The notes under the pieces: generated by a model
Database searches by the model: none
Seen by the model: only the letters and a program-made list of their open reading frames with translations
What the model was told of the DNA's origin: nothing
Position numbers and translations under genes: made by a program
In this document: positions 1-30,887 of the stretch, piece after piece
Layout of the letters: the number at the start of each line of letters is the position of its first letter
Numbering within the stretch: position 1 is the stretch's first letter
Assembly: GCF_003334785.1 (NCBI RefSeq)
Contig: NZ_QOWV01000027.1
DNA: 30,887 nucleotides
From: Escherichia coli
Lineage (GTDB): Bacteria > Pseudomonadota > Gammaproteobacteria > Enterobacterales > Enterobacteriaceae
Direction: 5' to 3' (one strand)

Positions 1-56
1 TTTCTCTTCAACCGAACCGGCTGTTTGTGTGAAGTGATTCACATCCGCCGTGTCGA

Positions 57-115
57 TGGAGGCGCATTATAGGGAGTTCTCCGCAGGCCGCAATAGAAAA
101 ATTGCAGAAAAATGA
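57..115 (-). promoter_or_regulatory. rRNA-operon P1-type sigma70 promoter with A/T-rich UP element, transcribing leftward out of the window (probably rrnE P1)
   Basis: Minus strand reads TTGCGG(-35, 88..93)-16 nt-TATAAT(-10, 66..71)-GCGCCTCC discriminator, followed by ATCGACACGG; nearly identical to the rrnB P1 core (AACTCCCTATAATGCGCCACCACTGACACGG). A/T-rich tract 94..115 upstream of -35 fits an UP element. GC-rich discriminator is typical of stringently controlled rRNA promoters. Confidence 0.7.
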
Positions 116-264
116 CTGACTGCTGCATTCCCCAGCAAAAGCCCGCTTTATACCTTTTTACGCACAGAGTTATCCACAATCATCAATGTAATTTCTGTAT
201 TTTGCCCACGGTAACCACAGTCAAAATTGTGATCACCATTGAAAGAGAAAAATTCGCGAGCGTT

Positions 265-280
265 GCGCAAACGTTTTCGT
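265..280 (+). promoter_or_regulatory. PurR operator (pur box) upstream of purH, adjacent to a TACAAT -10-like hexamer (281..286)
   Basis: GCGCAAACGTTTTCGT matches the PurR box consensus ACGCAAACGTTTTCNT; purHD is a known PurR regulon member. Confidence 0.6.
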
Positions 281-305
281 TACAATGCGGGCGAAAAATA
301 AGGAT

Positions 306-355
306 GCCCCGTTAGGGGCGTTAGCTGAGTTTTTCGCGAAAAATTCAGCTAACGC
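306..355 (+). repeat. Near-perfect 38-bp palindrome (19-bp arms, 318..355) plus overlapping GC hairpin (306..319) in the purH leader
   Basis: Left arm gcgttagctgagtttttcg versus reverse complement of right arm gcgttagctgaatttttcg: 18/19 match, the single mismatch is a G-U pair in RNA. gccccGTTAggggc lies immediately upstream. Confidence 0.5.
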
Positions 356-387
356 TCTCTGTAATAGTCAAATCCAGGGGATTTACC

Positions 388-1977
388 ATGCAACAACGTC
401 GTCCAGTCCGCCGCGCTCTGCTCAGTGTTTCTGACAAAGCCGGTATCGTCGAATTCGCCCAGGCACTTTCCGCACGCGGTGTGGAGCTGCTGTCTACAGG
501 GGGCACTGCCCGTCTGTTAGCAGAAAAAGGTCTGCCGGTAACCGAAGTTTCCGATTACACCGGTTTCCCGGAGATGATGGATGGACGCGTGAAGACCCTG
601 CATCCGAAAGTACATGGTGGCATTCTGGGCCGTCGCGGCCAGGACGATGCCATTATGGAAGAACATCAGATCCAGCCTATCGATATGGTGGTTGTTAACC
701 TGTATCCGTTCGCCCAGACCGTGGCCCGTGAAGGTTGCTCGCTGGAAGATGCGGTTGAGAACATCGATATCGGCGGCCCAACGATGGTGCGCTCCGCCGC
801 CAAGAACCATAAAGATGTCGCAATCGTGGTGAAGAGCAGCGACTATGACGCCATTATTAAAGAGATGGATGACAACGAAGGATCGCTGACGCTTGCAACC
901 CGTTTCGACCTCGCCATCAAAGCCTTCGAACACACTGCCGCCTACGACAGCATGATTGCCAACTACTTCGGCAGCATGGTTCCGGCTTACCACGGTGAAA
1001 GCAAAGAAGCCGCCGGTCGCTTCCCACGCACGCTGAACCTGAACTTCATTAAGAAGCTGGATATGCGTTACGGCGAGAACAGCCACCAGCAGGCTGCCTT
1101 CTATATAGAAGAGAATGTGAAAGAAGCCTCCGTTGCTACCGCAACCCAGGTTCAGGGTAAAGCCCTCTCTTATAACAACATCGCCGATACCGATGCGGCG
1201 CTGGAGTGCGTGAAAGAGTTCGCCGAGCCGGCATGTGTGATTGTGAAGCACGCCAACCCTTGCGGCGTGGCTATCGGCAATTCCATTCTTGATGCTTACG
1301 ATCGCGCGTACAAAACCGACCCAACCTCCGCATTCGGCGGCATCATTGCCTTTAACCGCGAGCTGGATGCGGAAACCGCACAGGCCATCATTTCTCGTCA
1401 GTTTGTCGAAGTGATTATTGCGCCGTCCGCCAGCGAAGAAGCCCTGAAAATCACCGCCGCCAAACAGAACGTACGCGTTCTGACCTGCGGTCAGTGGGGC
1501 GAGCGTGTTCCGGGCCTCGATTTCAAACGCGTGAACGGCGGTCTGCTGGTTCAGGATCGTGACCTGGGGATGGTCGGTGCGGAAGAACTGCGCGTGGTGA
1601 CCAAACGTCAGCCGAGCGAACAGGAACTGCGTGATGCGCTGTTCTGCTGGAAGGTGGCGAAGTTTGTGAAATCCAACGCTATCGTCTATGCCAAAAACAA
1701 TATGACTATCGGCATTGGCGCGGGCCAGATGAGCCGCGTGTACTCCGCAAAAATCGCCGGTATTAAAGCGGCCGATGAAGGCCTGGAAGTGAAAGGTTCC
1801 TCGATGGCTTCTGACGCGTTCTTCCCGTTCCGCGACGGTATTGATGCCGCCGCCGCTGCGGGCGTGACCTGCGTAATCCAGCCTGGCGGTTCTATCCGTG
1901 ATGACGAAGTGATTGCCGCCGCCGACGAGCACGGTATTGCGATGCTCTTCACCGACATGCGCCACTTCCGCCATTAA
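388..1977 (+). CDS. purH: Bifunctional AICAR transformylase / IMP cyclohydrolase
   Basis: 529 aa ORF, N-terminus [27 protein letters not shown] (MGS-like domain); ATG at 388 with AGGGGA Shine-Dalgarno 7 nt upstream; length identical to E. coli PurH. Confidence 0.97.
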
Positions 1978-1988
1978 TGGAGCAATAG

Positions 1989-3278
1989 ATGAAAGTATTA
2001 GTGATTGGTAACGGCGGGCGCGAGCACGCGCTGGCCTGGAAAGCGGTCCAGTCGCCGCTGGTTGAGACTGTTTTTGTTGCTCCGGGTAATGCAGGCACTG
2101 CACTGGAACCCGCGCTGCAAAACGTTGCTATTGGCGTGACCGATATCCCGGCGCTGTTGGATTTCGCACAAAACGAAAAGATTGATCTGACCATCGTCGG
2201 CCCGGAAGCGCCGCTGGTGAAAGGCGTGGTCGATACCTTCCGCGCCGCCGGGCTGAAAATCTTCGGCCCAACCGCAGGTGCGGCCCAACTGGAAGGCTCA
2301 AAAGCGTTTACCAAAGATTTCCTGGCCCGCCATAAGATCCCTACGGCGGAATACCAGAACTTCACCGAGGTAGAACCTGCGCTGGCGTATCTGCGTGAGA
2401 AAGGCGCGCCAATCGTCATTAAAGCGGACGGTCTGGCTGCCGGGAAAGGCGTTATCGTGGCGATGACGCTGGAAGAAGCGGAAGCGGCTGTTCACGATAT
2501 GCTGGCGGGCAACGCTTTTGGCGACGCGGGTCATCGCATCGTTATCGAAGAGTTCCTCGATGGCGAAGAAGCGAGCTTTATCGTGATGGTGGACGGCGAG
2601 CATGTGCTGCCGATGGCTACCAGCCAGGATCACAAACGCGTAGGCGATAAAGATACCGGACCAAACACCGGCGGGATGGGCGCTTACTCCCCCGCGCCGG
2701 TAGTAACCGATGACGTTCATCAGCGCACCATGGAACGTATTATCTGGCCAACCGTGAAAGGCATGGCGGCGGAAGGCAACACCTACACCGGTTTTCTCTA
2801 CGCGGGCCTGATGATCGACAAACAGGGCAATCCGAAGGTTATTGAATTTAACTGCCGCTTTGGCGATCCGGAAACCCAGCCGATTATGCTGCGCATGAAG
2901 TCCGATCTGGTTGAGCTCTGCCTGGCGGCCTGTGAAAGCAAACTGGACGAGAAAACGTCCGAGTGGGATGAACGCGCTTCTCTCGGCGTGGTGATGGCTG
3001 CGGGTGGATATCCGGGTGATTACCGCACCGGTGACGTGATCCACGGCCTGCCGCTGGAAGAAGTGGCAGGCGGCAAAGTGTTCCACGCGGGCACAAAACT
3101 GGCGGATGACGAGCAGGTAGTGACCAACGGCGGGCGCGTACTGTGCGTCACCGCGCTGGGTCATACCGTGGCAGAAGCGCAGAAACGCGCCTATGCCTTA
3201 ATGACCGATATCCACTGGGACGACTGCTTCTGCCGGAAAGATATCGGCTGGCGCGCTATCGAACGCGAGCAGAACTAA
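1989..3278 (+). CDS. purD: Phosphoribosylamine-glycine ligase (GAR synthetase)
   Basis: 429 aa, MKVLVIGNGGREHALAWKA N-terminus, ATP-grasp fold; 11 nt downstream of purH stop (operon). Confidence 0.97.
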   Translation: MKVLVIGNGGREHALAWKAVQSPLVETVFVAPGNAGTALEPALQNVAIGVTDIPALLDFAQNEKIDLTIVGPEAPLVKGVVDTFRAAGLKIFGPTAGAAQLEGSKAFTKDFLARHKIPTAEYQNFTEVEPALAYLREKGAPIVIKADGLAAGKGVIVAMTLEEAEAAVHDMLAGNAFGDAGHRIVIEEFLDGEEASFIVMVDGEHVLPMATSQDHKRVGDKDTGPNTGGMGAYSPAPVVTDDVHQRTMERIIWPTVKGMAAEGNTYTGFLYAGLMIDKQGNPKVIEFNCRFGDPETQPIMLRMKSDLVELCLAACESKLDEKTSEWDERASLGVVMAAGGYPGDYRTGDVIHGLPLEEVAGGKVFHAGTKLADDEQVVTNGGRVLCVTALGHTVAEAQKRAYALMTDIHWDDCFCRKDIGWRAIEREQN

Positions 3279-4600
3279 CGCGACAGTTTTGCCAATAGCG
3301 TTTTGCGCGTGATCCCTAACTGACGGGCGGCTTCGGTTTTGTTGCCGCCCGTTTTCTCCAGCGCCGCCAGAATCACCTCTTTTTCCACTTCCACCAACGG
3401 CTGAATATCCTGACTTTGTCCCAGCGGGATCGGCGTACTGGCAATCGCCAGCGGCAGCTCGCGTTCGGAAATATATTCCCCGGTCAGCAGCACCACTGCC
3501 CGTTCCACCGCGTTTTCCAGCTCACGAATATTTCCCGGCCAGTCGTAATGAATCAACAGATCCATCGCCTGGGGCGTAAAACCTTTTACCGCCTTGCGAT
3601 TACGCTCGGCAAAGCGCTGCAGAAAATGGCCAGCCAGCAGAGGGATATCTTCCCGCCGTTGCCGCAGCGATGGTACTTCAATCGCCACCACATTCAGGCG
3701 ATAGTAGAGATCCTGGCGAAAACGCCCGGCATTCACCTCTGCGGCAAGATCGCGATGGGTCGCCGCAATCAGCCGGACATCAACCGAGATAATCTGGTTG
3801 CTACCGACACGCTGAACTTCGCGCTCCTGAATCGCACGCAGCAGACGCACCTGCATCATCGGCGAGATATCGCCAATTTCATCGAGAAACAGCGTGCCGC
3901 CGTCCGCCTCAACAAAGCGCCCTTCCCGGCGTTTATCGGCTCCAGTAAACGCCCCTTTTTCGTGACCGAACAATTCAGATTCCAGCAAGGATTCGTTGAG
4001 TGCCGCACAGTTGAGCGTTACCAGCGGTTTTTCGCTACGTGCGCTACTGGCGTGAATCGCCCTGGCGACCAGCTCTTTACCGGTGCCGGAATCGCCGTGG
4101 ATCAGTACCGTGGCTTCCGATGGCGCGACGAGGGCGATTTCACTGAGCAGGTGTTGCATCGCCGGGCTTTTACCGACCATACCGAACTGGCTGGCAGTCA
4201 CCGCAGGTGTTTCAGCATCAATACTGTGCGTATGCGCGAGCGCTTTTTCCAGCGTCGCCTGTAGGTTATCGAAATCCAGCGGCTTGATGAGATAATCCAG
4301 CGCCCCAGTTTTCAGTGCCTCTACCGCCGTCTCGACGCTGGAGTACGCAGTCATAATCAGCACCGGAATTGCCGGGTTTAACGCTTTGATCTCTTTCAGC
4401 GTGGCGATGCCGTCCATCTCCGCCATTCGCACATCGCAAAGCACAAGATCAAAAACCTGTTCCCGCACCTGCTCCAACGCCTGTCGCCCGCTGTTCGCCA
4501 GCGCGACGTTATAGCCCCAGCCGCGCAGTAAAGCCTGCAAAATAGTGCAGTGGCTAATGTCATCATCCACCACCAGAATATCGATATTATCGTGCGTCAT
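3275..4600 (-). CDS. zraR: Sigma54-dependent two-component response regulator (receiver + AAA+ sigma54 activator + HTH)
   Basis: 441 aa; receiver domain (DILVVDDD...D...K), Walker [15 protein letters not shown] sigma54-contact motif, C-terminal Fis-type HTH; stop overlaps the purD stop convergently (CTAA). Confidence 0.95.
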
Positions 4601-5994
4601 CCTTGTGGGTCCTTACGCGTAATATTGACCGGAAGCCAGAGGGTGAACGTTGAGCCTTTTCCCTCCTGGCTTGCGACCTGAATTGTACCACCGTGTTGTT
4701 CAACAATATTATGCACGACCGCCAGCCCCAATCCGGTGCCTTCGGCTTTAGTGGTGAAGTACGGAGTGAAGATGGCATCAAGCTGATCTGCCGCAATTCC
4801 CTTACCGCTGTCGGTAACGCTGATTTTCACGCCCGCGCCGCTTTCGCTGGCCGTCACGCTAATCACGCCATGCTGACCAATCGCCTGAATAGCATTGAGA
4901 TAGAGATTCAACAGGACCTGAGTCAGCCTGTCCGGGTCGGCCTGAATTTCCGGTAATGTGTCGTTGGCGGTAAAGCGTAACTGGATCTCCCGGCTGTTTG
5001 CATCCTGACTTACCAGCTGTAATGAGTGGTTAATCAGCGTGTTGAGATCCACCGCCTGCAAAGCCAGATGCGTTGGCTTAACCAGTTCCAGCAACTCGCT
5101 TACCACGCGGTTTAAACGGTCGGCCTCTTTCGCCATCACCTGCGCCAGTTGATGCGCTTCTCCCCCTGCAGGCGCGCGCTCGGCAAAGTATTTCGCCAGT
5201 CCTTTAATCGAGGAAAGTGGGTTACGGATTTCGTGGGCAACGCCTGCCGCAAGATGCCCCAGCGCCACCAGCTTCTCTTTGCGCTTCATTTCGTCTTGTA
5301 GAAGCTGGCGCGAGCGCAGATAGCGGCGATACCAGAAGAATGACAATACGCTTGCCAGCAAGACCGTCGCCAGGGCGAAGAGGATAATCAGGGTATTGCG
5401 CTTTTCCCCACTCTGGGTTGCAACCAGATCACTGGCATCAACGGCGATAAAAATAGCCTGTTGTGCATCTACTTGTGGCACAGCTTTGCCGTTACAGCGC
5501 GGCATATTGTGCATTCCATGCCGCCAGGGCGCTGACATTGGCTGGAACAAACGATAGACCTCAAGTGCAGGCGTAGTTTCCGTTTTCCCAAGCAGCCGCC
5601 AGCGGGAGTTTTCCTCTGGCTTTAATTTCTGCATTTCATCCGGCGAATAGAGCGCACGCCCGACCTTATCGGGGTCGCTATGAAGAATAATGATGCCCTG
5701 CGCATCGGTGACTGCGAACCACAACACTCCCGGCTGTCCCGCCATCTCTTCCAGAAGCGCCTGTTGCTGTACATGGTGCATTCGCATCCCCATCCCTACG
5801 CGGCTTCCCGACTCCAGAGCGCGGATAAGCACATTACCTTTTTCCAGTAATGCCTGGCGGTCTGCCTCGCTTGCCCGCCCATAATCACGAATCACAGTTA
5901 CCGCAAACAATCCCACCAGCCCAACAATGACCACGGGGAGGATCGCGCTTAACCATTTAGCTAAGGAGTCTTTAGAACGTTGCATAAAACGCAT
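4597..5994 (-). CDS. zraS: Sensor histidine kinase of the ZraSR (HydHG) system
   Basis: 465 aa; two TM segments flanking a periplasmic domain, H-box LAAGVAHEIRNPL, HATPase motifs; ATGA overlap with zraR start (translational coupling). Confidence 0.95.
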   Translation of the reverse strand: MRFMQRSKDSLAKWLSAILPVVIVGLVGLFAVTVIRDYGRASEADRQALLEKGNVLIRALESGSRVGMGMRMHHVQQQALLEEMAGQPGVLWFAVTDAQGIIILHSDPDKVGRALYSPDEMQKLKPEENSRWRLLGKTETTPALEVYRLFQPMSAPWRHGMHNMPRCNGKAVPQVDAQQAIFIAVDASDLVATQSGEKRNTLIILFALATVLLASVLSFFWYRRYLRSRQLLQDEMKRKEKLVALGHLAAGVAHEIRNPLSSIKGLAKYFAERAPAGGEAHQLAQVMAKEADRLNRVVSELLELVKPTHLALQAVDLNTLINHSLQLVSQDANSREIQLRFTANDTLPEIQADPDRLTQVLLNLYLNAIQAIGQHGVISVTASESGAGVKISVTDSGKGIAADQLDAIFTPYFTTKAEGTGLGLAVVHNIVEQHGGTIQVASQEGKGSTFTLWLPVNITRKDPQG

Positions 5995-6025
5995 CTTCTT
6001 CTTTGCCTGCTCATCCCTTTCTGAC

Positions 6026-6041
6026 AGCAGAAATCATGCCA
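6026..6041 (-). promoter_or_regulatory. Sigma54 (-24/-12) promoter for zraSR
   Basis: Minus strand reads TGGCATGATTTCTGCT: GG-N10-GC spacing exact, about 20 nt upstream of the zraS start. Confidence 0.55.
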
Positions 6042-6092
6042 TCTTTTATCAGCGCTTACCCTGCGCTGTAACACAAAGGCTTAAGTTTCAAT

Positions 6093-6138
6093 GAGTAAAA
6101 ATGACTCGCTACCCGCAGCAGGCGAGTCATTTTTACTC
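6093..6138. promoter_or_regulatory. ZraR enhancer: inverted repeat of two 17-bp half-sites between divergent sigma54 promoters
   Basis: GAGTAAAAATGACTCGC (6093..6109) and its exact reverse complement GCGAGTCATTTTTACTC (6122..6138) separated by 12 bp; position and symmetry match the described ZraR binding region of zraP/zraSR. Confidence 0.7.
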
Positions 6139-6180
6139 GTTTATCATGCCAGATTACCCGTCATATCAGCGTTTCATCGT

Positions 6181-6196
6181 TGGCACGGAAGATGCA
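6181..6196 (+). promoter_or_regulatory. Sigma54 (-24/-12) promoter for zraP
   Basis: TGGCACGGAAGATGCA: consensus TGGCACG-N4-TTGCA with GG-N10-GC spacing; about 36 nt upstream of the zraP ATG (6232) with GGAGG SD at 6220..6224. Confidence 0.75.
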
Positions 6197-6231
6197 ATAC
6201 CCGAAGTAAGACAACCACTGGAGGATTAACC

Positions 6232-6657
6232 ATGAAACGGAACACGAAAATTGCCCTGGTAATGATGGCGCTTTCAGCAATGGCGATGGGATCGACATCT
6301 GCATTTGCTCACGGCGGACACGGTATGTGGCAGCAAAATGCCGCGCCTTTGACCAGCGAACAACAGACAGCGTGGCAGAAAATCCATAATGACTTTTACG
6401 CTCAAAGCAGCGCACTGCAACAGCAACTGGTGACGAAGCGTTATGAATACAATGCCCTGTTAGCCGCGAACCCACCGGATAGCAGCAAAATTAACGCGGT
6501 CGCCAAAGAGATGGAGAATTTGCGTCAGTCGTTAGATGAGTTACGGGTGAAACGAGATATCGCGATGGCTGAAGCGGGTATTCCGCGCGGAGCCGGAATG
6601 GGCATGGGCTACGGCGGCTGCGGTGGTGGCGGTCATATGGGTATGGGCCACTGGTAA
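6232..6657 (+). CDS. zraP: Zinc-resistance-associated periplasmic protein (CpxP/Spy family chaperone)
   Basis: 141 aa starting MKRNTKIALVMMALSAMAMGSTSAFA (signal peptide); Gly/Met/His-rich C-terminal tail GAGMGMGYGGCGGGGHMGMGHW. The six-frame track ORF 6091..6657 is an in-frame upstream extension lacking RBS and overlapping the ZraR boxes. Confidence 0.93.
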   Translation: MKRNTKIALVMMALSAMAMGSTSAFAHGGHGMWQQNAAPLTSEQQTAWQKIHNDFYAQSSALQQQLVTKRYEYNALLAANPPDSSKINAVAKEMENLRQSLDELRVKRDIAMAEAGIPRGAGMGMGYGGCGGGGHMGMGHW

Positions 6658-6658
6658 A

Positions 6659-7360
6659 TCAGAACGTTTTCTCGTTGGGTTGCCAGCGACAGAAATCAGA
6701 GTTTGCCACTAACAGTAATTGCGAACCTTCGGGCGCTTCCAGCCATGCCACGCTGACATCAACAGAAGAGCGGCTCTGGCGGCGCTCGATATGCGCTATC
6801 GCCTGCGAATCTAAATCAGGTTTAATGGTTTGCCCTTCGCAGGTGGTCACGGTCTGTTCCATCGCATGCCAGCGCCCCTGGCGCAGCACGACTCTCCCCT
6901 GACGTAAGGCATCGCTAATCTGGCGGATCTGATCAGCACGATAACGGTATAAATCGATTTGGTCGTTAGAAAGCTGCTGCTTTTCCCCATCGGATTCACG
7001 TTGCATAAAGCTCAGATCACCGCGATCGTCAAAACGCGCGCGAATATTCACCGGCGGTTTGCTGTAAACATTGATATTGATGAGCGTGAGGTTATCGCCC
7101 TGCCAGCGATACTCTCGCGTCGTGGTATCGCCACTGCGCCACGGGCTAAACACGGCAAGCAGATGCACATTATCGCCGCTGTCTTTTCGCCAGATGCGTA
7201 CCGCGCCCTGGTCTTCAGCAAATCCACTGGCGGTAAAGGGAGGAAGTGAAGAGTTATGACTACAGGCAGTGAGAAGCAGAGCGCCAGCCAGCATCAATGA
7301 TCGACGCCAGAAAGACAAAAGGGGTGAAACCACCCCTTCGTTAAAACTGTTCACTGCCAC
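6659..7360 (-). CDS. yjaH: DUF1481-family putative lipoprotein
   Basis: ORF with RR n-region, hydrophobic core LMLAGALLL and lipobox LLTAC; track start at 7360 is GTG; alternative in-frame starts at 7354 (GTG) and 7294 (ATG). Start uncertain because the hupA terminator hairpin lies within the 5' end of this ORF. Confidence 0.8.
   Translation of the reverse strand: MAVNSFNEGVVSPLLSFWRRSLMLAGALLLTACSHNSSLPPFTASGFAEDQGAVRIWRKDSGDNVHLLAVFSPWRSGDTTTREYRWQGDNLTLININVYSKPPVNIRARFDDRGDLSFMQRESDGEKQQLSNDQIDLYRYRADQIRQISDALRQGRVVLRQGRWHAMEQTVTTCEGQTIKPDLDSQAIAHIERRQSRSSVDVSVAWLEAPEGSQLLLVANSDFCRWQPNEKTF
7311..7336 (-). terminator. Rho-independent terminator downstream of hupA
   Basis: Minus-strand RNA: GGGGUG-GUUU-CACCCC followed by UUUUGUCUUU, about 30 nt after the hupA stop. 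Confidence 0.7.
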
Positions 7361-7366
7361 GCAATC

Positions 7367-7639
7367 TTACTTAACTGCGTCTTTCAGTGCCTTGCCAGAA
7401 ACAAATGCCGGTACGTTAGCTGCGGCAATTTTGATTTCTTTACCGGTCTGCGGGTTGCGGCCAGTACGCTCAGCGCGGTGGTTCACTTTGAAGGTACCGA
7501 AACCAACCAGTTGTACAGCATCGCCTTCTTTCAGAGACTCAGTAATTGCAGCCAGAGTGGACTCCAGAGCAGCTTTAGCCTGGGTTTTGGACAGTTCTGC
7601 TTTCTCTGCAATTACATCAATCAGTTGAGTCTTGTTCAT
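7367..7639 (-). CDS. hupA: DNA-binding protein HU-alpha
   Basis: 90 aa [71 protein letters not shown]; AAGGA SD upstream. Confidence 0.98.
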
Positions 7640-7740
7640 AAGTTATCCTTACAATGTGTTTATCGCTTGCTAAGCATCGAGTGCGACGGAAATGCCAGAA
7701 TAGCACTCTCCTGCATACACGCACCGATAGCCACTTTTTT

Positions 7741-7773
7741 TCGCCCCCCAAATGTAGACCAGACGGGGGGCGA
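7741..7773. other. GC-rich stem-loop (9-bp stem TCGCCCCCC / GGGGGGCGA, 15-nt loop) in the yjaG-hupA spacer
   Basis: Seen directly; flanked by T7 on the plus strand upstream, so on the minus (transcribed) strand the hairpin is followed by A7 rather than U-run: not a canonical intrinsic terminator. Confidence 0.4.
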
Positions 7774-7825
7774 AAGGGAAGACTCCAGGTACGACAAATC
7801 AGGCGTTAAATCACGTTTTCTGGTC

Positions 7826-8416
7826 TTATTGCTGAAAAATTATACCAACATTGCTCTCACCCGCCTCACGCAGGTCTGCCCTAAGGCCTTTTATCAGCTC
7901 GATATCGCGTTCTTCGCACTCAGCTAAAAGTCGGAATATTTCCCACTGAATGTCCCATTCTTGCTCTACAGCTGGGTTTTCTTTAAGCTCTTCATCGCTC
8001 ATTTCGCGACCAGCCTGAGTCATTTCCAGCATCGCAACGGTCGTGATGGAGGTCTTACTCACTTCCACCGCGTGTTCGAGCGTTTCACCACTCAAACGCG
8101 AATGGACCAGTTCACTTAACGCCACGCAGGCATCGATTGCCGGATAAACGCCGTACAGATCGAAATCGTCGGCTGAAGGAATCGCTTCTTCAAATTTCTC
8201 CAGTTGGCTGTCGAAATTTACTTTTGCGTCTTTAACGGTCAGCGTTTCCCAGATGAGATCGAGAATGCGACGGTAAATTTGCCCATCACCAAAACCGGTT
8301 TGCTGGCAGAACATGGCGTAATTGGGGTACATGCGTTCGCATAAGCAAGCCATGAAAGTGACATGCTGCCAGCTTTCCAGGCGCTCCAGACGCAGATGAA
8401 TTGGGTTTTGTAACAT
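7826..8416 (-). CDS. yjaG: DUF416-family protein
   Basis: 196 aa MLQNPIHLRLERLESWQHVTFMACLCERMYPNYAMFCQQ; length and sequence consistent with E. coli YjaG. Confidence 0.9.
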   Translation of the reverse strand: MLQNPIHLRLERLESWQHVTFMACLCERMYPNYAMFCQQTGFGDGQIYRRILDLIWETLTVKDAKVNFDSQLEKFEEAIPSADDFDLYGVYPAIDACVALSELVHSRLSGETLEHAVEVSKTSITTVAMLEMTQAGREMSDEELKENPAVEQEWDIQWEIFRLLAECEERDIELIKGLRADLREAGESNVGIIFQQ

Positions 8417-8458
8417 GTTGAGTTCTCAAATACGGAAATTATCCGCAGTTTACCTGAA

Positions 8459-9130
8459 TTAGGGCTGATTTGCTGTATAGCGCACGAACGCCGGACGTTC
8501 CGAGGCCACCGCGTCCGCCCAGCGCGTTGGCTCCGGCAGACGATAGCCTTTCATGCAGCGTTGTACCCACGCCAGCGCGCTGTCCACGCTGACCCGATGG
8601 CCGGTAGCGATAAACAACGGGTTACAGCGCGCTTTGCTGCGCCAGACCCAGGCCAGCTGCTCGCCTTTATCCATCAGTGGGGCCAGCGCGCCCGGTTCGC
8701 TGGAGAGCGGTTCGAATTTACCGCAGAGCCGTTTTTTCGCCACGCCAATGGTCGGCACATCCACCAATAAGCCAAAATGGCTGGCGACGCCAAGACGGCG
8801 AGGATGCGAGATCCCATGACCATCGACAAACACTAAATCCGGCTTTTGCGACAGCATCTCCCACGCTGCCAGCAGCGCAGGATATTCGCGGAAGGAAAGA
8901 AAACCTGGAATGTAAGGCATGGTGGTGGCGATGCGGGCAACTTTATACTCGACCAGCTCAAGCGAGGGATATTTCAGCAGCACCATCGCCGCTCGCGTCA
9001 CTTCTCCGCCCTGCTCAAACCCGACATCGGCTCCGGCGATCAGATCCGGTGGATCTTTATCGAGTCGATCCTCGCGGATCACAGAAGAAGCCAGTTCGAT
9101 TTGTTGAGCGCGTAATGACGCGAGATCCAT
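8459..9130 (-). CDS. nfi: Endonuclease V (deoxyinosine 3' endonuclease)
   Basis: 223 aa from ATG at 9130 ([17 protein letters not shown]...), GGAG SD in the 9-nt gap after hemE stop; track ORF begins two codons earlier at a GTG (9136). Confidence 0.93.
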
Positions 9131-9139
9131 AATCACTCC

Positions 9140-10204
9140 TTAGCGGTGATACTGTTCAGACAGTCGATGCACTGCCTCCACGAACACGCCAGCATGTTCT
9201 GGCGGCACATCCTGATGAATGCCGTGACCAAGGTTAAAGACATGACCTTCGCCGTGACCGAAACCTGCAAGTATAGTCGCTACTTCTTCTTCAATGCGGG
9301 CAGGCGGCGCGTACAGCATCGACGGATCCATATTACCCTGCAACGCGACTTTATTGCCCACACGGCGGCGCGCATCGGCGATGTCCGTTGTCCAGTCGAG
9401 GCCCAGCGCATCGCAACCGGTTTCTGCCATGGCTTCCAGCCACTGTCCGCCGCCTTTGGTAAACAGCGTGACCGGTACGCGGCGACCGTCGTTTTCACGC
9501 AGTAAACCATCAACAATTTTATGCATGTAATAGAGCGAGAACTGTTGATAATCGCGCCCGGTAAGCACGCCGCCCCAGGTGTCGAAAATCATCACTGCCT
9601 GAGCACCGGCTTTAATCTGCGCATTCAGATACAAAGTGACGCTTTTCGCCAGTTTATCGAGCAGAGCGTGCAGCGCCTGCGGATCGGCATACATCATTTT
9701 TTTGATCACGGTGAAGGCTTTGCTGCTGCCGCCTTCCACCATGTAGGTCGCCAGCGTCCACGGGCTGCCGGAAAAACCAATCAGCGGCACTTCGCCTTTC
9801 AGTTCGCGACGAATGGTACGCACCGCGTTCATCACGTAACCCAGTTCATCTTCCGGGTCCGGAATTGGCAGTTTATCGACGTCAGCTTTGCAGGTGACTG
9901 GCGAGGTAAAACGCGGACCTTCTCCGGCTTCAAAATAGAGCCCTAACCCCATCGCGTCCGGCACGGTGAGGATATCGGAAAAGAGGATCGCCGCATCCAG
10001 CGGGTAGCGACGCAGCGGTTGCAAAGTCACTTCGCACGCCAGCTCGGCGTTTTTGCACAGCGACATAAAATCGCCTGCCTGGGCGCGCGTGGCTTTATAT
10101 TCCGGTAGATAGCGACCCGCCTGGCGCATCATCCATACTGGAGTGACATCAACGGGCTGGCGCAGCAGCGCCCGCAGATAACGATCGTTTTTAAGTTCGG
10201 TCAT
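9140..10204 (-). CDS. hemE: Uroporphyrinogen decarboxylase
   Basis: 354 aa [36 protein letters not shown] (URO-D signature). Confidence 0.97.
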
Positions 10205-10243
10205 TTTGGCTGTTCCTTAGTGCGTCAGGCGGTCAGTGTATCA

Positions 10244-11017
10244 TCACTCATACTCTGCCCGACACATCGCCACCGTATCTTCTATCAGACGGCGCGCTAC
10301 GGTGCCGGGCGGCGGGAGTAACGGCAAATCGTCATAGCGATACCAGTTCGCCTCGAGCAATTCTTTCGGGTCGATCACGATGTCGCCGCTGTCATATTCC
10401 GCCATAAACGCGGTCATTAAAGACTGAGGAAACGGCCACGGCTGAGAAGTCACGTAACGCAAGTTTTTAACTTTAATTCCGCTCTCTTCCATCACTTCCC
10501 GCGCGACTGCCTGCTCGAGGGTTTCGCCCACTTCGACGAATCCGGCAAGTACTGTATGGACACCGTTACGATGGCGGGTATGCTGGGCGAGGAGGATCGA
10601 ATCATCGCGACGGATGGCAACAATAATGCAGGGGGCGATTTGCGGGTAGTAACGCTCACGGCAATGGCTGCACAGCATCGCCCATTCGGTTTTGCTCGGA
10701 TACATTTCATGCCCGCAGTAACCACAGTATTTATGCGATCGGTAAAACTCCGCCAGTTGTACGCCTCGTCCGGCCAGTTGAAACAGCCCAACATCGAGAT
10801 CAATGACCTGACGTACCGACCCCATATCGTGACGCCGCTGCTGTTGTACTAACCAAACAGGTTCCCCCTGCCATTCGCCGATTTGTAGTGCGCGCTGACC
10901 CACAAGATCGAAATTTGCCGCTTCGCCATATGGCAATTCTCCCTTCGGCAACCATAATTTTTGTTCATGGCTGACGACCCACCAGCCGTGATCTAATTTT
11001 TCAATTATACGATCCAT
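10244..11017 (-). CDS. nudC: NADH pyrophosphatase (Nudix hydrolase, RNA NAD-cap decapping enzyme)
   Basis: 257 aa; zinc-ribbon CGYCGHEM...CSHC and Nudix box [23 protein letters not shown]. Confidence 0.96.
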
Positions 11018-11111
11018 AGCTCTTGCACTACCTTTGCATCACTGGCATGTTTAACATGGTTTTTACATTTCTCACTGAGCAGTTTTTGAATACAAACTTG
11101 CGGAGTCAATC

Positions 11112-11588
11112 ATGCTTAACCAGCTCGATAACCTGACGGAGCGCGTCAGAGGAAGTAACAAACTGGTTGATCGCTGGCTACATGTACGTAAGCATCTGCT
11201 CGTGGCTTACTACAATCTGGTTGGCATTAAGCCTGGCAAAGAATCGTACATGAGGCTAAACGAAAAAGCCCTTGATGATTTTTGTCAGAGCCTGGTCGAT
11301 TACTTGTCTGCCGGACATTTCAGTATTTATGAGCGCATTCTTCATAAGCTGGAAGGCAACGGGCAACTCGCGCGCGCCGCGAAGATTTGGCCGCAACTCG
11401 AAGCCAATACTCAACAGATTATGGATTACTACGATTCCAGTCTGGAAACCGCCATCGATCATGATAATTACCTTGAGTTTCAACAGGTTTTATCTGACAT
11501 CGGCGAGGCGCTGGAAGCGCGCTTTGTGCTGGAAGATAAGCTGATTCTGCTGGTGCTTGACGCCGCCCGCGTCAAACATCCTGCTTGA
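11112..11588 (+). CDS. rsd: Regulator of sigma D (anti-sigma70 factor)
   Basis: 158 aa MLNQLDNLTERVRGSNKLVDRWLHVRKHLLVAYYNLVG; divergent from nudC with 94-bp spacer. Confidence 0.95.
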   Translation: MLNQLDNLTERVRGSNKLVDRWLHVRKHLLVAYYNLVGIKPGKESYMRLNEKALDDFCQSLVDYLSAGHFSIYERILHKLEGNGQLARAAKIWPQLEANTQQIMDYYDSSLETAIDHDNYLEFQQVLSDIGEALEARFVLEDKLILLVLDAARVKHPA

Positions 11589-11622
11589 GTTCTGCGCTGT
11601 TAACGCGTAATTTACATTCAAT

Positions 11623-11648
11623 GCCCCATTTGCGGGGCTAATTTCTTG
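11623..11648 (+). terminator. Possible weak terminator / hairpin after rsd
   Basis: GCCCC-ATTTGC-GGGGC followed by TAATTTCTT; short stem and interrupted U-tract. Confidence 0.3.
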
Positions 11649-11740
11649 TCGGAGTGCCTTAACTGGCTGAGACCGTTTATTCGGGATCCGCGGAACCTGA
11701 TCAGGCTAATACCTGCGAAGGGAACAAGAGTTAATCTGCT
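11640..11740 (+). ncRNA. TPP (thiamine pyrophosphate) riboswitch, thi-box aptamer in the thiC leader
   Basis: Contains the conserved thi-box elements GGAGUGCC ... CUGAGA ... GGAACCUGAUCAGGCUAAUACCUGCGAAGGGAA; located 80-180 nt upstream of thiC ATG; followed by a second hairpin ATCGCC-CCTGC-GGCGAT (11748..11764) plausibly part of the expression platform. Aptamer boundaries approximate. Confidence 0.9.
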
Positions 11741-11817
11741 ATCGCATCGCCCCTGCGGCGATCGTCTCTTGCTTCATCCGTCGTCTGACAAGCCACGTCC
11801 TTAACTTTTTGGAATGA

Positions 11818-13715
<1,898 letters not shown>

Positions 13716-13716
<1 letters not shown>

Positions 13717-14351
13717 TGTATCAGCCTGATTTTCCTCCTGTACCTTTTCGTTCAGGACTGTACCCGGTGGTGGACAGCGTACAGTGGATCGAACGTCTGT
13801 TGGATGCAGGCGTACGTACTCTCCAGCTACGCATCAAAGATCGGCGCGATGAAGAGGTGGAAGCCGATGTCGTGGCGGCAATTGCGCTGGGCCGCCGCTA
13901 TAACGCGCGATTGTTTATCAACGATTACTGGCGGCTGGCGATCAAGCATCAGGCGTATGGCGTCCATTTGGGGCAGGAAGATTTGCAAGCCACCGATCTC
14001 AATGCCATCCGCGCGGCAGGCCTGCGGCTGGGCGTTTCGACACATGACGATATGGAAATCGACGTCGCGCTGGCAGCACGCCCCTCTTATATCGCGCTGG
14101 GACATGTGTTCCCGACGCAAACCAAACAGATGCCTTCTGCACCGCAGGGGCTGGAACAGCTGGCACGGCATGTTGAGCGACTGGCGGATTATCCCACCGT
14201 GGCGATTGGCGGTATCAGTCTGGCACGCGCGCCTGCGGTGATAGCAACGGGTGTCGGCAGTATCGCCGTCGTCAGCGCCATTACTCAAGCCGCAGACTGG
14301 CGTTTGGCAACGGCACAGTTGCTGGAAATTGCAGGAGTTGGCGATGAATGA
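13716..14351 (+). CDS. thiE: Thiamine-phosphate synthase
   Basis: 211 aa from ATG 13716 ([21 protein letters not shown]...), overlapping thiC stop by 1 nt; track start 13713 is an upstream GTG. Confidence 0.95.
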
Positions 14352-15099
14352 CCGTGACTTTATGCGTTATAGCCGCCAAATCCTGCTCGACGATATCGCT
14401 CTGGACGGGCAGCAAAAACTGCTCGACAGCCAGGTGCTGATTATCGGTCTGGGCGGGCTGGGTACACCTGCTGCGCTGTACCTGGCGGGCGCTGGCGTCG
14501 GGACGCTGGTACTGGCAGATGACGACGATGTGCATTTAAGCAATCTGCAACGACAAATCCTCTTTACCACTGAAGATATCGATCGCCCGAAATCGCAGGT
14601 CAGCCAACAGCGACTGACACAGTTGAATCCCGACATTCAACTGACAGCATTACAACAACGGTTAACGGGTGAGGCGTTAAAAGATGCGGTTGCACGGGCC
14701 GATGTGGTGCTCGACTGTACCGACAATATGGCGACTCGCCAGGAGATTAATGCCGCCTGCGTGGCACTCAACACGCCGCTTATCACCGCCAGCGCGGTCG
14801 GATTTGGCGGTCAGTTGATGGTACTGACGCCGCCCTGGGAGCAGGGGTGTTACCGCTGCCTGTGGCCAGATAACCAGGAGCCAGAACGCAACTGCCGCAC
14901 GGCGGGCGTGGTTGGCCCGGTGGTCGGGGTTATGGGCACTTTGCAGGCACTGGAAGCCATTAAGTTATTAAGCGGTATAGAGACACCTGCGGGAGAACTC
15001 CGACTGTTCGACGGTAAATCGAGCCAGTGGCGCAGCCTGGCGTTGCGCCGCGCCAGTGGTTGCCCGGTATGCGGAGGAAGCAATGCAGATCCTGTTTAA
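14344..15099 (+). CDS. thiF: ThiS adenylyltransferase (E1-like)
   Basis: 251 aa from [15 protein letters not shown]; GLGGLG nucleotide-binding motif and CxxC...CxxC zinc motif; track ORF 14251.. is an in-frame upstream extension overlapping thiE. Confidence 0.95.
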
Positions 15100-15283
15100 C
15101 GATCAAGCGATGCAGTGCGCCGCCGGGCAAACTGTTCACGAACTACTGGAGCAACTCGACCAACGACAAGCGGGCGCGGCTCTGGCGATTAATCAGCAAA
15201 TCGTCCCGCGTGAGCAGTGGGCGCAACATATCGTGCAGGATGGCGACCAGATCCTGCTTTTTCAGGTTATTGCAGGGGGTTGA
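15083..15283 (+). CDS. thiS: Sulfur-carrier protein ThiS (ubiquitin-like, C-terminal Gly-Gly)
   Basis: 66 aa [25 protein letters not shown]...LLFQVIAGG; start lies 17 nt inside thiF. Confidence 0.93.
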
Positions 15284-15284
15284 A

Positions 15285-16055
15285 ATGTTACGTATTGCGG
15301 ACAAAACGTTTGATTCACATCTGTTTACCGGCACAGGGAAATTCGCTTCTTCACAACTGATGGTGGAGGCGATCCGCGCTTCCGGCAGCCAGCTGGTGAC
15401 ACTGGCGATGAAACGTGTCGACTTGCGCCAGCACAACGACGCTATCCTCGAACCGCTTATCGCGGCGGGTGTGACCCTGCTGCCAAATACATCCGGGGCG
15501 AAAACAGCGGAAGAAGCCATTTTCGCCGCCCATCTGGCTCGTGAAGCGTTAGGCACAAACTGGTTAAAATTAGAGATTCACCCTGACGCCCGCTGGCTGT
15601 TGCCCGATCCCATCGAAACCCTGAAAGCCGCCGAAACGCTGGTACAACAGGGATTTGTCGTGCTGCCTTACTGCGGGGCCGATCCGGTATTGTGTAAACG
15701 TCTGGAAGAAGTCGGCTGTGCAGCGGTGATGCCGCTCGGCGCGCCGATTGGCTCGAATCAGGGACTGGAAACCCGCGCCATGCTGGAGATTATTATCCAG
15801 CAGGCCACAGTGCCGGTGGTTGTCGATGCTGGCATCGGCGTTCCCAGCCATGCCGCGCAGGCGCTGGAAATGGGGGCCGACGCGGTGTTAGTGAATACGG
15901 CGATTGCCGTCGCGGACGATCCCGTCAACATGGCGAAGGCATTTCGTCTGGCGGTAGAAGCAGGCCTACTGGCACGTCAGTCCGGACCGAGCAGCCGCAG
16001 TTATTTTGCTCATGCCACCAGCCCGCTGACCGGATTTCTGGAGGCATCGGCATGA
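15285..16055 (+). CDS. thiG: Thiazole synthase
   Basis: 256 aa [34 protein letters not shown]; ATG 1 nt after thiS stop; track ORF 15027.. is an upstream extension in the same frame. Confidence 0.96.
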
Positions 16056-17185
16056 AAACCTTCAGCGATCGCTGGCGACAACTGGACTGGGACGACATCC
16101 GCCTGCGTATCAACGGCAAAACGGCTGCTGACGTAGAGCGGGCGCTAAATGCCTCGCAACTCACCCGCGACGACATGATGGCGCTGTTATCGCCTGCCGC
16201 CAGTGGCTATCTGGAACAACTGGCCCAACGGGCGCAGCGTCTGACCCGTCAGCGATTTGGCAACACAGTTAGTTTCTACGTCCCGCTTTATCTTTCCAAT
16301 CTTTGCGCTAACGACTGCACGTACTGTGGATTTTCCATGAGTAATCGCATCAAGCGCAAAACGCTGGATGAAGCGGATATTGCCAGGGAAAGTGCCGCTA
16401 TACGGGAGATGGGCTTTGAACATCTGCTGTTAGTCACTGGTGAACATCAGGCGAAAGTGGGGATGGATTACTTTCGTCGTCATCTCCCTGCCCTTCGTGA
16501 ACAGTTCTCTTCACTACAGATGGAAGTGCAACCGCTGGCGGAGACGGAATACGCCGAGTTAAAGCAACTTGGTCTGGATGGCGTGATGGTTTATCAGGAG
16601 ACATATCACGAGGCGACTTATGCCCGCCATCATCTGAAAGGCAAAAAACAGGACTTCTTCTGGCGGCTGGAAACGCCGGATCGGCTGGGGCGTGCGGGGA
16701 TTGATAAGATAGGCCTCGGCGCGCTAATTGGCCTTTCCGACAACTGGCGCGTTGACAGCTATATGGTTGCCGAACATTTGCTATGGCTGCAACAGCATTA
16801 CTGGCAAAGCCGTTACTCTGTCTCCTTTCCGCGCCTGCGCCCGTGTACTGGCGGCATTGAGCCTGCGTCGATTATGGATGAACGCCAGTTAGTGCAAACC
16901 ATCTGCGCCTTCCGACTGCTTGCACCGGAGATTGAACTGTCACTCTCCACGCGGGAATCACCGTGGTTTCGCGATCGCGTTATTCCGCTGGCGATCAATA
17001 ACGTCAGCGCCTTCTCGAAAACGCAGCCAGGTGGCTATGCCGATAATCACCCCGAGTTGGAACAGTTCTCACCGCACGACGATCGCAGACCGGAAGCGGT
17101 TGCTGCCGCGTTAACCGCTCAGGGTTTGCAGCCGGTATGGAAAGACTGGGACAGCTATCTGGGACGCGCCTCGCAAAGACTATGA
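16052..17185 (+). CDS. thiH: 2-iminoacetate synthase (radical SAM tyrosine lyase)
   Basis: 377 aa; [10 protein letters not shown] CxxxCxxC radical-SAM motif; ATGA overlap with thiG stop. Confidence 0.96.
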
Positions 17186-17298
17186 GACGGAATGTAAGAA
17201 CGTAAATTTATTCCGAGCCGCTACGGAAGATGAAAAACGCAAGGTTGTTGAAAGCGTTGTGTTTTTTTATGGTAGTGCCGTCAGCAGGAATGTTGTCC

Positions 17299-17338
17299 AG
17301 GGCGAAAAGCTTCTTCCTCGTTTCGCCCTGCCTTTCTT
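17299..17338 (+). terminator. Candidate intrinsic terminator for the thi operon
   Basis: CAGGGCGAAA-13 nt loop-TTTCGCCCTG (10-bp stem) followed by CCTTTCTT; about 115 nt after thiH stop. U-tract imperfect. Confidence 0.4.
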
Positions 17339-17397
17339 AAAAATTCCGTAATGCAAAGTCTGAAGCCATCGCCTGTTGAGCAATGAAAGAGATCTGA

Positions 17398-17426
17398 TTG
17401 TAAGAGAGTAAATACTCAACTATGAT
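17398..17426 (+). promoter_or_regulatory. Sigma70 promoter candidate (TTGTAA-17-TATGAT) for an intergenic small RNA
   Basis: -35 TTGTAA 17398..17403, 17-nt spacer, -10 TATGAT 17421..17426; no CDS follows on the plus strand before a strong terminator about 165 nt downstream. Confidence 0.5.
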
Positions 17427-17432
17427 AGAGAC

Positions 17433-17600
17433 GAAAATAAGAACACATGTTCTCATCTTCCAGGATGCAGCAGACTGAAGAAATTCAGACATCCCGCAAC
17501 CTGCGATTATCGCAAGGTCAAGGCAAAGTCCGGTAATGGCGTTCTGAATACCAGAGATAATTCTCTGGCGAAACCCACCTTAAGGTGGGTTTTGTTATTT
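17433..17600 (+). ncRNA. sroH: Candidate small RNA (SroH-like) in the thiH/htrC convergent spacer, ending at an intrinsic terminator
   Basis: Promoter as above plus terminator AACCCACC-UUAA-GGUGGGUU followed by UUGUUAUUUU (17572..17600) define an approximately 165-nt non-coding transcript; an sRNA named SroH of about this size has been reported between htrC and thiH in E. coli K-12 (recalled from literature, exact coordinates not verified). Confidence 0.55.
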
Positions 17601-18134
17601 TGAGGGCTGAGGAAGCTGCTTATTTCTCAATAAGTTGTAGGCAATGGTGAAAAATTTCACTGATTTACCTTTCTGTTTTTCAGAAATGGGATAAGCGCTA
17701 GTTACATGCAAACGGAGTTTTTTCTTTTCCCTGAAAGCCCTGAACGCAACAAAGTAAAATGCCTTATCTCCTCCGTCTAAGTCCACCTCAATCACGGCAT
17801 AGCTACCATACCCGGCATGAATAACGTTGCTTTCTGGCAGCGCCAAAATAGTTCTTTTTAAGTGTGTGCGCGCTAAGTTATAACGGTGCTGGCAGAAGGG
17901 ACGGGATTCTTTAGGCGCGTGGTACATTAACGATTGTTTTTCTTCGTTCGTCTGATGTTCATAATCTTTTGTGAAGCAGTGAAGAGAGTAGGTAACCCAA
18001 AAGCGATACTCTAAAGGCTCTTTGCCCTCATGATGCTGAACGTAGACAGCCTGATGAGCATCAAGAAATGATAAATCACGAATATCACCATCCGGATGTC
18101 CAAAAGGTCGCCACTTTTCCACTTCCTGTTTCAT
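17595..18134 (-). CDS. htrC: Heat-shock protein C (YjaZ/HtrC, DUF2441)
   Basis: 179 aa MKQEVEKWRPFGHPDGDIRDLSFLDAHQAVYVQHHEGKEPLEYRFWV; stop codon abuts the plus-strand terminator hairpin. Confidence 0.9.
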   Translation of the reverse strand: MKQEVEKWRPFGHPDGDIRDLSFLDAHQAVYVQHHEGKEPLEYRFWVTYSLHCFTKDYEHQTNEEKQSLMYHAPKESRPFCQHRYNLARTHLKRTILALPESNVIHAGYGSYAVIEVDLDGGDKAFYFVAFRAFREKKKLRLHVTSAYPISEKQKGKSVKFFTIAYNLLRNKQLPQPSK

Positions 18135-18297
18135 TCTCGTTCCTTAAGAAAGTTACACAGGAATAGTATCGAATCCTTGCCGAGTTTGACTCAATTAGTT
18201 CAGTCAGTTTCAGGATATTAGTCATCTCTACATTGATTATGAGTATTCAGAAATTCCTTAAATATTCTGACAAATGCTCTTTCCCTAAACTCCCCCC

Positions 18298-18327
18298 ATA
18301 AAAAAACCCGCCGAAGCGGGTTTTTAC
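18298..18327 (-). terminator. rpoC (rpoBC operon) intrinsic terminator, bidirectional-looking
   Basis: Minus RNA: AAAAACCCGC-UUCG-GCGGGUUUUUUUAU about 25 nt after rpoC stop; A-run/T-run on both sides. Confidence 0.85.
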
Positions 18328-18346
18328 GTTATTTGCGGATTAACGA

Positions 18347-21300
18347 TTACTCGTTATCAGAACCGCCCAGACCTGCGTTCAGCAGTTCTGCCAGGCTGGC
18401 AGATGCGTCTTCTGCAGTCACCTGCGGTGCAGCCGGAGCTTCACCCGCAGCACGGCGACGCATACGATCCTGGTGGTACGCGTAACCGGTACCTGCCGGG
18501 ATCAGACGACCCACGATAACGTTCTCTTTCAGGCCGCGCAGTTCGTCGCGTTTGCCCGCAACGGCTGCTTCGGTCAGCACGCGAGTGGTCTCCTGGAACG
18601 ATGCCGCGGAGATGAAGGACTCGGTTGCCAGAGACGCTTTGGTGATACCCAGCAGATCGCGGGAGTAAGTTGCACCCACTTTGCCGTTCGCTTCCAGTTC
18701 GCGGTTTGCGATCTTGACGCGAGAGTATTCAACCTGTTCGCCTTCCAGGAAGTCGGAGCTACCCGCGTTAACGATGGTAGCTTTACGCAGCATCTGACGA
18801 ACGATAACTTCGATGTGTTTATCGTTAATCTTAACGCCCTGCAGACGGTATACGTCCTGTACTTCGTTAACGATGTAACGAGTAACAGCATGAACACCAC
18901 GCAGACGCAGAATGTCGTGCGGCGCTTCCGGACCGTCGGAAATTACGTCACCACGTTCTACACGTTCACCTTCGAACACGTTGAGCTGACGCCATTTCGG
19001 AATCATCTCTTCGTACGGATCGCTACCGTCTACCGGGGTGATAACCAGACGACGTTTACCTTTGGTTTCTTTACCGAAGGAAACGATACCGCTGATTTCA
19101 GCCAGGATTGCCGGCTCTTTCGGACGACGTGCTTCGAACAGGTCCGCAACGCGCGGCAGACCACCGGTGATGTCCTTGGTACCGCCGGATTCCTGCGGAA
19201 TACGCGCCAGGGTGTCACCAGAGCTGATCTGTACGCCATCTTCCAGCTGAACAATCGCTTTACCCGGCAGGAAGTACTGCGCTGGCATATCGGTACCTGG
19301 GATCAGAACGTCGTTACCCTGAGCATCAACGATTTTCAGTGCCGGACGCAGATCTTTACCACCTGCGGTACGTTCTGCGGAATCCAGAACCACCAGCGAA
19401 GACAGACCGGTCAGTTCGTCGGTCTGACGCGTAATGGTCTGGCCGTCGATCATGTCAGTAAAGCGTACAAAACCGCTTACTTCGGTGATAACCGGCATGG
19501 TGTGCGGGTCCCAGTTTGCAACGGTTTCGCCGCCAGCAACCTGTTCGCCATCGCCTTTCGCCAGTACCGCACCGTAAGGTACTTTGTAGCTTTCTTTAGT
19601 ACGACCGAATTCGTCGATCAGTTTCAGTTCAGTATTACGGGAAGTGATAACCAGTTTACCGCTGGAGTTCACAACCGACTTCACGTTGCTGAGCTTGATG
19701 CTACCTTTGTTTTTCACTTGGATGCTGGATTCAGCAGCCGCACGAGATGCCGCACCACCGATGTGGAACGTACGCATGGTCAGCTGTGTACCCGGTTCAC
19801 CGATGGACTGTGCCGCGATAACACCGATTGCTTCACCCTTGTTGATGATGTGGCCACGCGCCAGGTCACGACCGTAGCAGTGCGCACATACACCAAAGTC
19901 GGTGTCACAAGATACAACAGAACGTACTTTAACCGCGTCGACAGAGTTCTCTTCCAGCAGGTCACACCACTGTTCGTGCAGCAGCGTGTTGCGCGGAACG
20001 AGGATATCAGCAGTACCCGGCTTCAGAACGTCTTCAGCAGTTACACGACCCAGTACGCGATCGCGCAGCGGCTCTTTAACGTCACCACCCTCGATAACCG
20101 GAGTCATCATGATACCTTCATGGGTACCACAATCGTCTTCGGTAACCACCAGGTCCTGCGCCACGTCAACCAGACGACGAGTCAGGTAACCGGAGTTCGC
20201 AGTTTTCAGTGCGGTATCCGCCAGACCTTTACGAGCACCGTGGGTGGAGATGAAGTACTGGAGTACGTTCAGACCTTCACGGAAGTTCGCGGTGATTGGC
20301 GTTTCGATGATGGAGCCATCCGGCTTCGCCATCAGACCACGCATACCAGCAAGCTGACGAATCTGTGCCGCAGAACCACGCGCACCGGAGTCGGCCATCA
20401 TGTAGATGCTGTTGAAGGAAACCTGCTTCTCTTCCTGACCGTCACGGTTAATCACGGTTTCAGTTTGCAGGTTATCCATCATCGCTTTGGATACACGATC
20501 GTTCGCCGCAGCCCAGATATCGATAACTTTGTTGTAGCGTTCGCCCGCAGTTACCAGACCAGACTGGAACTGCTCCTGAATTTCAGCAACTTCTGCTTCT
20601 GCCTCGGAGATGATTTCGTGTTTCTTCTCCGGGATGACCATGTCATCGATACCAACAGATGCACCAGAACGCGCTGCATAGGCGAAGCCGGTGTACATGA
20701 TCTGGTCCGCAAAAATAACGGTCGGTTTCAGACCGAGAATGCGGTAGCAGGTGTTCAGCATTTTGGAGATTGCTTTTTTACCCAGCGCCTGGTTGACGAT
20801 GGAGTAAGGCAGACCTTTCGGTACAATCATCCACAGAATGGCACGGCCAACAGTCGTGTCTTTCAGGCTGGTTTTCGCTACTAATTCACCGTTAGCATCT
20901 TTTTCATACTCGGTGATACGCACTTTAACGCGCGCATGCAGAGAAGCCAGACCAGAGCGATACAGACGTTCTGCTTCTTTCGGGCCAGTCAGCACCATGC
21001 CTTCGCCTTTGGCGTTAACACAGTCACGGGTCATGTAGTACAGACCCAGTACAACGTCCTGAGACGGAACGATGATTGGTTCGCCGTTCGCCGGGGACAG
21101 GATGTTGTTGGTAGACATCATCAGCGCACGCGCTTCCAGCTGGGCTTCCAGCGTCAGCGGTACGTGAACAGCCATCTGGTCACCATCGAAGTCGGCGTTA
21201 TATGCCGCACAAACCAGCGGGTGCAGCTGGATAGCTTTACCTTCGATCAGTACCGGTTCAAATGCCTGGATACCCAGACGGTGCAGAGTCGGTGCACGGT

Positions 21301-22570
21301 TCAGCAGTACCGGGTGTTCGCGGATAACTTCGTCCAGGATATCCCAAACGACAGCTTCTTCGCGCTCAACCATTTTCTTCGCAGCTTTAATGGTGGTAGC
21401 AAGACCACGCAGTTCCAGCTTGCCGTAGATGAACGGTTTGAACAGCTCCAGTGCCATTTTCTTCGGCAGACCGCACTGATGCAGACGCAGGTATGGACCT
21501 ACGGTGATTACAGAACGACCGGAGTAGTCAACACGCTTACCGAGCAGGTTCTGACGGAAACGACCCTGTTTACCTTTGATCATGTCGGCCAAAGATTTCA
21601 GAGGACGCTTGTTAGAACCGGTGATCGCACGACCGCGACGACCGTTATCCAGCAGGGCGTCTACCGCTTCCTGCAGCATACGTTTTTCGTTACGTACGAT
21701 GATGTCCGGCGCAGCCAGATCCAGCAGACGTTTCAGACGGTTGTTACGGTTAATGACGCGACGATACAGATCGTTCAGGTCAGAAGTCGCGAAACGACCA
21801 CCATCCAGCGGAACCAGCGGACGCAGATCTGGCGGCAGTACCGGCAGAACGGTCAGGATCATCCACTCTGGTTTGTTACCAGACTGAACGAACGCTTCCA
21901 GCAGTTTGATACGCTTGGTCAGCTTTTTACGCTTGGTTTCGGAGTTGGTTTCGTTCAGCTCTTCACGCAGCTGTTCGCACTCTTGCTCCAGATCCATGCT
22001 CTTCAGCAGAGCCTGGATTGCTTCCGCCCCCATCTTCGCGTCGAATTCGTCACCGAACTCTTCCAGCGCGTCCAGATACTGCTCTTCAGTCAGGATCTGC
22101 TGACGTTCCAGGTTGGTCATACCGCCTTCGATAACCACATAGGATTCAAAGTACAGTACGCGTTCGATATCGCGCAGCGGCATATCGAGCAGCAGACCGA
22201 TACGGGACGGCAGCGATTTCAGGAACCAGATGTGCGCAGTCGGGGAAGCCAGTTCGATGTGGCCCATACGCTCACGGCGTACTTTAGTCTGGGTCACTTC
22301 AACGCCGCACTTCTCACAGATGACGCCACGGTGTTTCAGGCGCTTGTACTTACCGCACAGGCACTCGTAATCTTTTACCGGCCCAAAGATACGGGCGCAG
22401 AAAAGGCCGTCACGTTCTGGTTTGAACGTACGGTAGTTGATGGTTTCCGGCTTTTTAACTTCACCGAAAGACCATGAACGGATCATGTCTGGCGAAGCCA
22501 GAGCAATTTTGATCGCATCAAACTCTTCGGTTTTAGTCTGCGCTTTCAGAAACTTTAATAAATCTTTCAC
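18347..22570 (-). CDS. rpoC: DNA-directed RNA polymerase subunit beta'
   Basis: 1407 aa; GTG start at 22570 ([48 protein letters not shown]), zinc-binding CxxC motifs, NADFDGD catalytic motif. Confidence 0.99.
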
Positions 22571-22601
22571 GGATTTGCTCCCGTCGGAGTTAGCACAATC
22601 C

Positions 22602-22625
22602 GCTGCCGGGTTTTAACCCGACAGC
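22602..22625 (-). other. Stem-loop in the 76-bp rpoB-rpoC intergenic spacer
   Basis: Minus RNA GCUGUCGGGUU-AAAA-CCCGGCAGC (one G-U), upstream of the rpoC SD GGGAG. Confidence 0.4.
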
Positions 22626-22646
22626 AGTGACCTGTTTGAGCGAGAA

Positions 22647-25600
22647 TTACTCGTCTTCCAGTTCGATGTTGATACCCAGCGAACGAATCTCTTTCAACAA
22701 TACGTTGAAGGATTCTGGCATGCCCGGCTCCATCTGATGGTTGCCGTCCACGATGTTTTTATACATCTTGGTACGACCGTTCACGTCATCAGACTTAACG
22801 GTGAGCATTTCCTGCAGGGTGTATGCTGCGCCGTATGCTTCCAGCGCCCACACTTCCATCTCCCCGAAACGCTGACCACCGAACTGTGCCTTACCACCCA
22901 GCGGCTGCTGAGTAACCAGGCTGTAAGAACCGGTGGAACGCGCGTGCATCTTGTCGTCGACCAGGTGGTTCAGTTTCAGCATGTACATGTAACCAACGGT
23001 TACCGGACGCTCGAACTGTTCACCAGTGCGACCATCGTACAGGCGGATCTGACCGGAAGTCGGCAGGTCGCCAAGTTTCAGCAGCTCTTTAATTTCTGCT
23101 TCTTTCGCACCGTCGAACACCGGCGTTGCGATTGGCATACCTTTGCGCAGGTTTTCAGCCAGACGCATAACTTCTTCATCGCTGAAGGTACTCAGGTCAA
23201 CTTTCTGACGAACGTCAGCGCCCAGATCGTACGCACGCTGGATGAATTCGCGCAGTTTCGCGACTTCTTGCTGCTGTTTCAGCATGGCGTTGATCTTGTC
23301 GCCGATACCTTTCGCAGCCATACCCAGGTGGGTTTCGAGGATCTGACCGATGTTCATACGAGACGGTACGCCCAGCGGGTTCAGTACGATGTCTACCGGC
23401 GTACCGTTTTCATCGTAAGGCATATCTTCGATCGGGTTGATCTTAGAAATTACACCCTTGTTACCGTGACGACCTGCCATCTTGTCACCAGGCTGGATAC
23501 GGCGTTTAACCGCCAGATATACCTTAACAATCTTCAGCACGCCCGGTGCCAGATCGTCGCCCTGGGTGATTTTGCGGCGTTTCGCTTCGAGTTTCTTCTC
23601 GAACTCGTGTTTCAGTTCGTCATACTGCTCAGCCAGCTGTTCCAGCTGATTTTGTTTCTCTTCGTCTGTCAGGCCCAGCTCCAGCCAGCGATCGCGCGGC
23701 AGTTTGTCGAGCTTCTCAGCTTCAACGCCACCGGCTACCAGCACAGCACGGATACGGCTGAACAGACCCGCTTCGAGGATCTGCAGTTCTTCAGACAGGT
23801 CTTTCTTCGCCTGTTTGAGCTGCATTTCTTCGATTTCCAGCGCACGTTTGTCTTTTTCTACGCCATCGCGAGTAAAGACCTGAACGTCGATAACCGTACC
23901 GGATACACCGTTTGGTACGCGCAGAGAAGAGTCTTTAACGTCAGAGGCTTTCTCACCGAAGATCGCACGCAGCAGTTTTTCTTCTGGGGTCAGCTGAGTT
24001 TCACCTTTCGGCGTTACCTTACCAACCAGAATGTCGCCACCGGTCACTTCCGCACCAATGTAAACGATACCGGATTCATCCAGTTTGGAGAGCGCAGCTT
24101 CACCCACGTTCGGGATGTCAGCGGTGATCTCTTCCGGACCCAGCTTGGTGTCACGGGACACACACGCCAGTTCCTGAATGTGGATGGTGGTGAAACGGTC
24201 TTCCTGAACAACACGCTCGGATACGAGGATGGAGTCTTCGAAGTTGTAACCATTCCACGGCATGAACGCTACGCGCATGTTCTGACCAAGCGCCAGTTCA
24301 CCGAGGTCGGTGGACGGACCGTCTGCCAGCACGTCGCCACGTTCAACCGGTTCACCCAGAGACACACACGGCATCTGGTTGATACAGGTGTTCTGGTTAG
24401 AACGGGTGTATTTGGTCAGGTTGTAGATGTCGATACCTGCTTCACCCGGATACATCTCGTCTTCGTTAACTTTGATAACGATACGGGAAGCATCCACGTA
24501 CTGAACGACACCACCACGTTTAGCTACCGCAGTTACACCGGAGTCAACGGCAACAGCACGTTCCATACCAGTACCAACCAGCGGCTTATCAGCGCGCAGA
24601 GTCGGAACGGCCTGACGTTGCATGTTCGCACCCATCAATGCACGGTTGGCGTCATCGTGTTCCAGGAACGGGATCAGGGACGCACCGACGGATACCACCT
24701 GCTGGGTGGATACGTCCATGTAGTCAACCTGGTCGCGGCTGAACAAGCTGGATTCGCCTTTGCTACGGCAAGTTACCAGGTCTTCTACGAAGTGGCCTTC
24801 TTCATCCAAGTTGGAGTTCGCCTGGGCGATAACGTAGTTGCCTTCTTCGATAGCAGACAGGTAGTGAATTTCGTCAGTTACAACACCGTCGGTCACTTTA
24901 CGATACGGAGTCTCAAGGAAGCCGTATTCGTTAGTCTGTGCGTACACGGACAGAGAGTTGATCAGACCGATGTTCGGACCTTCAGGGGTTTCGATTGGAC
25001 ATACGCGACCGTAGTGAGTCGGGTGTACGTCTCGAACTTCGAAGCCTGCACGTTCACGGGTCAGACCGCCTGGGCCGAGTGCGGAGATACGACGTTTGTG
25101 CGTAATCTCAGACAGCGGGTTGTTCTGGTCCATAAACTGAGACAGCTGGCTGGAACCGAAGAACTCTTTCACTGCTGCGGAAATCGGCTTGGCGTTGATC
25201 ATATCCTGTGGCATCAGGGTATCCAGATCGCCCAGAGACAGACGCTCTTTCACCGCACGCTCTACACGTACCAGGCCAACGCGGAACTGGTTTTCCGCCA
25301 TTTCGCCAACGGAACGGATACGACGGTTGCCGAGGTGGTCGATATCATCGACTTCGCCTTTACCGTTACGGATATCGATGAGCTTTTTCATAACATCAAT
25401 GATGTCGTCTTTGCTCAGGATACCGGAACCTTCGATTTCTTCGCGCAGCAGAGAACGGTTGAACTTCATACGACCAACCGCAGACAAGTCATAACGGTCT
25501 TCGGAGAAGAACAGGTTCTCGAACAGGCTTTCAGCTGCTTCACGAGTCGGCGGCTCGCCAGGGCGCATCATGCGGTAGATTTCTACCAGTGCGCTCAGAC

Positions 25601-26675
25601 GGTCGTTAGTTGGGTCGACACGTAAGGTTTCAGAGATATATGGGCCGTGATCCAGATCGTTGGTGAACAGCGTTTCGATACGCTTGTGACCAGACTGGCT
25701 CAGCTTAGCCAGCAGATCCAGGCTCAGCTCCATGTTCGCTGCGCAGATCAGCTCGCCGGTAGACTCATCAATATAGTCTTTAGCAACCACTTTACCTGCG
25801 ATGTACTCAACCGGGACTTCGATCAGTTTGACGTCGTCTTTTTCCAGCTGGCGAATGTGGCGCGCAGTGATACGGCGGCCTTTTTCTACGTACACTTTAC
25901 CGTTAGCTTCGATGTCAAAAGATGCGGTTTCACCACGCAGGCGTTCCGGCACCAGTTCCATCTGCAGCTTGTTATCACGGATTTCAAAGATAACTTTTTC
26001 AAAGAACAGGTCGAGGATCTGCTCTGTGGTGTAGTTCAGGGCGCGCAGAATGATGGTCGCAGGCAGTTTACGGCGACGGTCGATACGTACGAACAGGTTG
26101 TCCTTCGGATCGAATTCGAAGTCCAGCCAGGAACCACGGTAAGGGATGATACGCGCGTTATACAGCACTTTACCCGAAGAGTGGGTTTTACCTTTGTCGG
26201 AGTCAAAGAAGACGCCCGGACTACGGTGCAGCTGGGAAACGATAACACGCTCAGTACCGTTGATAACAAAGGTACCGTTGTCTGTCATGAGCGGAATTTC
26301 GCCCATGTAGACTTCTTGTTCTTTAATGTCTTTTACGGTGCCTTCCGGCGCTTCGCGCTCATAGATCACCAGACGCAGTTTAACGCGCAGCGGTGCGGAA
26401 TAGGTCACGCCACGGATTTGACATTCCTGGACGTCAAACACCGGTTCGCCAAGGCGGTAGCTGACGTATTGCAGCTCGGAATTACCGCTGTAGCTCTGAA
26501 TCGGGAATACGGAACGGAAAGCAGCTTCCAGACCATACTGCCCTTCAGGATCTTGCTCGATAAATTTCTGAAACGAGTCAAGCTGGATAGAAAGGAGATA
26601 AGGTACATCCAGAACTTGTGGACGTTTACCAAAATCCTTACGAATACGTTTTTTCTCGGTATAGGAGTAAACCAT
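22647..26675 (-). CDS. rpoB: DNA-directed RNA polymerase subunit beta
   Basis: 1342 aa from ATG 26675 ([35 protein letters not shown]) with GAGG SD; track ORF start at 26708 is an in-frame 11-codon extension. Rifampicin-resistance determining cluster I (codons 507-533, nt 25077..25157) reads [32 protein letters not shown] = wild type. Confidence 0.99.
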
Positions 26676-26924
26676 AGGGTTCCTCAGCTCGCTGACAAGT
26701 CGACCCATCTGTCCATTGAGCGGACAGTTTGTGCAACACTATTTTGTTGACCGGAAAATGGAACACTTTCCGCAATGCCTGTTGCTATCACGCTTAAACC
26801 ATTTCATTGCGATTTACACAGAACGGACGTCCTGTCGCAGTATATTAAGTCGTCGATAGAAACAAGCATTGAAAGGCACAGCAGTAGTCAAACAGTGTGA
26901 AACGCTACTGGCGCCTTACAGCGC

Positions 26925-26955
26925 AAAAAGGCTGGTGACTAAAAAGTCACCAGCC
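26925..26955 (-). terminator. rplL-rpoB intercistronic transcriptional attenuator
   Basis: Minus RNA: GGCUGGUGACU-UUUUA-GUCACCAGCC followed by UUUUUGC, about 40-70 nt after rplL stop; matches the classical partial terminator that sets the r-protein:RNAP ratio. Confidence 0.8.
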
Positions 26956-26994
26956 ATCAGCCTGATTTCTCAGGCTGCAACCGGAAGGGTTGGC

Positions 26995-27360
<366 letters not shown>

Positions 27361-27426
27361 TTAAATTGTTCCTGAATATCAGAATAAGTTTATACGTAAG
27401 CGAATGCGTTAAAAAGATAACTGCGA

Positions 27427-27924
27427 TTAAGCAGCTTCTTTCGCATCGCGTACAGCAGCCAGAGTACGAACCAGTTTGCCAGCCGAAGCTTCTTTCATGG
27501 TTGCCATCAGGCGTGCAATTGCTTCTTCGTAGGTCGGCAGAGTTGCCAGGCGGTCGATCTGAGACGCCGGGATCAGCTCACCTTCAAAGGCAGCGGCTTT
27601 GACCTCAAATTTTGCATTCGCTTTCGCGAACTCTTTGAACAGACGAGCAGCAGCGCCCGGGTGTTCCATAGAGTATGCAATCAGGGTCGGACCAACAAAC
27701 GCGTCTTTCAGGCACTCGAACGGAGTACCTTCAACAGCACGGCGCAGCAGGGTGTTACGAACAACACGCATGTATACGCCAGCTTCGCGACCTGCTTTAC
27801 GCAGTTCAGTCATTTTATCTACAGTTACGCCACGGGAATCCGCAACTACTGCAGACAGCGCGCCTTTGGCTACTTCGCTGACTTCAGCAACAATCGCTTG
27901 TTTGTCTTGAAGATTTAAAGCCAT
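27427..27924 (-). CDS. rplJ: 50S ribosomal protein L10
   Basis: 165 aa [64 protein letters not shown]. Confidence 0.99.
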
Positions 27925-28278
27925 TAGCTTTGCTCCTGGATGTTTGCCAGAGAAAATCTCTGGAACTCACTTCACTCCTCCAAACGGAGAGAGCGTCTTA
28001 ATTACGGTGAGCAGAAACAAGCCAGAATATAAAAGAATAATCTTAGCGTTCTGTCACCGTCTACGCAGGGGATTAAGTTTCTTGCGAAACTCCTGCGGTC
28101 TTCGACGGAGGCCTGGATAGGCCAGGCTCCAACGAACAAATCTTTTCTATCCGTCGCTATTCAGCTTGTGACGGCGTTGGCTTCCTTCATTCGCACCAGT
28201 CACATAGTTAGCTATGCTCCTGGCGACTCACTCAGTTGCCGCCTTGCCACAACCCGAATATCTCGGATATACGTCTGC
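27925..28278 (-). promoter_or_regulatory. Long untranslated rplJ leader (about 350 nt), site of L10-(L7/L12)4 translational feedback
   Basis: No CDS between PL10-like promoter and rplJ ATG; length matches the known rplJL leader. Internal binding site not mapped here. Confidence 0.6.
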
Positions 28279-28285
28279 ATTAAGC

Positions 28286-28314
28286 ATTATACGTGGGGGT
28301 AAGATTGTAGACAA
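28286..28314 (-). promoter_or_regulatory. Sigma70 promoter PL10-like (TTGTCT-17-TATAAT) immediately downstream of rplA
   Basis: Minus strand: -35 TTGTCT (28309..28314), 17-nt spacer, perfect -10 TATAAT (28286..28291). Confidence 0.7.
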
Positions 28315-28336
28315 AATCACCGCCCACGTAAAGGCA

Positions 28337-29565
<1,229 letters not shown>

Positions 29566-29571
29566 CGCGAA

Positions 29572-29600
29572 ATTGTATTCCAATCTCACGCCTTGTGCAA
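29572..29600 (-). promoter_or_regulatory. Sigma70 promoter PL11-like (TTGCAC-17-TACAAT)
   Basis: Minus strand: -35 TTGCAC (29595..29600), 17-nt spacer, -10 TACAAT (29572..29577), between nusG stop and rplK. Confidence 0.75.
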
Positions 29601-29631
29601 CGATTAAATCGCCGCTTTTTTGATCGCTGGG

Positions 29632-30177
29632 TTAGGCTTTTTCAACCTGGCTGAAGTCCAGCTCTACCGGGGTCGCACGACCGAAGATAGAAACAGACAC
29701 TTTCAGACGAGATTTCTCGTAATCCACTTCTTCAACAACACCGTTGAAGTCAGCGAACGGACCATCATTAACACGGACCATTTCACCCGGTTCAAACAGC
29801 GTTTTCGGACGCGGCTTATCACCAACCTGCTGCAGGCGGTTCATAATCGCATCGACTTCTTTATCGCTGATTGGCGCAGGACGATCGGAAGTACCGCCGA
29901 TGAAGCCCATCACACGCGGTACGCTGCGCACCAGGTGCCAGCTCGCGTCGTTCATCACCATCTGAACGAGGACGTAGCCAGGGAAGAATTTACGTTCGCT
30001 TTTGCGACGCTGACCGCCACGGATTTCAACCACTTCTTCGGTTGGTACCATGACTTCACCAAACAAATCTTCCATGTTGTGTAATTTGATATGCTCACGC
30101 AGCGACGTTGCTACGCGGCCTTCAAAACCGGAAAACGCCTGAACGACGTACCAGCGCTTTTTAGGAGCTTCAGACAT
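29632..30177 (-). CDS. nusG: Transcription termination/antitermination factor NusG
   Basis: 181 aa [73 protein letters not shown] (NGN + KOW). Confidence 0.99.
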
Positions 30178-30178
30178 C

Positions 30179-30562
30179 TCAGAACCTCAGGCCAGTGATA
30201 AAGGATACCAGGCGAACCAGAATACCATCCAGTCCCCACAGGATCAGTGACATTACTGCGGTAACCGCAGCCACAATCAGCGTGGTGTGCAATGTTTCCT
30301 GGCGAGTCGGCCAAATGACCTTACGGACTTCGGTACGCGCTTCACGGGCAAAAGCAACGGTAGCTTTACCTTTTGTCGTTAACAGCGCGACACCACCCGC
30401 TGCAGCAATCAGAATTACTACGGCCAGCGCACGCAGCGGCAGCATAATGTCGCGATAAAGATAGTTGCCGACAATCGCCACCAGGAGCAATGCCACCACA
30501 ACGACCCACTTCATCGCTTCCAGGCCGCGCCCGCTTCCTTGAGCTTCGGTATTCGCACTCAT
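30179..30562 (-). CDS. secE: Protein translocase subunit SecE
   Basis: 127 aa, three TM segments, [38 protein letters not shown]; 1-nt gap to nusG. Confidence 0.98.
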
Positions 30563-30648
30563 AAACCAACCTGTCAGAAGTTTTCTACAAACATTTTCAC
30601 CCCGCGATCGCGAGGCAAACCAAATCGAAACGCGTATTAGCTTTTCGG

Positions 30649-30654
30649 ATTATA
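30649..30654 (-). promoter_or_regulatory. -10 hexamer (TATAAT) of a candidate secE-nusG promoter
   Basis: Perfect TATAAT on minus strand about 90 nt upstream of secE ATG; -35 is weak (GAGACA/TTGCTG alternatives). Confidence 0.4.
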
Positions 30655-30734
30655 CGCCCTCAACAGAGCCTGTCTCAGCAATGATTATGACAAAGAAAAT
30701 CACTGATGAGCCAGGTTCTGGTACGAAAGCGTGC

Positions 30735-30761
30735 AAAAAGGGCATCAAATGATGCCCTTTT
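30735..30761 (-). terminator. tufB intrinsic terminator
   Basis: Minus RNA AAAGGGCAUC-AUUU-GAUGCCCUUUUU about 30 nt after the tufB stop; symmetric A/T flanks. Confidence 0.8.
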
Positions 30762-30791
30762 AGTGCGCATTGCGTCAAATGTTATCGGCAA

Positions 30792-30887
<96 letters not shown>

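What the first reader, a model, noticed from the sequence alone, without database searches (positions are those of the whole stretch)
57..260. rrn P1 promoter reads out of the window divergently from purH; their control regions share about 200 bp
A stringent, Fis/UP-dependent rRNA promoter lies 200-300 bp upstream of the PurR-controlled purH promoter on the opposite strand. The A/T-rich tract 94..250 probably contains Fis sites. Close divergent arrangement may couple supercoiling or Fis occupancy to purine biosynthesis expression.
Basis: partly seen in the sequence, partly recalled or inferred. Interest (0 to 1): 0.25.

Follow-up and report, generated by a model that had tools for sequence, protein, structure and literature searches.

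The report
rrnE P1 promoter facing purH promoter

Summary
Window 1-420 is 100% identical to the E. coli K-12 MG1655 rrsE-purH intergenic region. On the minus strand lie rrnE P1's -35 TTGCGG (93..88), a 16-bp spacer, -10 TATAAT (71..66), discriminator GCGCCTCC and +1 at 57. That start is 284 nt before 16S. P2 lies beyond the window edge. The core aligns with the six other K-12 rrn P1 promoters.

On the plus strand, the purHD promoter carries the published PurR operator (265..280) and -10 TACAAT (281..286).

Fis activation of rrnE is documented in the literature. A sequence scan for Fis sites was uninformative. I found no evidence for Fis or supercoiling coupling to purH.

DnaA binding there was shown by ChIP-seq in 2024 and again in 2026.

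New here: across 41 Enterobacterales species the rrn P1, the DnaA boxes and the PurR/purH promoter form a fixed-spacing module. The box lies 109 bp from P1 in 37 of 41 species. It lies about 41 bp from the PurR box, except in the Escherichia/Citrobacter clade, which carries a 53-65 bp unconserved insert (181..247).

Verdict: already known, with low interest. A modest open question remains about what DnaA does at this site.

The parts
57..57 (-). rrnE P1 transcription start (+1 A)
   Evidence: Position by alignment with the six other K-12 rrn P1 promoters. It lies 284 nt upstream of the mature 16S 5' end.
58..65 (-). GC-rich discriminator GCGCCTCC
   Evidence: GCGCC(A/T)CC is present in all seven rrn P1 promoters. 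Conservation is 1.81 bits per column over 41 Enterobacterales.
66..71 (-). rrnE P1 -10 hexamer TATAAT
   Evidence: Invariant in the seven K-12 P1 promoters and in 41 species. The extended motif is unique in the window.
88..93 (-). rrnE P1 -35 hexamer TTGCGG, with a 16-bp spacer (72..87)
   Evidence: Only 3 of 6 positions match TTGACA, which is why the generic promoter scan found nothing.
94..117 (-). UP element region (25% GC) with two ATTTTTCT copies 11 bp apart (113..106 and 102..95)
   Evidence: Composition and the direct repeat D2. The position (-38 to -61) matches the UP elements of the other rrn P1 promoters. Assigning the two copies to the two alpha-CTD subsites is inference from established UP-element architecture.
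122..136 (.). Fis site I candidate GCTGGGGAATGCAGC (minus strand), centred at -72
   Evidence: It is a G-N13-C 15-mer. It sits in the same alignment columns as G-N13-C 15-mers of all six other rrn P1 promoters. It is nearly invariant in 41 species at 1.76 bits per column. That Fis site I of rrnE P1 is centred at -72 is recalled from Aiyar et al. 2002 and was not read here.
148..153 (.). Invariant TTATAC, function unexplained
   Evidence: Conserved in 100% of 41 species at 1.97 bits per column. It matches only the first 6 positions of a relaxed DnaA box and no other site was assigned.
158..166 (+). DnaA box, weaker partner TTACGCACA (7 of 9)
   Evidence: Published as the upstream half of the purH 'double DnaA box'. 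Mutating it abolishes DnaA ChIP signal (PMC11317965). TTnnnCACA is conserved in 41 species.
170..178 (+). DnaA box, perfect TTATCCACA
   Evidence: DnaA ChIP-seq peak at 124-fold over control, with mutational ChIP-qPCR. Binding was seen again in a second ChIP-seq study. It is the only perfect box in the window and scores 1.91 bits per column over 41 species.
181..247 (.). Lineage-specific, unconserved spacer (53-65 bp insert)
   Evidence: Absent from 34 of 41 Enterobacterales. It is present, with unalignable sequence, in Escherichia, Citrobacter, Kluyvera, Pseudocitrobacter and one Enterobacter. It is single copy in E. coli and more variable than its flanks.
248..264 (+). Conserved block upstream of the PurR box (AAAATTCGCGAGCG), the expected -35 zone of the purH promoter
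   Evidence: Conservation. No good -35 hexamer is recognisable, and the assignment is inference.
265..280 (+). PurR operator GCGCAAACGTTTTCGT
   Evidence: It is the reverse complement of the PurR ChIP-chip site listed for purH-purD (PMC3159470). Conservation is 1.84 bits per column.
281..293 (+). purH -10 TACAAT (281..286) plus GC-rich discriminator, with the start inferred near 293
   Evidence: The -10 hexamer scores 1.88 bits per column. The 7 nt after it are 84% GC on average in 41 species, although the sequence itself is not conserved (0.63 bits). The start site is inferred and not taken from data.
306..355 (+). Two hairpins in the purH 5' leader (306..319 and the palindrome 318..355)
   Evidence: -35.6 kcal/mol, z = -4.67; compensatory changes. 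Outside the finding proper.

Best explanation
The locus is the E. coli K-12 rrnE-purHD divergent control region.

On the minus strand, rrnE P1 is a sigma-70 rRNA promoter of the standard P1 design:
- a weak -35 hexamer
- a 16-bp spacer
- a consensus -10 hexamer
- a GC-rich discriminator that makes open complexes short-lived, and hence sensitive to ppGpp/DksA, initiating NTP and supercoiling
- a UP element contacted by alpha-CTD
- Fis bound at about -72 and further upstream

On the plus strand, about 236 bp away, the purHD promoter is repressed by PurR bound to an operator that fills the -35/-10 spacer. The two core promoters do not overlap.

Between them lies a double DnaA box that binds DnaA strongly in vivo. 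P1, the boxes and the purH promoter form a fixed-spacing module across Enterobacterales. E. coli and its near relatives have acquired an unconstrained 53-65 bp spacer between the boxes and the purH promoter.

Shown here or in cited papers: promoter identity, the PurR site, DnaA occupancy, Fis dependence of rrnE, and the conservation and spacing. Inferred: that the two promoters are otherwise regulated independently. Any cross-talk through Fis, supercoiling or DnaA is unproven.
For: -
- P2 lies outside the window.
- The PurR operator equals the published ChIP-chip site.
- Fis: rrnE is the strongest of the seven promoters, the most Fis-dependent, and shows 5 to more than 8 Fis complexes.
- DnaA: ChIP-seq gave 124-fold enrichment. 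Chromosomal box mutants lose binding, and the qPCR amplicon primers map to window 89..210. A second ChIP-seq study confirms binding.
- Conservation: rrn-purH adjacency holds throughout Enterobacterales and is absent in Vibrionaceae, Pasteurellaceae, Aeromonas, Shewanella and others.
- Spacing: the box-to-P1 distance is 109 bp in 37 of 41 species. The box-to-PurR distance is 40-42 bp in 31 of 41, with the exceptions explained.
- Block-wise information content is given.
Against: - The purH start site and -35 hexamer are inferred, not measured.
- The Fis site coordinates for rrnE could not be read, because Hirvonen 2001 and Aiyar 2002 are not held. They also cannot be recovered from the degenerate consensus.
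- The rigid order-wide spacing on both sides of the DnaA boxes argues that the promoters may not be fully independent.
- No regulatory effect of DnaA on either promoter has been measured. Proteomics in datA/DARS mutants showed most of the DnaA regulon unchanged.
Confidence: 0.9

Rival explanations
1. The close divergent arrangement couples the two promoters. The very high transcription from rrnE P1 generates negative supercoils upstream (twin-domain effect), or Fis bound upstream of P1 also acts on purH. Purine synthesis would then track rRNA synthesis.
For: - rrnE is the strongest rrn promoter and the most Fis-dependent.
- The adjacency is conserved across an entire order.
- The purH promoter keeps a GC-rich discriminator (84% GC over 41 species without sequence conservation). 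That is the signature of supercoiling- and ppGpp-sensitive promoters (established knowledge).
Against: - No paper or dataset found links Fis or rrnE activity to purH.
- A shared GC-rich discriminator would give parallel regulation without any physical coupling.
- Three of the seven K-12 rrn operons have divergent neighbours of unrelated function (yieP, yrdA, purH), so divergence as such is not special.
- The segment most likely to hold E. coli's extra upstream Fis sites (181..247) is unconserved and absent in most genera.
Confidence: 0.15
2. [quoted passage not shown] DnaA bound just upstream of the purH promoter activates or represses purine synthesis according to initiator status. rrnE P1 is a bystander.
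For: - In 34 of 41 species (the three box-swapped species included) the boxes sit at about -60 to -80 from the inferred purH start, a classical position for an upstream regulator.
- Other DnaA targets are nucleotide-metabolism genes: nrdA, nrdD and, as reported earlier, guaB.
- The insert lengths in the Escherichia/Citrobacter clade (53-54 and 63-65 bp) are close to 5 and 6 helical turns. That would keep the boxes on the same face relative to purH (weak, with only 2-3 independent events).
Against: - No expression effect has been measured.
- The DnaA regulon was mostly unchanged when the DnaA-ATP level or titration was perturbed.
- In E. coli the boxes are at -115 to -135 from purH, far for a direct contact.
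- Spacing to P1 was never broken in 41 species, whereas spacing to purH was broken in 7.
Confidence: 0.4
3. The double DnaA box belongs functionally to rrnE P1, or to both promoters. It lies at -101 to -121, where rrnB P1 carries Fis site II. DnaA would compete or cooperate with Fis and so tie one rRNA operon, and purine supply, to replication-initiator status.
For: - The box-to-P1 distance is identical (109 bp) in 37 of 41 species. The 3 species at 97 bp have simply swapped the strong and weak box, and 1 species has a 1-bp change.
- Among the seven K-12 rrn upstream regions, only rrnE has such a box pair.
- Fis and DnaA sites are known to co-occur at oriC, DARS2 and nrdA (reference lists seen).
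Against: - No experiment addresses it and no paper mentions it.
- From memory of Hirvonen 2001, sequences upstream of Fis site I contribute little to rrn P1 activity.
- One operon out of seven is a weak lever on total rRNA synthesis.
- The constant spacing could simply reflect the absence of indels in a short, densely constrained segment.
Confidence: 0.15
4. The boxes have no transcriptional role. They are an origin-proximal DnaA titration site, conserved because they help buffer free DnaA.
For: - ChIP occupancy is very high, comparable to polA and above DARS1, mioC and nrdA.
- purH lies in the origin-proximal zone of high DnaA-box density described as a titration region.
- There were no proteome changes for most of the 'DnaA regulon'.
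Against: A pure titration site would not need base-pair-exact spacing to two promoters across an order. The two roles are also not mutually exclusive, as the authors themselves say.
Confidence: 0.2

Closest known systems
E. coli rrnB P1 (the paradigm rRNA P1 promoter) and the other five rrn P1 promoters
   Same: - The same TCCCTATAATGCGCC.CC core.
- A 16-bp spacer.
- A UP element at -38 to -61.
- A G-N13-C Fis site I at about -71/-72.
- A start 284-292 nt before 16S, with P2 about 110-120 bp downstream.
   Different: - The -35 hexamer is TTGCGG instead of TTGTCA.
- The discriminator has T instead of A at one position, and the initial transcribed sequence is shared only with rrnH.
- More Fis complexes form and activity is the highest of the seven.
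- It is the only one with a double DnaA box upstream.
- It is one of three with a divergent neighbour gene.
PurR-repressed pur regulon promoters (purF, purMN, purHD and others)
   Same: A 16-bp palindromic operator matches the published purH-purD site exactly and overlaps the core promoter.
   Different: Nothing differs. This is the purHD promoter itself. The extra features are the DnaA boxes upstream and a structured 5' leader.
'Double DnaA box' sites (polA, nrdA, DARS2, datA, oriR1 region) defined by DnaA ChIP-seq, PMC11317965
   Same: - Two 9-mers in the same orientation with a 3-bp spacer.
- One box is perfect and the other matches 7 of 9.
- The ACAgagTTATCCACA junction is identical to the oriC and datA entries.
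   Different: It sits between an rRNA promoter and a purine gene, and its regulatory output is unknown. The conservation and fixed spacing shown here were not in the papers read.
guaBA and nrdAB promoters (nucleotide-synthesis promoters with Fis and DnaA inputs)
   Same: These are nucleotide-metabolism operons whose upstream regions combine Fis sites and DnaA boxes. guaB also has a UP element, a PurR site and growth-rate control (PMC2885671, abstract; nrd reference).
   Different: At guaB the reported DnaA box was not bound in vivo. Here the Fis sites belong, as far as is known, to the divergent rRNA promoter and not to purH.
Supercoiling-coupled divergent promoters (ilvY-ilvC, leu-500 systems; from general knowledge, not read here)
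   Same: Back-to-back promoters a few hundred bp apart, one of them very active.
   Different: Coupling there is demonstrated experimentally. Here it is only a conjecture.

Membership tests
E. coli-type rrn P1 promoter | Located about 280-300 nt upstream of the mature 16S 5' end, with a second promoter P2 about 110-120 bp downstream | tested here: met
   The +1 at window 57 lies 284 nt before rrsE. P2 (TTGACT-16-TAATAT) starts about 110 nt downstream, just outside the window.
E. coli-type rrn P1 promoter | Consensus -10 TATAAT, a 16-bp spacer and a non-consensus -35 beginning TTG | tested here: met
   TTGCGG-16 bp-TATAAT. The layout is the same in all seven operons.
E. coli-type rrn P1 promoter | GC-rich discriminator GCGCC(A/T)CC between the -10 hexamer and +1 | tested here: met
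   GCGCCTCC at 65..58. It is conserved in 41 species.
E. coli-type rrn P1 promoter | A/T-rich UP element at about -40 to -60 | tested here: met
   Window 94..117 is 25% GC. It holds two ATTTTTCT copies 11 bp apart. Binding by alpha-CTD was not tested.
E. coli-type rrn P1 promoter | Fis site I centred near -71 and further Fis sites upstream, with activation by Fis | tested here: inconclusive
   A conserved G-N13-C 15-mer is centred at -72 and aligns with those of the other six P1 promoters. The literature reports 5 to more than 8 Fis complexes and the largest fis-mutant effect for rrnE. A consensus scan does not rise above chance, and the footprinting papers could not be read.
E. coli-type rrn P1 promoter | Negative control by ppGpp/DksA and dependence on initiating NTP concentration | not testable with these tools
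   Only the sequence correlate (the GC-rich discriminator) can be seen.
PurR operator | A 16-bp imperfect palindrome close to ACGCAAACGTTTGCGT that overlaps a pur promoter and is bound by PurR in vivo | tested here: met
   Window 265..280 is the reverse complement of the site listed for purH-purD in PurR ChIP-chip. Conservation is 1.84 bits per column over 41 species.
Double DnaA box | Two DnaA 9-mers (TTATCCACA-like) in the same orientation, separated by 2-3 bp | tested here: met
   TTACGCACA-gag-TTATCCACA at 158..178.
Double DnaA box | DnaA occupancy in vivo that depends on both boxes and on their spacing | tested here: met
   Not tested by me. Taken from PMC11317965 (ChIP-seq at 124-fold, plus ChIP-qPCR of chromosomal mutants) and confirmed in PMC12926920.
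Supercoiling- or Fis-coupled divergent promoter pair | Activity of one promoter changes when the other promoter, or the shared factor, is removed in cis | not testable with these tools
   No supporting publication was found.

The most novel reading that the evidence does not exclude
The rrn P1 promoter, the double DnaA box and the PurR-controlled purH promoter are one ancient, position-locked tripartite module of Enterobacterales. DnaA occupancy, which reflects replication-initiator status, tunes the adjacent rRNA operon, purine synthesis or both through this module. It may do so by competing or cooperating with Fis at the position where rrnB P1 carries Fis site II. The invariant TTATAC at 148..153 would be part of the same nucleoprotein complex.
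Probability: 0.2. Interest if true: 0.55.

Novelty: already known. Interest (0 to 1): 0.17.

Why it matters
As written, the finding restates textbook E. coli biology. rrnE P1 has been dissected since the 1990s and purHD is a classic PurR target.

The one point that could matter is the DnaA site. DnaA binds here as strongly as at polA. The site is as conserved as the promoters themselves across an entire bacterial order, and nobody has yet measured what it does.

If it modulates an rRNA promoter or purine synthesis, it would be a direct wire from the replication initiator to ribosome and nucleotide supply. The mutant strains needed to test this already exist.

Tried and rejected
- **Generic promoter scan.** The sigma-70 consensus scan of 1..600 returned no promoter. 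The rrnE -35 matches TTGACA at only 3 of 6 positions and purH lacks a recognisable -35. This is a limit of the scanner, not evidence against the promoters.
- **Fis consensus scan.** GNNYRNNWNNYRNNC at 6 or more of 7 positions gave 4 hits in 94..250. That compares with 2.9 +/- 1.6 in shuffles and 2.2 per 100 bp window-wide. It is uninformative. Fis sites had to be taken from the literature.
- **Primary Fis papers.** Attempts to read Hirvonen 2001 failed because it is not held. Aiyar 2002 appeared only in reference lists and has no PMC id. The Fis site positions (-72 for site I) rest on memory and on the alignment.
- **Rfam.** Nothing appeared in 1..450 at gathering threshold. At a permissive E-value there were only a partial Ysr197 match over the P1/leader and two chance hits.
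- **A third DnaA box at 148..156 (TTATACCTT).** It matches only positions 1-6, and the spacing to the next box is 1 bp, which was not tested in the ChIP paper. Left as unexplained.
- **An extra promoter on the minus strand.** The candidate was TGGATA-18-TATAAA, with its -35 inside the DnaA box. I rejected it as unlikely because the -10 lacks the conserved final T, and the scanner does not call it.
- **Insert 181..247 as a mobile repeat.** Rejected. It is single copy per genome.
- **Literature searches.** Searches for rrnE-purH coupling, Fis-purH, rrnE-DnaA and ppGpp-purH found nothing relevant.

Full report
**1. What is there**

Window 1-420 is 100% identical to E. coli K-12 MG1655 and is present in all 5,426 complete E. 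coli genomes searched. 5,419 of them cover at least 80% of it at 95% identity or better.

In the RefSeq annotation the stretch is the unannotated gap between rrsE and purH-purD. rrsE (16S) is followed by tRNA-Glu and 23S, and reads leftwards out of the window. purH-purD reads rightwards. Window position x equals NC_000913.3 coordinate 4207920 - x. The mature 16S 5' end lies 228 bp beyond the left edge.

**2. The rRNA promoter**

Read on the minus strand, the sequence is ...CAGTCATTTTTCTGCAATTTTTCTA TTGCGG CCTGCGGAGAACTCCC TATAAT GCGCCTCC A.... That gives:

| Element | Window coordinates |
|---|---|
| -35 TTGCGG | 93..88 |
| spacer | 16 bp (87..72) |
| -10 TATAAT | 71..66 |
| discriminator GCGCCTCC | 65..58 |
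| +1 A | 57 |

- The +1 lies 284 nt before 16S.
- I fetched the upstream regions of the other six K-12 rrn operons and aligned them. TCCCTATAATGCGCC.CC, the 16-bp spacer and the TTG of the -35 are shared by all seven. The first 20 transcribed bases are identical to rrnH.
- The 18-mer core occurs once in the window, with none expected in 100 shuffles.
- The generic promoter scanner misses it because the -35 matches the consensus at only 3 of 6 positions.
- P2 (TTGACT-16-TAATAT) starts about 110 nt downstream of P1, 18-52 bp outside the window.

It is clearly not met.

**3. Upstream of P1**

- Window 94..117 is 25% GC. It contains two ATTTTTCT copies 11 bp apart on the transcribed-direction strand. 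That is the expected position and layout for a two-subsite UP element (inference from established UP-element architecture).
- At 136..122 the minus strand reads GCTGGGGAATGCAGC, a G-N13-C 15-mer centred at -72. It falls in the same alignment columns as G-N13-C 15-mers in all six other P1 promoters.
- From memory, Aiyar et al. 2002 place Fis site I of rrnE P1 at -72. I could not read that paper or Hirvonen 2001.
- Maeda et al. 2015 (PMC4696680) was readable. It states that rrnE has five Fis sites according to Hirvonen. It gives more than eight complexes in gel shifts and is the strongest of the seven promoters. It drops most, to below 35%, in a fis mutant and is not affected by hns.
- A scan with the degenerate Fis consensus gives 4 hits in 94..250 against 2.9 expected. 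The claim 'probably contains Fis sites' is therefore supported by the literature but not by sequence statistics.
- 'A/T-rich 94..250' is only partly true. GC is 46% in 118..180.

**4. The purH side**

- GCGCAAACGTTTTCGT at 265..280 is the reverse complement of ACGAAAACGTTTGCGC. That is the site listed for purH-purD in the PurR ChIP-chip study (PMC3159470).
- It abuts TACAAT (281..286). A start near 293 is inferred, and no good -35 is visible.
- The start-to-start distance to P1 is therefore about 236 bp.

**5.

- The DnaA ChIP-seq signal there is 124-fold over control. That is equal to polA and above nrdA, mioC and DARS1.
- Chromosomal mutations in either box, or a +1 bp change in spacing, abolish binding.
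- The paper's qPCR primers map to window 89..108 and 191..210.
- A second ChIP-seq study also finds the site (PMC12926920).
- Neither paper measured an effect on purH, and neither considered rrnE P1 as a target.
- Proteomics after perturbing DnaA-ATP or titration left most of the DnaA regulon unchanged (PMC12371093).
- I found no paper linking rrnE with a DnaA box.
- Among the seven K-12 rrn upstream regions, only rrnE has such a pair.
- It is the only perfect box in the 30.9-kb window.

**6. Comparative analysis (new here)**

A PurH-based scan of one genome per species returned 80 loci.

- Among the Enterobacterales loci, all but a few have a contig that ends 150-670 bp upstream of purH. Three (Pantoea sp. 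IMH, Tatumella, Ca. Hartigia) run on through the full 3-kb flank. A contig end there is the signature of a collapsed rrn repeat.
- The divergent P1 core, or the 16S 27F site, is found where the sequence reaches that far.
- Vibrionaceae, Pasteurellaceae, Aeromonas, Shewanella, Pseudoalteromonas and Orbaceae, with full 3-kb flanks, have neither.

In the 41 species where both P1 and the PurR box are on the contig:

| Distance measured | Result |
|---|---|
| Perfect box start to P1 -10 block | 109 bp in 37 species |
| | 97 bp in Tatumella and two Rosenbergiella, where the perfect and imperfect boxes have swapped places |
| | 108 bp in Proteus |
| Box start to PurR box | 40-42 bp in 31 species |
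| | 53 bp in the three swapped species |
| | 94-106 bp in E. coli, E. albertii, Pseudocitrobacter, Kluyvera, two Citrobacter and one Enterobacter |

The last group carries a 53-65 bp insert at window 181..247 whose sequence is not alignable between genera. In E. coli that insert is single copy and more variable than its flanks.

Information content per column over the 41 species:

| Block | Bits per column |
|---|---|
| P1 -10 and discriminator | 1.81 |
| P1 -35 | 1.47 |
| UP element | 1.04 |
| Fis-I 15-mer | 1.76 |
| TTATAC (148..153) | 1.97 |
| Weaker DnaA box | 1.48 |
| Perfect DnaA box | 1.91 |
| PurR box | 1.84 |
| purH -10 | 1.88 |
| Linkers | 0.6-1.1 |

The ancestral unit is thus a compact module of about 150 bp from the P1 -10 to the PurR box. 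In it the DnaA boxes lie at about -60 to -80 from purH and at -101 to -121 from P1.

**7. Reading the mechanism**

What is shown:
- promoter identities
- PurR, DnaA and Fis binding (from the literature)
- strong purifying selection on each element and on their spacing

What is inferred:
- The two core promoters do not overlap and have their own regulators, so independent regulation is the default.

- In its favour are the order-wide adjacency and the fact that the purH discriminator stays 84% GC without sequence conservation. That predicts the same sign of response to ppGpp and supercoiling as rrn P1.
- However, this gives parallel control without any physical coupling.
- Three of the seven rrn operons have divergent neighbours of unrelated function.
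- No supporting publication was found.

For the DnaA boxes, three readings compete:
- a purH regulator (the authors' view, favoured by the ancestral -60 to -80 position)
- an rrnE P1 or shared regulator (favoured by the never-broken spacing to P1 and by lying where rrnB P1 has Fis site II)
- a titration site

None is tested.

**8. Verdict**

The finding is real and correctly located. It describes a long-known promoter pair, so novelty is 'already known' and interest is low.

Identity, Fis and PurR are right. The size of the 'shared' region and the coupling are not supported. The key shared element, the DnaA boxes, was overlooked.

The residual value is the conserved tripartite module and the unexplained invariant TTATAC. 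Both are cheaply testable with strains that already exist.

Noticed in passing
window 158..178 (+): A double DnaA box, TTACGCACA-gag-TTATCCACA, lies between the two promoters. DnaA binding in vivo is published (2024, 2026) but its regulatory effect is unknown. The pair is conserved in all 41 Enterobacterales examined, and its spacing to rrn P1 is fixed in 37 of them.
   Followed up: yes
window 148..153: The hexamer TTATAC is 100% invariant across 41 Enterobacterales species, more conserved than the -35 or the UP element. I could assign no known site. It might be a partial third DnaA box or the core of a Fis site.
   Followed up: partly
window 181..247: A 53-65 bp insert lies between the DnaA boxes and the purH promoter. 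It occurs only in Escherichia, Citrobacter, Kluyvera, Pseudocitrobacter and one Enterobacter, and is unalignable between genera. The lengths are close to 5 or 6 helical turns. It is single copy in E. coli, found by megablast in 4,858 of 5,426 genomes, and more variable than its flanks. It holds a GATC-centred palindrome, AATTGTGATCACCATT (225..240).
   Followed up: partly
window 306..355 and 358..382 (+): The purH 5' leader folds into two adjacent hairpins. They are GCCCC-GUUA-GGGGC and a 21-bp-arm palindrome whose base GUUAGCUGA/UCAGCUAAC is conserved while its top varies in length. The fold is -35.6 kcal/mol with z = -4.67. 5 of 23 pairs show compensatory changes in 20 Enterobacteriaceae. 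A third predicted helix pairs CUCU with the Shine-Dalgarno GGGG. There is no Rfam family. On the minus strand the first hairpin followed by a T-run looks like a terminator facing rrnE.
   Followed up: partly
window 287..293 (+): The 7 nt after the purH -10 are GC-rich in every species (mean 84% GC over 41 species), although the sequence itself is not conserved (0.63 bits per column). This suggests selection for a stringent-type discriminator at the purH promoter.
   Followed up: partly
NC_000913.3 loci L002-L008: Of the seven K-12 rrn operons, three have a divergently transcribed upstream neighbour (rrnE-purH, rrnC-yieP, rrnD-yrdA). Four have a co-directional one (hemG, murI, clpB, gmhB).
   Followed up: no
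window ~46 (-), i.e. 4207874: An RNase III-dependent RNA end is listed as 'Intergenic (purH-rrsE)' at 4207874 in PMC5371410. If the coordinate is in the .3 numbering, it lies about 11 nt into the P1 transcript. I did not check the genome version.
   Followed up: no
window 11640..11740 (+), 17433..17593 (+), 26929..26990 (-): Rfam matches at gathering threshold elsewhere in the window are the TPP riboswitch, sroH sRNA and P26. They are unrelated to this finding.
   Followed up: no
literature, PMC11317965 Table 1: The table says its coordinates are NC_000913.2. However, 4207740 fits the box position only in NC_000913.3 numbering (window ~180). The PurR paper's older coordinates for the same region are 1,977 lower.
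   Followed up: partly

Follow-up and report, generated by a model that had tools for sequence, protein, structure and literature searches.

We show here that the near-perfect palindrome upstream of purH in the Escherichia coli window analysed (the whole stretch of DNA, 30,887 nucleotides) very probably encodes an RNA stem-loop, P2, which belongs to the ~94-nt 5' leader of purHD and forms on the purH-sense strand. Its most likely role would be to tune translation or stability of the purHD mRNA. Conserved and covarying RNA structure makes up ~60% of this leader, which is laid out as follows.

265 to 280, plus strand: PurR operator (PUR box) GCGCAAACGTTTTCGT of the purHD promoter, from the sequence and the published purH-purD site
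281 to 293, plus strand: -10 hexamer TACAAT (281-286) and GC-rich discriminator GCGGGCG (287-293), from their conserved spacing
294 to 305, plus strand: A-rich 5' leader segment AAAAAUAAGGAU with the AAGGAUG motif, unpaired in all predicted folds
306 to 319, plus strand: P1, a 5-bp GC hairpin GCCCC-GUUA-GGGGC, from the sequence, predicted at -11.5 kcal/mol within the 294-410 leader
315 to 319, plus strand: GGGGC, the 3' strand of P1, with GCUCU (354-358) as alternative partner that lengthens P2 by 5 pairs
318 to 355, plus strand: P2 palindrome and stem-loop, from the sequence, a repeat finder, folding and covariation
354 to 360, plus strand: conserved pyrimidine tail GCUCUCU adjoining the 3' side of P2, boxA-like, off consensus
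370 to 384, plus strand: local hairpin AAAUCC-AGG-GGAUUU, from folding, which half-covers the Shine-Dalgarno sequence (SD)
376 to 381, plus strand: purH SD AGGGGA, from the sequence
388 to 1977, plus strand: purH coding sequence, 529 aa, ATG at 388, from the RefSeq annotation of identical DNA
1989 to 3278: purD, downstream of purH, from the RefSeq annotation of identical DNA

The palindrome reads GCGTTAGCTGAGTTTTTCG|CGAAAAATTCAGCTAACGC, two 19-bp arms that the repeat finder reports as overlapping (318-338 and 335-355) with 95% complementarity. Its sole unpaired position, G329 against T344, is a G.U pair in plus-strand RNA. The first-pass annotation had described exactly this, a 19+19 bp inverted repeat with a single mismatch, and had regarded it as unusually long for chance. 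Both statements hold. Among inverted repeats of the 30.9-kb window the arm of 19 is the longest and the second best has 14, while 60 dinucleotide-preserving shuffles gave a mean longest arm of 11.4 and none above 15; by calculation, chance would yield ~6e-5 per window. As RNA, the core helix joins 320-334 with 339-353 around a CGCG loop (335-338), with G329.U344 as its one wobble, and it is paired throughout, free of any internal loop that resembles a ligand pocket. Folding of 290-395, a check proposed at the outset, gives -36.3 kcal/mol (z = -4.0), a stability that none of 200 shuffles matches.

The palindrome had been placed between the PurR box and the purH SD, and this location is correct, with the two boxes at 265-280 and 376-381. 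The purH-purD PurR site has been published as ACGAAAACGTTTGCGC, on the opposite strand (PMC3159470). The box includes at 268-275 the sequence AAACGTTT, a motif also ascribed to RbsR (PMC5601083); repression of purHD by RbsR besides PurR is covered in a review (PMC10912719), and the literature also gives PhoP as a regulator. In every Enterobacterales leader compared, the PurR box is followed at fixed spacing by TA[CA]AAT and a GC-rich stretch. From this promoter architecture we infer a purH transcription start at ~293/294, and the place of the palindrome between PurR box/-10 (265-286) and SD would put it within the purHD 5' UTR. Counted from the presumed start, the base of P2 follows after 23-27 nt in 36 of 36 leaders; in E. 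coli P1 begins ~13 nt and P2 ~25 nt from the 5' end, which leaves an unpaired 5' tail of ~12 nt.

The palindrome is found in 5420 of 5426 complete E. coli genomes and is at least 99% identical in 5333 of them, and it is without annotation in the RefSeq records examined. There is one locus per genome, the two places reported being the two strands of the palindrome. A repeat or mobile element (REP/BIME, ERIC, MITE) is rejected on this single copy, and the matches in phages and plasmids are mislabelled chromosomal fragments, namely the purH locus itself. A comparison of related purH leaders, which had also been proposed, shows that an equivalent hairpin recurs upstream of purH in 36 Enterobacterales genomes from four families, the Enterobacteriaceae, Erwiniaceae, Yersiniaceae and Pectobacteriaceae. 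The base of P2 has the consensus GGG..GUUA.CUGA / U.A..UAACGCUCU across these 36 leaders. The apex is variable in sequence and in length (0 to ~65 nt), and the conserved arms are 35-99 nt apart among species (stem span 36-100 nt). In other genera the whole stem has 25-40 pairs with few mismatches; the E. coli palindrome is a shortened P2 that lacks the apex, a perfect 17-19 bp helix closed by a 4-nt loop.

Covariance models of P2 find exactly one plus-strand match per locus and no other match in the window. In an alignment of 26 sequences 92.4% of the cells are paired and 9 of 21 pairs have changed on both sides; none of 500 shuffles attains either value and slid controls reach 37-54%. With 36 apex-trimmed sequences the values are 91.6% and 8 of 18, again attained in 0 of 500 shuffles, with slid controls at 34-49%. 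Position 5 of the stem occurs as GC, CG, UA and UG, position 10 as G.U, A-U and G-C. Thus, P2 carries the compensatory pair changes that are the generic test for a conserved cis-acting RNA structure. Read on the sense strand, G.U or U.G fill 100 cells versus 14 for A.C or C.A (~7x), and the two helix polymorphisms within Escherichia are both C->U opposite G. The excess of G.U pairs, the covariation and the variable arm spacing together indicate an RNA structure of the sense strand and not a DNA operator. Among the options first offered for the palindrome, a 5'-UTR hairpin is thus the one favoured, by covariation, sense-strand G.U pairs and conservation across genera, the last of which had been named at the outset as a test that could refute it.

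We therefore give almost no credence to a DNA element, be it the operator of a dimeric protein (RbsR, PurR, Cra or PhoP) or a cruciform tied to the divergent rrnE promoter, although an operator and a relation to the divergent rrn promoter region had been suggested. The near-perfect symmetry of the DNA speaks for it, as do the reported repression of purHD by RbsR and PurR, the naming of PhoP as a regulator, and the outer GCTGA...TCAGC, which we take to resemble Cra half-sites. However, half-sites that lie 35-99 nt apart depending on the species are at odds with an operator, and G.U-type asymmetries are 7x commoner than A.C. The centre of the palindrome, TTTCGCGAAA, also has the reverse polarity to AAACGTTT of the LacI family. 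An operator of this family (central CG, AAnCGnTT, 16-20 bp, fixed spacing) is rejected on this centre and on the spacing, and an RbsR operator within the palindrome likewise, the RbsR motif sitting in the PurR box instead. A link to the rrn promoter fits no better, since the palindrome lies downstream of the purH -10 and ~280 bp upstream of the rrnE P1 start, and a hairpin family of like kind occurs in Vibrio leaders.

P1 and the palindrome share only G318 and C319, and P1 (306-319) can coexist with a palindrome stem trimmed by 2 bp (320-353). The GCCCC-GTTA-GGGGC hairpin of the first-pass annotation is therefore real, but it is not mutually exclusive with the palindrome as had been stated, the overlap being 2 nt. 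A longer competition of 5 nt does exist, in which GGGGC pairs either with GCCCC or with GCUCU. A P1-like hairpin folds directly 5' of P2 in 32 of 36 leaders (missing are those of Serratia, Rahnella, Brenneria and one MAG); its pairs are kept in 96% of cells, with covariation that is not significant. The extension pairs of P2 form in 91-97% of cells of the 36 leaders, except for 21:54 (80%), and in 97% overall among 20 Enterobacteriaceae; they show no covariation. The GGGG of the SD (377-380) can alternatively pair with CCCC (307-310), and the RNAalifold consensus of 20 Enterobacteriaceae combines the extended P2 with this pairing. Each of P1, the P2 extension and CCCC:SD can form in 96-97.5% of cells, none with significant covariation, hence comparative data cannot choose among these three short helices. 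The pairing with GGGGCG also accounts for the conservation of CGCUCU, which is retained at 90% or more in the tails of the leaders compared.

Folding energies place the two arrangements side by side, with -33.2 kcal/mol for P1, P2 and the SD hairpin versus -33.3 kcal/mol for extended P2 and CCCC:SD (minimum free energy of 294-400, -35.6 kcal/mol), and prefix folds consist of P1 and P2 until the SD is transcribed. Across species, the predicted ensemble pairing of SD and 5' tract ranges from 0.00 to 0.75; for E. coli it is ~0 with 20 nt of coding sequence added to the fold. As a tentative model, which we regard as possible and still short of probable, P2 might act as a rigid, cis-acting post-transcriptional scaffold on which four tracts, CCCC (307-310), GGGG (315-318), CUCU (355-358) and the GGGG of the SD (377-380), compete and set the access of ribosomes. 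As the leader is transcribed, the first helices to form would be P1 (CCCC:GGGG) and the core of P2, with the SD held only in the weak local hairpin, so that translation would be permitted. Synthesis of the SD could then give access to a second state of nearly equal energy, in which P2 zips 5 more pairs (GGGGC:GCUCU) and P1 opens; the freed CCCC would then pair with the SD and block translation. The balance of the two states would set ribosome loading on purH and, through loading, mRNA lifetime; recognition of the invariant P2 base by some factor could tip this balance. However, the pyrimidine tract is left free in both states and the ON state is therefore not clean, and the model leaves the invariance of GUUA/UAAC, U7-A and A9-U unexplained. 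A known parallel is found in the pyrC and pyrD leader hairpins of E. coli, which act by start-site-dependent sequestration of the SD. There, too, a PurR-regulated gene of nucleotide biosynthesis has a leader that can pair its SD, which adds translational control to that by the repressor. In contrast to purH, where the SD lies outside the long hairpin and would be sequestered by the separate CCCC tract, the pyrC/pyrD hairpin holds both the SD and the 5' end.

Another, if rather unlikely, explanation is that P2 is a passive structural element. An inert leader helix would insulate the ribosome binding site, hinder RNase E that depends on the 5' end and lengthen mRNA life, and no switching would be involved. 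This would suit a helix that is kept while the sequence of its apex (0 to ~65 nt) is not, a fixed distance of 23-27 nt from the inferred 5' end, and an E. coli stem that has no pocket-like internal loop. It would also suit the unrelated-looking long hairpins that Mangrovibacter, Tatumella, Photorhabdus and Edwardsiella carry at the equivalent place, as well as the Vibrio-type family. However, GGG, CGCUCU and six pairs of the lower stem vary little or not at all among the four families, which a purely steric role would not call for; moreover, the hairpin is absent from the leaders of Rosenbergiella, Budvicia, V. salinus and Pasteurellaceae. Stem-loops of the ompA type in 5' UTRs stabilise mRNAs as obstacles to RNase E, for which the hairpin is needed at the very end. 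The purH leader shares with them a stable structure near the mRNA 5' end at a conserved position relative to the start, but its hairpins begin ~13 nt (P1) and 25 nt (P2) inwards, and the ~12 unpaired nt of the single-stranded tail leave the 5' end itself unprotected.

The invariant bases raise a different possibility, namely that the lower stem of P2 is an RNA operator that binds a trans-acting factor and thereby represses or activates purHD post-transcriptionally. Candidates would be PurH itself, some other RNA-binding protein, or CsrA as a bridge between AAGGAUG and the SD; we consider this reading doubtful, too. In its favour, GUUA/UAAC, U7-A and A9-U do not vary although neighbouring stem pairs covary, which amounts to base-specific invariance within a helix (GUUA.CUGA / U.A..UAAC) that tolerates mismatches at positions 6 and 8. 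GGA motifs lie at 302-304 and 379-381, the second within the SD, and the first is part of AAUAAGGAUGC, which to our reading resembles the CsrA SELEX motif RUACARGGAUGU. PurH is among the E. coli RNA-binding proteins recovered by OOPS in a 2026 preprint. Against an operator stands the E. coli stem, where positions 6 and 8, mismatched in other genera, are Watson-Crick pairs, which leaves little for sequence-specific readout. The same fully paired stem rejects a riboswitch with an invariant unpaired pocket. CsrA as such is disfavoured, since natural E. coli strains with G302A, like several genera, lack the upstream GGA, and our literature search found no link of CsrA to purH regulation.

Cleavage by RNase III, which would sever the 5' end at an extended, near-perfect helix of 20-21 bp and so change purHD decay or translation, seems improbable to us. 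The GGGGC:GCUCU extension brings the E. coli helix to 20 pairs (15-17 of the core and 5 more), a length expected of RNase III substrates (a nearly unbroken helix of at least ~20 bp); the longer stems of other genera (25-40 pairs, few mismatches) agree with this, and the extension is conserved as potential pairs. The leaders of pnp and rnc that RNase III processes are alike in their long, near-perfect stem-loop early in the 5' UTR, which spans about two turns or more when extended. They are unlike P2 in that the lower stem of purH is invariant in sequence, which RNase III does not require, and in that no cleavage is seen among the readable sites. In the part of the cleavage lists of PMC5371410 that was covered, the purH-rrsE spacer has one site at 4207874, which corresponds to window position ~46, in the rrnE leader, and none at the palindrome; this is a weak negative, also because PurR represses purH in rich medium.

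The tail that follows P2 recalls the boxB-boxA arrangement of lambda nut, rrn leaders and suhB, in which a hairpin precedes boxA, and P2 with CGCUCU might thus be a module that recruits NusB/NusE. The Pantoea tail CGCUCUUA is, as far as we can tell, identical to lambda boxA, and the core of the rrn boxA is found as GCUCUUUA in Serratia and Rahnella. We nevertheless judge a Nus-factor site very unlikely for E. coli. The gamma-proteobacterial boxA consensus is GYTCTTTAANA, and a C4T/T6C double mutant abolishes the suhB boxA (PMC5725501). The E. coli tail GCTCTCTGTAA mismatches this consensus at positions 6, 8 and 9, and the C at position 6 is itself part of the inactivating double mutation; in addition, the GGGGCG pairing already explains why CGCUCU is conserved. 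In the parts of the text and supplementary lists of PMC5725501 that were accessible, purH does not appear, and a boxA in E. coli is rejected on these grounds.

A classical attenuator, also offered at first, does not fit, since no U-tract follows the stem. A plus-strand scan for intrinsic terminators, which need a run of U within 0-2 nt of a GC-rich stem, was negative at P2, the tail being CUCUCUGUAAU, and the accessible part of the Term-seq supplements of PMC7815308 has no purH 3' end. On the minus strand, a terminator-like P1' with a U-rich tail is not conserved in other genera. An upstream mini-ORF, AUG CCC CGU UAG (304-315), was rejected for its unusable SD spacing and a length that is not conserved. 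Hand comparison pointed to CUCUGUA of the tail as what we presume to be a pairing partner of Spot 42; this candidate was dropped, the match being 7 nt only and the tail not conserved outside the Enterobacteriaceae. Mimicry of 16S rRNA through the 9-mer AGCUAACGC was rejected as well, the match being at chance level by estimate.

Searches against Rfam 15 return no family for the element. In region 1-800 at E<=10 it is matched by mir-725 only, at 23.8 bits versus a gathering score of 76, which we attribute to chance, and the whole window at gathering score yields TPP, sroH and P26 only. Across fourteen related loci (E<=0.1) the leader has no match apart from one sub-threshold mir-4716 over the Y. 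thracica hairpin (35.4 bits, gathering score 76).

Leaders of purH in Vibrionaceae, Aeromonas and Shewanella contain a separate covarying hairpin family, in which 87% of cells pair and both partners have changed in 9 of 16 pairs, values that 0 of 500 shuffles reach; where Vibrio leaders have the hairpin, the contig extends over all of the 1.5 kb taken upstream of purH. Both types lie between PurR-box/-10 and the purH SD and combine a GGG/AGG...YCY base with a conserved lower stem, recurrent mismatches and a free apex. However, the Vibrio type has its own consensus, GGGUAUUUnCCAAA...UUUGGnAAAUAUCC, and although a hand alignment of the two looked suggestive of homology, neither covariance model, Enterobacterales or Vibrio, finds the other type, so that common descent is conjectural.

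In other bacteria, the ZTP riboswitch (pfl) is the cis-regulatory RNA most often found upstream of purH. The element described here is likewise a conserved structured RNA in a purH 5' leader, but pfl matches none of the leaders of E. coli, Pantoea, Serratia, Yersinia, Vibrio, Aeromonas or Shewanella, and the purH element consists of one long and one small hairpin without the pseudoknot of two subdomains. Sensing of ZMP or 10-formyl-THF acts at the RNA level in this pathway (PMC10912719). It is conceivable, though we hold it for highly improbable, that the purH-leader hairpin and its Vibrio/Aeromonas/Shewanella counterpart are the RNA half of a new purine/one-carbon sensor, for example one in which ZMP/AICAR or 10-formyl-THF would prompt PurH, or a different factor, to attach to the invariant lower stem. 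If true, it would fill the regulatory niche that the ZTP riboswitch occupies in other phyla. ZTP was reportedly first proposed as an alarmone in gamma-proteobacteria, and we know of no receptor for it in those organisms.

The purHD operon is a textbook case of PurR regulation in the most intensively studied bacterium, yet its leader structure belongs to no Rfam family and is absent from the papers we searched. If P2 controls translation or decay, purine synthesis in enteric bacteria would have post-transcriptional control of its AICAR-consuming step, which current models leave out, and the leader would be an easily mutated handle on the response of enteric bacteria to ZMP or folate stress. If it is merely stabilising, P2 would be an ordinary leader element that is still worth annotating and that affects the engineering of purH 5' UTRs. 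The parallel family in Vibrionales, Aeromonadales and Shewanella suggests that such a feature is general in gamma-proteobacteria.

The purH-leader palindrome (318-355) reads GCGTTAGCTGAGTTTTTCG followed by CGAAAAATTCAGCTAACGC, two arms of 19 bases in which G329 opposite T344 is the sole non-complementary position, in agreement with the first-pass annotation. That its length lies beyond chance also holds. With an arm of 19 it is the longest inverted repeat of the 30,887-base window (runner-up 14), the longest arm in 60 dinucleotide-preserving shuffles averaged 11.4 and reached 15 at most, and the analytic expectation for such an arm is about 6e-5 per window. RNA folding of the leader, proposed at that stage as a check, gave -36.3 kcal/mol for 290-395 (z = -4.0), a stability equalled by none of 200 shuffles. 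The element was correctly placed between the PurR box and the purH Shine-Dalgarno sequence (SD), and the RefSeq annotation holds nothing there except the purH CDS.

left end of the window, minus strand: rrnE leader and P1 promoter, TTGCGG-17-TATAAT-GCGCCTCC-A, start at position 57
265-280: PUR box GCGCAAACGTTTTCGT, which Cho et al. (PMC3159470) list as the PurR site of purH-purD
281-286, plus strand: TACAAT, the purH -10 element
306-319, plus strand: hairpin GCCCC-GTTA-GGGGC (P1)
318-355: palindrome, stem-loop P2
376-381, plus strand: SD
from 388, plus strand: purH, with purD next downstream

TACAAT and a GC-rich discriminator directly follow the PUR box with a spacing that is fixed in every Enterobacterales leader examined. 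From this arrangement we infer a purH transcription start at about 293/294, which would place the palindrome inside a 5' UTR of about 94 nt. GC-rich sequence stands at the place of this discriminator, GCGGGCG (287-293), in Enterobacterales, Vibrio and Aeromonas leaders alike; promoters under stringent control, among them the adjacent rrnE P1, are built in this way. At 170-178 (plus strand), between the upstream region of rrnE P1 and the purH promoter, there is a DnaA box that matches the consensus perfectly, TTATCCACA; a same-strand box precedes purH in 33 of 33 Enterobacterales loci checked (TTATCCACA in 32, TTATACACA in one) and in none of four loci from Vibrio, Grimontia, Aliivibrio and Aeromonas. 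Sub-threshold Rfam matches to Ysr197 (Yersinia sRNA 197) fall in the rrn leader beside purH, at 26-85 of the window and, in two related purH loci, at 165-421 (L025) and 56-301 (L035), all on the minus strand, which suggests that this family model largely describes a fragment of the rrn leader.

Hairpin P1 and the palindrome have just two bases in common, G318 and C319, and calling the two mutually exclusive was too strong for so short an overlap. P1 contains a mini-ORF, AUG CCC CGU UAG (304-315), directly preceded by AAGGA without spacer. The surrounding AAUAAGGAUGC resembles the CsrA SELEX motif, but the GGA of this stretch is absent in natural G302A strains of E. coli. In the minus-strand reading, P1 with AUCCUUAUUUUUC after it has the score of an intrinsic-terminator-like site; its U-rich tail is not kept in other genera. 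A 9-nt direct repeat, GCGAAAAAT, occurs at 291-299 and 336-344 (the repeat finder lists it as an inverted pair) and is kept only in part in other genera. The start of the purH transcript duplicates the apical part of the palindrome's right arm and could therefore rival that arm in pairing with the left one (UUUUUCGC, 330-337). Palindromes with arms of 13-14 nt occur elsewhere in the window at 30734-30763, 26928-26957 and 17569-17594, the latter two overlapping the P26 and sroH Rfam matches, respectively.

Conservation across purH upstream regions, likewise suggested as a check, proved extensive. A protein-anchored scan with one genome per species yielded 80 purH loci, 36 of which carry the same hairpin in the leader. 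We take these to represent four families: Enterobacteriaceae (Escherichia, Citrobacter, Kluyvera, Enterobacter, Cedecea, Pluralibacter, Phytobacter and others), Erwiniaceae (Pantoea, Erwinia), Yersiniaceae (Yersinia, Serratia, Rahnella) and Pectobacteriaceae (Brenneria). At a conservation of at least 90%, the left arm reads GGG..GTTA.CTGA and the right arm T.A..TAACGCTCT. Between the arms the apex ranges from nothing in E. coli to about 65 nt, giving arm-base distances of 35-99 nt; in Pantoea, Yersinia, Serratia and Rahnella it is a hairpin around CUCUAUAUAGAG. The E. coli palindrome is therefore a shortened, perfected form of a longer ancestral stem. The apical sub-hairpin (Y)CUCUAUAUAGAGAR is conserved in the related loci L022, L025, L026, L028, L029, L031, L032, L034, L035 and L036, doubled in Y. 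thracica and Serratia, and missing from Enterobacteriaceae. Searches with covariance models derived from these leaders gave a single plus-strand match at each locus, always in the purH leader; in the 30.9-kb window the one additional match is the palindrome's own mirror image on the opposite strand. Long hairpins that look unrelated occupy the same place in Mangrovibacter, Tatumella, Photorhabdus and Edwardsiella, and Rosenbergiella and Budvicia have no long hairpin there.

When 26 sequences are aligned with the model as guide, pairing holds in 92.4% of cells and 9 of 21 pairs are changed on both sides; none of 500 shuffles reaches either value, and sliding the partner by 1-3 columns lowers pairing to 37-54%. 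Likewise, 36 apex-trimmed sequences pair in 91.6% of cells over 18 pairs, eight of them with double changes (37 such cells observed, 11.4 expected), values again reached by none of 500 shuffles, with 34-49% pairing for the slid partner. Stem position 5 occurs as GC, CG, UA and UG, and position 10 as G.U, A-U and G-C. There are 100 wobbles that count as pairs only on the purH-sense strand, against 14 A.C/C.A mismatches. The operator for a dimeric protein that had been proposed for the palindrome is not supported, as it could not tolerate half-sites spaced 35-99 nt apart among species, and a LacI-family box is rejected because the palindrome centre TTTCGCGAAA has the opposite polarity. Any reading at the DNA level retains very little probability. 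Repression of purHD by RbsR has been reported; the motif AAACGTTT, ascribed to this repressor (PMC5601083), is located in the PUR box and not in the palindrome. Because of the covariation, the wobble excess, the variable half-site spacing and the centre polarity, we hold with high confidence, from comparative data, that what is under selection is an RNA stem-loop of the sense strand.

The window is from E. coli, and many complete genomes match the 301 bases surrounding the element at 100% identity. Of 5426 complete E. coli genomes, 5420 have the 63-nt stretch 300-362, at one locus each, with at least 99% identity in 5333 and 95-99% in 87; where a genome seems to give two hits, these are the palindrome read on either strand. 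The 18 differences between O157:H7 and the window all fall within 141-248, in the rrnE-purH spacer; from 249 to beyond the purH start the two are identical. Among the Escherichia variants inspected (G302A, C319T, C335T), both changes located in a helix replace C by U across from a G, so that the pair survives in sense-strand RNA only. Matches in phage and plasmid collections are mislabelled chromosomal fragments of the same locus, including Salmonella (92-93.5% identity) and Citrobacter freundii (92%), and a repeated or mobile element is excluded.

How the stem-loop might act is a more tentative matter. A possible mechanism, suggested by folding models, is a scaffolded competition of four short tracts between two pairing states. 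In State A, P1 (CCCC 307-310 with GGGG 315-318) would form beside the P2 core, so that a weak local hairpin (370-384) would be all that holds the SD; in State B, P2 would be lengthened by GGGGC:GCUCU, and the freed CCCC would pair with the SD GGGG (377-380). The states evaluate to -33.2 and -33.3 kcal/mol, respectively. Prefix folds remain in State A up to transcription of the SD, the minimum free energy structure of 294-400 is a State B variant (-35.6 kcal/mol), and RNAalifold on 20 Enterobacteriaceae returns State B with no structure supplied. The three short helices (P1, P2 extension, CCCC:SD) can each form in 96-97.5% of cells and none covaries significantly, so that comparative data cannot choose among them. 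Against the competition speak a predicted ensemble pairing between 5' tract and SD that ranges from 0 to 0.75 among species, four leaders without P1, and the constancy of GUUA/UAAC, U7-A and A9-U, which it leaves unexplained. Ranked below it, P2 could serve as a passive stabiliser or insulator, which seems unlikely, or, equally doubtful, would be an RNA operator for a trans-acting factor.

Known elements do not account for the stem-loop. Rfam 15 gave no relevant match in E. coli (E<=10), the whole window (gathering threshold) or 14 related loci (E<=0.1); matches at gathering in the window are a TPP riboswitch (11640-11740, plus), sroH (17433-17593, plus) and P26 (26929-26990, minus). The first-pass proposal of a stabilising or attenuating 5'-UTR hairpin survives as a sense-strand RNA stem-loop, while its attenuating part fails: no plus-strand terminator pattern follows the stem, and an intrinsic terminator is rejected. 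The available portion of the Term-seq supplementary data (PMC7815308) contains no purH 3' end. The tail CGCUCU is boxA-like; in E. coli it has three mismatches to the consensus GYTCTTTAANA, among them the C at position 6; T6C is one half of the C4T/T6C double mutation by which the suhB boxA is lost (PMC5725501). In that study, purH occurs neither in the text nor in the available supplements. A boxA is therefore rejected for E. coli, and a Nus-based reading is highly improbable. An RNase III site, also ranked below the competition, is improbable for P2: in the accessible part of PMC5371410 the site 4207874 (MG1655), labelled 'purH-rrsE intergenic', maps to window position ~46 (minus strand) in the rrnE leader, about 11 nt downstream of the P1 start, and none of the sites listed there is at the palindrome, which is a weak negative. 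This puts the site at ~46 a long way from -115, where 16S precursors are classically processed.

A second hairpin type lies between the PurR box/-10 and the purH SD in 14 loci: ten Vibrionaceae (Vibrio, Aliivibrio, Photobacterium, Grimontia), two Aeromonas, one Shewanella and one further Vibrio found by the covariance model only. Examples, in locus coordinates, are L048 1417-1477, L049 1387-1469, L050 1394-1475, L052 1374-1469, L054 1376-1477, L057 1408-1477, L074 1373-1433 and L078 1399-1475, among others. Its consensus is GGGUAUUUnCCAAA...UUUGGnAAAUAUCC, its apex is free and mismatches recur in the lower stem; pairing holds in 87% of cells and both sides have changed in 9 of 16 pairs, values reached by none of 500 shuffles. 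It matches no Rfam family; V. salinus lacks the hairpin and V. albus has a truncated form. Neither the Enterobacterales model nor that of the second type finds the other, and common descent is thus not shown. Position and design nevertheless converge in both types, which argues that a long purH-leader hairpin is functionally important in gamma-proteobacteria. Judged by its sequence record, the purHD-leader element is a real, strongly conserved cis-acting RNA stem-loop of a familiar kind and, as far as could be determined, undescribed; it would be of high interest only if it is true that it senses purine or one-carbon status.

What the first reader, a model, noticed from the sequence alone, without database searches (positions are those of the whole stretch)
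3275..3278. Convergent purD and zraR share overlapping stop codons (CTAA)
The purD TAA (3276..3278) and the zraR TAG on the opposite strand (3275..3277) overlap by 2 nt, so the two convergent transcripts must overlap at their 3' ends with no intervening terminator. The same applies to zraP/yjaH, whose stops are separated by 1 nt (6655..6661). This is a potential source of antisense 3' overlap and transcriptional interference.
Basis: seen in the sequence. Interest (0 to 1): 0.25.

Follow-up and report, generated by a model that had tools for sequence, protein, structure and literature searches.

The report
Ordinary overlapping stop codons, purD/zraR
Two E. coli genes that face each other (purD and zraR) share a four-base CTAA in which both stop codons sit; this is a common, already catalogued way of packing genes, and the signals that end each transcript lie inside the neighbouring gene.

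Summary
The window is E. coli K-12. purD ends at TAA 3276-3278 and zraR (minus strand) at TAG 3275-3277. zraP and yjaH stops are 1 nt apart. This is not novel. CTAA is one of the four canonical stop-stop tetramers of convergent genes, and 58 convergent overlaps were counted in E. coli in 2007. Both pairs (zraR-purD, yjaH-zraP) are already listed as convergent "excludons" from RNA-seq (ExcludonFinder, 2025).

Published +/-bicyclomycin data place Rho termination regions 266 nt past the zraR stop (antisense in purD) and 141 nt past the yjaH stop (antisense in zraP). "No terminator" is only literally true.

About 45 nt past the purD stop, inside zraR codons 417-426, sits a strong hairpin plus U-tract (3324-3359, plus strand). 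It is conserved in all 11 zra-carrying species examined. Its synonymous sites are almost frozen (1 of 5 variable, against 13 of 14 nearby). It is probably the purHD intrinsic terminator, but no mapped 3' end confirms this.

Species lacking zraPSR have purD and yjaH convergent across a 33-130 nt spacer in most cases, usually holding a hairpin. There is no evidence of regulatory cross-talk. Low interest.

The parts
1989..3278 (+). purD CDS (phosphoribosylamine-glycine ligase), last gene of purHD; stop TAA at 3276-3278
   Evidence: ORF list; RefSeq annotation of identical sequence and of MG1655
3275..4600 (-). zraR CDS (sigma-54-dependent response regulator); stop TAG is the reverse complement of 3275-3277
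   Evidence: Pfam domains of homologues (Response_reg, Sigma54_activat, HTH_8)
3275..3278 (.). CTAA tetramer holding both stop codons (4-nt CDS overlap)
   Evidence: conserved in 11 of 11 zra-carrying species; canonical tetramer class (PMC2174442)
3324..3359 (+). Candidate intrinsic terminator of purHD embedded antisense in zraR codons 417-426 ([10 protein letters not shown]). Stem CGGGCGGC (3324-3331) pairs with GCCGCCCG (3344-3351), the loop is 12 nt, and the tail is TTTTCTCC (3352-3359). The predicted purHD 3' UTR is about 77-81 nt.
   Evidence: Fold: centroid hairpin, z = -3.0 for the 66-nt context. Ranks 5th of 390 T-tract sites in the window, stronger than the experimentally mapped hupA terminator. 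Consensus hairpin in 11 species. Synonymous sites frozen in the stem. No mapped 3' end found.
3009..3274 (-). zraSR read-through segment antisense to the purD 3' end. The published Rho termination region peaks at window 3009 (MG1655 4204911 +), 266 nt past the zraR stop.
   Evidence: Adams et al. 2021 supplementary file 2: Rho score 4.28, p = 5.7e-8; 35-40% C from about 100 to 300 nt downstream
6232..6657 (+). zraP CDS (annotated 141 aa); stop TAA at 6655-6657
6659..7354 (-). yjaH CDS as annotated (DUF1481); stop TGA is the reverse complement of 6659-6661, 1 nt from the zraP stop
6518..6658 (-). yjaH read-through segment antisense to the Gly/Met-rich tail of zraP. It is C-rich and G-poor (40% C, 18% G), which is rut-like. 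The published Rho termination region peaks at window 6518 (MG1655 4201402 +), 141 nt past the yjaH stop.
   Evidence: Adams et al. 2021 supplementary file 2: Rho score 17.2, p = 9e-85; composition

Best explanation
This is an ordinary compact junction between convergent genes. The zraPSR cassette sits between the older convergent neighbours purHD and hupA-yjaH, leaving essentially no intergenic DNA at either end: a CTAA stop-stop overlap with purD, and 1-12 nt to yjaH in ten of the eleven species (Citrobacter werkmanii has a longer spacer). Because there is no spacer, each transcript runs into the partner gene and ends at signals embedded in that gene's coding sequence. (1) purHD most likely ends at an intrinsic terminator formed by zraR codons 417-426. 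Here GGC GGC (Gly-Gly) and GCC GCC (Ala-Ala) are reverse complements and make an 8-10 bp G+C stem, and the codons GAG AAA AC read as a U-tract on the purD strand. This step is inferred. (2) zraSR and (hupA-)yjaH transcripts become untranslated after their stop codons and are ended by Rho within about 270 and 140 nt. This is shown by published bicyclomycin data. The yjaH case is helped by the C-rich antisense of zraP's glycine-rich tail. The result is short, bounded sense/antisense overlaps (at most about 350 nt at purD/zraR) with no demonstrated regulatory role.
For: Coordinates and annotation. Class is known: the CTAA/TTAA/CTAG/TTAG tetramers, 58 convergent overlaps in E. coli, and 19 of them with a predicted rho-independent terminator inside the partner CDS (PMC2174442). 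Transcript overlap is catalogued for both pairs (PMC12288877). Rho regions lie antisense in purD and zraP (PMC7815308 supplementary file 2). Composition: C/G = 2.16 in the first 141 nt past the yjaH stop. Hairpin. It is conserved in 11 of 11 species. Among four-fold degenerate sites in the last 43 zraR codons, 1 of 5 stem sites varies against 13 of 14 non-stem sites. The loop Thr codon shows all four bases. A hand-computed Fisher test on the table gives p about 0.006, or about 0.002 if the last codon (constrained by the purD stop) is set aside. In species lacking zraPSR, purD and yjaH are convergent, in most cases across a 33-130 nt spacer that usually holds a G+C hairpin, often with A/T runs on both sides. 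purHD is therefore normally followed closely by a hairpin terminator.
Against: No Term-seq 3' end is listed at the hairpin, or anywhere in MG1655 4204000-4204699, in the curated lists of Adams et al.. Those lists report no purHD 3' end at all, so this absence is uninformative rather than contrary. The U-tract is short (UUUUCUCC) and is interrupted in Klebsiella grimontii (UUCUUUC). The stem never covaries, so the support is conservation only. That conservation could reflect a role in the zraR mRNA, or local codon preference. The Rho score for zraSR is modest (4.28) and rests on low read counts (74/17 against 172/169).
Confidence: 0.8

Rival explanations
1. Functional excludon. The 3' overlap is maintained by selection so that zraSR (or zraP) and purHD (or yjaH) repress each other, through head-on RNA polymerase collisions or RNase III cleavage of the sense/antisense duplex. 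This would couple purine synthesis to the zinc/envelope stress response.
For: Both pairs meet the coverage criteria of ExcludonFinder in at least half of 58 RNA-seq samples. The CTAA junction is conserved across 11 species. Rho-limited read-through shows that antisense RNA really is made over the partner's 3' end.
Against: Conservation of CTAA is expected without any regulatory role, because changing it would extend one of the two proteins. Only C/T is allowed at the first base and only A/G at the last base of the tetramer (the last ZraR codon must end in T or C). The overlaps are kept short by an embedded hairpin and by Rho. The zraP/yjaH spacing is not fixed: gaps of 1, 3 and 12 nt, and a longer spacer in Citrobacter werkmanii. 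The ZraR iModulon holds only zraR and zraP, and purD, purH and yjaH do not appear in that paper's main text. About 75% of convergent operons in E. coli overlap anyway (PMC4161252).
Confidence: 0.07
2. The hairpin in zraR is not a terminator. purHD transcription ends only by Rho (or by collision) further inside zraR, and the frozen synonymous sites reflect a constraint on the zraR mRNA or DNA, such as local structure, translation speed in the helix-turn-helix, or codon preference for GGC/GCC.
For: No mapped 3' end at the site. The U-tract is imperfect. The stem shows no covariation. The purD read-through RNA beyond the hairpin is C-rich (33.5% C, 23% G over 3361-3700), so Rho could act there.
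Against: The same amino acids elsewhere in the last 43 codons vary freely at third positions (Gly at -13, Ala at -29 and -5). The hairpin is followed by a U-run only on the purD strand; the zraR strand reads UCAGUUAGGG after it. It is thermodynamically stronger than the neighbouring hupA terminator, which gives a very strong Term-seq 3' end. zra-less relatives usually have a hairpin within about 15-60 nt of the purD stop.
Confidence: 0.3
3. Annotation artefact: one of the two stop codons is not the real end of a protein, so the overlap is not biological.
For: None found.
Against: Both C-termini are conserved right up to the stop in 11 species: ZraR ends in ...RKTLLAK(L/I)(S/L)R* and PurD in ...(E/A)RE(Q/K) followed by one to three variable residues. 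Pfam architectures are complete. Independent gene callers give the same 4-nt overlap in 5 of 6 further genomes and 11 nt in the sixth.
Confidence: 0.01

Closest known systems
Convergent 4-nt stop-stop gene overlaps (CTAA/TTAA/CTAG/TTAG), as analysed by Lillo & Krakauer 2007 (PMC2174442)
   Same: It is exactly this class: two real genes on opposite strands whose stop codons share the central TA. That paper counts 58 convergent overlaps in E. coli and notes that rho-independent terminators must then lie inside the partner's coding sequence (predicted in 19 of the 58).
   Different: Nothing essential. Here the embedded terminator candidate is pinned to specific codons and shown to be conserved at synonymous sites.
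Convergent excludons / overlapping 3' ends of convergent operons (ExcludonFinder 2025, PMC12288877; Conway et al. 2014, PMC4161252)
   Same: The zraR-purD and yjaH-zraP pairs are named in the E. coli MG1655 'excludome'. 276 of 370 convergent operons overlap, by 286 nt on average.
   Different: The defining functional feature of an excludon, mutually exclusive expression, has not been shown for these pairs.
Rho-dependent termination of untranslated or antisense read-through (Adams et al. 2021, PMC7815308)
   Same: Bicyclomycin-sensitive regions lie just past the zraR and yjaH stops, antisense to purD and zraP. The yjaH case has a textbook C-rich, G-poor segment.
   Different: The exact release sites and rut sites are not mapped. 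The positions are maxima of an 800-nt window score.
Bidirectional intrinsic / collision-type terminators between convergent genes (Ju et al. 2019; 10.1101/2022.10.23.513370)
   Same: One hairpin near the meeting point of convergent transcription units. zra-less relatives have such intergenic hairpins, some flanked by A- and T-runs.
   Different: In E. coli the hairpin lies within zraR, has a U-run on one side only, and on the zraR strand is translated, so it is at most unidirectional.

Membership tests
Convergent 4-nt stop-stop overlap | The tetramer is one of CTAA, TTAA, CTAG or TTAG, with a stop codon read on each strand | tested here: met
   CTAA at 3275-3278; tetramer list in PMC2174442
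Convergent 4-nt stop-stop overlap | Both ORFs are genuine protein-coding genes that end at those stops | tested here: met
   RefSeq annotation; C-termini conserved to the stop in 11 species; full Pfam architectures
Excludon (convergent) | The transcripts of the two neighbouring genes overlap | not testable with these tools
   No RNA data here. Published: listed in the MG1655 excludome, and Rho regions lie inside the partner genes.
Excludon (convergent) | Mutually exclusive or reciprocal expression caused by the overlap | not testable with these tools
   No supporting report found. The ZraR iModulon holds only zraR and zraP, and purD, purH and yjaH are absent from that paper's main text.
Intrinsic (Rho-independent) terminator, for the hairpin at 3324-3359 (+) | A stable G+C-rich stem-loop in the nascent RNA | tested here: met
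   8-10 bp stem; hairpin -18.4 kcal/mol; 5th of 390 T-tract sites in the window
Intrinsic (Rho-independent) terminator, for the hairpin at 3324-3359 (+) | A U-tract directly after the stem | tested here: inconclusive
   UUUUCUCC in E. coli, UUUUUUC in most other species, UUCUUUC in K. grimontii. Short but within the range of known terminators. The built-in scan missed it because its loop limit is 8 nt.
Intrinsic (Rho-independent) terminator, for the hairpin at 3324-3359 (+) | Lies downstream of the last gene of an operon and is conserved | tested here: met
   Starts 45 nt after the purD stop. Present in 11 of 11 species with stem synonymous sites frozen.
Intrinsic (Rho-independent) terminator, for the hairpin at 3324-3359 (+) | A mapped RNA 3' end in the U-tract that is independent of Rho | tested here: inconclusive
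   No entry in the curated Term-seq tables of PMC7815308 for MG1655 4204000-4204699. Other data sets' supplements are not held or have no entry.
Rho-dependent terminator (minus-strand read-through of zraSR and yjaH) | Read-through increases when Rho is inhibited by bicyclomycin | not testable with these tools
   Published: Rho scores 4.28 (antisense purD) and 17.2 (antisense zraP)
Rho-dependent terminator (minus-strand read-through of zraSR and yjaH) | An untranslated, C-rich, G-poor upstream RNA (rut-like) | tested here: met
   yjaH: 40% C and 18% G over 141 nt. zraR: weaker, 33% C and 28% G overall, with 35-40% C at 100-300 nt.
Bidirectional terminator between convergent genes | A hairpin flanked by an A-run upstream and a U-run downstream, so that it terminates on both strands | tested here: not met
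   The upstream flank is CCCTAACTGA, so the zraR strand reads UCAGUUAGGG after the hairpin, and that strand is being translated

The most novel reading that the evidence does not exclude
The embedded hairpin and the Rho sites tune a real, condition-dependent antagonism. When purHD is derepressed (purine starvation), read-through past the zraR-embedded terminator, or polymerase collisions there, lower zraSR output. Conversely, zinc-induced zraSR and zraP transcription dampens purD and yjaH. This would be a functional excludon linking purine synthesis and envelope stress. It would have been created when zraPSR replaced the ancestral purD/yjaH spacer, and it would explain why the junction has stayed spacer-free across Enterobacteriaceae.
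Probability: 0.06. Interest if true: 0.4.

Novelty: already known. Interest (0 to 1): 0.1.

Why it matters
It matters little beyond bookkeeping. The case is a clean textbook example of how a bacterial genome copes with zero intergenic space: one strand uses a terminator written in the synonymous sites of the neighbour's helix-turn-helix codons, and the other strand relies on Rho. It also cautions annotation and RNA-seq users that purHD, zraSR, zraP and yjaH 3' UTRs are antisense to their neighbours. Strand-unspecific expression data for these 3' ends are therefore confounded, and synonymous recoding of the zraR 3' end could alter purHD termination.

Tried and rejected
1. The built-in terminator scan found nothing at the junction. 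Its loop limit of 8 nt excludes the 12-nt loop, so I wrote my own T-tract/hairpin scan.

2. I looked for a mapped purHD 3' end. The curated tables of Adams et al. have none in MG1655 4204000-4204699. The TERMITe and SMRT-Cappable-seq supplements have no purD/zraR entries. Supplements of Dar & Sorek 2018, Choe 2022, Conway 2014, the Rend-seq paper and ExcludonFinder are not held.

3. The first ZraR homology search returned only E. coli and E. albertii. I repeated it with the Kluyvera protein to reach other genera.

4. I searched the purD-yjaH spacers of zra-less species for remnants of zraPSR and found only chance 9-11 nt matches. The direction of change (gain or loss) stays open.

5. A control using distant ZraR-like genes not adjacent to purD was not informative. 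The Marinobacter homologue lacks the GGNKTEAAR motif, and the Erwinia psidii homologue yielded no usable C-terminal sequence in the stretch examined.

6. Rfam has no family at either junction.

7. No intrinsic-terminator-like site was found for zraP on the plus strand inside yjaH. Its 3' end remains unassigned.

Full report
IDENTITY AND OBSERVATION. The window is E. coli K-12: stretch 2900-3700 is 100% identical to strain C600 and is present in 5421 of 5426 complete E. coli genomes. It is the reverse complement of MG1655 around 4.20 Mb, and the conversion is MG1655 coordinate = 4207920 minus window coordinate. The genes are purH 388..1977 (+), purD 1989..3278 (+), zraR 3275..4600 (-), zraS 4597..5994 (-), zraP 6232..6657 (+), yjaH 6659..7354 (-) and hupA 7367..7639 (-). 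Positions 3275-3278 read CTAA. TAA (3276-3278) ends purD, and CTA (3275-3277) is the complement of the zraR TAG. The zraP TAA (6655-6657) and the yjaH TGA (complement of 6659-6661) are 1 nt apart.

HOW UNUSUAL IT IS. It is not unusual. Lillo & Krakauer 2007 (PMC2174442) describe CTAA, TTAA, CTAG and TTAG as the four tetramers that end two genes on opposite strands. They count 58 convergent overlaps in E. coli. They point out that rho-independent terminators of such genes must lie in the partner's coding sequence, and they predict such terminators in 19 of the 58. Conway et al. 2014 found that 276 of 370 convergent operons in E. coli have complementary 3' ends, with a mean overlap of 286 nt. 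ExcludonFinder (PMC12288877) names both zraR-purD and yjaH-zraP among 165 convergent overlaps seen in at least half of 58 MG1655 RNA-seq samples. The observation and the idea of a 3' antisense overlap are thus already on record.

WHERE THE TRANSCRIPTS END, MINUS STRAND. Supplementary file 2 of Adams et al. 2021 (PMC7815308; DirectRNA-seq with and without bicyclomycin) lists two Rho termination regions here.
- The first is at MG1655 4204911 (+), classed as antisense to purD. Read counts upstream/downstream are 74/17 without the drug and 172/169 with it; the Rho score is 4.28 and p = 5.7e-8.
- The second is at 4201402 (+), antisense to zraP. Counts are 444/40 against 294/456; the score is 17.2 and p = 9e-85.
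In window terms these are 3009 and 6518, which is 266 nt past the zraR stop and 141 nt past the yjaH stop. The yjaH read-through RNA is the antisense of zraP's Gly/Met-rich tail and is 40% C and 18% G, a rut-like composition. The zraR read-through reaches 35-40% C between about 100 and 300 nt. So the minus-strand transcripts do enter the partner genes and are stopped by Rho.

WHERE THE TRANSCRIPTS END, PLUS STRAND. A stem begins 45 nt after the purD stop: CGGGCGGC (3324-3331) pairs with GCCGCCCG (3344-3351) and is followed by TTTTCTCC (3352-3359).
- The 66-nt context folds at z = -3.0 against shuffles.
- In my own scan of all 390 T-tract sites on both strands of the window, the hairpin ranks 5th at -18.4 kcal/mol. 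That is above the hupA terminator (-13.6), which gives one of the strongest Term-seq 3' ends in the region.
- The hairpin is made by zraR codons 417-426 ([10 protein letters not shown] of the helix-turn-helix). GGC GGC and GCC GCC are reverse complements of each other, and GAG AAA AC supplies the U-run on the purD strand.
- On the zraR strand the hairpin is followed by UCAGUUAGGG and lies in translated sequence, so it can act only on purHD.

COMPARATIVE EVIDENCE. A PurD-based scan of one genome per species returned 80 loci.
- In most Enterobacterales the layout is purH-purD facing yjaH-hupA. In most of these loci the spacer is 33-130 nt and usually holds a G+C hairpin, often with A- and T-runs on both sides.
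- zraPSR is present only in a subset: Escherichia, Citrobacter werkmanii and Kluyvera. Look-ups of further ZraR orthologues added Klebsiella grimontii, Klebsiella aerogenes, Kluyvera intermedia, Phytobacter diazotrophicus, Kosakonia arachidis and one record labelled Enterobacter hormaechei.
- In all 11 zra-carrying species CTAA is retained. In K. aerogenes the purD stop has moved 7 nt, giving an 11-nt overlap.
- The yjaH-zraP gap is 1, 3 or 12 nt, with a longer spacer in Citrobacter werkmanii.
- The hairpin is present in all 11 species.
- Within the ungapped last 43 codons of zraR there are 19 four-fold degenerate sites with a conserved amino acid. Of the 5 that lie in the stem, 1 varies. Of the other 14, 13 vary, and the loop Thr codon shows all four bases. 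A hand-computed Fisher exact test on that table gives p about 0.006. The single invariant non-stem site is the last codon, CGT, which is constrained by the purD stop; leaving it out gives p about 0.002.
- There is no covariation, because the stem never changes. The support is therefore purifying selection on silent sites, not compensatory change.

WHAT IS NOT SHOWN. No 3' end is listed at or near the hairpin in the curated Term-seq tables of Adams et al.. No purHD 3' end is reported there at all, so this is silence rather than contradiction. Other data sets were unavailable or had no entry. The zraP 3' end is unassigned: no terminator-like site follows it on the plus strand. No evidence links zra induction to purD or yjaH expression. 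The ZraR iModulon holds only zraR and zraP, and purD, purH and yjaH do not occur in that paper's main text. Rfam has nothing at either junction. No remnants of zraPSR were detected in the spacers of zra-less species, so whether the patchy distribution reflects gain or loss is open. The last one to three PurD residues differ between zra-carrying genomes (for example N, NR, NS, R, H) and zra-less genomes (for example GE, AK, GK). This places the boundary of the cassette within the last codons of purD.

VERDICT. A regulatory consequence is unproven. The finding is a member of a well-described class, and its interest is low. The only modestly new detail is the conserved purHD terminator candidate written into the silent sites of the zraR helix-turn-helix codons. 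I put the probability that it is the actual purHD terminator at about 0.6-0.65.

Noticed in passing
window 7315-7339 (- strand), inside annotated yjaH 6659..7354: The hupA intrinsic terminator (GAAGGGGTGGTTTCACCCCTTTT) lies within codons 6-13 of the annotated yjaH CDS. Its very strong Term-seq 3' end (MG1655 4200605, score 102752) is classed as 'internal' to yjaH, 39 nt in. Either yjaH is expressed only by read-through of this terminator, or its GTG start is mis-annotated. One gene caller starts the orthologue 60 nt later (210 aa).
   Followed up: partly
window 6096-6140, zraS-zraP divergent intergenic region: A near-perfect 17-bp inverted repeat (AGTAAAAATGACTCGC...GCGAGTCATTTTTACT) was the top hit of my hairpin scan. 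From prior knowledge it is probably the ZraR enhancer-binding palindrome rather than a terminator. The mechanical ORF 6091..6657 (188 aa) starts inside it, whereas the annotated zraP starts at 6232.
   Followed up: no
window 3275-6661, and loci L005-L040: The zraPSR cassette has a patchy distribution within Enterobacteriaceae and always sits exactly between the purD and yjaH stops. zra-less relatives have, in most cases, a 33-130 nt spacer that usually holds a hairpin instead. The last one to three PurD residues differ between the two states.
   Followed up: partly
L087 (Klebsiella aerogenes), 4822-4832: The purD stop is displaced by 7 nt (TGA), which gives an 11-nt overlap with zraR while the CTAA is still present.
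   Followed up: yes
L003 (Escherichia albertii NBRC 107761), about 3845: The zraR match is split into two frames (residues 1-262 and 263-441, 1 nt apart). This is either a frameshift (pseudogene) or an assembly error. The CTAA and the hairpin are intact.
   Followed up: partly
hit H1, NZ_AP025180.1 (E. coli JP538): The match to window 2900-3700 is in two pieces separated by an IS1A element. The annotation there reads 'helix-turn-helix domain-containing protein' plus 'sigma 54-interacting transcriptional regulator'. This suggests that IS1 split the 3' end of zraR in this strain.
   Followed up: no
L030 (Citrobacter werkmanii), just downstream of the zraP stop: A longer spacer between zraP and yjaH (more than 30 nt) contains a REP-like sequence (GCCTGATGGCGCTACGC...). 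The zraP/yjaH abutment is therefore not obligatory.
   Followed up: no
window 4597-4600: zraS and zraR overlap by the usual co-directional ATGA, read on the minus strand (TCAT on the plus strand), which is typical of translational coupling.
   Followed up: no
window 11640-11740 (+), 17433-17593 (+), 26929-26990 (-): Rfam matches elsewhere in the window: a TPP riboswitch, the sroH sRNA and the P26 RNA. The region around 26929-26995 also holds strong hairpins with T-runs on both strands, which looks like a bidirectional terminator.
   Followed up: no

What the first reader, a model, noticed from the sequence alone, without database searches (positions are those of the whole stretch)
6026..6231. 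Compact divergent sigma54 control region with a perfect 17-bp inverted repeat for ZraR
Two exact-spacing -24/-12 promoters face outward (zraSR at 6026..6041 minus, zraP at 6181..6196 plus) and between them sits a perfect inverted repeat GAGTAAAAATGACTCGC-N12-GCGAGTCATTTTTACTC. This matches the described architecture of the Zn/Pb-responsive zraP-zraSR locus; the half-sites are seen directly and are perfectly symmetric. The large six-frame ORF starting at 6091 is an artefact running through this operator.
Basis: partly seen in the sequence, partly recalled or inferred. Interest (0 to 1): 0.3.

Follow-up and report, generated by a model that had tools for sequence, protein, structure and literature searches.

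The report
Known ZraR enhancer between zraP and zraSR

Summary
The arms 6093-6109 and 6122-6138 form a perfect 17-bp inverted repeat with 12 nt between them. The -24/-12 motifs lie at 6026-6041 (-) and 6181-6196 (+).

The window is E. coli K-12 (100% identical to MG1655): purD, zraR, zraS, then the divergent zraP. Published sigma-54 ChIP-seq lists exactly these two motifs. The strongest published ZraR ChIP-exo peak maps to window 6102-6134, inside the repeat. Genomic SELEX found this spacer to be ZraR's single high-affinity target.

In 39 orthologous spacers from seven enterobacterial genera, only the two promoters, the two 17-mers and the zraP RBS/start are conserved.

One refinement: each 17-mer (6092-6108, 6123-6139) is itself a dyad, CGRGT-N7-ACYCG. 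It is therefore better read as a complete dimer site than as a "half-site". Site centres are 31-33 bp apart (about three helical turns), as in other bEBP enhancers. The perfect mirror identity is a detail of Escherichia.

The ORF from 6091 is an over-extension; zraP starts at 6232.

Verdict: real, correctly interpreted, already known, low interest.

The parts
3275..4600 (-). zraR: sigma-54-dependent response regulator (REC, AAA+ sigma-54 interaction domain, Fis-type HTH)
   Evidence: RefSeq annotation. Pfam Response_reg 8-117, Sigma54_activat 141-308, HTH_8 403-440. PDB 1OJL ZraR, E = 2.7e-177. The GAFTGA motif is visible in the translation.
4597..5994 (-). zraS: sensor histidine kinase, first gene of the zraSR operon
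   Evidence: RefSeq annotation; ORF.
6026..6041 (-). zraSR sigma-54 promoter, TGGCATGATTTCTGCT (-24 GG at 6040-6039, -12 GC at 6028-6027). Predicted TSS is about 6015, 21 nt before the zraS ATG.
   Evidence: Sigma-54 ChIP-seq site OS39, FAT 9 (PMC4591121). Nearly invariant in 38 of 39 orthologous spacers.
6092..6108 (.). Left ZraR site, TGAGTAAAAATGACTCG. Genus-wide consensus is CGRGTAAAAATGACYCG, with internal dyad xGAGT-N7-ACTCx. Centre at 6100.
   Evidence: The core G-GTAAAAATGAC-C is invariant or nearly so in 39 loci. It overlaps the edge of the ZraR ChIP-exo peak_9.
6109..6122 (.). 14-bp linker between the two sites. Its sequence is not conserved and its length is 14-16 bp among genera.
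   Evidence: Alignment A1; spacing table.
6123..6139 (.). Right ZraR site, CGAGTCATTTTTACTCG (6 of 8 internal dyad pairs). It is the mirror image of the left site. Centre at 6131.
   Evidence: ChIP-exo peak_9 (6102-6134) ends inside it.
6093..6138 (.).
6181..6196 (+). zraP sigma-54 promoter, TGGCACGGAAGATGCA (-24 GG at 6182-6183, -12 GC at 6194-6195). Predicted TSS is about 6207, 25 nt before the zraP ATG.
   Evidence: Sigma-54 ChIP-seq site OS38, FAT 39 (PMC4591121). The Salmonella homologue is bound. Conserved in all genera.
6220..6224 (+). zraP ribosome-binding site GGAGG
   Evidence: Sequence; the GGAG block is conserved just upstream of the conserved ATGAAACGGAA start.
6232..6657 (+). zraP: periplasmic accessory protein/chaperone (141 aa). 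This is the true start of the ORF that the ORF listing extends back to 6091.
   Evidence: RefSeq annotation. tblastn of orthologues begins at residue 1 at this ATG.

Best explanation
This is the shared enhancer (UAS) and the two divergent sigma-54 promoters of the ZraPSR envelope-stress / Zn-Pb-responsive system. The proposed sequence of events is as follows. ZraS phosphorylates ZraR. ZraR dimers occupy the two 17-bp dyad sites (centres 6100 and 6131, 31 bp or about 3 helical turns apart, so on one face of the DNA). The bound dimers nucleate the AAA+ hexamer. The hexamer loops to sigma-54 holoenzyme waiting in closed complex at the zraP promoter (right site centred about -76 from the TSS) or the zraSR promoter (left site centred about -85). 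ATP hydrolysis then drives open-complex formation. One enhancer therefore serves both the effector gene and autoregulation of the two-component system. Shown by data cited here: the locus identity, sigma-54 occupancy of both motifs, ZraR occupancy of the repeat in vivo, ZraR dependence of zraP and zraSR expression, and selective conservation of exactly these four blocks. Inferred: one dimer per 17-mer, hexamer assembly, and looping; these rest on analogy with NtrC and NorR.
For: Locus identity: 100% to MG1655, present once per genome in 5420 of 5426 complete E. coli genomes. Sigma-54 binding: ChIP-seq sites OS38 and OS39 have exactly these sequences. E-sigma-54 gSELEX gives a peak in the zraP/zraS spacer. 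The Salmonella homologues are bound and sigma-54-dependent. ZraR binding: ChIP-exo peak_9 (highest S/N, 72.97) at NC_000913.3 4201786-4201818 equals window 6102-6134, and the mapping was verified base by base. In gSELEX, 81 of 86 clones came from this spacer, ZraR's single high-affinity target. Regulation: in a zraR knockout with ZnCl2, zraP log2FC is -12.7 and zraS is -3.2. Phylogenetic footprint: in 21 aligned and 39 scanned spacers from Escherichia, Citrobacter, Salmonella, Klebsiella, Kluyvera, Kosakonia and Pluralibacter, only the two promoters, the two 17-mers and the zraP RBS/start are conserved; mean column identity is 57%. Two-dimer parse: each 17-mer has its own dyad (6 of 8 pairs). 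The internal N7 never changes length, while the linker is 14, 15 or 16 bp. The core GT-N7-AC equals the NorR dimer-site core. ZraR has the REC, AAA+ and HTH_8 architecture.
Against: Nothing contradicts it. Several gaps remain. The original DNase footprint paper (Leonhartsberger et al. 2001, J Mol Biol 307:93) is not in the held library. My recollection that it describes 'two inverted repeats separated by a 14 bp spacer' fits the 17/14/17 parse exactly but is memory, not a tool result. The central AAAAATG of each site is asymmetric yet invariant and mirrored, which a simple symmetric-dimer model does not by itself explain. A second ChIP-exo peak at 6222-6247 has no recognisable site. Basal zraS expression does not depend on ZraR (log2FC -0.02 without zinc), and no sigma-70-like promoter was found in 5900-6300.
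Confidence: 0.93

Rival explanations
1. One reading: a single large operator with two 17-bp half-sites separated by 12 bp, read as one symmetric unit by one ZraR oligomer rather than as two independent dimer sites.
For: The mirror identity of the two 17-mers includes the asymmetric centre (AAAAATG / CATTTTT). This centre is invariant and always mirrored in 39 loci. The ChIP-exo peak spans the middle of the whole unit rather than resolving into two peaks.
Against: Each 17-mer has its own dyad, CGAGT...ACTCG. The distance between the 17-mers varies (14-16 bp) while their internal spacing is fixed. Variable positions change independently in the two arms. A Fis-type HTH reads about 5-6 bp, not 17. 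NorR and NtrC enhancers are built from dimer sites of this size.
Confidence: 0.05
2. The inverted repeat acts as a nucleic-acid structure (a DNA cruciform, or an RNA hairpin/terminator or insulator) rather than as protein-binding sites.
For: A perfect 17-bp stem folds at -18.8 kcal/mol as ssDNA, z = -8.3.
Against: The repeat lies upstream of both predicted transcription starts (about 6015 leftward, about 6207 rightward), so neither mRNA contains it. No terminator-like site was found. At the positions that vary among genera, arm-to-arm Watson-Crick complementarity is not maintained (19/32 and 11/32 distinct pairs), which is the opposite of what a selected stem would show. ZraR occupies the site in vivo.
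Confidence: 0.01
3. The 188-aa ORF 6091-6657 is real, and the repeat is coding sequence of a longer ZraP isoform.
For: An uninterrupted frame starts at the ATG at 6091. Some O157:H7 RefSeq records annotate a 'hypothetical protein' over the repeat.
Against: zraP is annotated from 6232. The T of the 6091 ATG is C in most genera, and the stretch 6091-6231 is poorly conserved with indels, including an 11-bp one. A conserved GGAG RBS and the conserved ATGAAACGGAA start lie at 6220-6242. The sigma-54 promoter at 6181-6196 would start the mRNA downstream of 6091.
Confidence: 0.01

Closest known systems
The zraP-zraSR (hydHG) intergenic region of E. coli K-12 as described by Leonhartsberger et al. 2001 and in later genome-wide studies (PMC4591121, PMC7657598, PMC8249747)
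   Same: It is the same DNA: 100% identical to MG1655, with the same two sigma-54 motifs and the same ZraR-bound spacer.
   Different: Nothing differs. The only additions here are descriptive: the genus-wide consensus CGRGTAAAAATGACYCG, the 31-33 bp centre spacing, and the Escherichia-specific 11-bp shortening on the zraP side.
NtrC enhancer of glnAp2 (two 17-bp dyad sites about three helical turns apart upstream of a sigma-54 promoter; site geometry given from general knowledge)
   Same: Both have two dimer sites on one DNA face that nucleate an AAA+ oligomer. Both activators are response regulators with REC, AAA+ and Fis-type HTH domains. Two enhancer sites suffice for NtrC oligomers (PMC2831303).
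   Different: The recognition sequence differs. The ZraR sites lie closer to the promoters (about -76/-107 and -85/-116 rather than about -108/-140), and one enhancer serves two divergent promoters.
NorR enhancer in the divergent norR-norVW spacer
   Same: The sites are inverted repeats with core GT-N7-AC (PMC2831303). The ZraR cores GTAAAAATGAC and GTCATTTTTAC fit this exactly. Both have a divergent gene arrangement and are single-target regulators by gSELEX.
   Different: NorR needs three sites plus IHF, and only norVW is sigma-54-dependent. The ZraR region has two sites, no conserved IHF-like element, and sigma-54 promoters on both sides.

Membership tests
sigma-54 (-24/-12) promoters | GG and GC doublets exactly 10 bp apart within TGGCAC-N5-TTGCW | tested here: met
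   6181-6196 (+) has 1 mismatch and 6026-6041 (-) has 2 mismatches to TGGCACGNNNNTTGCW.
sigma-54 (-24/-12) promoters | Occupied by sigma-54 holoenzyme | tested here: met
   Published ChIP-seq sites OS38 (FAT 39) and OS39 (FAT 9) have identical sequences. In vitro gSELEX gives a peak in the spacer. This is literature evidence mapped onto the window, not a new experiment.
sigma-54 (-24/-12) promoters | Correct position and orientation relative to a gene start, and conserved in orthologous loci | tested here: met
   Predicted TSSs lie 25 and 21 nt before the zraP and zraS ATGs. The motifs are near-invariant in 38 of 39 spacers from 7 genera.
bEBP enhancer (UAS) of a NtrC-family activator | A cognate activator with an AAA+ sigma-54-interaction domain (GAFTGA) and a C-terminal HTH is encoded at the locus | tested here: met
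   ZraR has Sigma54_activat at 3.8e-73 and HTH_8 at 5.6e-15. GAFTGA is present in the translation. PDB 1OJL matches.
bEBP enhancer (UAS) of a NtrC-family activator | Dyad-symmetric sites about 80-150 bp upstream of the promoter, usually two or more, phased on one helical face | tested here: met
   The two 17-bp dyads have centres 31 bp apart (31-33 bp in 39 loci), 51.5 and 60.5 bp from the -24 GG doublets.
bEBP enhancer (UAS) of a NtrC-family activator | Bound by the activator | tested here: met
   ChIP-exo peak_9 maps to 6102-6134, and gSELEX finds a single target. This is literature data mapped here. The original DNase footprint could not be read.
bEBP enhancer (UAS) of a NtrC-family activator | The sites are required for activation (mutational test) | not testable with these tools
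   This needs promoter-fusion mutagenesis. Only the zraR-knockout dependence is available.
Intrinsic terminator / structured RNA | Stem followed by a T-run, lying within a transcript, with compensatory changes maintaining the stem | tested here: not met
   No terminator-like site was found. The repeat is upstream of both TSSs. Arm complementarity is not maintained at variable positions. No Rfam family matches there.

The most novel reading that the evidence does not exclude
The strictly conserved, mirrored polarity of the asymmetric A-tract centres (AAAAATG / CATTTTT) gives the enhancer a two-fold axis at 6115/6116. This symmetry might be functionally required for one ZraR hexamer to serve both divergent promoters. 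The Escherichia-specific loss of one helical turn (11 bp) between the right site and the zraP promoter would then retune the output ratio zraP:zraSR while keeping helical phase. Neither point seems to be discussed in the literature I could read.
Probability: 0.15. Interest if true: 0.3.

Novelty: already known. Interest (0 to 1): 0.08.

Why it matters
It matters little beyond serving as a positive control. A reader working from raw sequence correctly recovered a textbook-style sigma-54 control region, and independent published ChIP-seq, ChIP-exo and gSELEX data fall on the predicted bases. The comparative data give a cleaner ZraR site definition, CGRGTAAAAATGACYCG, present twice with centres 31-33 bp apart. 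That definition could be used to judge the disputed larger ZraR regulon: gSELEX reports a single target, while a ChIP-seq study reports about 25 additional targets.

Tried and rejected
1. IHF site between the enhancer and the promoters. TATCAGCGCTTAC (6047-6059) fits WATCARNNNNTTR and has a near-copy at 6164-6174 (direct repeats D1-D3). Neither is conserved outside Escherichia, so I dropped it.

2. Inverted repeat I2 (6170-6181 / 6228-6239) bracketing the zraP promoter. The right arm is the conserved zraP start, but the left arm is not conserved, so this is chance.

3. A sigma-70 promoter for basal zraSR expression. None was found in 5900-6300.

4. Extra copies of the site. Within the window the next best match to the 17-mer consensus has 4 mismatches (4616), which is about what chance gives.

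5. The mgtA ChIP-exo peak (the only extra 'direct target'). There is no full site, only an 11-nt half-site-like match about 65 nt from the peak.

6. Distant ZraS-like loci (Solidesulfovibrio and other delta-proteobacterial MAGs; L042, L043, L058). They have a divergent gene with a sigma-54-like motif, but no ZraR 17-mer and no comparable inverted repeat.

7. Text of the original footprint paper and of Rome et al. 2018. Neither is held. Sequence-string searches of the library returned nothing relevant.

8. My first sigma-54 pattern had the wrong spacing (N7) and returned nothing. I corrected it.

Full report
**Observation.** The sequence contains GAGTAAAAATGACTCGC at 6093-6109 and its exact reverse complement at 6122-6138, with 12 nt between them. 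The repeat finder reports the pair, extended to 20 nt at 95%. With up to three mismatches allowed, the 17-mer occurs nowhere else in the 30.9-kb window, and no shuffle gave two hits. TGGCAY-N6-TGCW matches at 6026-6041 on the minus strand (TGGCATGATTTCTGCT) and at 6181-6196 on the plus strand (TGGCACGGAAGATGCA), facing outward. My first pattern had the wrong spacing and found nothing. Motif counts alone are not compelling: there are 7 matches at <=2 mismatches against 7.1 expected. The case for the promoters therefore rests on context.

**Identity of the locus.** A 501-bp query around the finding is 100% identical to E. coli K-12 MG1655 and is present in 5421 of 5426 complete E. coli genomes. 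RefSeq annotates purD, zraR (window 3275-4600, -), zraS (4597-5994, -), zraP (6232-6657, +), yjaH and hupA. ZraR has the receiver, sigma-54-interaction AAA+ and Fis-type HTH domains, and its Salmonella orthologue has a solved structure, 1OJL. The 188-aa ORF from 6091 is therefore zraP extended upstream to the first in-frame ATG, and that ATG lies inside the left ZraR site.

**Published occupancy data mapped onto the window.**
- The E. coli sigma-54 ChIP-seq map lists OS38 TTGGCACGGAAGATGCA (zraP, FAT 39) and OS39 ATGGCATGATTTCTGCT (zraS, FAT 9). Predicted starts are 25 and 21 nt before the ATGs (PMC4591121). These are exactly the two motifs, and they put the starts near 6207 and 6015.
- The homologous Salmonella motifs are bound, and their genes are sigma-54-dependent (PMC3844500).
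- E-sigma-54 gSELEX also gives a peak in this spacer (PMC8743547).
- For ZraR, the ChIP-exo supplement of PMC7657598 gives peak_9 (S/N 72.97, the strongest) at 4201786-4201818 and peak_8 at 4201673-4201698.
- I fetched NC_000913.3 4201600-4202000, showed that its reverse complement equals window 5920-6320, and so mapped peak_9 to window 6102-6134, TGACTCGCTACCCGCAGCAGGCGAGTCATTTTT. This lies inside the repeat, between the centres of the two 17-mers.
- gSELEX with purified ZraR found this spacer as the single high-affinity target, with 81 of 86 clones (PMC8249747).
- In a zraR knockout with zinc, zraP falls by log2 12.7 and zraS by 3.2.

**Comparative evidence.** A scan of one genome per species with ZraS returned about 40 enterobacterial orthologous loci. 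tblastn placed zraP and zraS in each. In a 21-sequence alignment of the spacers, mean column identity is 57%. The conserved blocks are:
- GCAGAAATCATGCCA, the zraSR promoter;
- CGRGTAAAAATGACYCG, the left site;
- CGRGTCATTTTTACTCG, the right site;
- CTGGCACGGAAGATGCA, the zraP promoter;
- the GGAG ribosome-binding site with the ATGAAACGGAA start.

Everything else, including the 12-14 nt between the sites, is free to vary.

Across 39 loci:
- The two 17-mers (window 6092-6108 and 6123-6139) are separated by 14 bp in 25 loci, 15 bp in 12 and 16 bp in 2, giving centre-to-centre distances of 31-33 bp. The 7-nt interior of each site never changes length.
- The left centre lies 58.5-60.5 bp from the zraS -24 GG in all genera.
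- The right centre lies 59.5-64.5 bp from the zraP GG outside Escherichia, but 50.5-51.5 bp in Escherichia. That is a loss of about one helical turn, which preserves phase.

**Anatomy of a site.** Each 17-mer is itself a dyad. In CGAGTCATTTTTACTCG, six of eight mirror pairs are complementary, and the invariant core is G-GT-N7-AC-C. That core, GT-N7-AC, is the published core of the NorR dimer sites (PMC2831303). The internal dyad, the fixed internal spacing against a flexible linker, and a Fis-type HTH that reads only a few base pairs all point the same way. I therefore read the region as two complete ZraR-dimer sites in mirrored orientation about three turns apart, the usual design of bEBP enhancers, rather than as two half-sites of one operator. 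From memory, the original paper (Leonhartsberger et al. 2001) describes 'two inverted repeats separated by a 14 bp spacer'. That matches the 17/14/17 parse exactly, but I could not read the paper, so this is a recollection and not a result. The two sites differ at 0-4 positions in other genera, one E. coli lineage has a mismatch, and 1064 of 5420 E. coli genomes are only 95-99% identical over the 62 bp.

**Rivals.**
- *Hairpin, cruciform or terminator.* The stem would be stable, at -18.8 kcal/mol. However, the repeat lies upstream of both transcription starts, there is no terminator-like tail, and no Rfam family matches. At the positions that vary among genera the arms change independently: Watson-Crick pairing holds in only 19/32 and 11/32 distinct pairs.
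- *A coding reading of the 6091 ORF.* This is excluded by the annotation, by non-conservation of the ATG, by indels in 6091-6231, and by the promoter at 6181-6196 lying downstream of that ATG.
- *The single-operator parse.* This cannot be excluded by sequence alone. The invariant, mirrored, asymmetric A-tract centres are its best argument.

**Mechanism.** ZraS senses zinc, lead or envelope stress and phosphorylates ZraR. ZraR dimers on the two sites assemble the AAA+ hexamer, which loops to sigma-54 holoenzyme at either promoter and uses ATP to open it. The better match and four-fold higher sigma-54 occupancy of the zraP promoter fit its much stronger ZraR dependence. Occupancy and dependence are shown by the cited data. 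Stoichiometry, oligomerisation and looping are inferred from NtrC and NorR.

**Things that led nowhere.** An IHF-like match and several short direct repeats in the spacer are not conserved. No sigma-70-like promoter was found that would explain ZraR-independent basal zraS expression. Distant ZraS-like loci in delta-proteobacterial MAGs have a divergent gene with a sigma-54-like motif but no ZraR-type sites. No second good site exists in the window.

**Verdict.** The feature is real, sits at the stated coordinates, and was correctly interpreted. It is the known ZraR enhancer with its two sigma-54 promoters. Novelty: already known. Interest is low.

Noticed in passing
window 6222-6247: A second published ZraR ChIP-exo peak (peak_8, S/N 34) maps onto the zraP RBS and start codon, downstream of the zraP promoter, where there is no ZraR-like 17-mer. 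It may reflect cross-linking of the looped activator to E-sigma-54 at the promoter.
   Followed up: partly
window 6140-6180 versus L006-L039 spacers: The Escherichia species lack about 11 bp (one helical turn) between the right ZraR site and the zraP -24 element, relative to Citrobacter, Salmonella, Klebsiella, Kluyvera and Kosakonia. The zraS side keeps a constant distance in all genera.
   Followed up: partly
window 23536-23551 (-): A third TGGCAY-N6-TGCW match (TGGCACCGGGCGTGCT) lies in sense orientation inside the 1353-aa ORF 22647-26708 (rpoB-sized). It is not among the sigma-54 ChIP-seq sites in the main text of PMC4591121, and about 0.5 such hits are expected per window, so it is probably chance.
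   Followed up: partly
window 11640-11740 (+), 17433-17593 (+), 26929-26990 (-): Rfam matches above gathering score: a TPP riboswitch ahead of the 631-aa ORF at 11821-13716 (thiC-sized), the sRNA sroH, and family 'P26'.
   Followed up: no
L067 (NC_000913.3 about 4467631-4467647, start of mgtA): mgtA is the only extra 'direct' ZraR target in the ChIP-exo study. Near it, the minus strand reads CGGGTAAAAATTTCTTT: the first 11 nt match the ZraR site consensus exactly and the other half does not. It lies about 60-75 nt from the reported peak_10.
   Followed up: partly
L004 and L005 (E. coli E69 and SCPM-O-B-8794), zraS: These E. coli genomes carry a ZraS allele only 83-84% identical to K-12. In the E69 allele (the one aligned), divergence and a 7-residue deletion are confined to the periplasmic sensor region (residues about 40-200), and the cytoplasmic part is nearly identical; zraP and the operator are nearly identical in both genomes. 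This suggests two sensor-domain alleles in the species.
   Followed up: partly
H11 and H15 (E. coli O157:H7 RefSeq records): Some RefSeq annotations place a 'hypothetical protein' over the ZraR operator.
   Followed up: no
window 11112-11588 (+) and upstream: A paper reports in vitro binding of ZraR to the rsd promoter (PMC10003395). The rsd-sized ORF is in this window, but no 17-mer with four or fewer mismatches to the ZraR consensus lies near it.
   Followed up: partly
L013 (Citrobacter youngae ATCC 29220) spacer: The left ZraR site has a substitution in the otherwise invariant core (TGAC to TAAC), while the right site is intact.
   Followed up: no
L042, L043, L058 (Solidesulfovibrio and other delta-proteobacterial MAGs): ZraS-like kinases (about 48% identity, full length) are preceded by a divergent small gene with a sigma-54-like -24/-12 motif. 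In L058 that gene encodes a Gly-rich secreted-looking protein. No ZraR-type 17-mers are present, so the architecture may be older than the enterobacterial site sequence.
   Followed up: partly

What the first reader, a model, noticed from the sequence alone, without database searches (positions are those of the whole stretch)
7294..7360. hupA intrinsic terminator lies inside the 5' end of the yjaH ORF: start codon and transcription unit of yjaH are ambiguous
The longest yjaH ORF starts at a GTG 6 nt after the hupA stop, but a good terminator hairpin (7311..7336) is within its first 17 codons. Either yjaH is expressed by read-through from hupA with the terminator acting as an attenuator, or the true start is the internal ATG at 7294, which would leave an implausibly short signal peptide before the lipobox Cys. 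The lipoprotein signal (WRRSLMLAGALLLTAC) argues for the upstream start.
Basis: inference. Interest (0 to 1): 0.3.

Follow-up and report, generated by a model that had tools for sequence, protein, structure and literature searches.

The report
hupA terminator inside yjaH coding start
The transcription stop signal of the abundant E. coli nucleoid gene hupA really does sit inside the first 17 codons of the next gene, the lipoprotein gene yjaH, and this overlap is conserved across enteric bacteria, so yjaH can be made only from the hupA transcripts that run through the stop signal; it is a tidy but modest curiosity.

Summary
On the minus strand, hupA ends at 7367. A 9-bp hairpin (7339-7318) with a U tract (7320-7309) follows 27 nt later. 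Published Term-seq places a strong, Rho-independent 3' end at about 7315, listed as "internal to yjaH, +39". The yjaH frame opens at GTG 7360; RefSeq annotates the second GTG, 7354.

In 81 Enterobacteriaceae:
- At least one of the two upstream start codons is always present.
- ATG 7294 is present in only 14.
- An overlooked in-frame TTG (7318, in the U tract) is missing in 9, including three Kluyvera species with no other usable start.

Dickeya and Proteus have an ATG upstream of the same terminator. The hairpin shows compensatory changes, and synonymous sites in codons 1-20 are nearly frozen.

Best reading: yjaH starts at SD-less GTGs between the hupA stop and its terminator. It is expressed only by terminator read-through, probably with ribosomes handed over from hupA. 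All candidate starts give the same mature lipoprotein.

No evidence was found for a regulated attenuator. No direct TIS or TSS data for yjaH could be retrieved. This is a new example of a known kind, of low to moderate interest.

The parts
7367..7639 (-). hupA (HU-alpha) coding sequence; stop TAA at 7369-7367
   Evidence: ORF list. NCBIfam equivalog NF008023 scores 201 bits against a cut-off of 162. RefSeq annotation.
7340..7366 (-). 27-nt gap between the hupA stop and the terminator hairpin. It holds both candidate yjaH GTG starts and the motif GUGGCAGUGAACAGUUUUAAC, whose synonymous sites are nearly invariant.
   Evidence: Sequence. Alignment A3. Synonymous-codon entropy is 0.18 bit in codons 1-9 against 1.15 in codons 34-233. 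No indel occurs between the first start and the hairpin in 81 species, whereas the 5-7 nt before the first start varies in length.
7358..7360 (-). First in-frame start (GTG), 6 nt after the hupA stop; start of the longest ORF (233 aa)
   Evidence: A start codon is present here in 76 of 81 species. It is ATG in L008 and L051, and GTA in Salmonella and Leclercia. No Shine-Dalgarno: duplex -1.4 kcal/mol.
7352..7354 (-). Second in-frame GTG, 12 nt after the hupA stop; the RefSeq/PGAP start (231 aa)
   Evidence: Present in 76 of 81 species, and lost only where the first start is kept. No Shine-Dalgarno: duplex -1.5 kcal/mol. Lowest predicted opening cost of the candidates, 13.6 kcal/mol.
7318..7339 (-). 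hupA intrinsic terminator stem-loop (9 bp, loop GUUU; G-C core 7321-7336). It is translated as yjaH codons 8-15 (E-G-V-V-S-P-L-L).
   Evidence: Scan. Fold gives -13.9 kcal/mol. 99.6% of cells are paired, with C-G<->U-A and G-C<->U-A/U-G compensatory changes. It is the RNAalifold consensus structure.
7309..7320 (-). U tract UUUUGUCUUUCU. The in vivo RNA 3' end is at about 7315 (...CACCCCUUUUGU).
   Evidence: Term-seq 3' end at MG1655 4200605(+), 39 nt into annotated yjaH. Read counts are 102752, 27872 and 14561 in three conditions. Rho score 0.74; intrinsic-terminator score 5.76.
7316..7318 (-). In-frame TTG (codon 15) inside the U tract. This rival start would give a 19-residue signal peptide, M-SFWRRSLMLAGALLLTAC.
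   Evidence: present in 72 of 81 species; it is TCG in the Citrobacter amalonaticus group and in Kluyvera. It sits at the foot of the hairpin and has the highest opening cost, 23.8 kcal/mol. The SD-like AAGGGGUGG (-7.6 kcal/mol) is the 5' arm of the hairpin.
7292..7294 (-).
   Evidence: Present in only 14 of 81 species. No SD: duplex -1.5 kcal/mol. It would leave MLAGALLLTAC with no charged n-region.
7262..7306 (-). Rest of the lipoprotein signal peptide: W-R-R n-region end, hydrophobic core and lipobox L-T-A-C (Cys33 = TGT 7264-7262)
   Evidence: The Cys is invariant in 29 diverse family members. Synonymous variation is normal from codon 21 on, at 1.36 bit.
6659..7354 (-). yjaH as annotated (DUF1481 lipoprotein, 231 aa)
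   Evidence: RefSeq. Pfam PF07356 matches residues 44-229 with E 1.1e-72. The region is present in 5421 of 5426 complete E. coli genomes.

Best explanation
The hairpin and U tract at 7339-7309 form the Rho-independent terminator of hupA, and it lies inside the real yjaH reading frame.

- **Start codon.** yjaH begins at one of two GTG codons without a Shine-Dalgarno sequence: 7354, the annotated start, and/or 7360. Both sit in the 27-nt gap that separates the hupA stop codon from the hairpin. The terminator is therefore translated as the n-region of a long (31-33 residue) lipoprotein signal peptide, G-x-x-x-P-L-L. Signal peptidase II cuts at Cys33, so every candidate start gives the same mature protein. 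This probably explains why the start position drifts between lineages.
- **Transcription.** The gene has no room for a promoter downstream of the terminator. yjaH is therefore made only from the minority of transcripts that read through it.
- **Role of the terminator.** It acts as a fixed ratio-setter between a very abundant protein (HU-alpha) and a minor lipoprotein, not as a regulated attenuator.
- **Translation initiation (inferred, not shown).** The start codons lack an SD and lie 6-12 nt after the hupA stop. Ribosomes finishing hupA therefore most likely re-initiate there by termination-reinitiation.
- **Why the start is weak (inferred, not shown).** On the bulk of terminated hupA mRNAs, any initiation at these GTGs would run off the 3' end as a non-stop complex. 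That would favour keeping the start weak.
For: **Terminator identity**
- Consensus scan and fold.
- Covariation across 81 species.
- Term-seq 3' end at 7315, Rho-independent, intrinsic-terminator score 5.76.

**Upstream start**
- At least one start codon is present at codon -32 or -30 relative to the Cys in 81 of 81 Enterobacteriaceae. Losses are complementary, five each and never both. The first start has twice changed from GTG to ATG.
- Three Kluyvera species (L068, L071, L082) have no ATG, GTG or TTG between the terminator and Cys-4.
- The start-to-Cys distance is always 32 codons, apart from one 3-nt loop insertion and one 3-nt deletion. The stop-to-start spacer is 5, 6 or 7 nt.
- Dickeya has an ATG 4 nt after the hupA stop and Proteus an ATG 14 nt after it, both with the ORF running through the terminator.
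- The very distant locus L093 has a GTG 6 nt after the stop as its only plausible in-frame start.

**Read-through dependence**
- The hupA-terminator-DUF1481 order held in every locus examined whose upstream flank was recovered.
- In L088 and L095 the RBS or ATG follows the U tract within 5-20 nt, leaving no promoter space.

**Dual constraint**
- Synonymous entropy is 0.18-0.44 bit in codons 1-20 against 1.15 bit downstream.

**Published mechanism precedents**
- Termination is maximal once the stop-to-hairpin distance exceeds 27 nt.
- A terminator 30 bp after a start codon keeps about 90% of its efficiency.
- Initiation on terminated RNA halves expression of the upstream gene (PMC4824070).
- Termination-reinitiation needs very short intergenic distances (PMC10666635).
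- The stop-to-hairpin distance is 23-34 nt in all lineages looked at.
Against: - No direct translation-initiation data for yjaH could be retrieved.
- A 31-33 residue Sec/SPII signal peptide with an 18-residue n-region is unusually long. The TTG 7318 form would be canonical.
- Because the first 20 codons are frozen at the nucleotide level, conservation of the GTGs and absence of stops could partly be a by-product of an RNA-level constraint on the hupA 3' UTR. The motif GUGAA(A/C)AGUUUUAA persists in Pantoea sp. IMH, where it is not in the yjaH frame.
- The indel argument upstream of the U tract rests on a single 3-nt insertion.
- The GTGs have no SD, and coupling to hupA is inferred only.
- The Term-seq paper's filter implies a TSS 20-200 nt upstream of the 3' end. 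Some yjaH mRNA may therefore not come from the hupA promoter, and such transcripts would lack hupA translation.
Confidence: 0.65

Rival explanations
1. In E. coli the working start is TTG 7318, inside the U tract. This gives a canonical 19-residue lipoprotein signal peptide (M-SFWRRSLMLAGALLLTAC). The upstream GTG-to-hairpin stretch would then be only the hupA 3' UTR, which happens to be open in frame.
For: - TTG is present in 72 of 81 Enterobacteriaceae and in Dickeya, Proteus, Morganella, Edwardsiella, L092 and L095.
- Morganella genomes are annotated with this start (219 aa).
- Distant homologues with unambiguous ATG starts have 16-21 residue signal peptides.
- An SD-like AAGGGGUGG lies upstream (-7.6 kcal/mol).
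- The nucleotide-level freeze of codons 1-14 could reflect UTR function rather than coding.
Against: - TTG is replaced by TCG in 9 of 81 species. Three Kluyvera species then have no start codon at all that could give a signal peptide, other than the upstream GTGs.
- The codon sits at the 3' foot of a -13.9 kcal/mol hairpin, and its SD-like element is the 5' arm, 12-14 nt away. Its predicted opening cost is the highest of the candidates, 23.8 kcal/mol.
- L093 has no such TTG.
Confidence: 0.15
2. The true start is ATG 7294. yjaH would have its own transcript beginning just after the terminator, and its protein would have a very short signal peptide.
For: ATG is the strongest start codon, and it is present in all Escherichia loci.
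Against: - Present in only 14 of 81 species; elsewhere this codon is ACG, GCG, TGG or GTG.
- No SD: duplex -1.5 kcal/mol.
- It would remove the conserved W-R(R) n-region, leaving 10 residues before the Cys.
- Only 20 nt separate the RNA 3' end from the ATG, so no promoter fits, and none was found.
- The ATG lies inside a small conserved hairpin.
Confidence: 0.03
3. yjaH is driven substantially by its own promoter, either inside the 3' half of hupA or in the stop-hairpin gap, rather than by the hupA promoter. The terminator would then act as a 5'-proximal brake on that transcript.
For: - The Term-seq paper kept the yjaH-internal 3' end in its filtered table. Under its stated rule, that requires a Thomason-2015 TSS 20-200 nt upstream, which is window 7515-7335.
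- A -10-like TAAGAT overlaps the hupA stop (7369-7364), with a predicted TSS near 7357.
Against: - The TSS was not seen directly, and dRNA-seq lists contain many weak internal TSSs.
- The standard promoter scan finds nothing.
- TAAGAT has only a 3/6 -35 element and is TAAGAC or TAATTC in most genera.
- Any such transcript must still pass the terminator.
Confidence: 0.2
4. The overlap is a regulated attenuator. A ribosome that starts on yjaH close behind RNA polymerase melts the hairpin, so read-through, and with it YjaH, tracks transcription-translation coupling or hupA translation rate.
For: - Geometry: a ribosome at GTG 7354 reaches the hairpin base at +15.
- Ribosomes near a hairpin can suppress termination (PMC4824070).
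Against: - The same paper shows that a terminator within the first 100 bp of an ORF is hardly affected, with only about a 10% change.
- There is no conserved antiterminator.
- The 3' end is strong in all three growth conditions.
- The start is SD-less.
Confidence: 0.08

Closest known systems
Lambda tR2 terminator placed 30 bp after the ninA start codon (construct W48 of Li et al. 2016, NAR, PMC4824070)
   Same: - An intrinsic terminator lies a few tens of nt downstream of an upstream gene's stop codon, inside the first codons of the next ORF.
- Termination stays efficient.
- Ribosomes that start on terminated RNA have no stop codon.
   Different: - That case is a plasmid construct, whereas this is a native chromosomal pair conserved across Enterobacterales.
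- Here the ORF is a full lipoprotein gene.
- Here the start is an SD-less GTG.
Partial intrinsic terminators inside operons that set expression ratios, such as the rplL-rpoB attenuator and rpsU-dnaG-rpoD T1 (recalled from memory, not checked here)
   Same: A constitutive, leaky terminator between a highly expressed proximal gene and a weakly expressed distal gene that has no promoter of its own.
   Different: In those cases the terminator is intergenic. Here it is inside the distal gene's coding sequence and is translated.
ORF-internal 3' ends catalogued by Term-seq (Adams et al. 2021, eLife, PMC7815308)
   Same: This very 3' end is in their tables as "internal, yjaH, +39", not Rho-dependent, with intrinsic-terminator score 5.76.
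   Different: - The paper does not discuss it.
- It is most simply the hupA terminator rather than a premature-termination regulator of yjaH.
Leader-peptide attenuators (trpL, pyrL)
   Same: A terminator hairpin overlaps a translated reading frame just upstream of the regulated gene.
   Different: - No short leader ORF.
- No regulatory codons.
- No alternative antiterminator pairing.
- The translated frame is the structural gene itself.
Gene pairs coupled by termination-reinitiation (Huber et al. 2019 and 2023; PMC6728339, PMC10666635)
   Same: Co-directional genes, a stop-to-start distance of a few nt (here 6 and 12 nt), and no SD at the downstream start.
   Different: - The classic pairs overlap by 1 or 4 nt and encode subunits of complexes.
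- Coupling here is untested.
- A terminator intervenes.

Membership tests
Intrinsic (Rho-independent) terminator | G+C-rich stem-loop immediately followed by a U-rich tract | tested here: met
   9-bp stem with 5 G-C pairs, loop of 4, tail UUUUGUCUUUCU. Hairpin energy -13.9 kcal/mol.
Intrinsic (Rho-independent) terminator | RNA 3' end in vivo within the U tract, a few nt after the stem | tested here: met
   Published Term-seq 3' end at MG1655 4200605, which is window 7315 (...CACCCCUUUUGU), in three growth conditions.
Intrinsic (Rho-independent) terminator | Independence from Rho | tested here: met
   Published Rho score 0.74, flagged "No"; intrinsic-terminator score 5.76, above the threshold of 3.
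Intrinsic (Rho-independent) terminator | Structure conserved through compensatory change | tested here: met
   99.6% of cells paired. Two pairs show both-sided changes in 19 cells, against 3.0 in shuffles. Slid controls give 52-80% paired.
Bacterial lipoprotein (Sec/SPII) signal peptide | Lipobox [LVI][ASTVI][GAS]C with an invariant Cys | tested here: met
   L-T-A-C. The Cys is invariant in 29 diverse DUF1481 proteins and in 81 Enterobacteriaceae.
Bacterial lipoprotein (Sec/SPII) signal peptide | Positively charged n-region followed by a 7-15 residue hydrophobic core | tested here: met
   W-R-(R/H/Q/G) followed by SLMLAGALLL. The first Arg is nearly invariant. With the GTG starts the n-region is unusually long, at 18-20 residues.
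Bacterial lipoprotein (Sec/SPII) signal peptide | Cleavage by signal peptidase II and lipidation | not testable with these tools
   This needs globomycin sensitivity, palmitate labelling or mass spectrometry.
Tat (twin-arginine) signal peptide | Conserved S/T-R-R-x-F-L-K-type twin arginine | tested here: not met
   The second Arg is H, Q, G, S, K, C or M in many genera. Considered because of the long n-region, and rejected.
Regulated transcription attenuator | Conserved alternative (antiterminator) structure or a known sensor element | tested here: not met
   RNAalifold finds only the terminator, an invariant 3-bp clamp around it, and two small hairpins downstream of it, the first at 7307-7291. 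No Rfam family matches at E <= 1.
Regulated transcription attenuator | Condition-dependent read-through | not tested
   The 3' end is strong in LB at OD 0.4, LB at OD 2.0 and M63. Read-through fractions were not available.
Translational coupling by termination-reinitiation | Co-directional genes with overlap or a very short stop-to-start distance | tested here: met
   6 and 12 nt in E. coli. 5-7 nt to the first start in 81 species, and 2-14 nt in distant lineages.
Translational coupling by termination-reinitiation | Downstream translation depends on upstream translation | not testable with these tools
   This needs reporter fusions with hupA translation abolished or its stop codon moved.

The most novel reading that the evidence does not exclude
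The overlap is an ancient, selected expression device rather than an annotation accident. Across Enterobacterales the lipoprotein gene has no promoter or Shine-Dalgarno sequence of its own. Its start codon is parked in the ~27-nt "ribosome-clearance" gap that the hupA terminator needs. It is translated only by hupA ribosomes that re-initiate on the few read-through transcripts, which fixes the YjaH:HU ratio. The price is that any initiation on the abundant terminated hupA mRNAs produces non-stop complexes needing tmRNA rescue. That cost would explain why the start is a weak, SD-less GTG. The frozen synonymous sites would reflect the triple load on this stretch: hupA 3' UTR and terminator, the yjaH initiation region, and signal-peptide coding.
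Probability: 0.3. Interest if true: 0.45.

Novelty: new member of a known kind. Interest (0 to 1): 0.3.

Why it matters
- **Annotation.** Comparative data justify keeping the long yjaH ORF. They also show that a terminator hairpin inside the first codons of a gene need not mean a wrong start call. Gene callers and terminator predictors that forbid such overlaps would err here.
- **Interpreting Term-seq.** An "ORF-internal" 3' end can simply be the upstream gene's terminator. Not every such end is a premature-termination regulator.
- **Biology.** This is a natural, deeply conserved example of one sequence serving as terminator, 3' UTR and signal-peptide coding. It could be used to study three things:
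  - how leaky terminators set expression ratios;
  - SD-less re-initiation after a very highly translated gene;
  - the cost of non-stop translation on terminated mRNAs.

The stakes are modest. YjaH has no known function and no regulation is evident.

Tried and rejected
1. **ATG 7294 as the start.** Rejected: poorly conserved, no SD, and it destroys the n-region.
2. **TTG 7318 as the universal start.** Rejected as universal: missing in 9 of 81 species and buried in the hairpin. Kept as a rival for E. coli.
3. **GTG 7333 in the hairpin arm.** Present only where the stem carries U-A (E. coli, Pseudocitrobacter), so not a conserved start.
4. **Tat signal peptide**, suggested by the long n-region plus RR. 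Rejected: the second Arg is not conserved.
5. **Known RNA family in the hupA 3' UTR.** None in Rfam.
6. **Antiterminator or alternative fold.** None found.
7. **ProQ binding to the hupA 3' terminator as the cause of the nucleotide freeze.** The literature found concerns only the hupA 5' UTR, so this remains an untested idea.
8. **A "relay uORF" in Erwiniaceae**, running from near the hupA stop through the terminator to an ATGA overlap with yjaH. Seen in L090 and L094, but in different frames and without a consistent start, and absent in L095. Too weak to use.
9. **Direct TIS, TSS or operon data for yjaH.** Nothing was found in the held supplements of Meydan 2019 (bioRxiv version), TRAINSPOTTER, Nakahigashi 2016, SMRT-Cappable-seq, a Rend-seq annotation paper, a Term-seq 3'-UTR paper or Cappable-seq. 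Thomason 2015 is not held.
10. **Opening-energy calculations.** They only weakly discriminate between starts, giving 13.6-23.8 kcal/mol in one arbitrary 211-nt context.
11. **Profile-based locus search with a 29-sequence family alignment.** It failed because no conserved stretch was available, so a closer alignment was used.
Full report
**What is there**

The window is the E. coli nfi-yjaG-hupA-yjaH/zraP region. The query stretch matches all 5426 complete E. coli genomes, 5421 of them over at least 80% of its length. All genes of interest lie on the minus strand.

- hupA runs 7639..7367 and is an HU-alpha equivalog (201 bits against a cut-off of 162).
- Its TAA stop is at 7369-7367.
- The longest downstream ORF starts at GTG 7360, 6 nt after the stop, and encodes 233 aa.
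- RefSeq/PGAP annotates yjaH from the second GTG, 7354, giving 231 aa, a "DUF1481 domain-containing protein".
- Pfam DUF1481 covers residues 44-229.

The minus-strand sequence reads TAA GATTGC GTG GCA GTG AAC AGT TTT AAC GAA GGG GTG GTT TCA CCC CTT TTG TCT TTC TGG CGT CGA TCA TTG ATG ... ACT GCC TGT. The terminator scan reports a 9-bp stem (7339..7318, loop GUUU) followed by TGTCTTTCTG. The hairpin folds at -13.9 kcal/mol and dominates the local fold.

The only corrections are a 3-nt shift in the hairpin coordinates and the fact that the annotated start is the second GTG.

**Is the terminator real?**

A consensus match alone is at chance level here: 1 site found against 1.5 expected. Two independent lines settle the question.

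First, published Term-seq data list a dominant 3' end at MG1655 4200605(+) in LB at OD 0.4, LB at OD 2.0 and M63 (Adams et al. 2021, PMC7815308, supplementary files). It is classed "internal, yjaH, +39". Its Rho score is 0.74 (not Rho-dependent) and its intrinsic-terminator score is 5.76, above the threshold of 3. With hupA at 4200281-4200553 and yjaH starting at 4200566, that position is window 7315. The RNA therefore ends ...CACCCCUUUUGU.

Second, I aligned 80 Enterobacteriaceae species loci plus the window. The nine stem pairs are formed in 99.6% of cells. The two apical pairs switch C-G<->U-A and G-C<->U-A/U-G. Controls in which one strand is slid give 52-80% pairing.

**Which start codon?**

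I listed every in-frame ATG, GTG and TTG between the upstream in-frame stop and the lipobox Cys in the 81 sequences.

| Candidate (codon relative to Cys; window position) | Present in | Notes |
|---|---|---|
| -32 (7360) | 76/81 | ATG in two species; GTA in Salmonella and Leclercia |
| -30 (7354) | 76/81 | Lost only where -32 is kept, so 81/81 have at least one of the two |
| -18 (TTG 7318, in the U tract) | 72/81 | TCG in the Citrobacter amalonaticus group and in Kluyvera |

In Kluyvera georgiana, K. ascorbata and K. sichuanensis the only starts that could yield a signal peptide are the upstream GTGs.

The spacer between the hupA stop and the first start is 5, 6 or 7 nt, so the two genes are not held in a fixed relative frame. 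From the first start to the Cys there are always 32 codons. The exceptions are one 3-nt insertion in the hairpin loop (Yokenella) and one 3-nt deletion (Pseudenterobacter).

More distant relatives agree:
- Dickeya lacustris has an ATG 4 nt after the hupA stop, and Proteus mirabilis an ATG 14 nt after it. In both, the ORF runs through the terminator.
- Edwardsiella has a GTG 7 nt after the stop.
- In L093, only 26% identical to the E. coli protein, a GTG 6 nt after the stop is the only plausible in-frame start.

The translated terminator is visible as a recurring G-x-x-x-P-L-L(F) motif at the N-termini of many family members.

Other lineages have moved the start downstream of the terminator:
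- L088 has its ATG 5 nt after the U tract.
- L095, a Pantoea agglomerans-type locus, has an SD directly after the terminator.
- Pantoea sp. IMH and Erwinia billingiae have the start about 70 nt downstream.

This plasticity makes sense. Every candidate start yields the same mature lipoprotein after cleavage at the invariant Cys.

**Caveat on the comparative argument**

Synonymous-codon entropy is 0.18 bit in codons 1-9 and 0.44 bit in codons 1-20. It is 1.36 bit in codons 21-33 and 1.15 bit in codons 34-233. The first 20 codons are therefore constrained at the nucleotide level. Part of the "conservation of start codons and open frame" could be a by-product of an RNA-level function of the hupA 3' end.

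The motif GUGAA(A/C)AGUUUUAA even persists in Pantoea sp. IMH, where it lies outside the yjaH frame. For this reason I put the upstream GTG start at roughly 75%, not higher, and keep TTG 7318 as a live rival. Arguments against TTG 7318:
- It is absent in nine species.
- It sits at the foot of the hairpin.
- Its only SD-like element is the 5' arm of that hairpin.
- It has the highest predicted opening cost.

**How it most likely works**

*Shown:* hupA transcripts end mainly at 7315. The yjaH frame, its conserved start codons and the terminator overlap. There is no space for a promoter between the terminator and any plausible start. The hupA-terminator-DUF1481 order is conserved from Enterobacteriaceae to very distant relatives.

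*Inferred:*
1. yjaH is expressed from transcripts that read through the terminator.
2. The GTGs have no Shine-Dalgarno sequence (-1.4 and -1.5 kcal/mol, against -5.9 for hupA) and lie 6 and 12 nt after the stop of one of the most heavily translated genes. Initiation is therefore most likely by termination-reinitiation, which is known to require very short distances (PMC10666635).
3. The 27-nt stop-to-hairpin gap matches the distance at which a ribosome parked on the stop codon no longer suppresses an intrinsic terminator (more than 27 nt in PMC4824070). The same gap is 23-34 nt in every lineage examined.
4. That study also shows that a terminator 30 bp after a start codon keeps about 90% of its efficiency. 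It further shows that ribosomes starting on terminated RNA become non-stop complexes that halve upstream gene expression. This predicts selection for a weak yjaH start on the abundant terminated hupA mRNA, consistent with an SD-less GTG.

I found no sign of regulated attenuation. There is no alternative conserved structure and no Rfam match, and the 3' end is strong in all three conditions.

**Transcription unit**

The standard promoter scan finds nothing on either strand in 6500-8000. However, the Term-seq paper states that a 3' end whose first upstream feature is a stop codon was kept in its filtered table only if a Thomason-2015 TSS lies within 200 nt, and more than 20 nt, upstream. The yjaH-internal end was kept. 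This implies a mapped TSS somewhere in window 7515-7335.

I could not see that TSS. The only -10-like hexamers there are weak. One of them, TAAGAT, overlaps the hupA stop and is TAAGAC or TAATTC in most genera. Any such transcript would still have to pass the terminator, but it would not carry hupA translation. This remains the main open point.

**Comparison with what is known**

The closest experimental analogue is the lambda tR2/ninA construct of Li et al. (PMC4824070). Functionally the element resembles intra-operon partial terminators that set expression ratios. It differs from leader-peptide attenuators in lacking a leader ORF and an antiterminator.

The 3' end itself is already in a published table, and the hupA terminator is long known. 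I rate it a new member of a known kind, with interest 0.3.

Noticed in passing
window 7291-7307 (minus strand): A second small hairpin, GCGUCG-AUCAU-UGAUGC, lies directly after the U tract and contains ATG 7294. It is paired in 90.5% of cells across 81 species, against 29-60% in slid controls. It has 27 cells with both-sided changes against 9.8 in shuffles. One covarying pair links a synonymous site of Arg19 to the first base of codon 23. Function unknown.
   Followed up: partly
window 7347-7349 with 7308-7310 (minus strand): RNAalifold adds an invariant 3-bp CAG/CUG clamp around the terminator. It never varies, so it neither supports nor refutes pairing. It may contribute to the frozen synonymous sites in AAC-AGT.
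   Followed up: partly
window 7335-7515 (minus strand; MG1655 4200405-4200585): The filtering rule of Adams et al. 2021 implies that a Thomason-2015 TSS lies in this interval, inside the 3' half of hupA or in the stop-hairpin gap. The only -10-like hexamers are TAAGAT (7369-7364, which lies just upstream of this interval and overlaps the hupA stop, with its predicted TSS near 7357 inside it) and CAAAAT (7433).
   Followed up: partly
window 7667-7669 and 7531 (minus strand): Term-seq also lists 3' ends in the hupA 5' UTR (MG1655 4200251/4200253, about 30 nt before the ATG) and inside hupA (4200389). The hupA 5' UTR is a known ProQ/RaiZ target.
   Followed up: no
window 6657-6659: yjaH (minus strand, ending at 6659) and zraP (plus strand, ending at 6657) converge with only 1 nt between their stop codons and no terminator between them. 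ExcludonFinder (PMC12288877) lists yjaH-zraP among pairs with overlapping convergent transcription.
   Followed up: no
L090 1394-1504; L094 376-504; L095 432-503: In Erwiniaceae the yjaH ATG lies downstream of the terminator. In Pantoea sp. IMH and Erwinia billingiae, one frame stays open from near the hupA stop, through the terminator, to a TGA that overlaps the yjaH ATG (ATGA). The two differ in frame and start codon. In the P. agglomerans-type locus the yjaH frame itself stays open through the terminator, and an SD (AAGGGG) follows the U tract directly.
   Followed up: partly
window 7741-7773: A G+C-rich inverted repeat, TCGCCCCCC...GGGGGGCGA with a 15-nt loop, lies between yjaG and hupA. 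A T run precedes it on the plus strand, which is an A run after it on the minus strand. It is therefore not a canonical terminator in either direction.
   Followed up: no

What the first reader, a model, noticed from the sequence alone, without database searches (positions are those of the whole stretch)
7731..7780. Unexplained GC-rich stem-loop between yjaG and hupA
A 9-bp all-G/C stem with a 15-nt loop, flanked by T7 on the plus strand. In the transcribed (minus) orientation the hairpin is followed by A7, not a U-tract, so it is not a canonical yjaG terminator. It could be an RNase-protective structure, a Rho-dependent pause element or a protein-binding site upstream of the hupA promoters.
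Basis: seen in the sequence. Interest (0 to 1): 0.3.

Follow-up and report, generated by a model that had tools for sequence, protein, structure and literature searches.

The report
Inverted repeat inside the hupA promoter
The GC-rich stem-loop between yjaG and hupA is real, but it is not an RNA terminator or RNA-protective structure: it is an inverted repeat lying across the core promoter of hupA, the gene for the DNA-packaging protein HU-alpha, and was already described in the 1990s as a possible cruciform through which HU represses its own gene.

Summary
An 11-bp perfect inverted repeat (arms 7739-7749 and 7765-7775, 15-nt spacer) sits in the 186-bp yjaG-hupA spacer of E. coli, and K-12 is identical there. 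No U-tract follows it on either strand.

It is not a transcript-end element. Term-seq data show no 3' end there, Rfam has no match, and 89 related loci give no significant covariation.

The "loop" (TCTGGTCTACATTTGG) is invariant and the 3' arm nearly so, while the outer 5' arm drifts without compensation. The best sigma-70-like site in nearly every species is TTC(A/C)(C/A)N-N17/18-TACATT. In E. coli this is -35 TTCCCT (7780-7775) and -10 TACATT (7756-7751). The repeat therefore spans the promoter spacer, the -10 hexamer, the G-rich discriminator and the predicted start site (about 7743-7745).

A secondary source cites Kohno et al. 1990 and 1994 for a large inverted repeat overlapping the hupA promoter, whose HU-promoted cruciform represses transcription. 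This is the only such repeat in the spacer.

Caveats:
- I could not read the original papers.
- I found no mapped transcription start site.
- The stem is strongest in Escherichia and much weaker elsewhere.

Verdict: an already known, ordinary regulatory feature of low interest.

The parts
7765..7775 (-). 5' (upstream) arm of the inverted repeat, TTTCGCCCCCC on the minus strand. It lies in the spacer of the predicted hupA promoter, and its first T is the last base of the -35 hexamer.
   Evidence: The outer bases (TTTCG) vary freely among relatives without compensation, while the C-run is largely conserved.
7750..7764 (-). 15-nt 'loop', GTCTGGTCTACATTT on the minus strand. It contains the predicted -10 hexamer.
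   Evidence: TCTGGTCTACATTT is invariant or nearly so in all 89 Enterobacterales loci carrying the anchor. TCTACATTT persists even in a relative with 58%-identical YjaG that lacks the repeat.
7751..7756 (-). Predicted -10 hexamer TACATT of the hupA promoter.
   Evidence: It is part of the top PWM hit in 13 of 14 species. The tool scan flags TTCACA-18-TACATT as the only promoter-like site in the Rahnella and Kluyvera loci.
7775..7780 (-). Predicted -35 hexamer: TTCCCT in E. coli, TTCACA in most other genera. The spacer is 18 bp, ranging 17-19 across species.
   Evidence: TTC is invariant. The E. coli version matches only 3 of 6, so the default scan misses it.
7739..7749 (-). 3' (downstream) arm, GGGGGGCGAAA on the minus strand. 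It forms the G-rich discriminator, the predicted transcription start and the first transcribed bases.
   Evidence: It is nearly invariant, but G to A, T or AA changes in the G-run occur in many genera without compensation.
7743..7745 (-). Predicted hupA transcription start, 6-8 nt after the -10. This corresponds to MG1655 U00096.3 about 4,200,175-4,200,177 and gives a 5' UTR of about 105 nt. Inferred, not measured.
   Evidence: Geometry. The coordinate mapping was checked against Term-seq entries at 4200253 (-28 from hupA) and 4200389 (+108).
7735..7741 (-). A7 tract on the minus strand (T7 on the plus strand). Three of the A's belong to the 3' arm, and the tract lies at about +4 to +10 of the predicted transcript.
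   Evidence: It is mostly conserved, with variants such as AAAAAAC, AAAATAA and TAAAAAAA.
7640..7744 (-). Predicted hupA 5' UTR. It is almost invariant across Enterobacteriaceae, and its last ~30 nt are the published RaiZ/ProQ target.
7811..7819 (-). Conserved upstream motif AAAACGTGA, which resembles a CRP half-site. It is centred about 60-65 bp upstream of the predicted start.
   Evidence: Searches show the conservation. Assigning it to CRP is my inference from the consensus and from the title of Claret & Rouviere-Yaniv 1996 (reference seen).
7367..7639 (-). hupA coding sequence (HU-alpha, 90 aa).
7826..8416 (-). yjaG coding sequence (DUF416, 196 aa).
7318..7339 (-). hupA intrinsic terminator, the only terminator-like site called nearby. 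It matches the strong Term-seq 3' end at MG1655 4200605 (about window 7315).

Best explanation
The stem-loop is a DNA-level inverted repeat built into the core sigma-70 promoter of hupA. It is not an RNA element of the yjaG transcript.

Reading the minus strand:
- The -35 hexamer is TTCCCT (7780-7775).
- The 5' arm (7775-7765) fills the first part of the 18-bp spacer.
- The 15-nt 'loop' carries the rest of the spacer and the -10 hexamer TACATT (7756-7751).
- The 3' arm (7749-7739) is the G-rich discriminator, the transcription start (about 7743-7745) and the first transcribed bases.

The hupA mRNA therefore starts inside the 3' arm and never contains the whole hairpin.

The published model is from Kohno et al. 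1990 and 1994, known to me only through a citing paper. In it, negative supercoiling, increased or stabilised by HU, extrudes the repeat as a cruciform. This puts the -10 in a single-stranded loop and distorts the -35/-10 geometry, so RNA polymerase cannot bind. HU thereby represses its own alpha-subunit gene.

Shown here:
- the repeat exists;
- the loop and 3' arm are strongly conserved as primary sequence;
- the best promoter-like site coincides with the repeat in every genus examined;
- there are no RNA 3' ends at the site.

Inferred:
- the exact start site;
- the identity of this repeat with Kohno's repeat;
- the cruciform/HU mechanism itself.

I put about 0.85 on 'the repeat overlaps the hupA core promoter and is the published one', and about 0.5 on the cruciform actually operating in vivo. 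The overall confidence given (0.6) is for the whole statement.
For: 1. It is the only inverted repeat of 8 nt or more lying wholly within the yjaG-hupA spacer, with 11-nt perfect arms. The only other repeat reported there has one arm on the yjaG stop codon. K-12 is identical.
2. PMC3969353 states that the E. coli hupA promoter overlaps a large inverted repeat able to form a cruciform, that HU facilitates the cruciform, and that this sterically hinders the promoter. It cites Kohno 1990 (J Mol Biol 213:27) and Kohno 1994 (J Biochem 115:1113).
3. In 60 Enterobacteriaceae sequences, the spacer from the C-run down to the ATG is 95-100% identical. yjaG four-fold degenerate sites are only 43-57% identical.
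4. The loop is invariant. That is expected for a -10 element and unexpected for a hairpin loop.
5. My PWM scan ranks TTC(A/C)(C/A)N-N17/18-TACATT first in 13 of 14 species.
6. The independent tool scan finds TTCACA-18-TACATT as the sole promoter-like site in 600 bp of the Rahnella and Kluyvera loci.
7. Alternative -10 candidates fail on conservation. TATCGG becomes TGTCGG in Dickeya, Pectobacterium and Lonsdalea. TATGCA is lost in Pantoea. TATTCT is TTTTCT outside Escherichia.
8. Indels in the C-run change the spacer only between 17 and 19 bp.
9. A relative with 58%-identical YjaG keeps TCTACATTT.
10. Term-seq (Adams 2021) lists 3' ends at 4200253, 4200389 and 4200605 but none at 42001xx-420022x.
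11. hupA is reported as activated by DNA relaxation (PMC8301835). That is the direction expected if negative supercoiling extrudes an inhibitory structure.
Against: - No experimentally mapped hupA start site could be retrieved. The original papers are not held, and the supplements of seven TSS or 3'-end studies gave nothing. The promoter geometry is therefore a prediction.
- The E. coli -35 (TTCCCT) matches only 3 of 6, and the default scan calls no promoter in E. coli.
- The repeat is not maintained as a structure. There are 0 compensatory pairs in Enterobacteriaceae, and paired cells are 82.3% against 82.5% in shuffles.
- In the wider set there are only 4 singleton double changes, not above shuffles at 34/500.
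- Stem stability ranges from -24.4 kcal/mol (RNA) and -14.0 (DNA) in Escherichia down to about -8 and -2 in other genera.
- One distant relative has no repeat at all.
- A 15-nt spacer between 11-bp arms is unfavourable for cruciform extrusion (general knowledge).
- The cruciform mechanism rests on 1990s work that I know only second-hand.
Confidence: 0.6

Rival explanations
1. Same location, but the palindrome is incidental. The C-run in the spacer and the G-run in the discriminator are each conserved for their own reasons, for example a GC-rich discriminator setting sensitivity to ppGpp/DksA or supercoiling, or a spacer contact. No hairpin or cruciform forms in vivo, and the perfect 11-bp symmetry is an Escherichia-specific accident.
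For: - There is no significant covariation, and RNAalifold does not predict the stem from the alignment.
- E. coli has the strongest stem of the 37 variants. Many genera carry uncompensated C-A or other mismatches in mid-stem.
- A distant relative keeps the -10 motif without any repeat.
- The long 15-nt spacer disfavours extrusion (general knowledge).
Against: - Promoter spacers are not normally conserved, yet the C-run is nearly invariant.
- Some complementarity of at least 4-5 bp between the C-run and G-run exists in all 89 loci carrying the anchor motif.
- There are lineage-specific restoring changes: A-T at the C62/G86 pair in Rahnella/'Hafnia', and C-G plus G-U in Pantoea.
- Published experiments are reported to support HU- and structure-dependent repression.
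- hupA rises on DNA relaxation despite a GC-rich discriminator.
Confidence: 0.22
2. Different promoter geometry. The hupA promoter lies one helical turn or more downstream, for example -35 TTGGGG inside the 3' arm and -10 TATCGG (7729-7724) with a start near 7716. The repeat would then cover about -59 to -23, overlapping only the -35 and an UP-like A-tract.
For: - The literature summary says only that the repeat 'overlaps' the promoter, which also fits this geometry.
- TATCGG and its surroundings are highly conserved in Enterobacteriaceae.
- The A7 tract would sit where UP elements lie (general knowledge).
Against: - TATCGG lacks the near-universal T at -7, and its A at -11 is G in Dickeya, Pectobacterium and Lonsdalea.
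- This pair does not appear among the top PWM hits in any species.
- It leaves the invariance of TCTGGTCTACATT unexplained.
Confidence: 0.1
3. RNA-level element of yjaG read-through transcripts. The hairpin would act as a 3'-end protective or RNase-barrier structure, or as an RNase III processing site that separates yjaG from hupA mRNA.
For: - The RNA hairpin is stable at -27.3 kcal/mol, z = -3.07.
- No terminator is called between yjaG and hupA, so read-through transcripts probably contain it.
- Pantoea's G-U pair would help RNA pairing but not DNA pairing.
Against: - There are no 3' ends at or near the hairpin in the Term-seq lists.
- Covariation is not significant, and the loop is invariant while the 5' arm drifts.
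- There is no Rfam match.
- The stem is weak in most genera.
Confidence: 0.05
4. Rho-dependent terminator or transcriptional pause element for yjaG.
For: The upstream arm is C-rich, and there is no intrinsic terminator after yjaG.
Against: - rut sites are C-rich and unstructured over about 70-80 nt, whereas here the C-run is sequestered in a stem next to a G-run (general knowledge).
- No 3' ends were detected.
- The conservation pattern fits a promoter.
Confidence: 0.03
5. The invariant 'loop' is the binding site of a sequence-specific regulator (FIS or CRP are reported regulators of hupA), and the flanking arms merely frame it.
For: - The 16-nt loop-centred motif is invariant.
- hupA is reported to be regulated by CRP and FIS (title of Claret & Rouviere-Yaniv 1996, seen).
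Against: - The motif contains a good -10 hexamer at the correct distance from a conserved -35, which already accounts for its conservation.
- I saw no CRP-like palindrome in the loop. The CRP-like half-site is about 60 bp further upstream.
Confidence: 0.05

Closest known systems
Inverted repeat / potential cruciform at the E. coli hupA promoter (Kohno et al. 1990, J Mol Biol 213:27; Kohno et al. 1994, J Biochem 115:1113)
   Same: - Same gene, organism and intergenic region.
- It is the only substantial inverted repeat in the spacer.
- It overlaps the best-supported core promoter.
- The K-12 sequence is identical.
- The reported behaviour of hupA, activated by DNA relaxation, fits the model.
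   Different: Nothing is demonstrably different. However, I could not read the original coordinates, so the identity is inferred. The comparative data add that the perfect repeat is essentially an Escherichia feature and is not maintained by compensatory change elsewhere.
Rho-independent (intrinsic) terminator
   Same: It has a GC-rich stem in an intergenic region downstream of a gene.
   Different: It has a 15-nt loop and no U-tract after the stem on either strand, since the T- and A-tracts are on the 'wrong' sides. No mapped 3' end is present.
Promoters with a GC-rich discriminator, under stringent or supercoiling-sensitive control (e.g. rrnB P1, tyrT, fis)
   Same: A G/C run (TGGGGGGCG) sits between the -10 and the start, and the gene's expression is growth-phase dependent (general knowledge).
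   Different: Those promoters need high negative supercoiling. hupA is reported to be activated by relaxation. Here the discriminator is additionally complementary to a C-run in the spacer.
REP/BIME and ERIC extragenic palindromes
   Same: It is an intergenic palindrome in an enterobacterial genome.
   Different: It is single-copy, with a median of one place per E. coli genome and one match in the window. It has no REP consensus. A genuine ERIC-like insertion is seen nearby only in Dickeya, at a different position.

Membership tests
Intrinsic terminator | G+C-rich hairpin with a short loop (about 3-8 nt) | tested here: not met
   The stem is G+C-rich, but the loop is 15 nt (13 with the wobble pair). 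The terminator scan does not call it.
Intrinsic terminator | Run of U immediately 3' of the stem on the transcribed strand | tested here: not met
   The minus strand has the stem followed by AAAAAAAGTGG. The plus strand has the stem followed by AAAGGGAAG.
Intrinsic terminator | RNA 3' ends mapping a few nt after the stem | tested here: not met
   The Adams 2021 Term-seq lists have no entry at MG1655 42001xx-420022x. The flanking entries 4200253, 4200389 and 4200605 are present. The held files may be truncated, which is a caveat.
Sigma-70 core promoter (of hupA) | -10 hexamer with A at position 2 and T at position 6, conserved among orthologous loci | tested here: met
   TACATT (7756-7751) is invariant in all 89 Enterobacterales loci carrying the anchor motif and in a relative with 58%-identical YjaG.
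Sigma-70 core promoter (of hupA) | -35 hexamer 16-18 bp upstream | tested here: met
   Most genera have TTCACA (5 of 6) at 18 bp. E. coli has TTCCCT (3 of 6). TTC is invariant.
Sigma-70 core promoter (of hupA) | Experimentally mapped transcription start 6-8 nt after the -10 | not testable with these tools
   The original papers are not held. TSS tables in the supplements searched held no hupA entry.
HU-responsive cruciform operator (Kohno model) | Perfect or near-perfect inverted repeat overlapping the -35/-10 region | tested here: met
   An 11-bp perfect repeat spans from the last base of the -35 to about +5.
HU-responsive cruciform operator (Kohno model) | Extrusion under negative supercoiling and HU-dependent repression | not testable with these tools
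   Only indirect evidence is available: a literature statement and the report that hupA is activated by DNA relaxation.
HU-responsive cruciform operator (Kohno model) | Evolutionary maintenance of arm complementarity | tested here: inconclusive
   C-run/G-run complementarity is present in all loci carrying the anchor motif. However, there are many uncompensated mismatches, DNA stem energy ranges from -14 to -2 kcal/mol, and covariation is not above shuffles.
Structured cis-regulatory RNA or sRNA | Match to a curated RNA family, or covariation-supported helix | tested here: not met
   No Rfam hit reaches gathering score. The only local hits have E > 1 and are noise. There are 0 compensatory pairs in the 59-sequence set, and RNAalifold omits the stem.
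REP/ERIC repeated palindromes | Many dispersed copies per genome | tested here: not met
   There is one place per genome (median 1, maximum 2) in 5,421 E. coli genomes, and it is unique in the window.

The most novel reading that the evidence does not exclude
The C-run/G-run pair that brackets the -10 hexamer could be a conserved, structure-forming sensor of supercoiling or HU level used throughout the Enterobacterales. Partial stems exist in all 89 loci carrying the anchor motif, and there are lineage-specific restoring changes in Rahnella/'Hafnia' (C-G to A-T) and in Pantoea. On this reading a promoter-embedded hairpin or cruciform would be a general homeostatic feedback device for HU-alpha, not an E. 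coli curiosity. It would also be a rare example of a DNA secondary structure under selection inside a core promoter.
Probability: 0.1. Interest if true: 0.45.

Novelty: already known. Interest (0 to 1): 0.12.

Why it matters
It matters little beyond correct annotation. The element should be labelled as part of the hupA promoter, an autoregulatory inverted repeat, and not as a yjaG terminator or an RNA motif.

The comparative result adds one point. The -10 and discriminator are invariant, whereas the stem is strongest in Escherichia and decays elsewhere without significant compensation. This is a mild caution about how general the 1990s cruciform model is. It also points to a simple test: mutations in the 5' arm lie in the promoter spacer and should separate structure effects from core-promoter effects.

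Tried and rejected
- **Original papers.** Kohno 1990, Kohno 1994 and Claret & Rouviere-Yaniv 1996 are not held.
- **hupA TSS or yjaG 3' end in supplements.** I searched Thomason 2015 (not held), Kim 2012, Ettwiller 2016, Yan 2018, Conway 2014, Dar & Sorek 2018 and Ramachandran 2014. None gave an entry.
- **Smirnov 2017.** It describes the hupA 5' UTR and RaiZ pairing but does not state the UTR length in the main text.
- **Rfam.** Gathering-score and permissive searches found nothing meaningful at the site.
- **Terminator scan.** It calls only the hupA terminator at 7339-7318.
- **Alternative -10 candidates.** TATCGG, TATGCA and the E. coli-specific TGcTATTCT were rejected as the conserved promoter because key bases are not conserved.
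- **Long-range pairing.** An 8-nt complementarity links the loop (7756-7763) to the yjaG stop region (7819-7826). I rejected it because the upstream partner varies among genera.
- **Small ORFs.** The ORFs over the site (7654-7809 +, 7660-7797 -, 7617-7751 -) were not pursued. Near-total nucleotide invariance, including would-be third codon positions, does not look like coding constraint.
- **Deeper relatives.** One relative (L092) has an unalignable AT-rich spacer. Another (L093) has lost yjaG-hupA synteny.

Full report
**Context.** The window is the E. coli chromosome around hupA. On the minus strand lie hemE (9140-10204), nfi (8459-9136), yjaG (7826-8416), hupA (7367-7639) and yjaH (6659-7360). 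The yjaG-hupA spacer is 7640-7825 (186 bp). It is identical in K-12 MG1655 and is present once in 5,421 of 5,426 complete E. coli genomes.

**The observation.** The spacer contains one perfect inverted repeat.
- Its arms are 7739-7749 and 7765-7775, 11 nt each, with 15 nt between them.
- The all-G/C core is 8 bp, not 9. Three A-T pairs extend it.
- As single strands, the RNA folds at -27.3 kcal/mol (z = -3.07) and the DNA at -14.9 kcal/mol (z = -3.72).
- The pattern occurs once in the window against none in 100 shuffles.
- Perfect repeats of this size are about 30-fold more frequent in the window than in shuffles, 5 against 0.165.
- On the transcribed (minus) strand the stem is followed by A7. 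On the plus strand it is preceded by T7 and followed by AAAGGG.

Neither orientation gives a stem followed by a U-tract, and the terminator scan ignores it.

- *3' ends.* The supplementary tables of Adams et al. 2021 (PMC7815308) list 3' ends at MG1655 4200253, 4200389 and 4200605 on this strand. They list nothing at 42001xx-420022x. The hairpin corresponds to 4,200,145-4,200,181. I verified the mapping MG = 4200281 + (7639 - p) from the '-28' and '+108' annotations of two of those ends.
- *Covariation in Enterobacteriaceae.* I collected 80 loci and aligned 60 sequences (59 distinct) of the spacer. For the 12-pair stem there are 0 compensatory pairs. Paired cells are 82.3% against 82.5% in shuffles, and six pairs depart only by unpaired cells. 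RNAalifold does not predict the stem.
- *Covariation in the wider set.* I added Erwinia, Pantoea, Paramixta, Dickeya, Rahnella, 'Hafnia', Serratia, Pectobacterium and Lonsdalea, giving 40 distinct variants. This yields four singleton double changes, including a C-G to A-T change in Rahnella/'Hafnia'. None of the measures exceeds the shuffle control convincingly: 34/500 for pairs and 179/500 for percentage paired.
- *Stem stability.* It varies from -24.4 (RNA) and -14.0 (DNA) kcal/mol in Escherichia to about -8 and -2 in other genera.
- *Rfam.* There is no match.

**What the conservation shows instead.** The spacer length is fixed at 186 +/- 1 bp across Enterobacteriaceae.
- From the C-run down to the ATG, the sequence is 95-100% identical. 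yjaG four-fold degenerate sites are only 43-57% identical.
- The 'loop' TCTGGTCTACATTTGG is invariant.
- The 3' arm is nearly invariant.
- The outer 5' arm (TTTCG) varies freely.

An invariant loop with a drifting arm is the opposite of what a selected hairpin shows. It is what a protein-read DNA sequence shows.

**Promoter assignment.**
- A position-weight scan of the spacer in 14 species ranks the same site first in 13 of them: TTC(A/C)(C/A)N, 17-18 bp, TACATT.
- The tool's independent consensus scan finds TTCACA-18-TACATT as the only promoter-like site in 600 bp of the Rahnella and Kluyvera loci.
- In E. coli the -35 has diverged to TTCCCT (3 of 6), which is why the default scan finds nothing there.
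- Competing -10 candidates are not conserved at their critical bases. TATCGG is TGTCGG in three Pectobacteriaceae. TATGCA is lost in Pantoea. TATTCT is TTTTCT outside Escherichia.
- Indels in the C-run keep the spacer between 17 and 19 bp.
- A reduced-genome relative with 58%-identical YjaG still has TCTACATTT but no flanking repeat.

In window coordinates the layout is:

| Element | Sequence (minus strand) | Window coordinates |
|---|---|---|
| -35 hexamer | TTCCCT | 7780-7775 |
| 5' arm (in the spacer) | TTTCGCCCCCC | 7775-7765 |
| -10 hexamer (in the loop) | TACATT | 7756-7751 |
| 3' arm (G-rich discriminator, start, first transcribed bases) | GGGGGGCGAAA | 7749-7739 |
| Predicted start | - | about 7743-7745 |

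This start is a prediction. I could not retrieve a mapped one.

**Literature.** PMC3969353 summarises Kohno et al. 1990 and 1994. According to that summary:
- the hupA promoter overlaps a large inverted repeat with cruciform potential;
- HU facilitates the cruciform by raising negative superhelicity;
- the cruciform sterically blocks the promoter, giving autoregulation.

The repeat studied here is the only substantial one in the spacer, so I infer it is that repeat. A review table reports hupA as activated by DNA relaxation (PMC8301835). That is the direction expected if supercoiling-driven extrusion is inhibitory, and it is unusual for a promoter with a GC-rich discriminator. The originals are not held.

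**Assessment.** The location, inside the hupA core promoter, and the identity with the published repeat are well supported (about 0.85). The cruciform mechanism is plausible and published, but my comparative data do not strengthen it.
- The perfect repeat is essentially confined to Escherichia and a few close relatives.
- Mismatches are tolerated widely.
- The 15-nt spacer is unfavourable for extrusion.

The main rival is that the palindrome is incidental, formed by two independently conserved G/C runs. RNA-level explanations (protective hairpin, Rho pause) are poorly supported.

**Verdict.** This is a real feature and already known. Its biology is ordinary promoter biology with an old, still incompletely tested structural twist. 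Interest is low.

Noticed in passing
window 7691-7707 (minus strand); L081 and L086: A small hairpin in the predicted hupA 5' UTR (AGUGCU-AUUCU-GGCAUU) has a conserved stem and a variable loop. In Dickeya the loop carries an ERIC-like insertion of about 125 bp, and in Pectobacterium a shorter insertion. The site appears to tolerate or attract insertions.
   Followed up: partly
L090 (E. coli O157:H7 strain 9.1_Anguil), insertion at about window 7707/7708: An IS3-family transposase element is inserted between the predicted hupA promoter and the hupA coding sequence, at the same 5' UTR hairpin. In that strain hupA must be driven by something else, either an outward IS promoter or the local TGcTATTCT.
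   Followed up: partly
window 7697-7705 (minus strand): TGcTATTCT is an extended -10-like motif specific to Escherichia. The A is a T in almost all other genera. It could be a secondary, lineage-specific hupA promoter.
   Followed up: no
window about 7667 (MG1655 4200253): A Term-seq 3' end in one of the Adams 2021 lists lies 28 nt upstream of the hupA start codon. This is at the edge of the ~30-nt region reported to pair with the ProQ-dependent sRNA RaiZ and to be cut by RNase III in vitro (PMC5391140).
   Followed up: partly
window 7811-7819 (minus strand): AAAACGTGA, just downstream of the yjaG stop codon, is conserved in all Enterobacterales loci examined. It resembles a CRP half-site and is centred about 60-65 bp upstream of the predicted hupA start.
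   Followed up: no
window 6095-6136: A 15-nt perfect inverted repeat (GTAAAAATGACTCGC...) with a 12-nt spacer lies in the zraP-zraS divergent region. It is presumably a regulator (ZraR) binding site.
   Followed up: no
window 17433-17593, 11640-11740, 26929-26990: Three Rfam gathering-score hits: the sRNA sroH, the TPP riboswitch upstream of thiC, and 'P26' downstream of rplL. The last coincides with an 11-nt perfect repeat at 26930-26955.
   Followed up: no
L036 (CACSKA010000020.1) and protein P0089: A contig labelled Chryseobacterium sp. 18061 and a protein labelled Vagococcus sp. WN89Y both carry typical Enterobacteriaceae yjaG-hupA sequence. They are probably contaminated or mislabelled assemblies.
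   Followed up: no
window 7756-7763 and 7819-7826: There is an 8-nt perfect complementarity between the hairpin loop (AGACCAGA on +) and the yjaG stop-codon region. The upstream partner is not conserved among genera, so it is probably chance.
   Followed up: yes

What the first reader, a model, noticed from the sequence alone, without database searches (positions are those of the whole stretch)
17186..17600. 409-bp convergent spacer thiH/htrC contains a promoter-terminator pair defining a small non-coding transcript of about 165 nt (SroH-like)
A near-consensus sigma70 promoter (TTGTAA-17-TATGAT) and a strong intrinsic terminator 165 nt downstream bracket a segment with no credible ORF (only an 18-codon ORF overlapping the -10). 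I recall an sRNA, SroH, reported in this spacer in K-12 but with no established function or targets, which makes it the most worthwhile element in the window to follow up. The terminator abuts the htrC stop codon, so the sRNA 3' end is antisense-adjacent to the htrC 3' UTR.
Basis: partly seen in the sequence, partly recalled or inferred. Interest (0 to 1): 0.45.

Follow-up and report, generated by a model that had tools for sequence, protein, structure and literature searches.

The report
SroH RNA, partner of mobile YjaZ
The spacer does hold the known E. coli small RNA SroH, but it is one half of a two-gene RNA-plus-protein cassette (SroH with YjaZ/HtrC) that moves as a unit on plasmids, prophages and chromosomes from enterobacteria to cyanobacteria, and it looks most like a toxin–antitoxin pair with an RNA antitoxin.

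Summary
Rfam RF00372 (sroH) matches window 17433-17593 (+) at 201 bits. A TTGTAA-17-TATGAT promoter lies 6 nt upstream, and the terminator hairpin ends one base before the yjaZ/htrC stop codon.

SroH does not stand alone. In 5,426 complete E. coli genomes, sroH (3,740 genomes) and yjaZ (3,738) are present or absent together as one 945-bp cassette (17350-18294).

Outside E. coli, all 18 loci found through YjaZ protein (at least 47% identity) carry an SroH-like RNA convergent with yjaZ and abutting its stop codon. They include 2.46-kb ColE1-type plasmids, phage-plasmids, Aeromonas and cyanobacteria. A divergent subfamily instead has RNA, terminator, then yjaZ on one strand.

The RNA has five covarying helices (21 of 33 pairs show compensatory changes), long near-invariant unpaired segments, its own promoter and no conserved ORF.

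yjaZ decays while the RNA persists, as in the O157:H7 deletion and in orphan RNAs.

Best reading, confidence 0.45: a type III-like RNA-antitoxin/protein-toxin module. Toxicity and RNA-protein binding are untested. I found no paper that links sroH to yjaZ.

The parts
17350..18294 (.). sroH-yjaZ cassette. This 945-bp segment is present or absent as one block among E. coli genomes. It holds the sroH promoter, sroH, yjaZ and the yjaZ upstream region.
   Evidence: In L002 (SYNB1934) and L003 (EC43), window 17350-18294 is replaced by about 25 bp, and the thiH spacer runs straight into the rpoC terminator. sroH is in 3,740 and yjaZ in 3,738 of 5,426 genomes.
17338..17349 (+). Left border microhomology CTTAAAAATTCC. 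It pairs with CTTAAATATTCT at 18257-18268.
   Evidence: Alignment of empty and occupied sites. Whether the repeat marks an insertion or a deletion was not resolved.
17398..17426 (+). sroH promoter, TTGTAA-17-TATGAT.
   Evidence: Promoter scan. Equivalent promoters lie upstream of homologous RNAs, and many are TTGACA-17/18-TATATT or TATACT.
17433..17600 (+). SroH RNA. The Rfam match is 17433-17593 and the U-tract runs to about 17600. Positions 17433-17460 form an enterobacteria-specific 5' leader hairpin. The conserved core starts at P1 (17463).
17463..17494 (+). P1 (GGAUG 17463-17467 pairs with CAUCC 17490-17494). It encloses the near-invariant internal loop CAGCAGA (17468-17474) and the variable hairpin P2 (17475-17488).
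   Evidence: Both helices covary, for example GGAUG/CAUCC changes to CGGUG/CACCG.
17499..17518 (+). P3: a conserved ACC...GGU base with a variable-length hairpin on top.
17519..17550 (+). Near-invariant, mostly unpaired core CAAGGCAAAGUCCGGUAAUGGCGUUCUGAAUA. It overlaps the search motif CCGGTAANNNNGTTCTGAATACCA at 17530-17553.
   Evidence: It is conserved in homologues that were found through the protein and not through this motif (L007, L125, L122, L115-L118, L128-L132). The predicted helix CGG/CUG inside it never varies, so it is neither supported nor refuted.
17551..17568 (+). P5 hairpin CCAGAGA-UAAU-UCUCUGG.
   Evidence: All 6 pairs show compensatory changes.
17569..17594 (.). Shared terminator hairpin. 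Its last base is adjacent to the yjaZ stop codon. It is U-rich downstream only on the sroH strand.
   Evidence: The distance from the terminator to the yjaZ stop is nearly fixed across convergent loci.
17595..18134 (-). yjaZ (htrC), 179 aa. Pfam PF27200 'YjaZ'; NCBIfam NF007263.
18135..18294 (-). yjaZ upstream region inside the cassette (promoter and 5' UTR, not mapped here).
   Evidence: It lies within the indel block. Upstream regions are not conserved between subfamilies.

Best explanation
SroH is the dedicated RNA component of a mobile two-gene module whose protein component is YjaZ (HtrC). The most likely mechanism is a type III-like toxin-antitoxin or abortive-infection pair.

In this model YjaZ is the effector. 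It is a stand-alone protein of about 180 aa with a RelE/BECR-like core, probably a ribonuclease or another growth-inhibiting enzyme. SroH folds into five helices that present long near-invariant unpaired segments. YjaZ binds these segments and is held inactive. SroH is made in excess from its own strong promoter and is turned over, so loss of the cassette or a shut-off of host transcription would free YjaZ.

Shown here: the identity and structure of the RNA; its independent promoter; its obligate genetic linkage to yjaZ across phyla and replicons, in two different gene arrangements; and the mobility of the pair.

Inferred, not shown: direct RNA-protein binding, toxicity of YjaZ, and the direction of control.
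For: 1. Linkage within E. coli. One 945-bp block carrying sroH and yjaZ is present or absent as a unit. sroH is in 3,740 and yjaZ in 3,738 of 5,426 genomes.

2. Linkage when seeded from the protein. All 18 loci with a YjaZ of at least 47% identity carry the RNA convergent with yjaZ and abutting its stop codon:
- plasmids L005, L006, L007, L125;
- Waterburya and Aeromonas;
- viral contigs L113-L119;
- L128-L132.

3. Linkage when seeded from the RNA. Of 58 distinct metagenome contexts, 44 have a convergent yjaZ (36 with a full-length ORF) and 2 a co-directional one.

4. A second arrangement. In a divergent subfamily (L046/L100, L053, and Vibrio plasmid L122 with a 36%-identical YjaZ) the order is RNA, terminator, SD-ATG of yjaZ on one strand. 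Only about 25-33 nt separate the terminator from the start codon, so there is no room for a separate promoter. This is the ToxIN-type layout.

5. Structured RNA. 98.4% of cells are paired against 85.0% in shuffles. 21 of 33 pairs show changes on both sides. The covariation score is 0.363, against 0.121 in shuffles and at most 0.068 in the slid controls. The long near-invariant unpaired stretches point to recognition by a conserved macromolecule.

6. Protein fold. Two libraries place the YjaZ core with RelE/ParE/HigB/YoeB/BrnT/MqsR/CdiA-CT, DUF4258 and PBECR nucleases.

7. Mobile context. The pair sits on 2,462-bp ColRNAI plasmids with little other cargo, on phage-plasmid-like replicons, IncF plasmids and a P2-like prophage, next to Tn3 and relaxase genes, and in TA/RM-rich cyanobacterial islands.

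8. Asymmetric decay.
- About 310 E. coli genomes lack the yjaZ segment that encodes the invariant KKLRLHVTSAYP motif; the O157:H7 genome examined has a 62-bp deletion there. sroH stays intact in them.
- About 8 intact orphan RNAs and 6 fragmented yjaZ genes occur in metagenomes.
- In the one genome examined with sroH disrupted (IS1, strain MB15), yjaZ is also frameshifted.

9. Turnover. SroH is polyadenylated and accumulates in a pcnB mutant, so its decay depends on poly(A) polymerase I (PMC5389530).
Against: - No toxicity or binding data exist.
- An sroH deletion is viable in K-12 and is reported only as sensitive to envelope stress (Hobbs 2010, as cited in PMC5389530). A strict antitoxin should not be freely deletable if yjaZ is expressed.
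- SroH has no tandem repeats, unlike ToxI, CptI and TenpI.
- Linkage and co-loss are equally expected for any obligate RNA-protein partnership.
- Frameshifts in metagenome contigs may be assembly errors, and the MB15 case is a single genome.
Confidence: 0.45

Rival explanations
1. SroH and YjaZ form a non-toxic ribonucleoprotein. SroH would be a functional subunit: a scaffold, guide, sensor or substrate that YjaZ needs to act. Alternatively, YjaZ would be the chaperone or processing factor that SroH needs. Neither partner inhibits the other.
For: The same linkage, covariation and invariant-loop evidence applies. ΔsroH and ΔyjaZ are both tolerated in K-12 (for sroH; my own knowledge of the Keio collection for yjaZ). 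NCBI names YjaZ a 'stationary phase growth adaptation protein'. SroH rises in stationary phase (bioRxiv 10.64898/2025.12.22.696124).
Against: Orphan RNAs survive without the protein, and yjaZ is inactivated in a whole lineage (O157:H7) while sroH stays intact. That is hard to explain if the RNA works only with YjaZ. The nearest folds are toxins and nucleases. Being the main cargo of 2.46-kb cryptic plasmids fits an addiction or defence role better.
Confidence: 0.25
2. SroH is an ordinary trans-acting base-pairing sRNA that regulates chromosomal mRNAs such as kbl, perhaps with Hfq. Its position next to yjaZ would be incidental.
For: SroH bound kbl mRNA in an EMSA (PMC6172242). It was enriched in an Hfq PAR-CLIP data set (bioRxiv 10.1101/2020.06.29.178624). 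The deletion mutant has an envelope-stress phenotype.
Against: The RNA travels with yjaZ on plasmids and phage elements through hosts as distant as cyanobacteria, Aeromonas, Vibrio and enterobacteria, where no shared chromosomal target is expected. Its conserved parts are far longer than a seed region. About 31% of E. coli lack it, always together with yjaZ. The PAR-CLIP authors themselves say it is not an established Hfq target. Over-expression gave no biofilm or motility phenotype (PMC4606813).
Confidence: 0.1
3. SroH controls yjaZ in cis, in a type I-like way. Convergent transcription or 3'-end overlap at the shared terminator would cause transcriptional interference or RNase III cleavage of the yjaZ mRNA.
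For: The convergent, abutting arrangement with one shared hairpin is kept in most loci. On the yjaZ strand the hairpin is followed by only UUU, so yjaZ transcripts may read through into antisense sroH.
Against: The co-directional subfamilies keep the same RNA with no antisense relation to yjaZ. Antisense control needs neither invariant sequence nor covarying helices. yjaZ 5' regions share nothing that could pair with the invariant loops. YjaZ is not a small hydrophobic peptide.
Confidence: 0.08

Closest known systems
SroH sRNA of E. coli K-12 (Rfam RF00372)
   Same: It is this RNA: a full-length match at 201 bits, on the same strand and between the same neighbours.
   Different: The family is filed as an enterobacterial sRNA of unknown function. 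Here it also reaches plasmids, phage contigs, Aeromonas, Thiolinea and cyanobacteria, some below the Rfam gathering score (69.8 and 74.3 bits), and it is always tied to yjaZ.
Type III toxin-antitoxin systems ToxIN / CptIN / TenpIN
   Same: A protein effector sits next to a dedicated, independently folding non-coding RNA on mobile elements. A minority of SroH-YjaZ loci have the same RNA-terminator-gene order.
   Different: SroH is a single RNA with a conserved core of about 130 nt, not a tandem-repeat array. Most loci are convergent. YjaZ looks RelE/BECR-like, not ToxN/AbiQ-like. Toxicity and binding are untested.
AvcID and AbiF-RCd22 (type III-like pairs with a single structured sRNA antitoxin)
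   Same: In both, a non-repetitive sRNA binds and inhibits the adjacent protein (PMC10511110; bioRxiv 10.1101/2025.04.15.648962). For AbiF, the associated RCd22 RNA, which carries conserved abiF motifs, was shown to neutralise the toxin by direct binding. That is the route proposed here for SroH.
   Different: The protein families are unrelated (a dCMP deaminase and Abi_2) and so are the RNAs. The convergent layout with a shared terminator is particular to SroH-YjaZ.
RelE/ParE (BECR-fold) type II toxins
   Same: They are the nearest structural neighbours of the YjaZ core.
Type I TA pairs with convergent 3'-overlapping antisense RNAs (for example txpA/RatA; from my own knowledge)
   Same: A convergent RNA gene lies at the 3' end of the protein gene.
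   Different: The toxin is not a small membrane peptide. The only complementarity is the shared hairpin. Co-directional variants exist.

Membership tests
Rfam RF00372 sroH | Covariance-model score at or above the curated gathering score (80 bits) | tested here: met
   201.1 bits, model positions 1-161 of 161, window 17433-17593 (+).
Rfam RF00372 sroH | Independent transcript with its own promoter and intrinsic terminator | tested here: met
   Promoter at 17398-17426 and terminator at 17569-17594 plus a U-tract. Promoters are conserved in homologues. Transcription itself rests on the literature: a TSS matching the 5' end (PMC3415461) and a primary transcript with poly(A) tails (PMC5389530).
Type III toxin-antitoxin system | RNA gene and protein gene conserved as a two-gene unit, typically on mobile elements | tested here: met
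   18 of 18 protein-seeded loci and 46 of 58 RNA-seeded contexts. The pair occurs on plasmids, phage contigs and a prophage.
Type III toxin-antitoxin system | The protein is toxic when expressed without the RNA | not testable with these tools
   Indirect evidence only: a weak RelE/BECR-like fold, and yjaZ decaying while the RNA persists.
Type III toxin-antitoxin system | The RNA binds the protein directly and neutralises it | not testable with these tools
   Inferred from invariant unpaired RNA segments and from the RNA diverging along with the protein in distant paralogues. Those paralogue hits are weak: 22, 18, 17 and 10 bits at the expected position.
[quoted passage not shown] | The antitoxin is a tandem array of short repeats processed by the toxin | tested here: not met
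   No tandem repeat in 17186-18300. SroH is a single RNA with a conserved core of about 130 nt.
[quoted passage not shown] | RNA gene upstream of the toxin gene on the same strand, separated by a terminator | tested here: not met
   The window and most loci are convergent. The feature is met only in a divergent subfamily: L046, L053, L122.
Type I toxin-antitoxin system | Small hydrophobic toxin peptide, and an antisense RNA complementary to the toxin mRNA | tested here: not met
   YjaZ is 179 aa with a mixed alpha/beta fold. The only complementarity is the shared hairpin. Nothing conserved was found in yjaZ 5' regions that could pair with the invariant loops.
RelE/ParE superfamily (type II toxins) | Sequence-profile membership, and an adjacent protein-antitoxin gene | tested here: not met
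   No family hit in the Pfam-A scan and no PDB sequence hit. No conserved adjacent ORF: the 2,462-bp plasmid has none, and yjaZ upstream regions are unrelated between subfamilies.
RelE/ParE superfamily (type II toxins) | BECR/RelE fold | tested here: inconclusive
Hfq-dependent trans-acting sRNA | Hfq binding and a conserved seed that pairs with conserved targets | not tested
   Literature only: SroH was enriched in an Hfq PAR-CLIP data set but is 'not an established Hfq target', and there is one EMSA target, kbl. Its host range makes shared chromosomal targets unlikely.

The most novel reading that the evidence does not exclude
SroH is not an inhibitor but the working RNA subunit of a previously unrecognised mobile ribonucleoprotein. 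In this reading YjaZ-SroH would be a new kind of RNA-dependent effector, for example RNA-guided or RNA-sensing, whose invariant loops contact a universal cellular or phage target. The evidence here (obligate linkage, invariant unpaired segments, no known family for either partner) does not exclude this.
Probability: 0.2. Interest if true: 0.85.

Novelty: new variant of a known kind. Interest (0 to 1): 0.68.

Why it matters
SroH has been an orphan sRNA of E. coli K-12 since, from my own knowledge, its description by Vogel et al. in 2003. The papers read here still call its function unknown. YjaZ/HtrC is likewise an uncharacterised protein with an old, unexplained heat-shock phenotype, also from my own knowledge.

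Showing that the two form one conserved, horizontally mobile RNA-protein unit gives both a concrete hypothesis that can be tested at once: express yjaZ with and without sroH, and pull one down with the other.

If the toxin-antitoxin reading holds, three things follow:
- Type III-like systems would gain a new toxin fold and a new RNA architecture.
- K-12 and two thirds of E. coli would turn out to carry an unrecognised TA or defence locus next to rpoBC.
- The ΔsroH phenotype, the O157:H7 yjaZ deletion and the tiny cryptic 'htrC' plasmids would be explained.

It also illustrates that 'sRNAs' catalogued in model organisms may be components of mobile modules rather than host regulators.

Tried and rejected
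- Conserved small ORF in SroH. The 29-codon ORF at 17447-17536 and the ORF from the P1 AUG are not conserved (1-33 codons). Rejected.
- TTCTGAATAC upstream of yjaZ (18243-18252, same sense as in SroH). It occurs only in E. coli copies and is polymorphic (TTCTGGATAC), so it is a chance match.
- SroH pairing with the yjaZ 5' UTR. Upstream regions are unrelated between subfamilies. Rejected as a conserved mechanism.
- Exact core-motif matches inside a phage terminase gene (L013, L015, L033, L068). They have no sroH-like covariance-model hit (13 bits at most, covering only part of the model). These are chance matches.
- An alternative protein partner next to orphan RNAs. The neighbours are assorted TA, RM and methyltransferase genes with nothing shared.
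- The Pfam-A scan, PADLOC and PHROGs for YjaZ gave nothing. The PDB profile search gave nothing. The phage GenBank tblastn gave nothing.
- Tandem repeats in the spacer: none.
- The simple terminator scan missed the real terminator.
As a result no species-level census was made and no outgroup test of insertion versus deletion at the thiH-rpoC site.
- Distant YjaZ paralogues at 29-35% identity gave only marginal CM hits at the expected position (22, 18, 17 and 10 bits) or none (L120, L121, L135). This is suggestive only.
- A CRP site at the sroH promoter (hinted by the 2025 preprint) was not examined.

Full report
**The observation.** The window is E. coli K-12-like. thiH ends at 17185 and yjaZ (htrC) lies at 17595-18134 on the minus strand, followed by rpoC. 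The spacer is therefore 409 bp, as stated. The promoter scan finds TTGTAA-17-TATGAT at 17398-17426 (+). It matches 9 of 12 positions, and 3 such sites occur in 1.2 kb against 1.1 expected by chance, so the match alone proves nothing. The terminator scan found nothing. Even so, an exact 11-nt palindrome at 17571-17592, extendable to 17569-17594 and followed by a U-tract, is the 3' hairpin of the fold. Rfam RF00372 (sroH) matches 17433-17593 (+) over its whole length at 201.1 bits against a gathering score of 80. The RNA folds far better than shuffles: -58.5 against -36.3 kcal/mol, z = -5.9.

**What the literature says.**
- In the papers I could read, SroH has no established function (PMC5389530; PMC6172242).
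- The deletion mutant is reported as sensitive to envelope stress. The RNA is polyadenylated and accumulates in a pcnB mutant.
- One in-vitro target, kbl, was reported.
- SroH is not an established Hfq target.
- It rises in stationary phase.
- It is the least conserved sRNA between E. coli and Klebsiella.
- It is missing from phylogroups B2 and D and from some Shigella (PMC3318445).
- No paper I found links sroH with yjaZ or with toxin-antitoxin systems.

**A presence/absence cassette in E. coli.** Only 3,730 of 5,426 complete genomes cover the whole spacer. The rest keep just its first 162-164 bp. In such genomes (L002, L003), window 17350-18294 is replaced by about 25 bp, and thiH is followed directly by the rpoC terminator. 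The missing 945 bp hold the sroH promoter, sroH, yjaZ and the yjaZ upstream region. Separate searches find sroH in 3,740 genomes and the yjaZ segment in 3,738. The two genes are gained or lost together.

**The same pair elsewhere.**
- YjaZ matches NCBIfam NF007263, and its homologues carry Pfam PF27200 'YjaZ'. It has no hit in the Pfam-A scan available here, in PADLOC or in PHROGs.
- tblastn finds relatives on 559 plasmids. Fewer than about 50 of these are close relatives (roughly 55% identity or more); the rest are a 29%-identical paralogue.
- In every close case examined, the Rfam sroH model or my own model R1 hits immediately downstream of yjaZ on the opposite strand, with the RNA's 3' end within a few bases of the yjaZ stop codon. 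The cases are:
  - an E. coli phage-plasmid-like replicon, a Klebsiella IncF plasmid and the 2,462-bp ColRNAI plasmid pB1022 of Proteus;
  - a Serratia plasmid;
  - a Waterburya (cyanobacterium) contig and the Aeromonas hydrophila chromosome;
  - seven viral contigs found through the protein;
  - five more protein-seeded loci, from Thiolinea, an Oceanimonas-like organism, another cyanobacterium, Salmonella and an Erwinia-like organism.
- That makes 18 of 18 loci with a YjaZ of at least 47% identity.
- Searching from the RNA side, the core motif CCGGTAANNNNGTTCTGAATACCA gave 95 metagenome loci. Among 58 distinct contexts:
  - 36 have a full-length convergent yjaZ;
  - 6 have a fragmented one;
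  - 2 are cut by the contig end;
  - 2 have a co-directional yjaZ;
  - 12 have none. One of these is a chance match inside a terminase gene and three are partial or degenerate RNAs.

**A second arrangement.** In L046/L100, L053 and the Vibrio plasmid L122 (YjaZ 36% identical), the same RNA lies upstream of yjaZ on the same strand. Its terminator is followed within 25-33 nt by a Shine-Dalgarno sequence and the start codon. Here there can be no antisense relation, and yjaZ must be transcribed by read-through of the RNA's terminator. The linkage therefore reflects function, not convergent transcription.

**The RNA.**
- An alignment of 34 diverse copies (A3) and a CM-based alignment of 67 (A4, 63 distinct) support five helices. 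These are P1 (GGAUG/CAUCC), P2 (a variable hairpin inside P1), P3 (ACC...GGU), P5 (CCAGA/UCUGG) and the terminator.
- 98.4% of cells are paired against 85.0% in column shuffles. 21 of 33 pairs change on both sides. The covariation score is 0.363, against 0.121 in shuffles (0 of 500 reach it) and at most 0.068 in slid controls.
- Between the helices lie long near-invariant segments: CAGCAGA, CCCGYUA, and about 32 nt including CCGGUAA....GUUCUGAAUA. Part of that invariance is built in, because the RNA-seeded set was selected with the motif. It also holds in loci found through the protein.
- 37 of 60 distinct copies have a sigma70 promoter match of at least 9/12 upstream, often TTGACA-17/18-TATATT. 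The modal distance from the -10 hexamer to P1 is 8 nt. Enterobacterial copies, including the window, have an extra 27-39-nt leader.
- No ORF is conserved, and there are no tandem repeats.

**The protein.**
- YjaZ relatives are almost always stand-alone proteins of about 175-190 aa. 720 clusters at 50% identity reach E of 1e-3 or better, and 270 reach 1e-10.
- E. coli and cyanobacterial members are about 47-53% identical. Invariant residues include D20, H52, K56, K138, R141, H143 and S146.
- The AF2 model is confident: pLDDT 87.8, pTM 0.84.
- The signal is consistent but weak. I treat a BECR/RelE-like core as likely, not shown.

**Decay pattern.**
- In O157:H7 a 62-bp deletion (window 17664-17725) removes the invariant KKLRLHVTSAYP segment and shifts the frame, while sroH is intact. 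About 310 of the 3,738 yjaZ-bearing genomes lack that segment.
- Metagenomes hold intact RNAs beside fragmented yjaZ genes. They also hold about eight intact orphan RNAs, some with only the last 10-15 yjaZ codons left.
- The converse is rare. At most 4 E. coli genomes have a partial sroH. In the one examined (MB15, IS1 at 17511-17519), yjaZ is also frameshifted.
- This asymmetry is what an antitoxin/toxin relation predicts. It rests partly on assemblies and on one genome.

**Interpretation.** What is firmly supported is that SroH is the RNA half of a conserved, horizontally mobile RNA-protein module. For mechanism I favour a type III-like toxin-antitoxin or abortive-infection pair in which SroH binds and restrains YjaZ (confidence 0.45). 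The grounds are the toxin-like fold, the mobile-element context including tiny plasmids with little other cargo, the ToxIN-like layout of the co-directional variants, the strong RNA promoters, poly(A)-dependent turnover and the decay asymmetry. Against it stand the viability of ΔsroH in K-12, the weak fold scores, the absence of repeats and the complete lack of direct data.

The rivals are:
- a non-toxic RNP (0.25);
- a conventional trans-acting sRNA (0.10);
- cis-antisense control (0.08).

AvcID and AbiF-RCd22 show that single structured sRNAs can act as type III-like antitoxins.

**Limits.**
- The genome-contig scan could not be run, so there is no species-level census and no outgroup test of insertion versus deletion.
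- Distant paralogues at 29-35% identity, including a family on roughly 500 Klebsiella and other plasmids, give only marginal CM hits at the expected convergent position (22, 18, 17 and 10 bits). The two best share the P1/loop/P3/terminator layout.
- The discovery paper (Vogel 2003) and the htrC paper (Raina and Georgopoulos 1990) are cited from memory only.

Noticed in passing
window 17664-17725 (yjaZ); locus L126: O157:H7 genomes carry a 62-bp deletion in yjaZ that removes the invariant KKLRLHVTSAYP motif and shifts the frame (HtrC annotated as 147 aa), while sroH stays intact. About 310 of 3,738 yjaZ-bearing genomes lack this segment.
   Followed up: partly
L127 (strain MB15), equivalent to window 17511-17519: IS1 is inserted in sroH with a 9-bp target duplication, and yjaZ in the same genome is frameshifted. 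IS1 also sits in the empty site of L004 and inside yjaZ of strain ET650 (H151).
   Followed up: partly
L005 (pB1022, 2,462 bp); L067: ColRNAI plasmids of identical length (2,462 bp) in Proteus, E. coli and Klebsiella carry RNAI, the sroH-yjaZ pair and one 162-aa ORF with no NCBIfam match. A metagenome contig (L067, coverage about 3,984x) looks like a dimer of this plasmid. In pB1022 yjaZ is annotated as two CDS, which suggests a frameshift.
   Followed up: partly
L123 1983-2692; L124 1977-2697: A 29-34%-identical YjaZ paralogue is found on roughly 500 Klebsiella, Enterobacter, Citrobacter and Pseudomonas plasmids. In L123 it sits next to a restriction endonuclease gene. A structured convergent downstream region resembles SroH in layout (GGAUG...CAUCCCGC, GGCUGAG plus terminator) but scores only 18-22 bits.
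   Followed up: partly
L012 2316-3074: An orphan SroH-like RNA (106 bits in Rfam, 119 bits with R1) lies in a P2-like prophage between an ogr-like gene and hits to C4 antisense RNA, c4-a1b1 and isrK. No yjaZ is present.
   Followed up: partly
window 11640-11740 (+): TPP riboswitch (RF00059, 74.8 bits), presumably the leader of the thiCEFSGH operon.
   Followed up: no
window 26929-26990 (-): Match to Rfam RF00630 'Pseudomonas sRNA P26' at 74.5 bits. By my reckoning it lies in the rplL-rpoB intergenic region, where it is probably the known attenuator/processing hairpin; I did not check that position with tools.
   Followed up: no
window 17298-17330 and 18302-18325: Terminator hairpins of the thi operon (GGGCGAAA...TTTCGCCC) and of rpoC. 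They flank the cassette and are retained in cassette-free genomes. An exact 12-nt inverted match joins 17261-17272 to 18296-18307.
   Followed up: no
window 18085-18225 (-): A 46-codon ATG ORF overlaps the yjaZ start out of frame. Its conservation was not checked.
   Followed up: no
P0231: A 1,019-aa protein matches the YjaZ profile in 17 separate stretches (query residues 28-74). This is an odd repeat architecture in a family that is otherwise single-domain.
   Followed up: no
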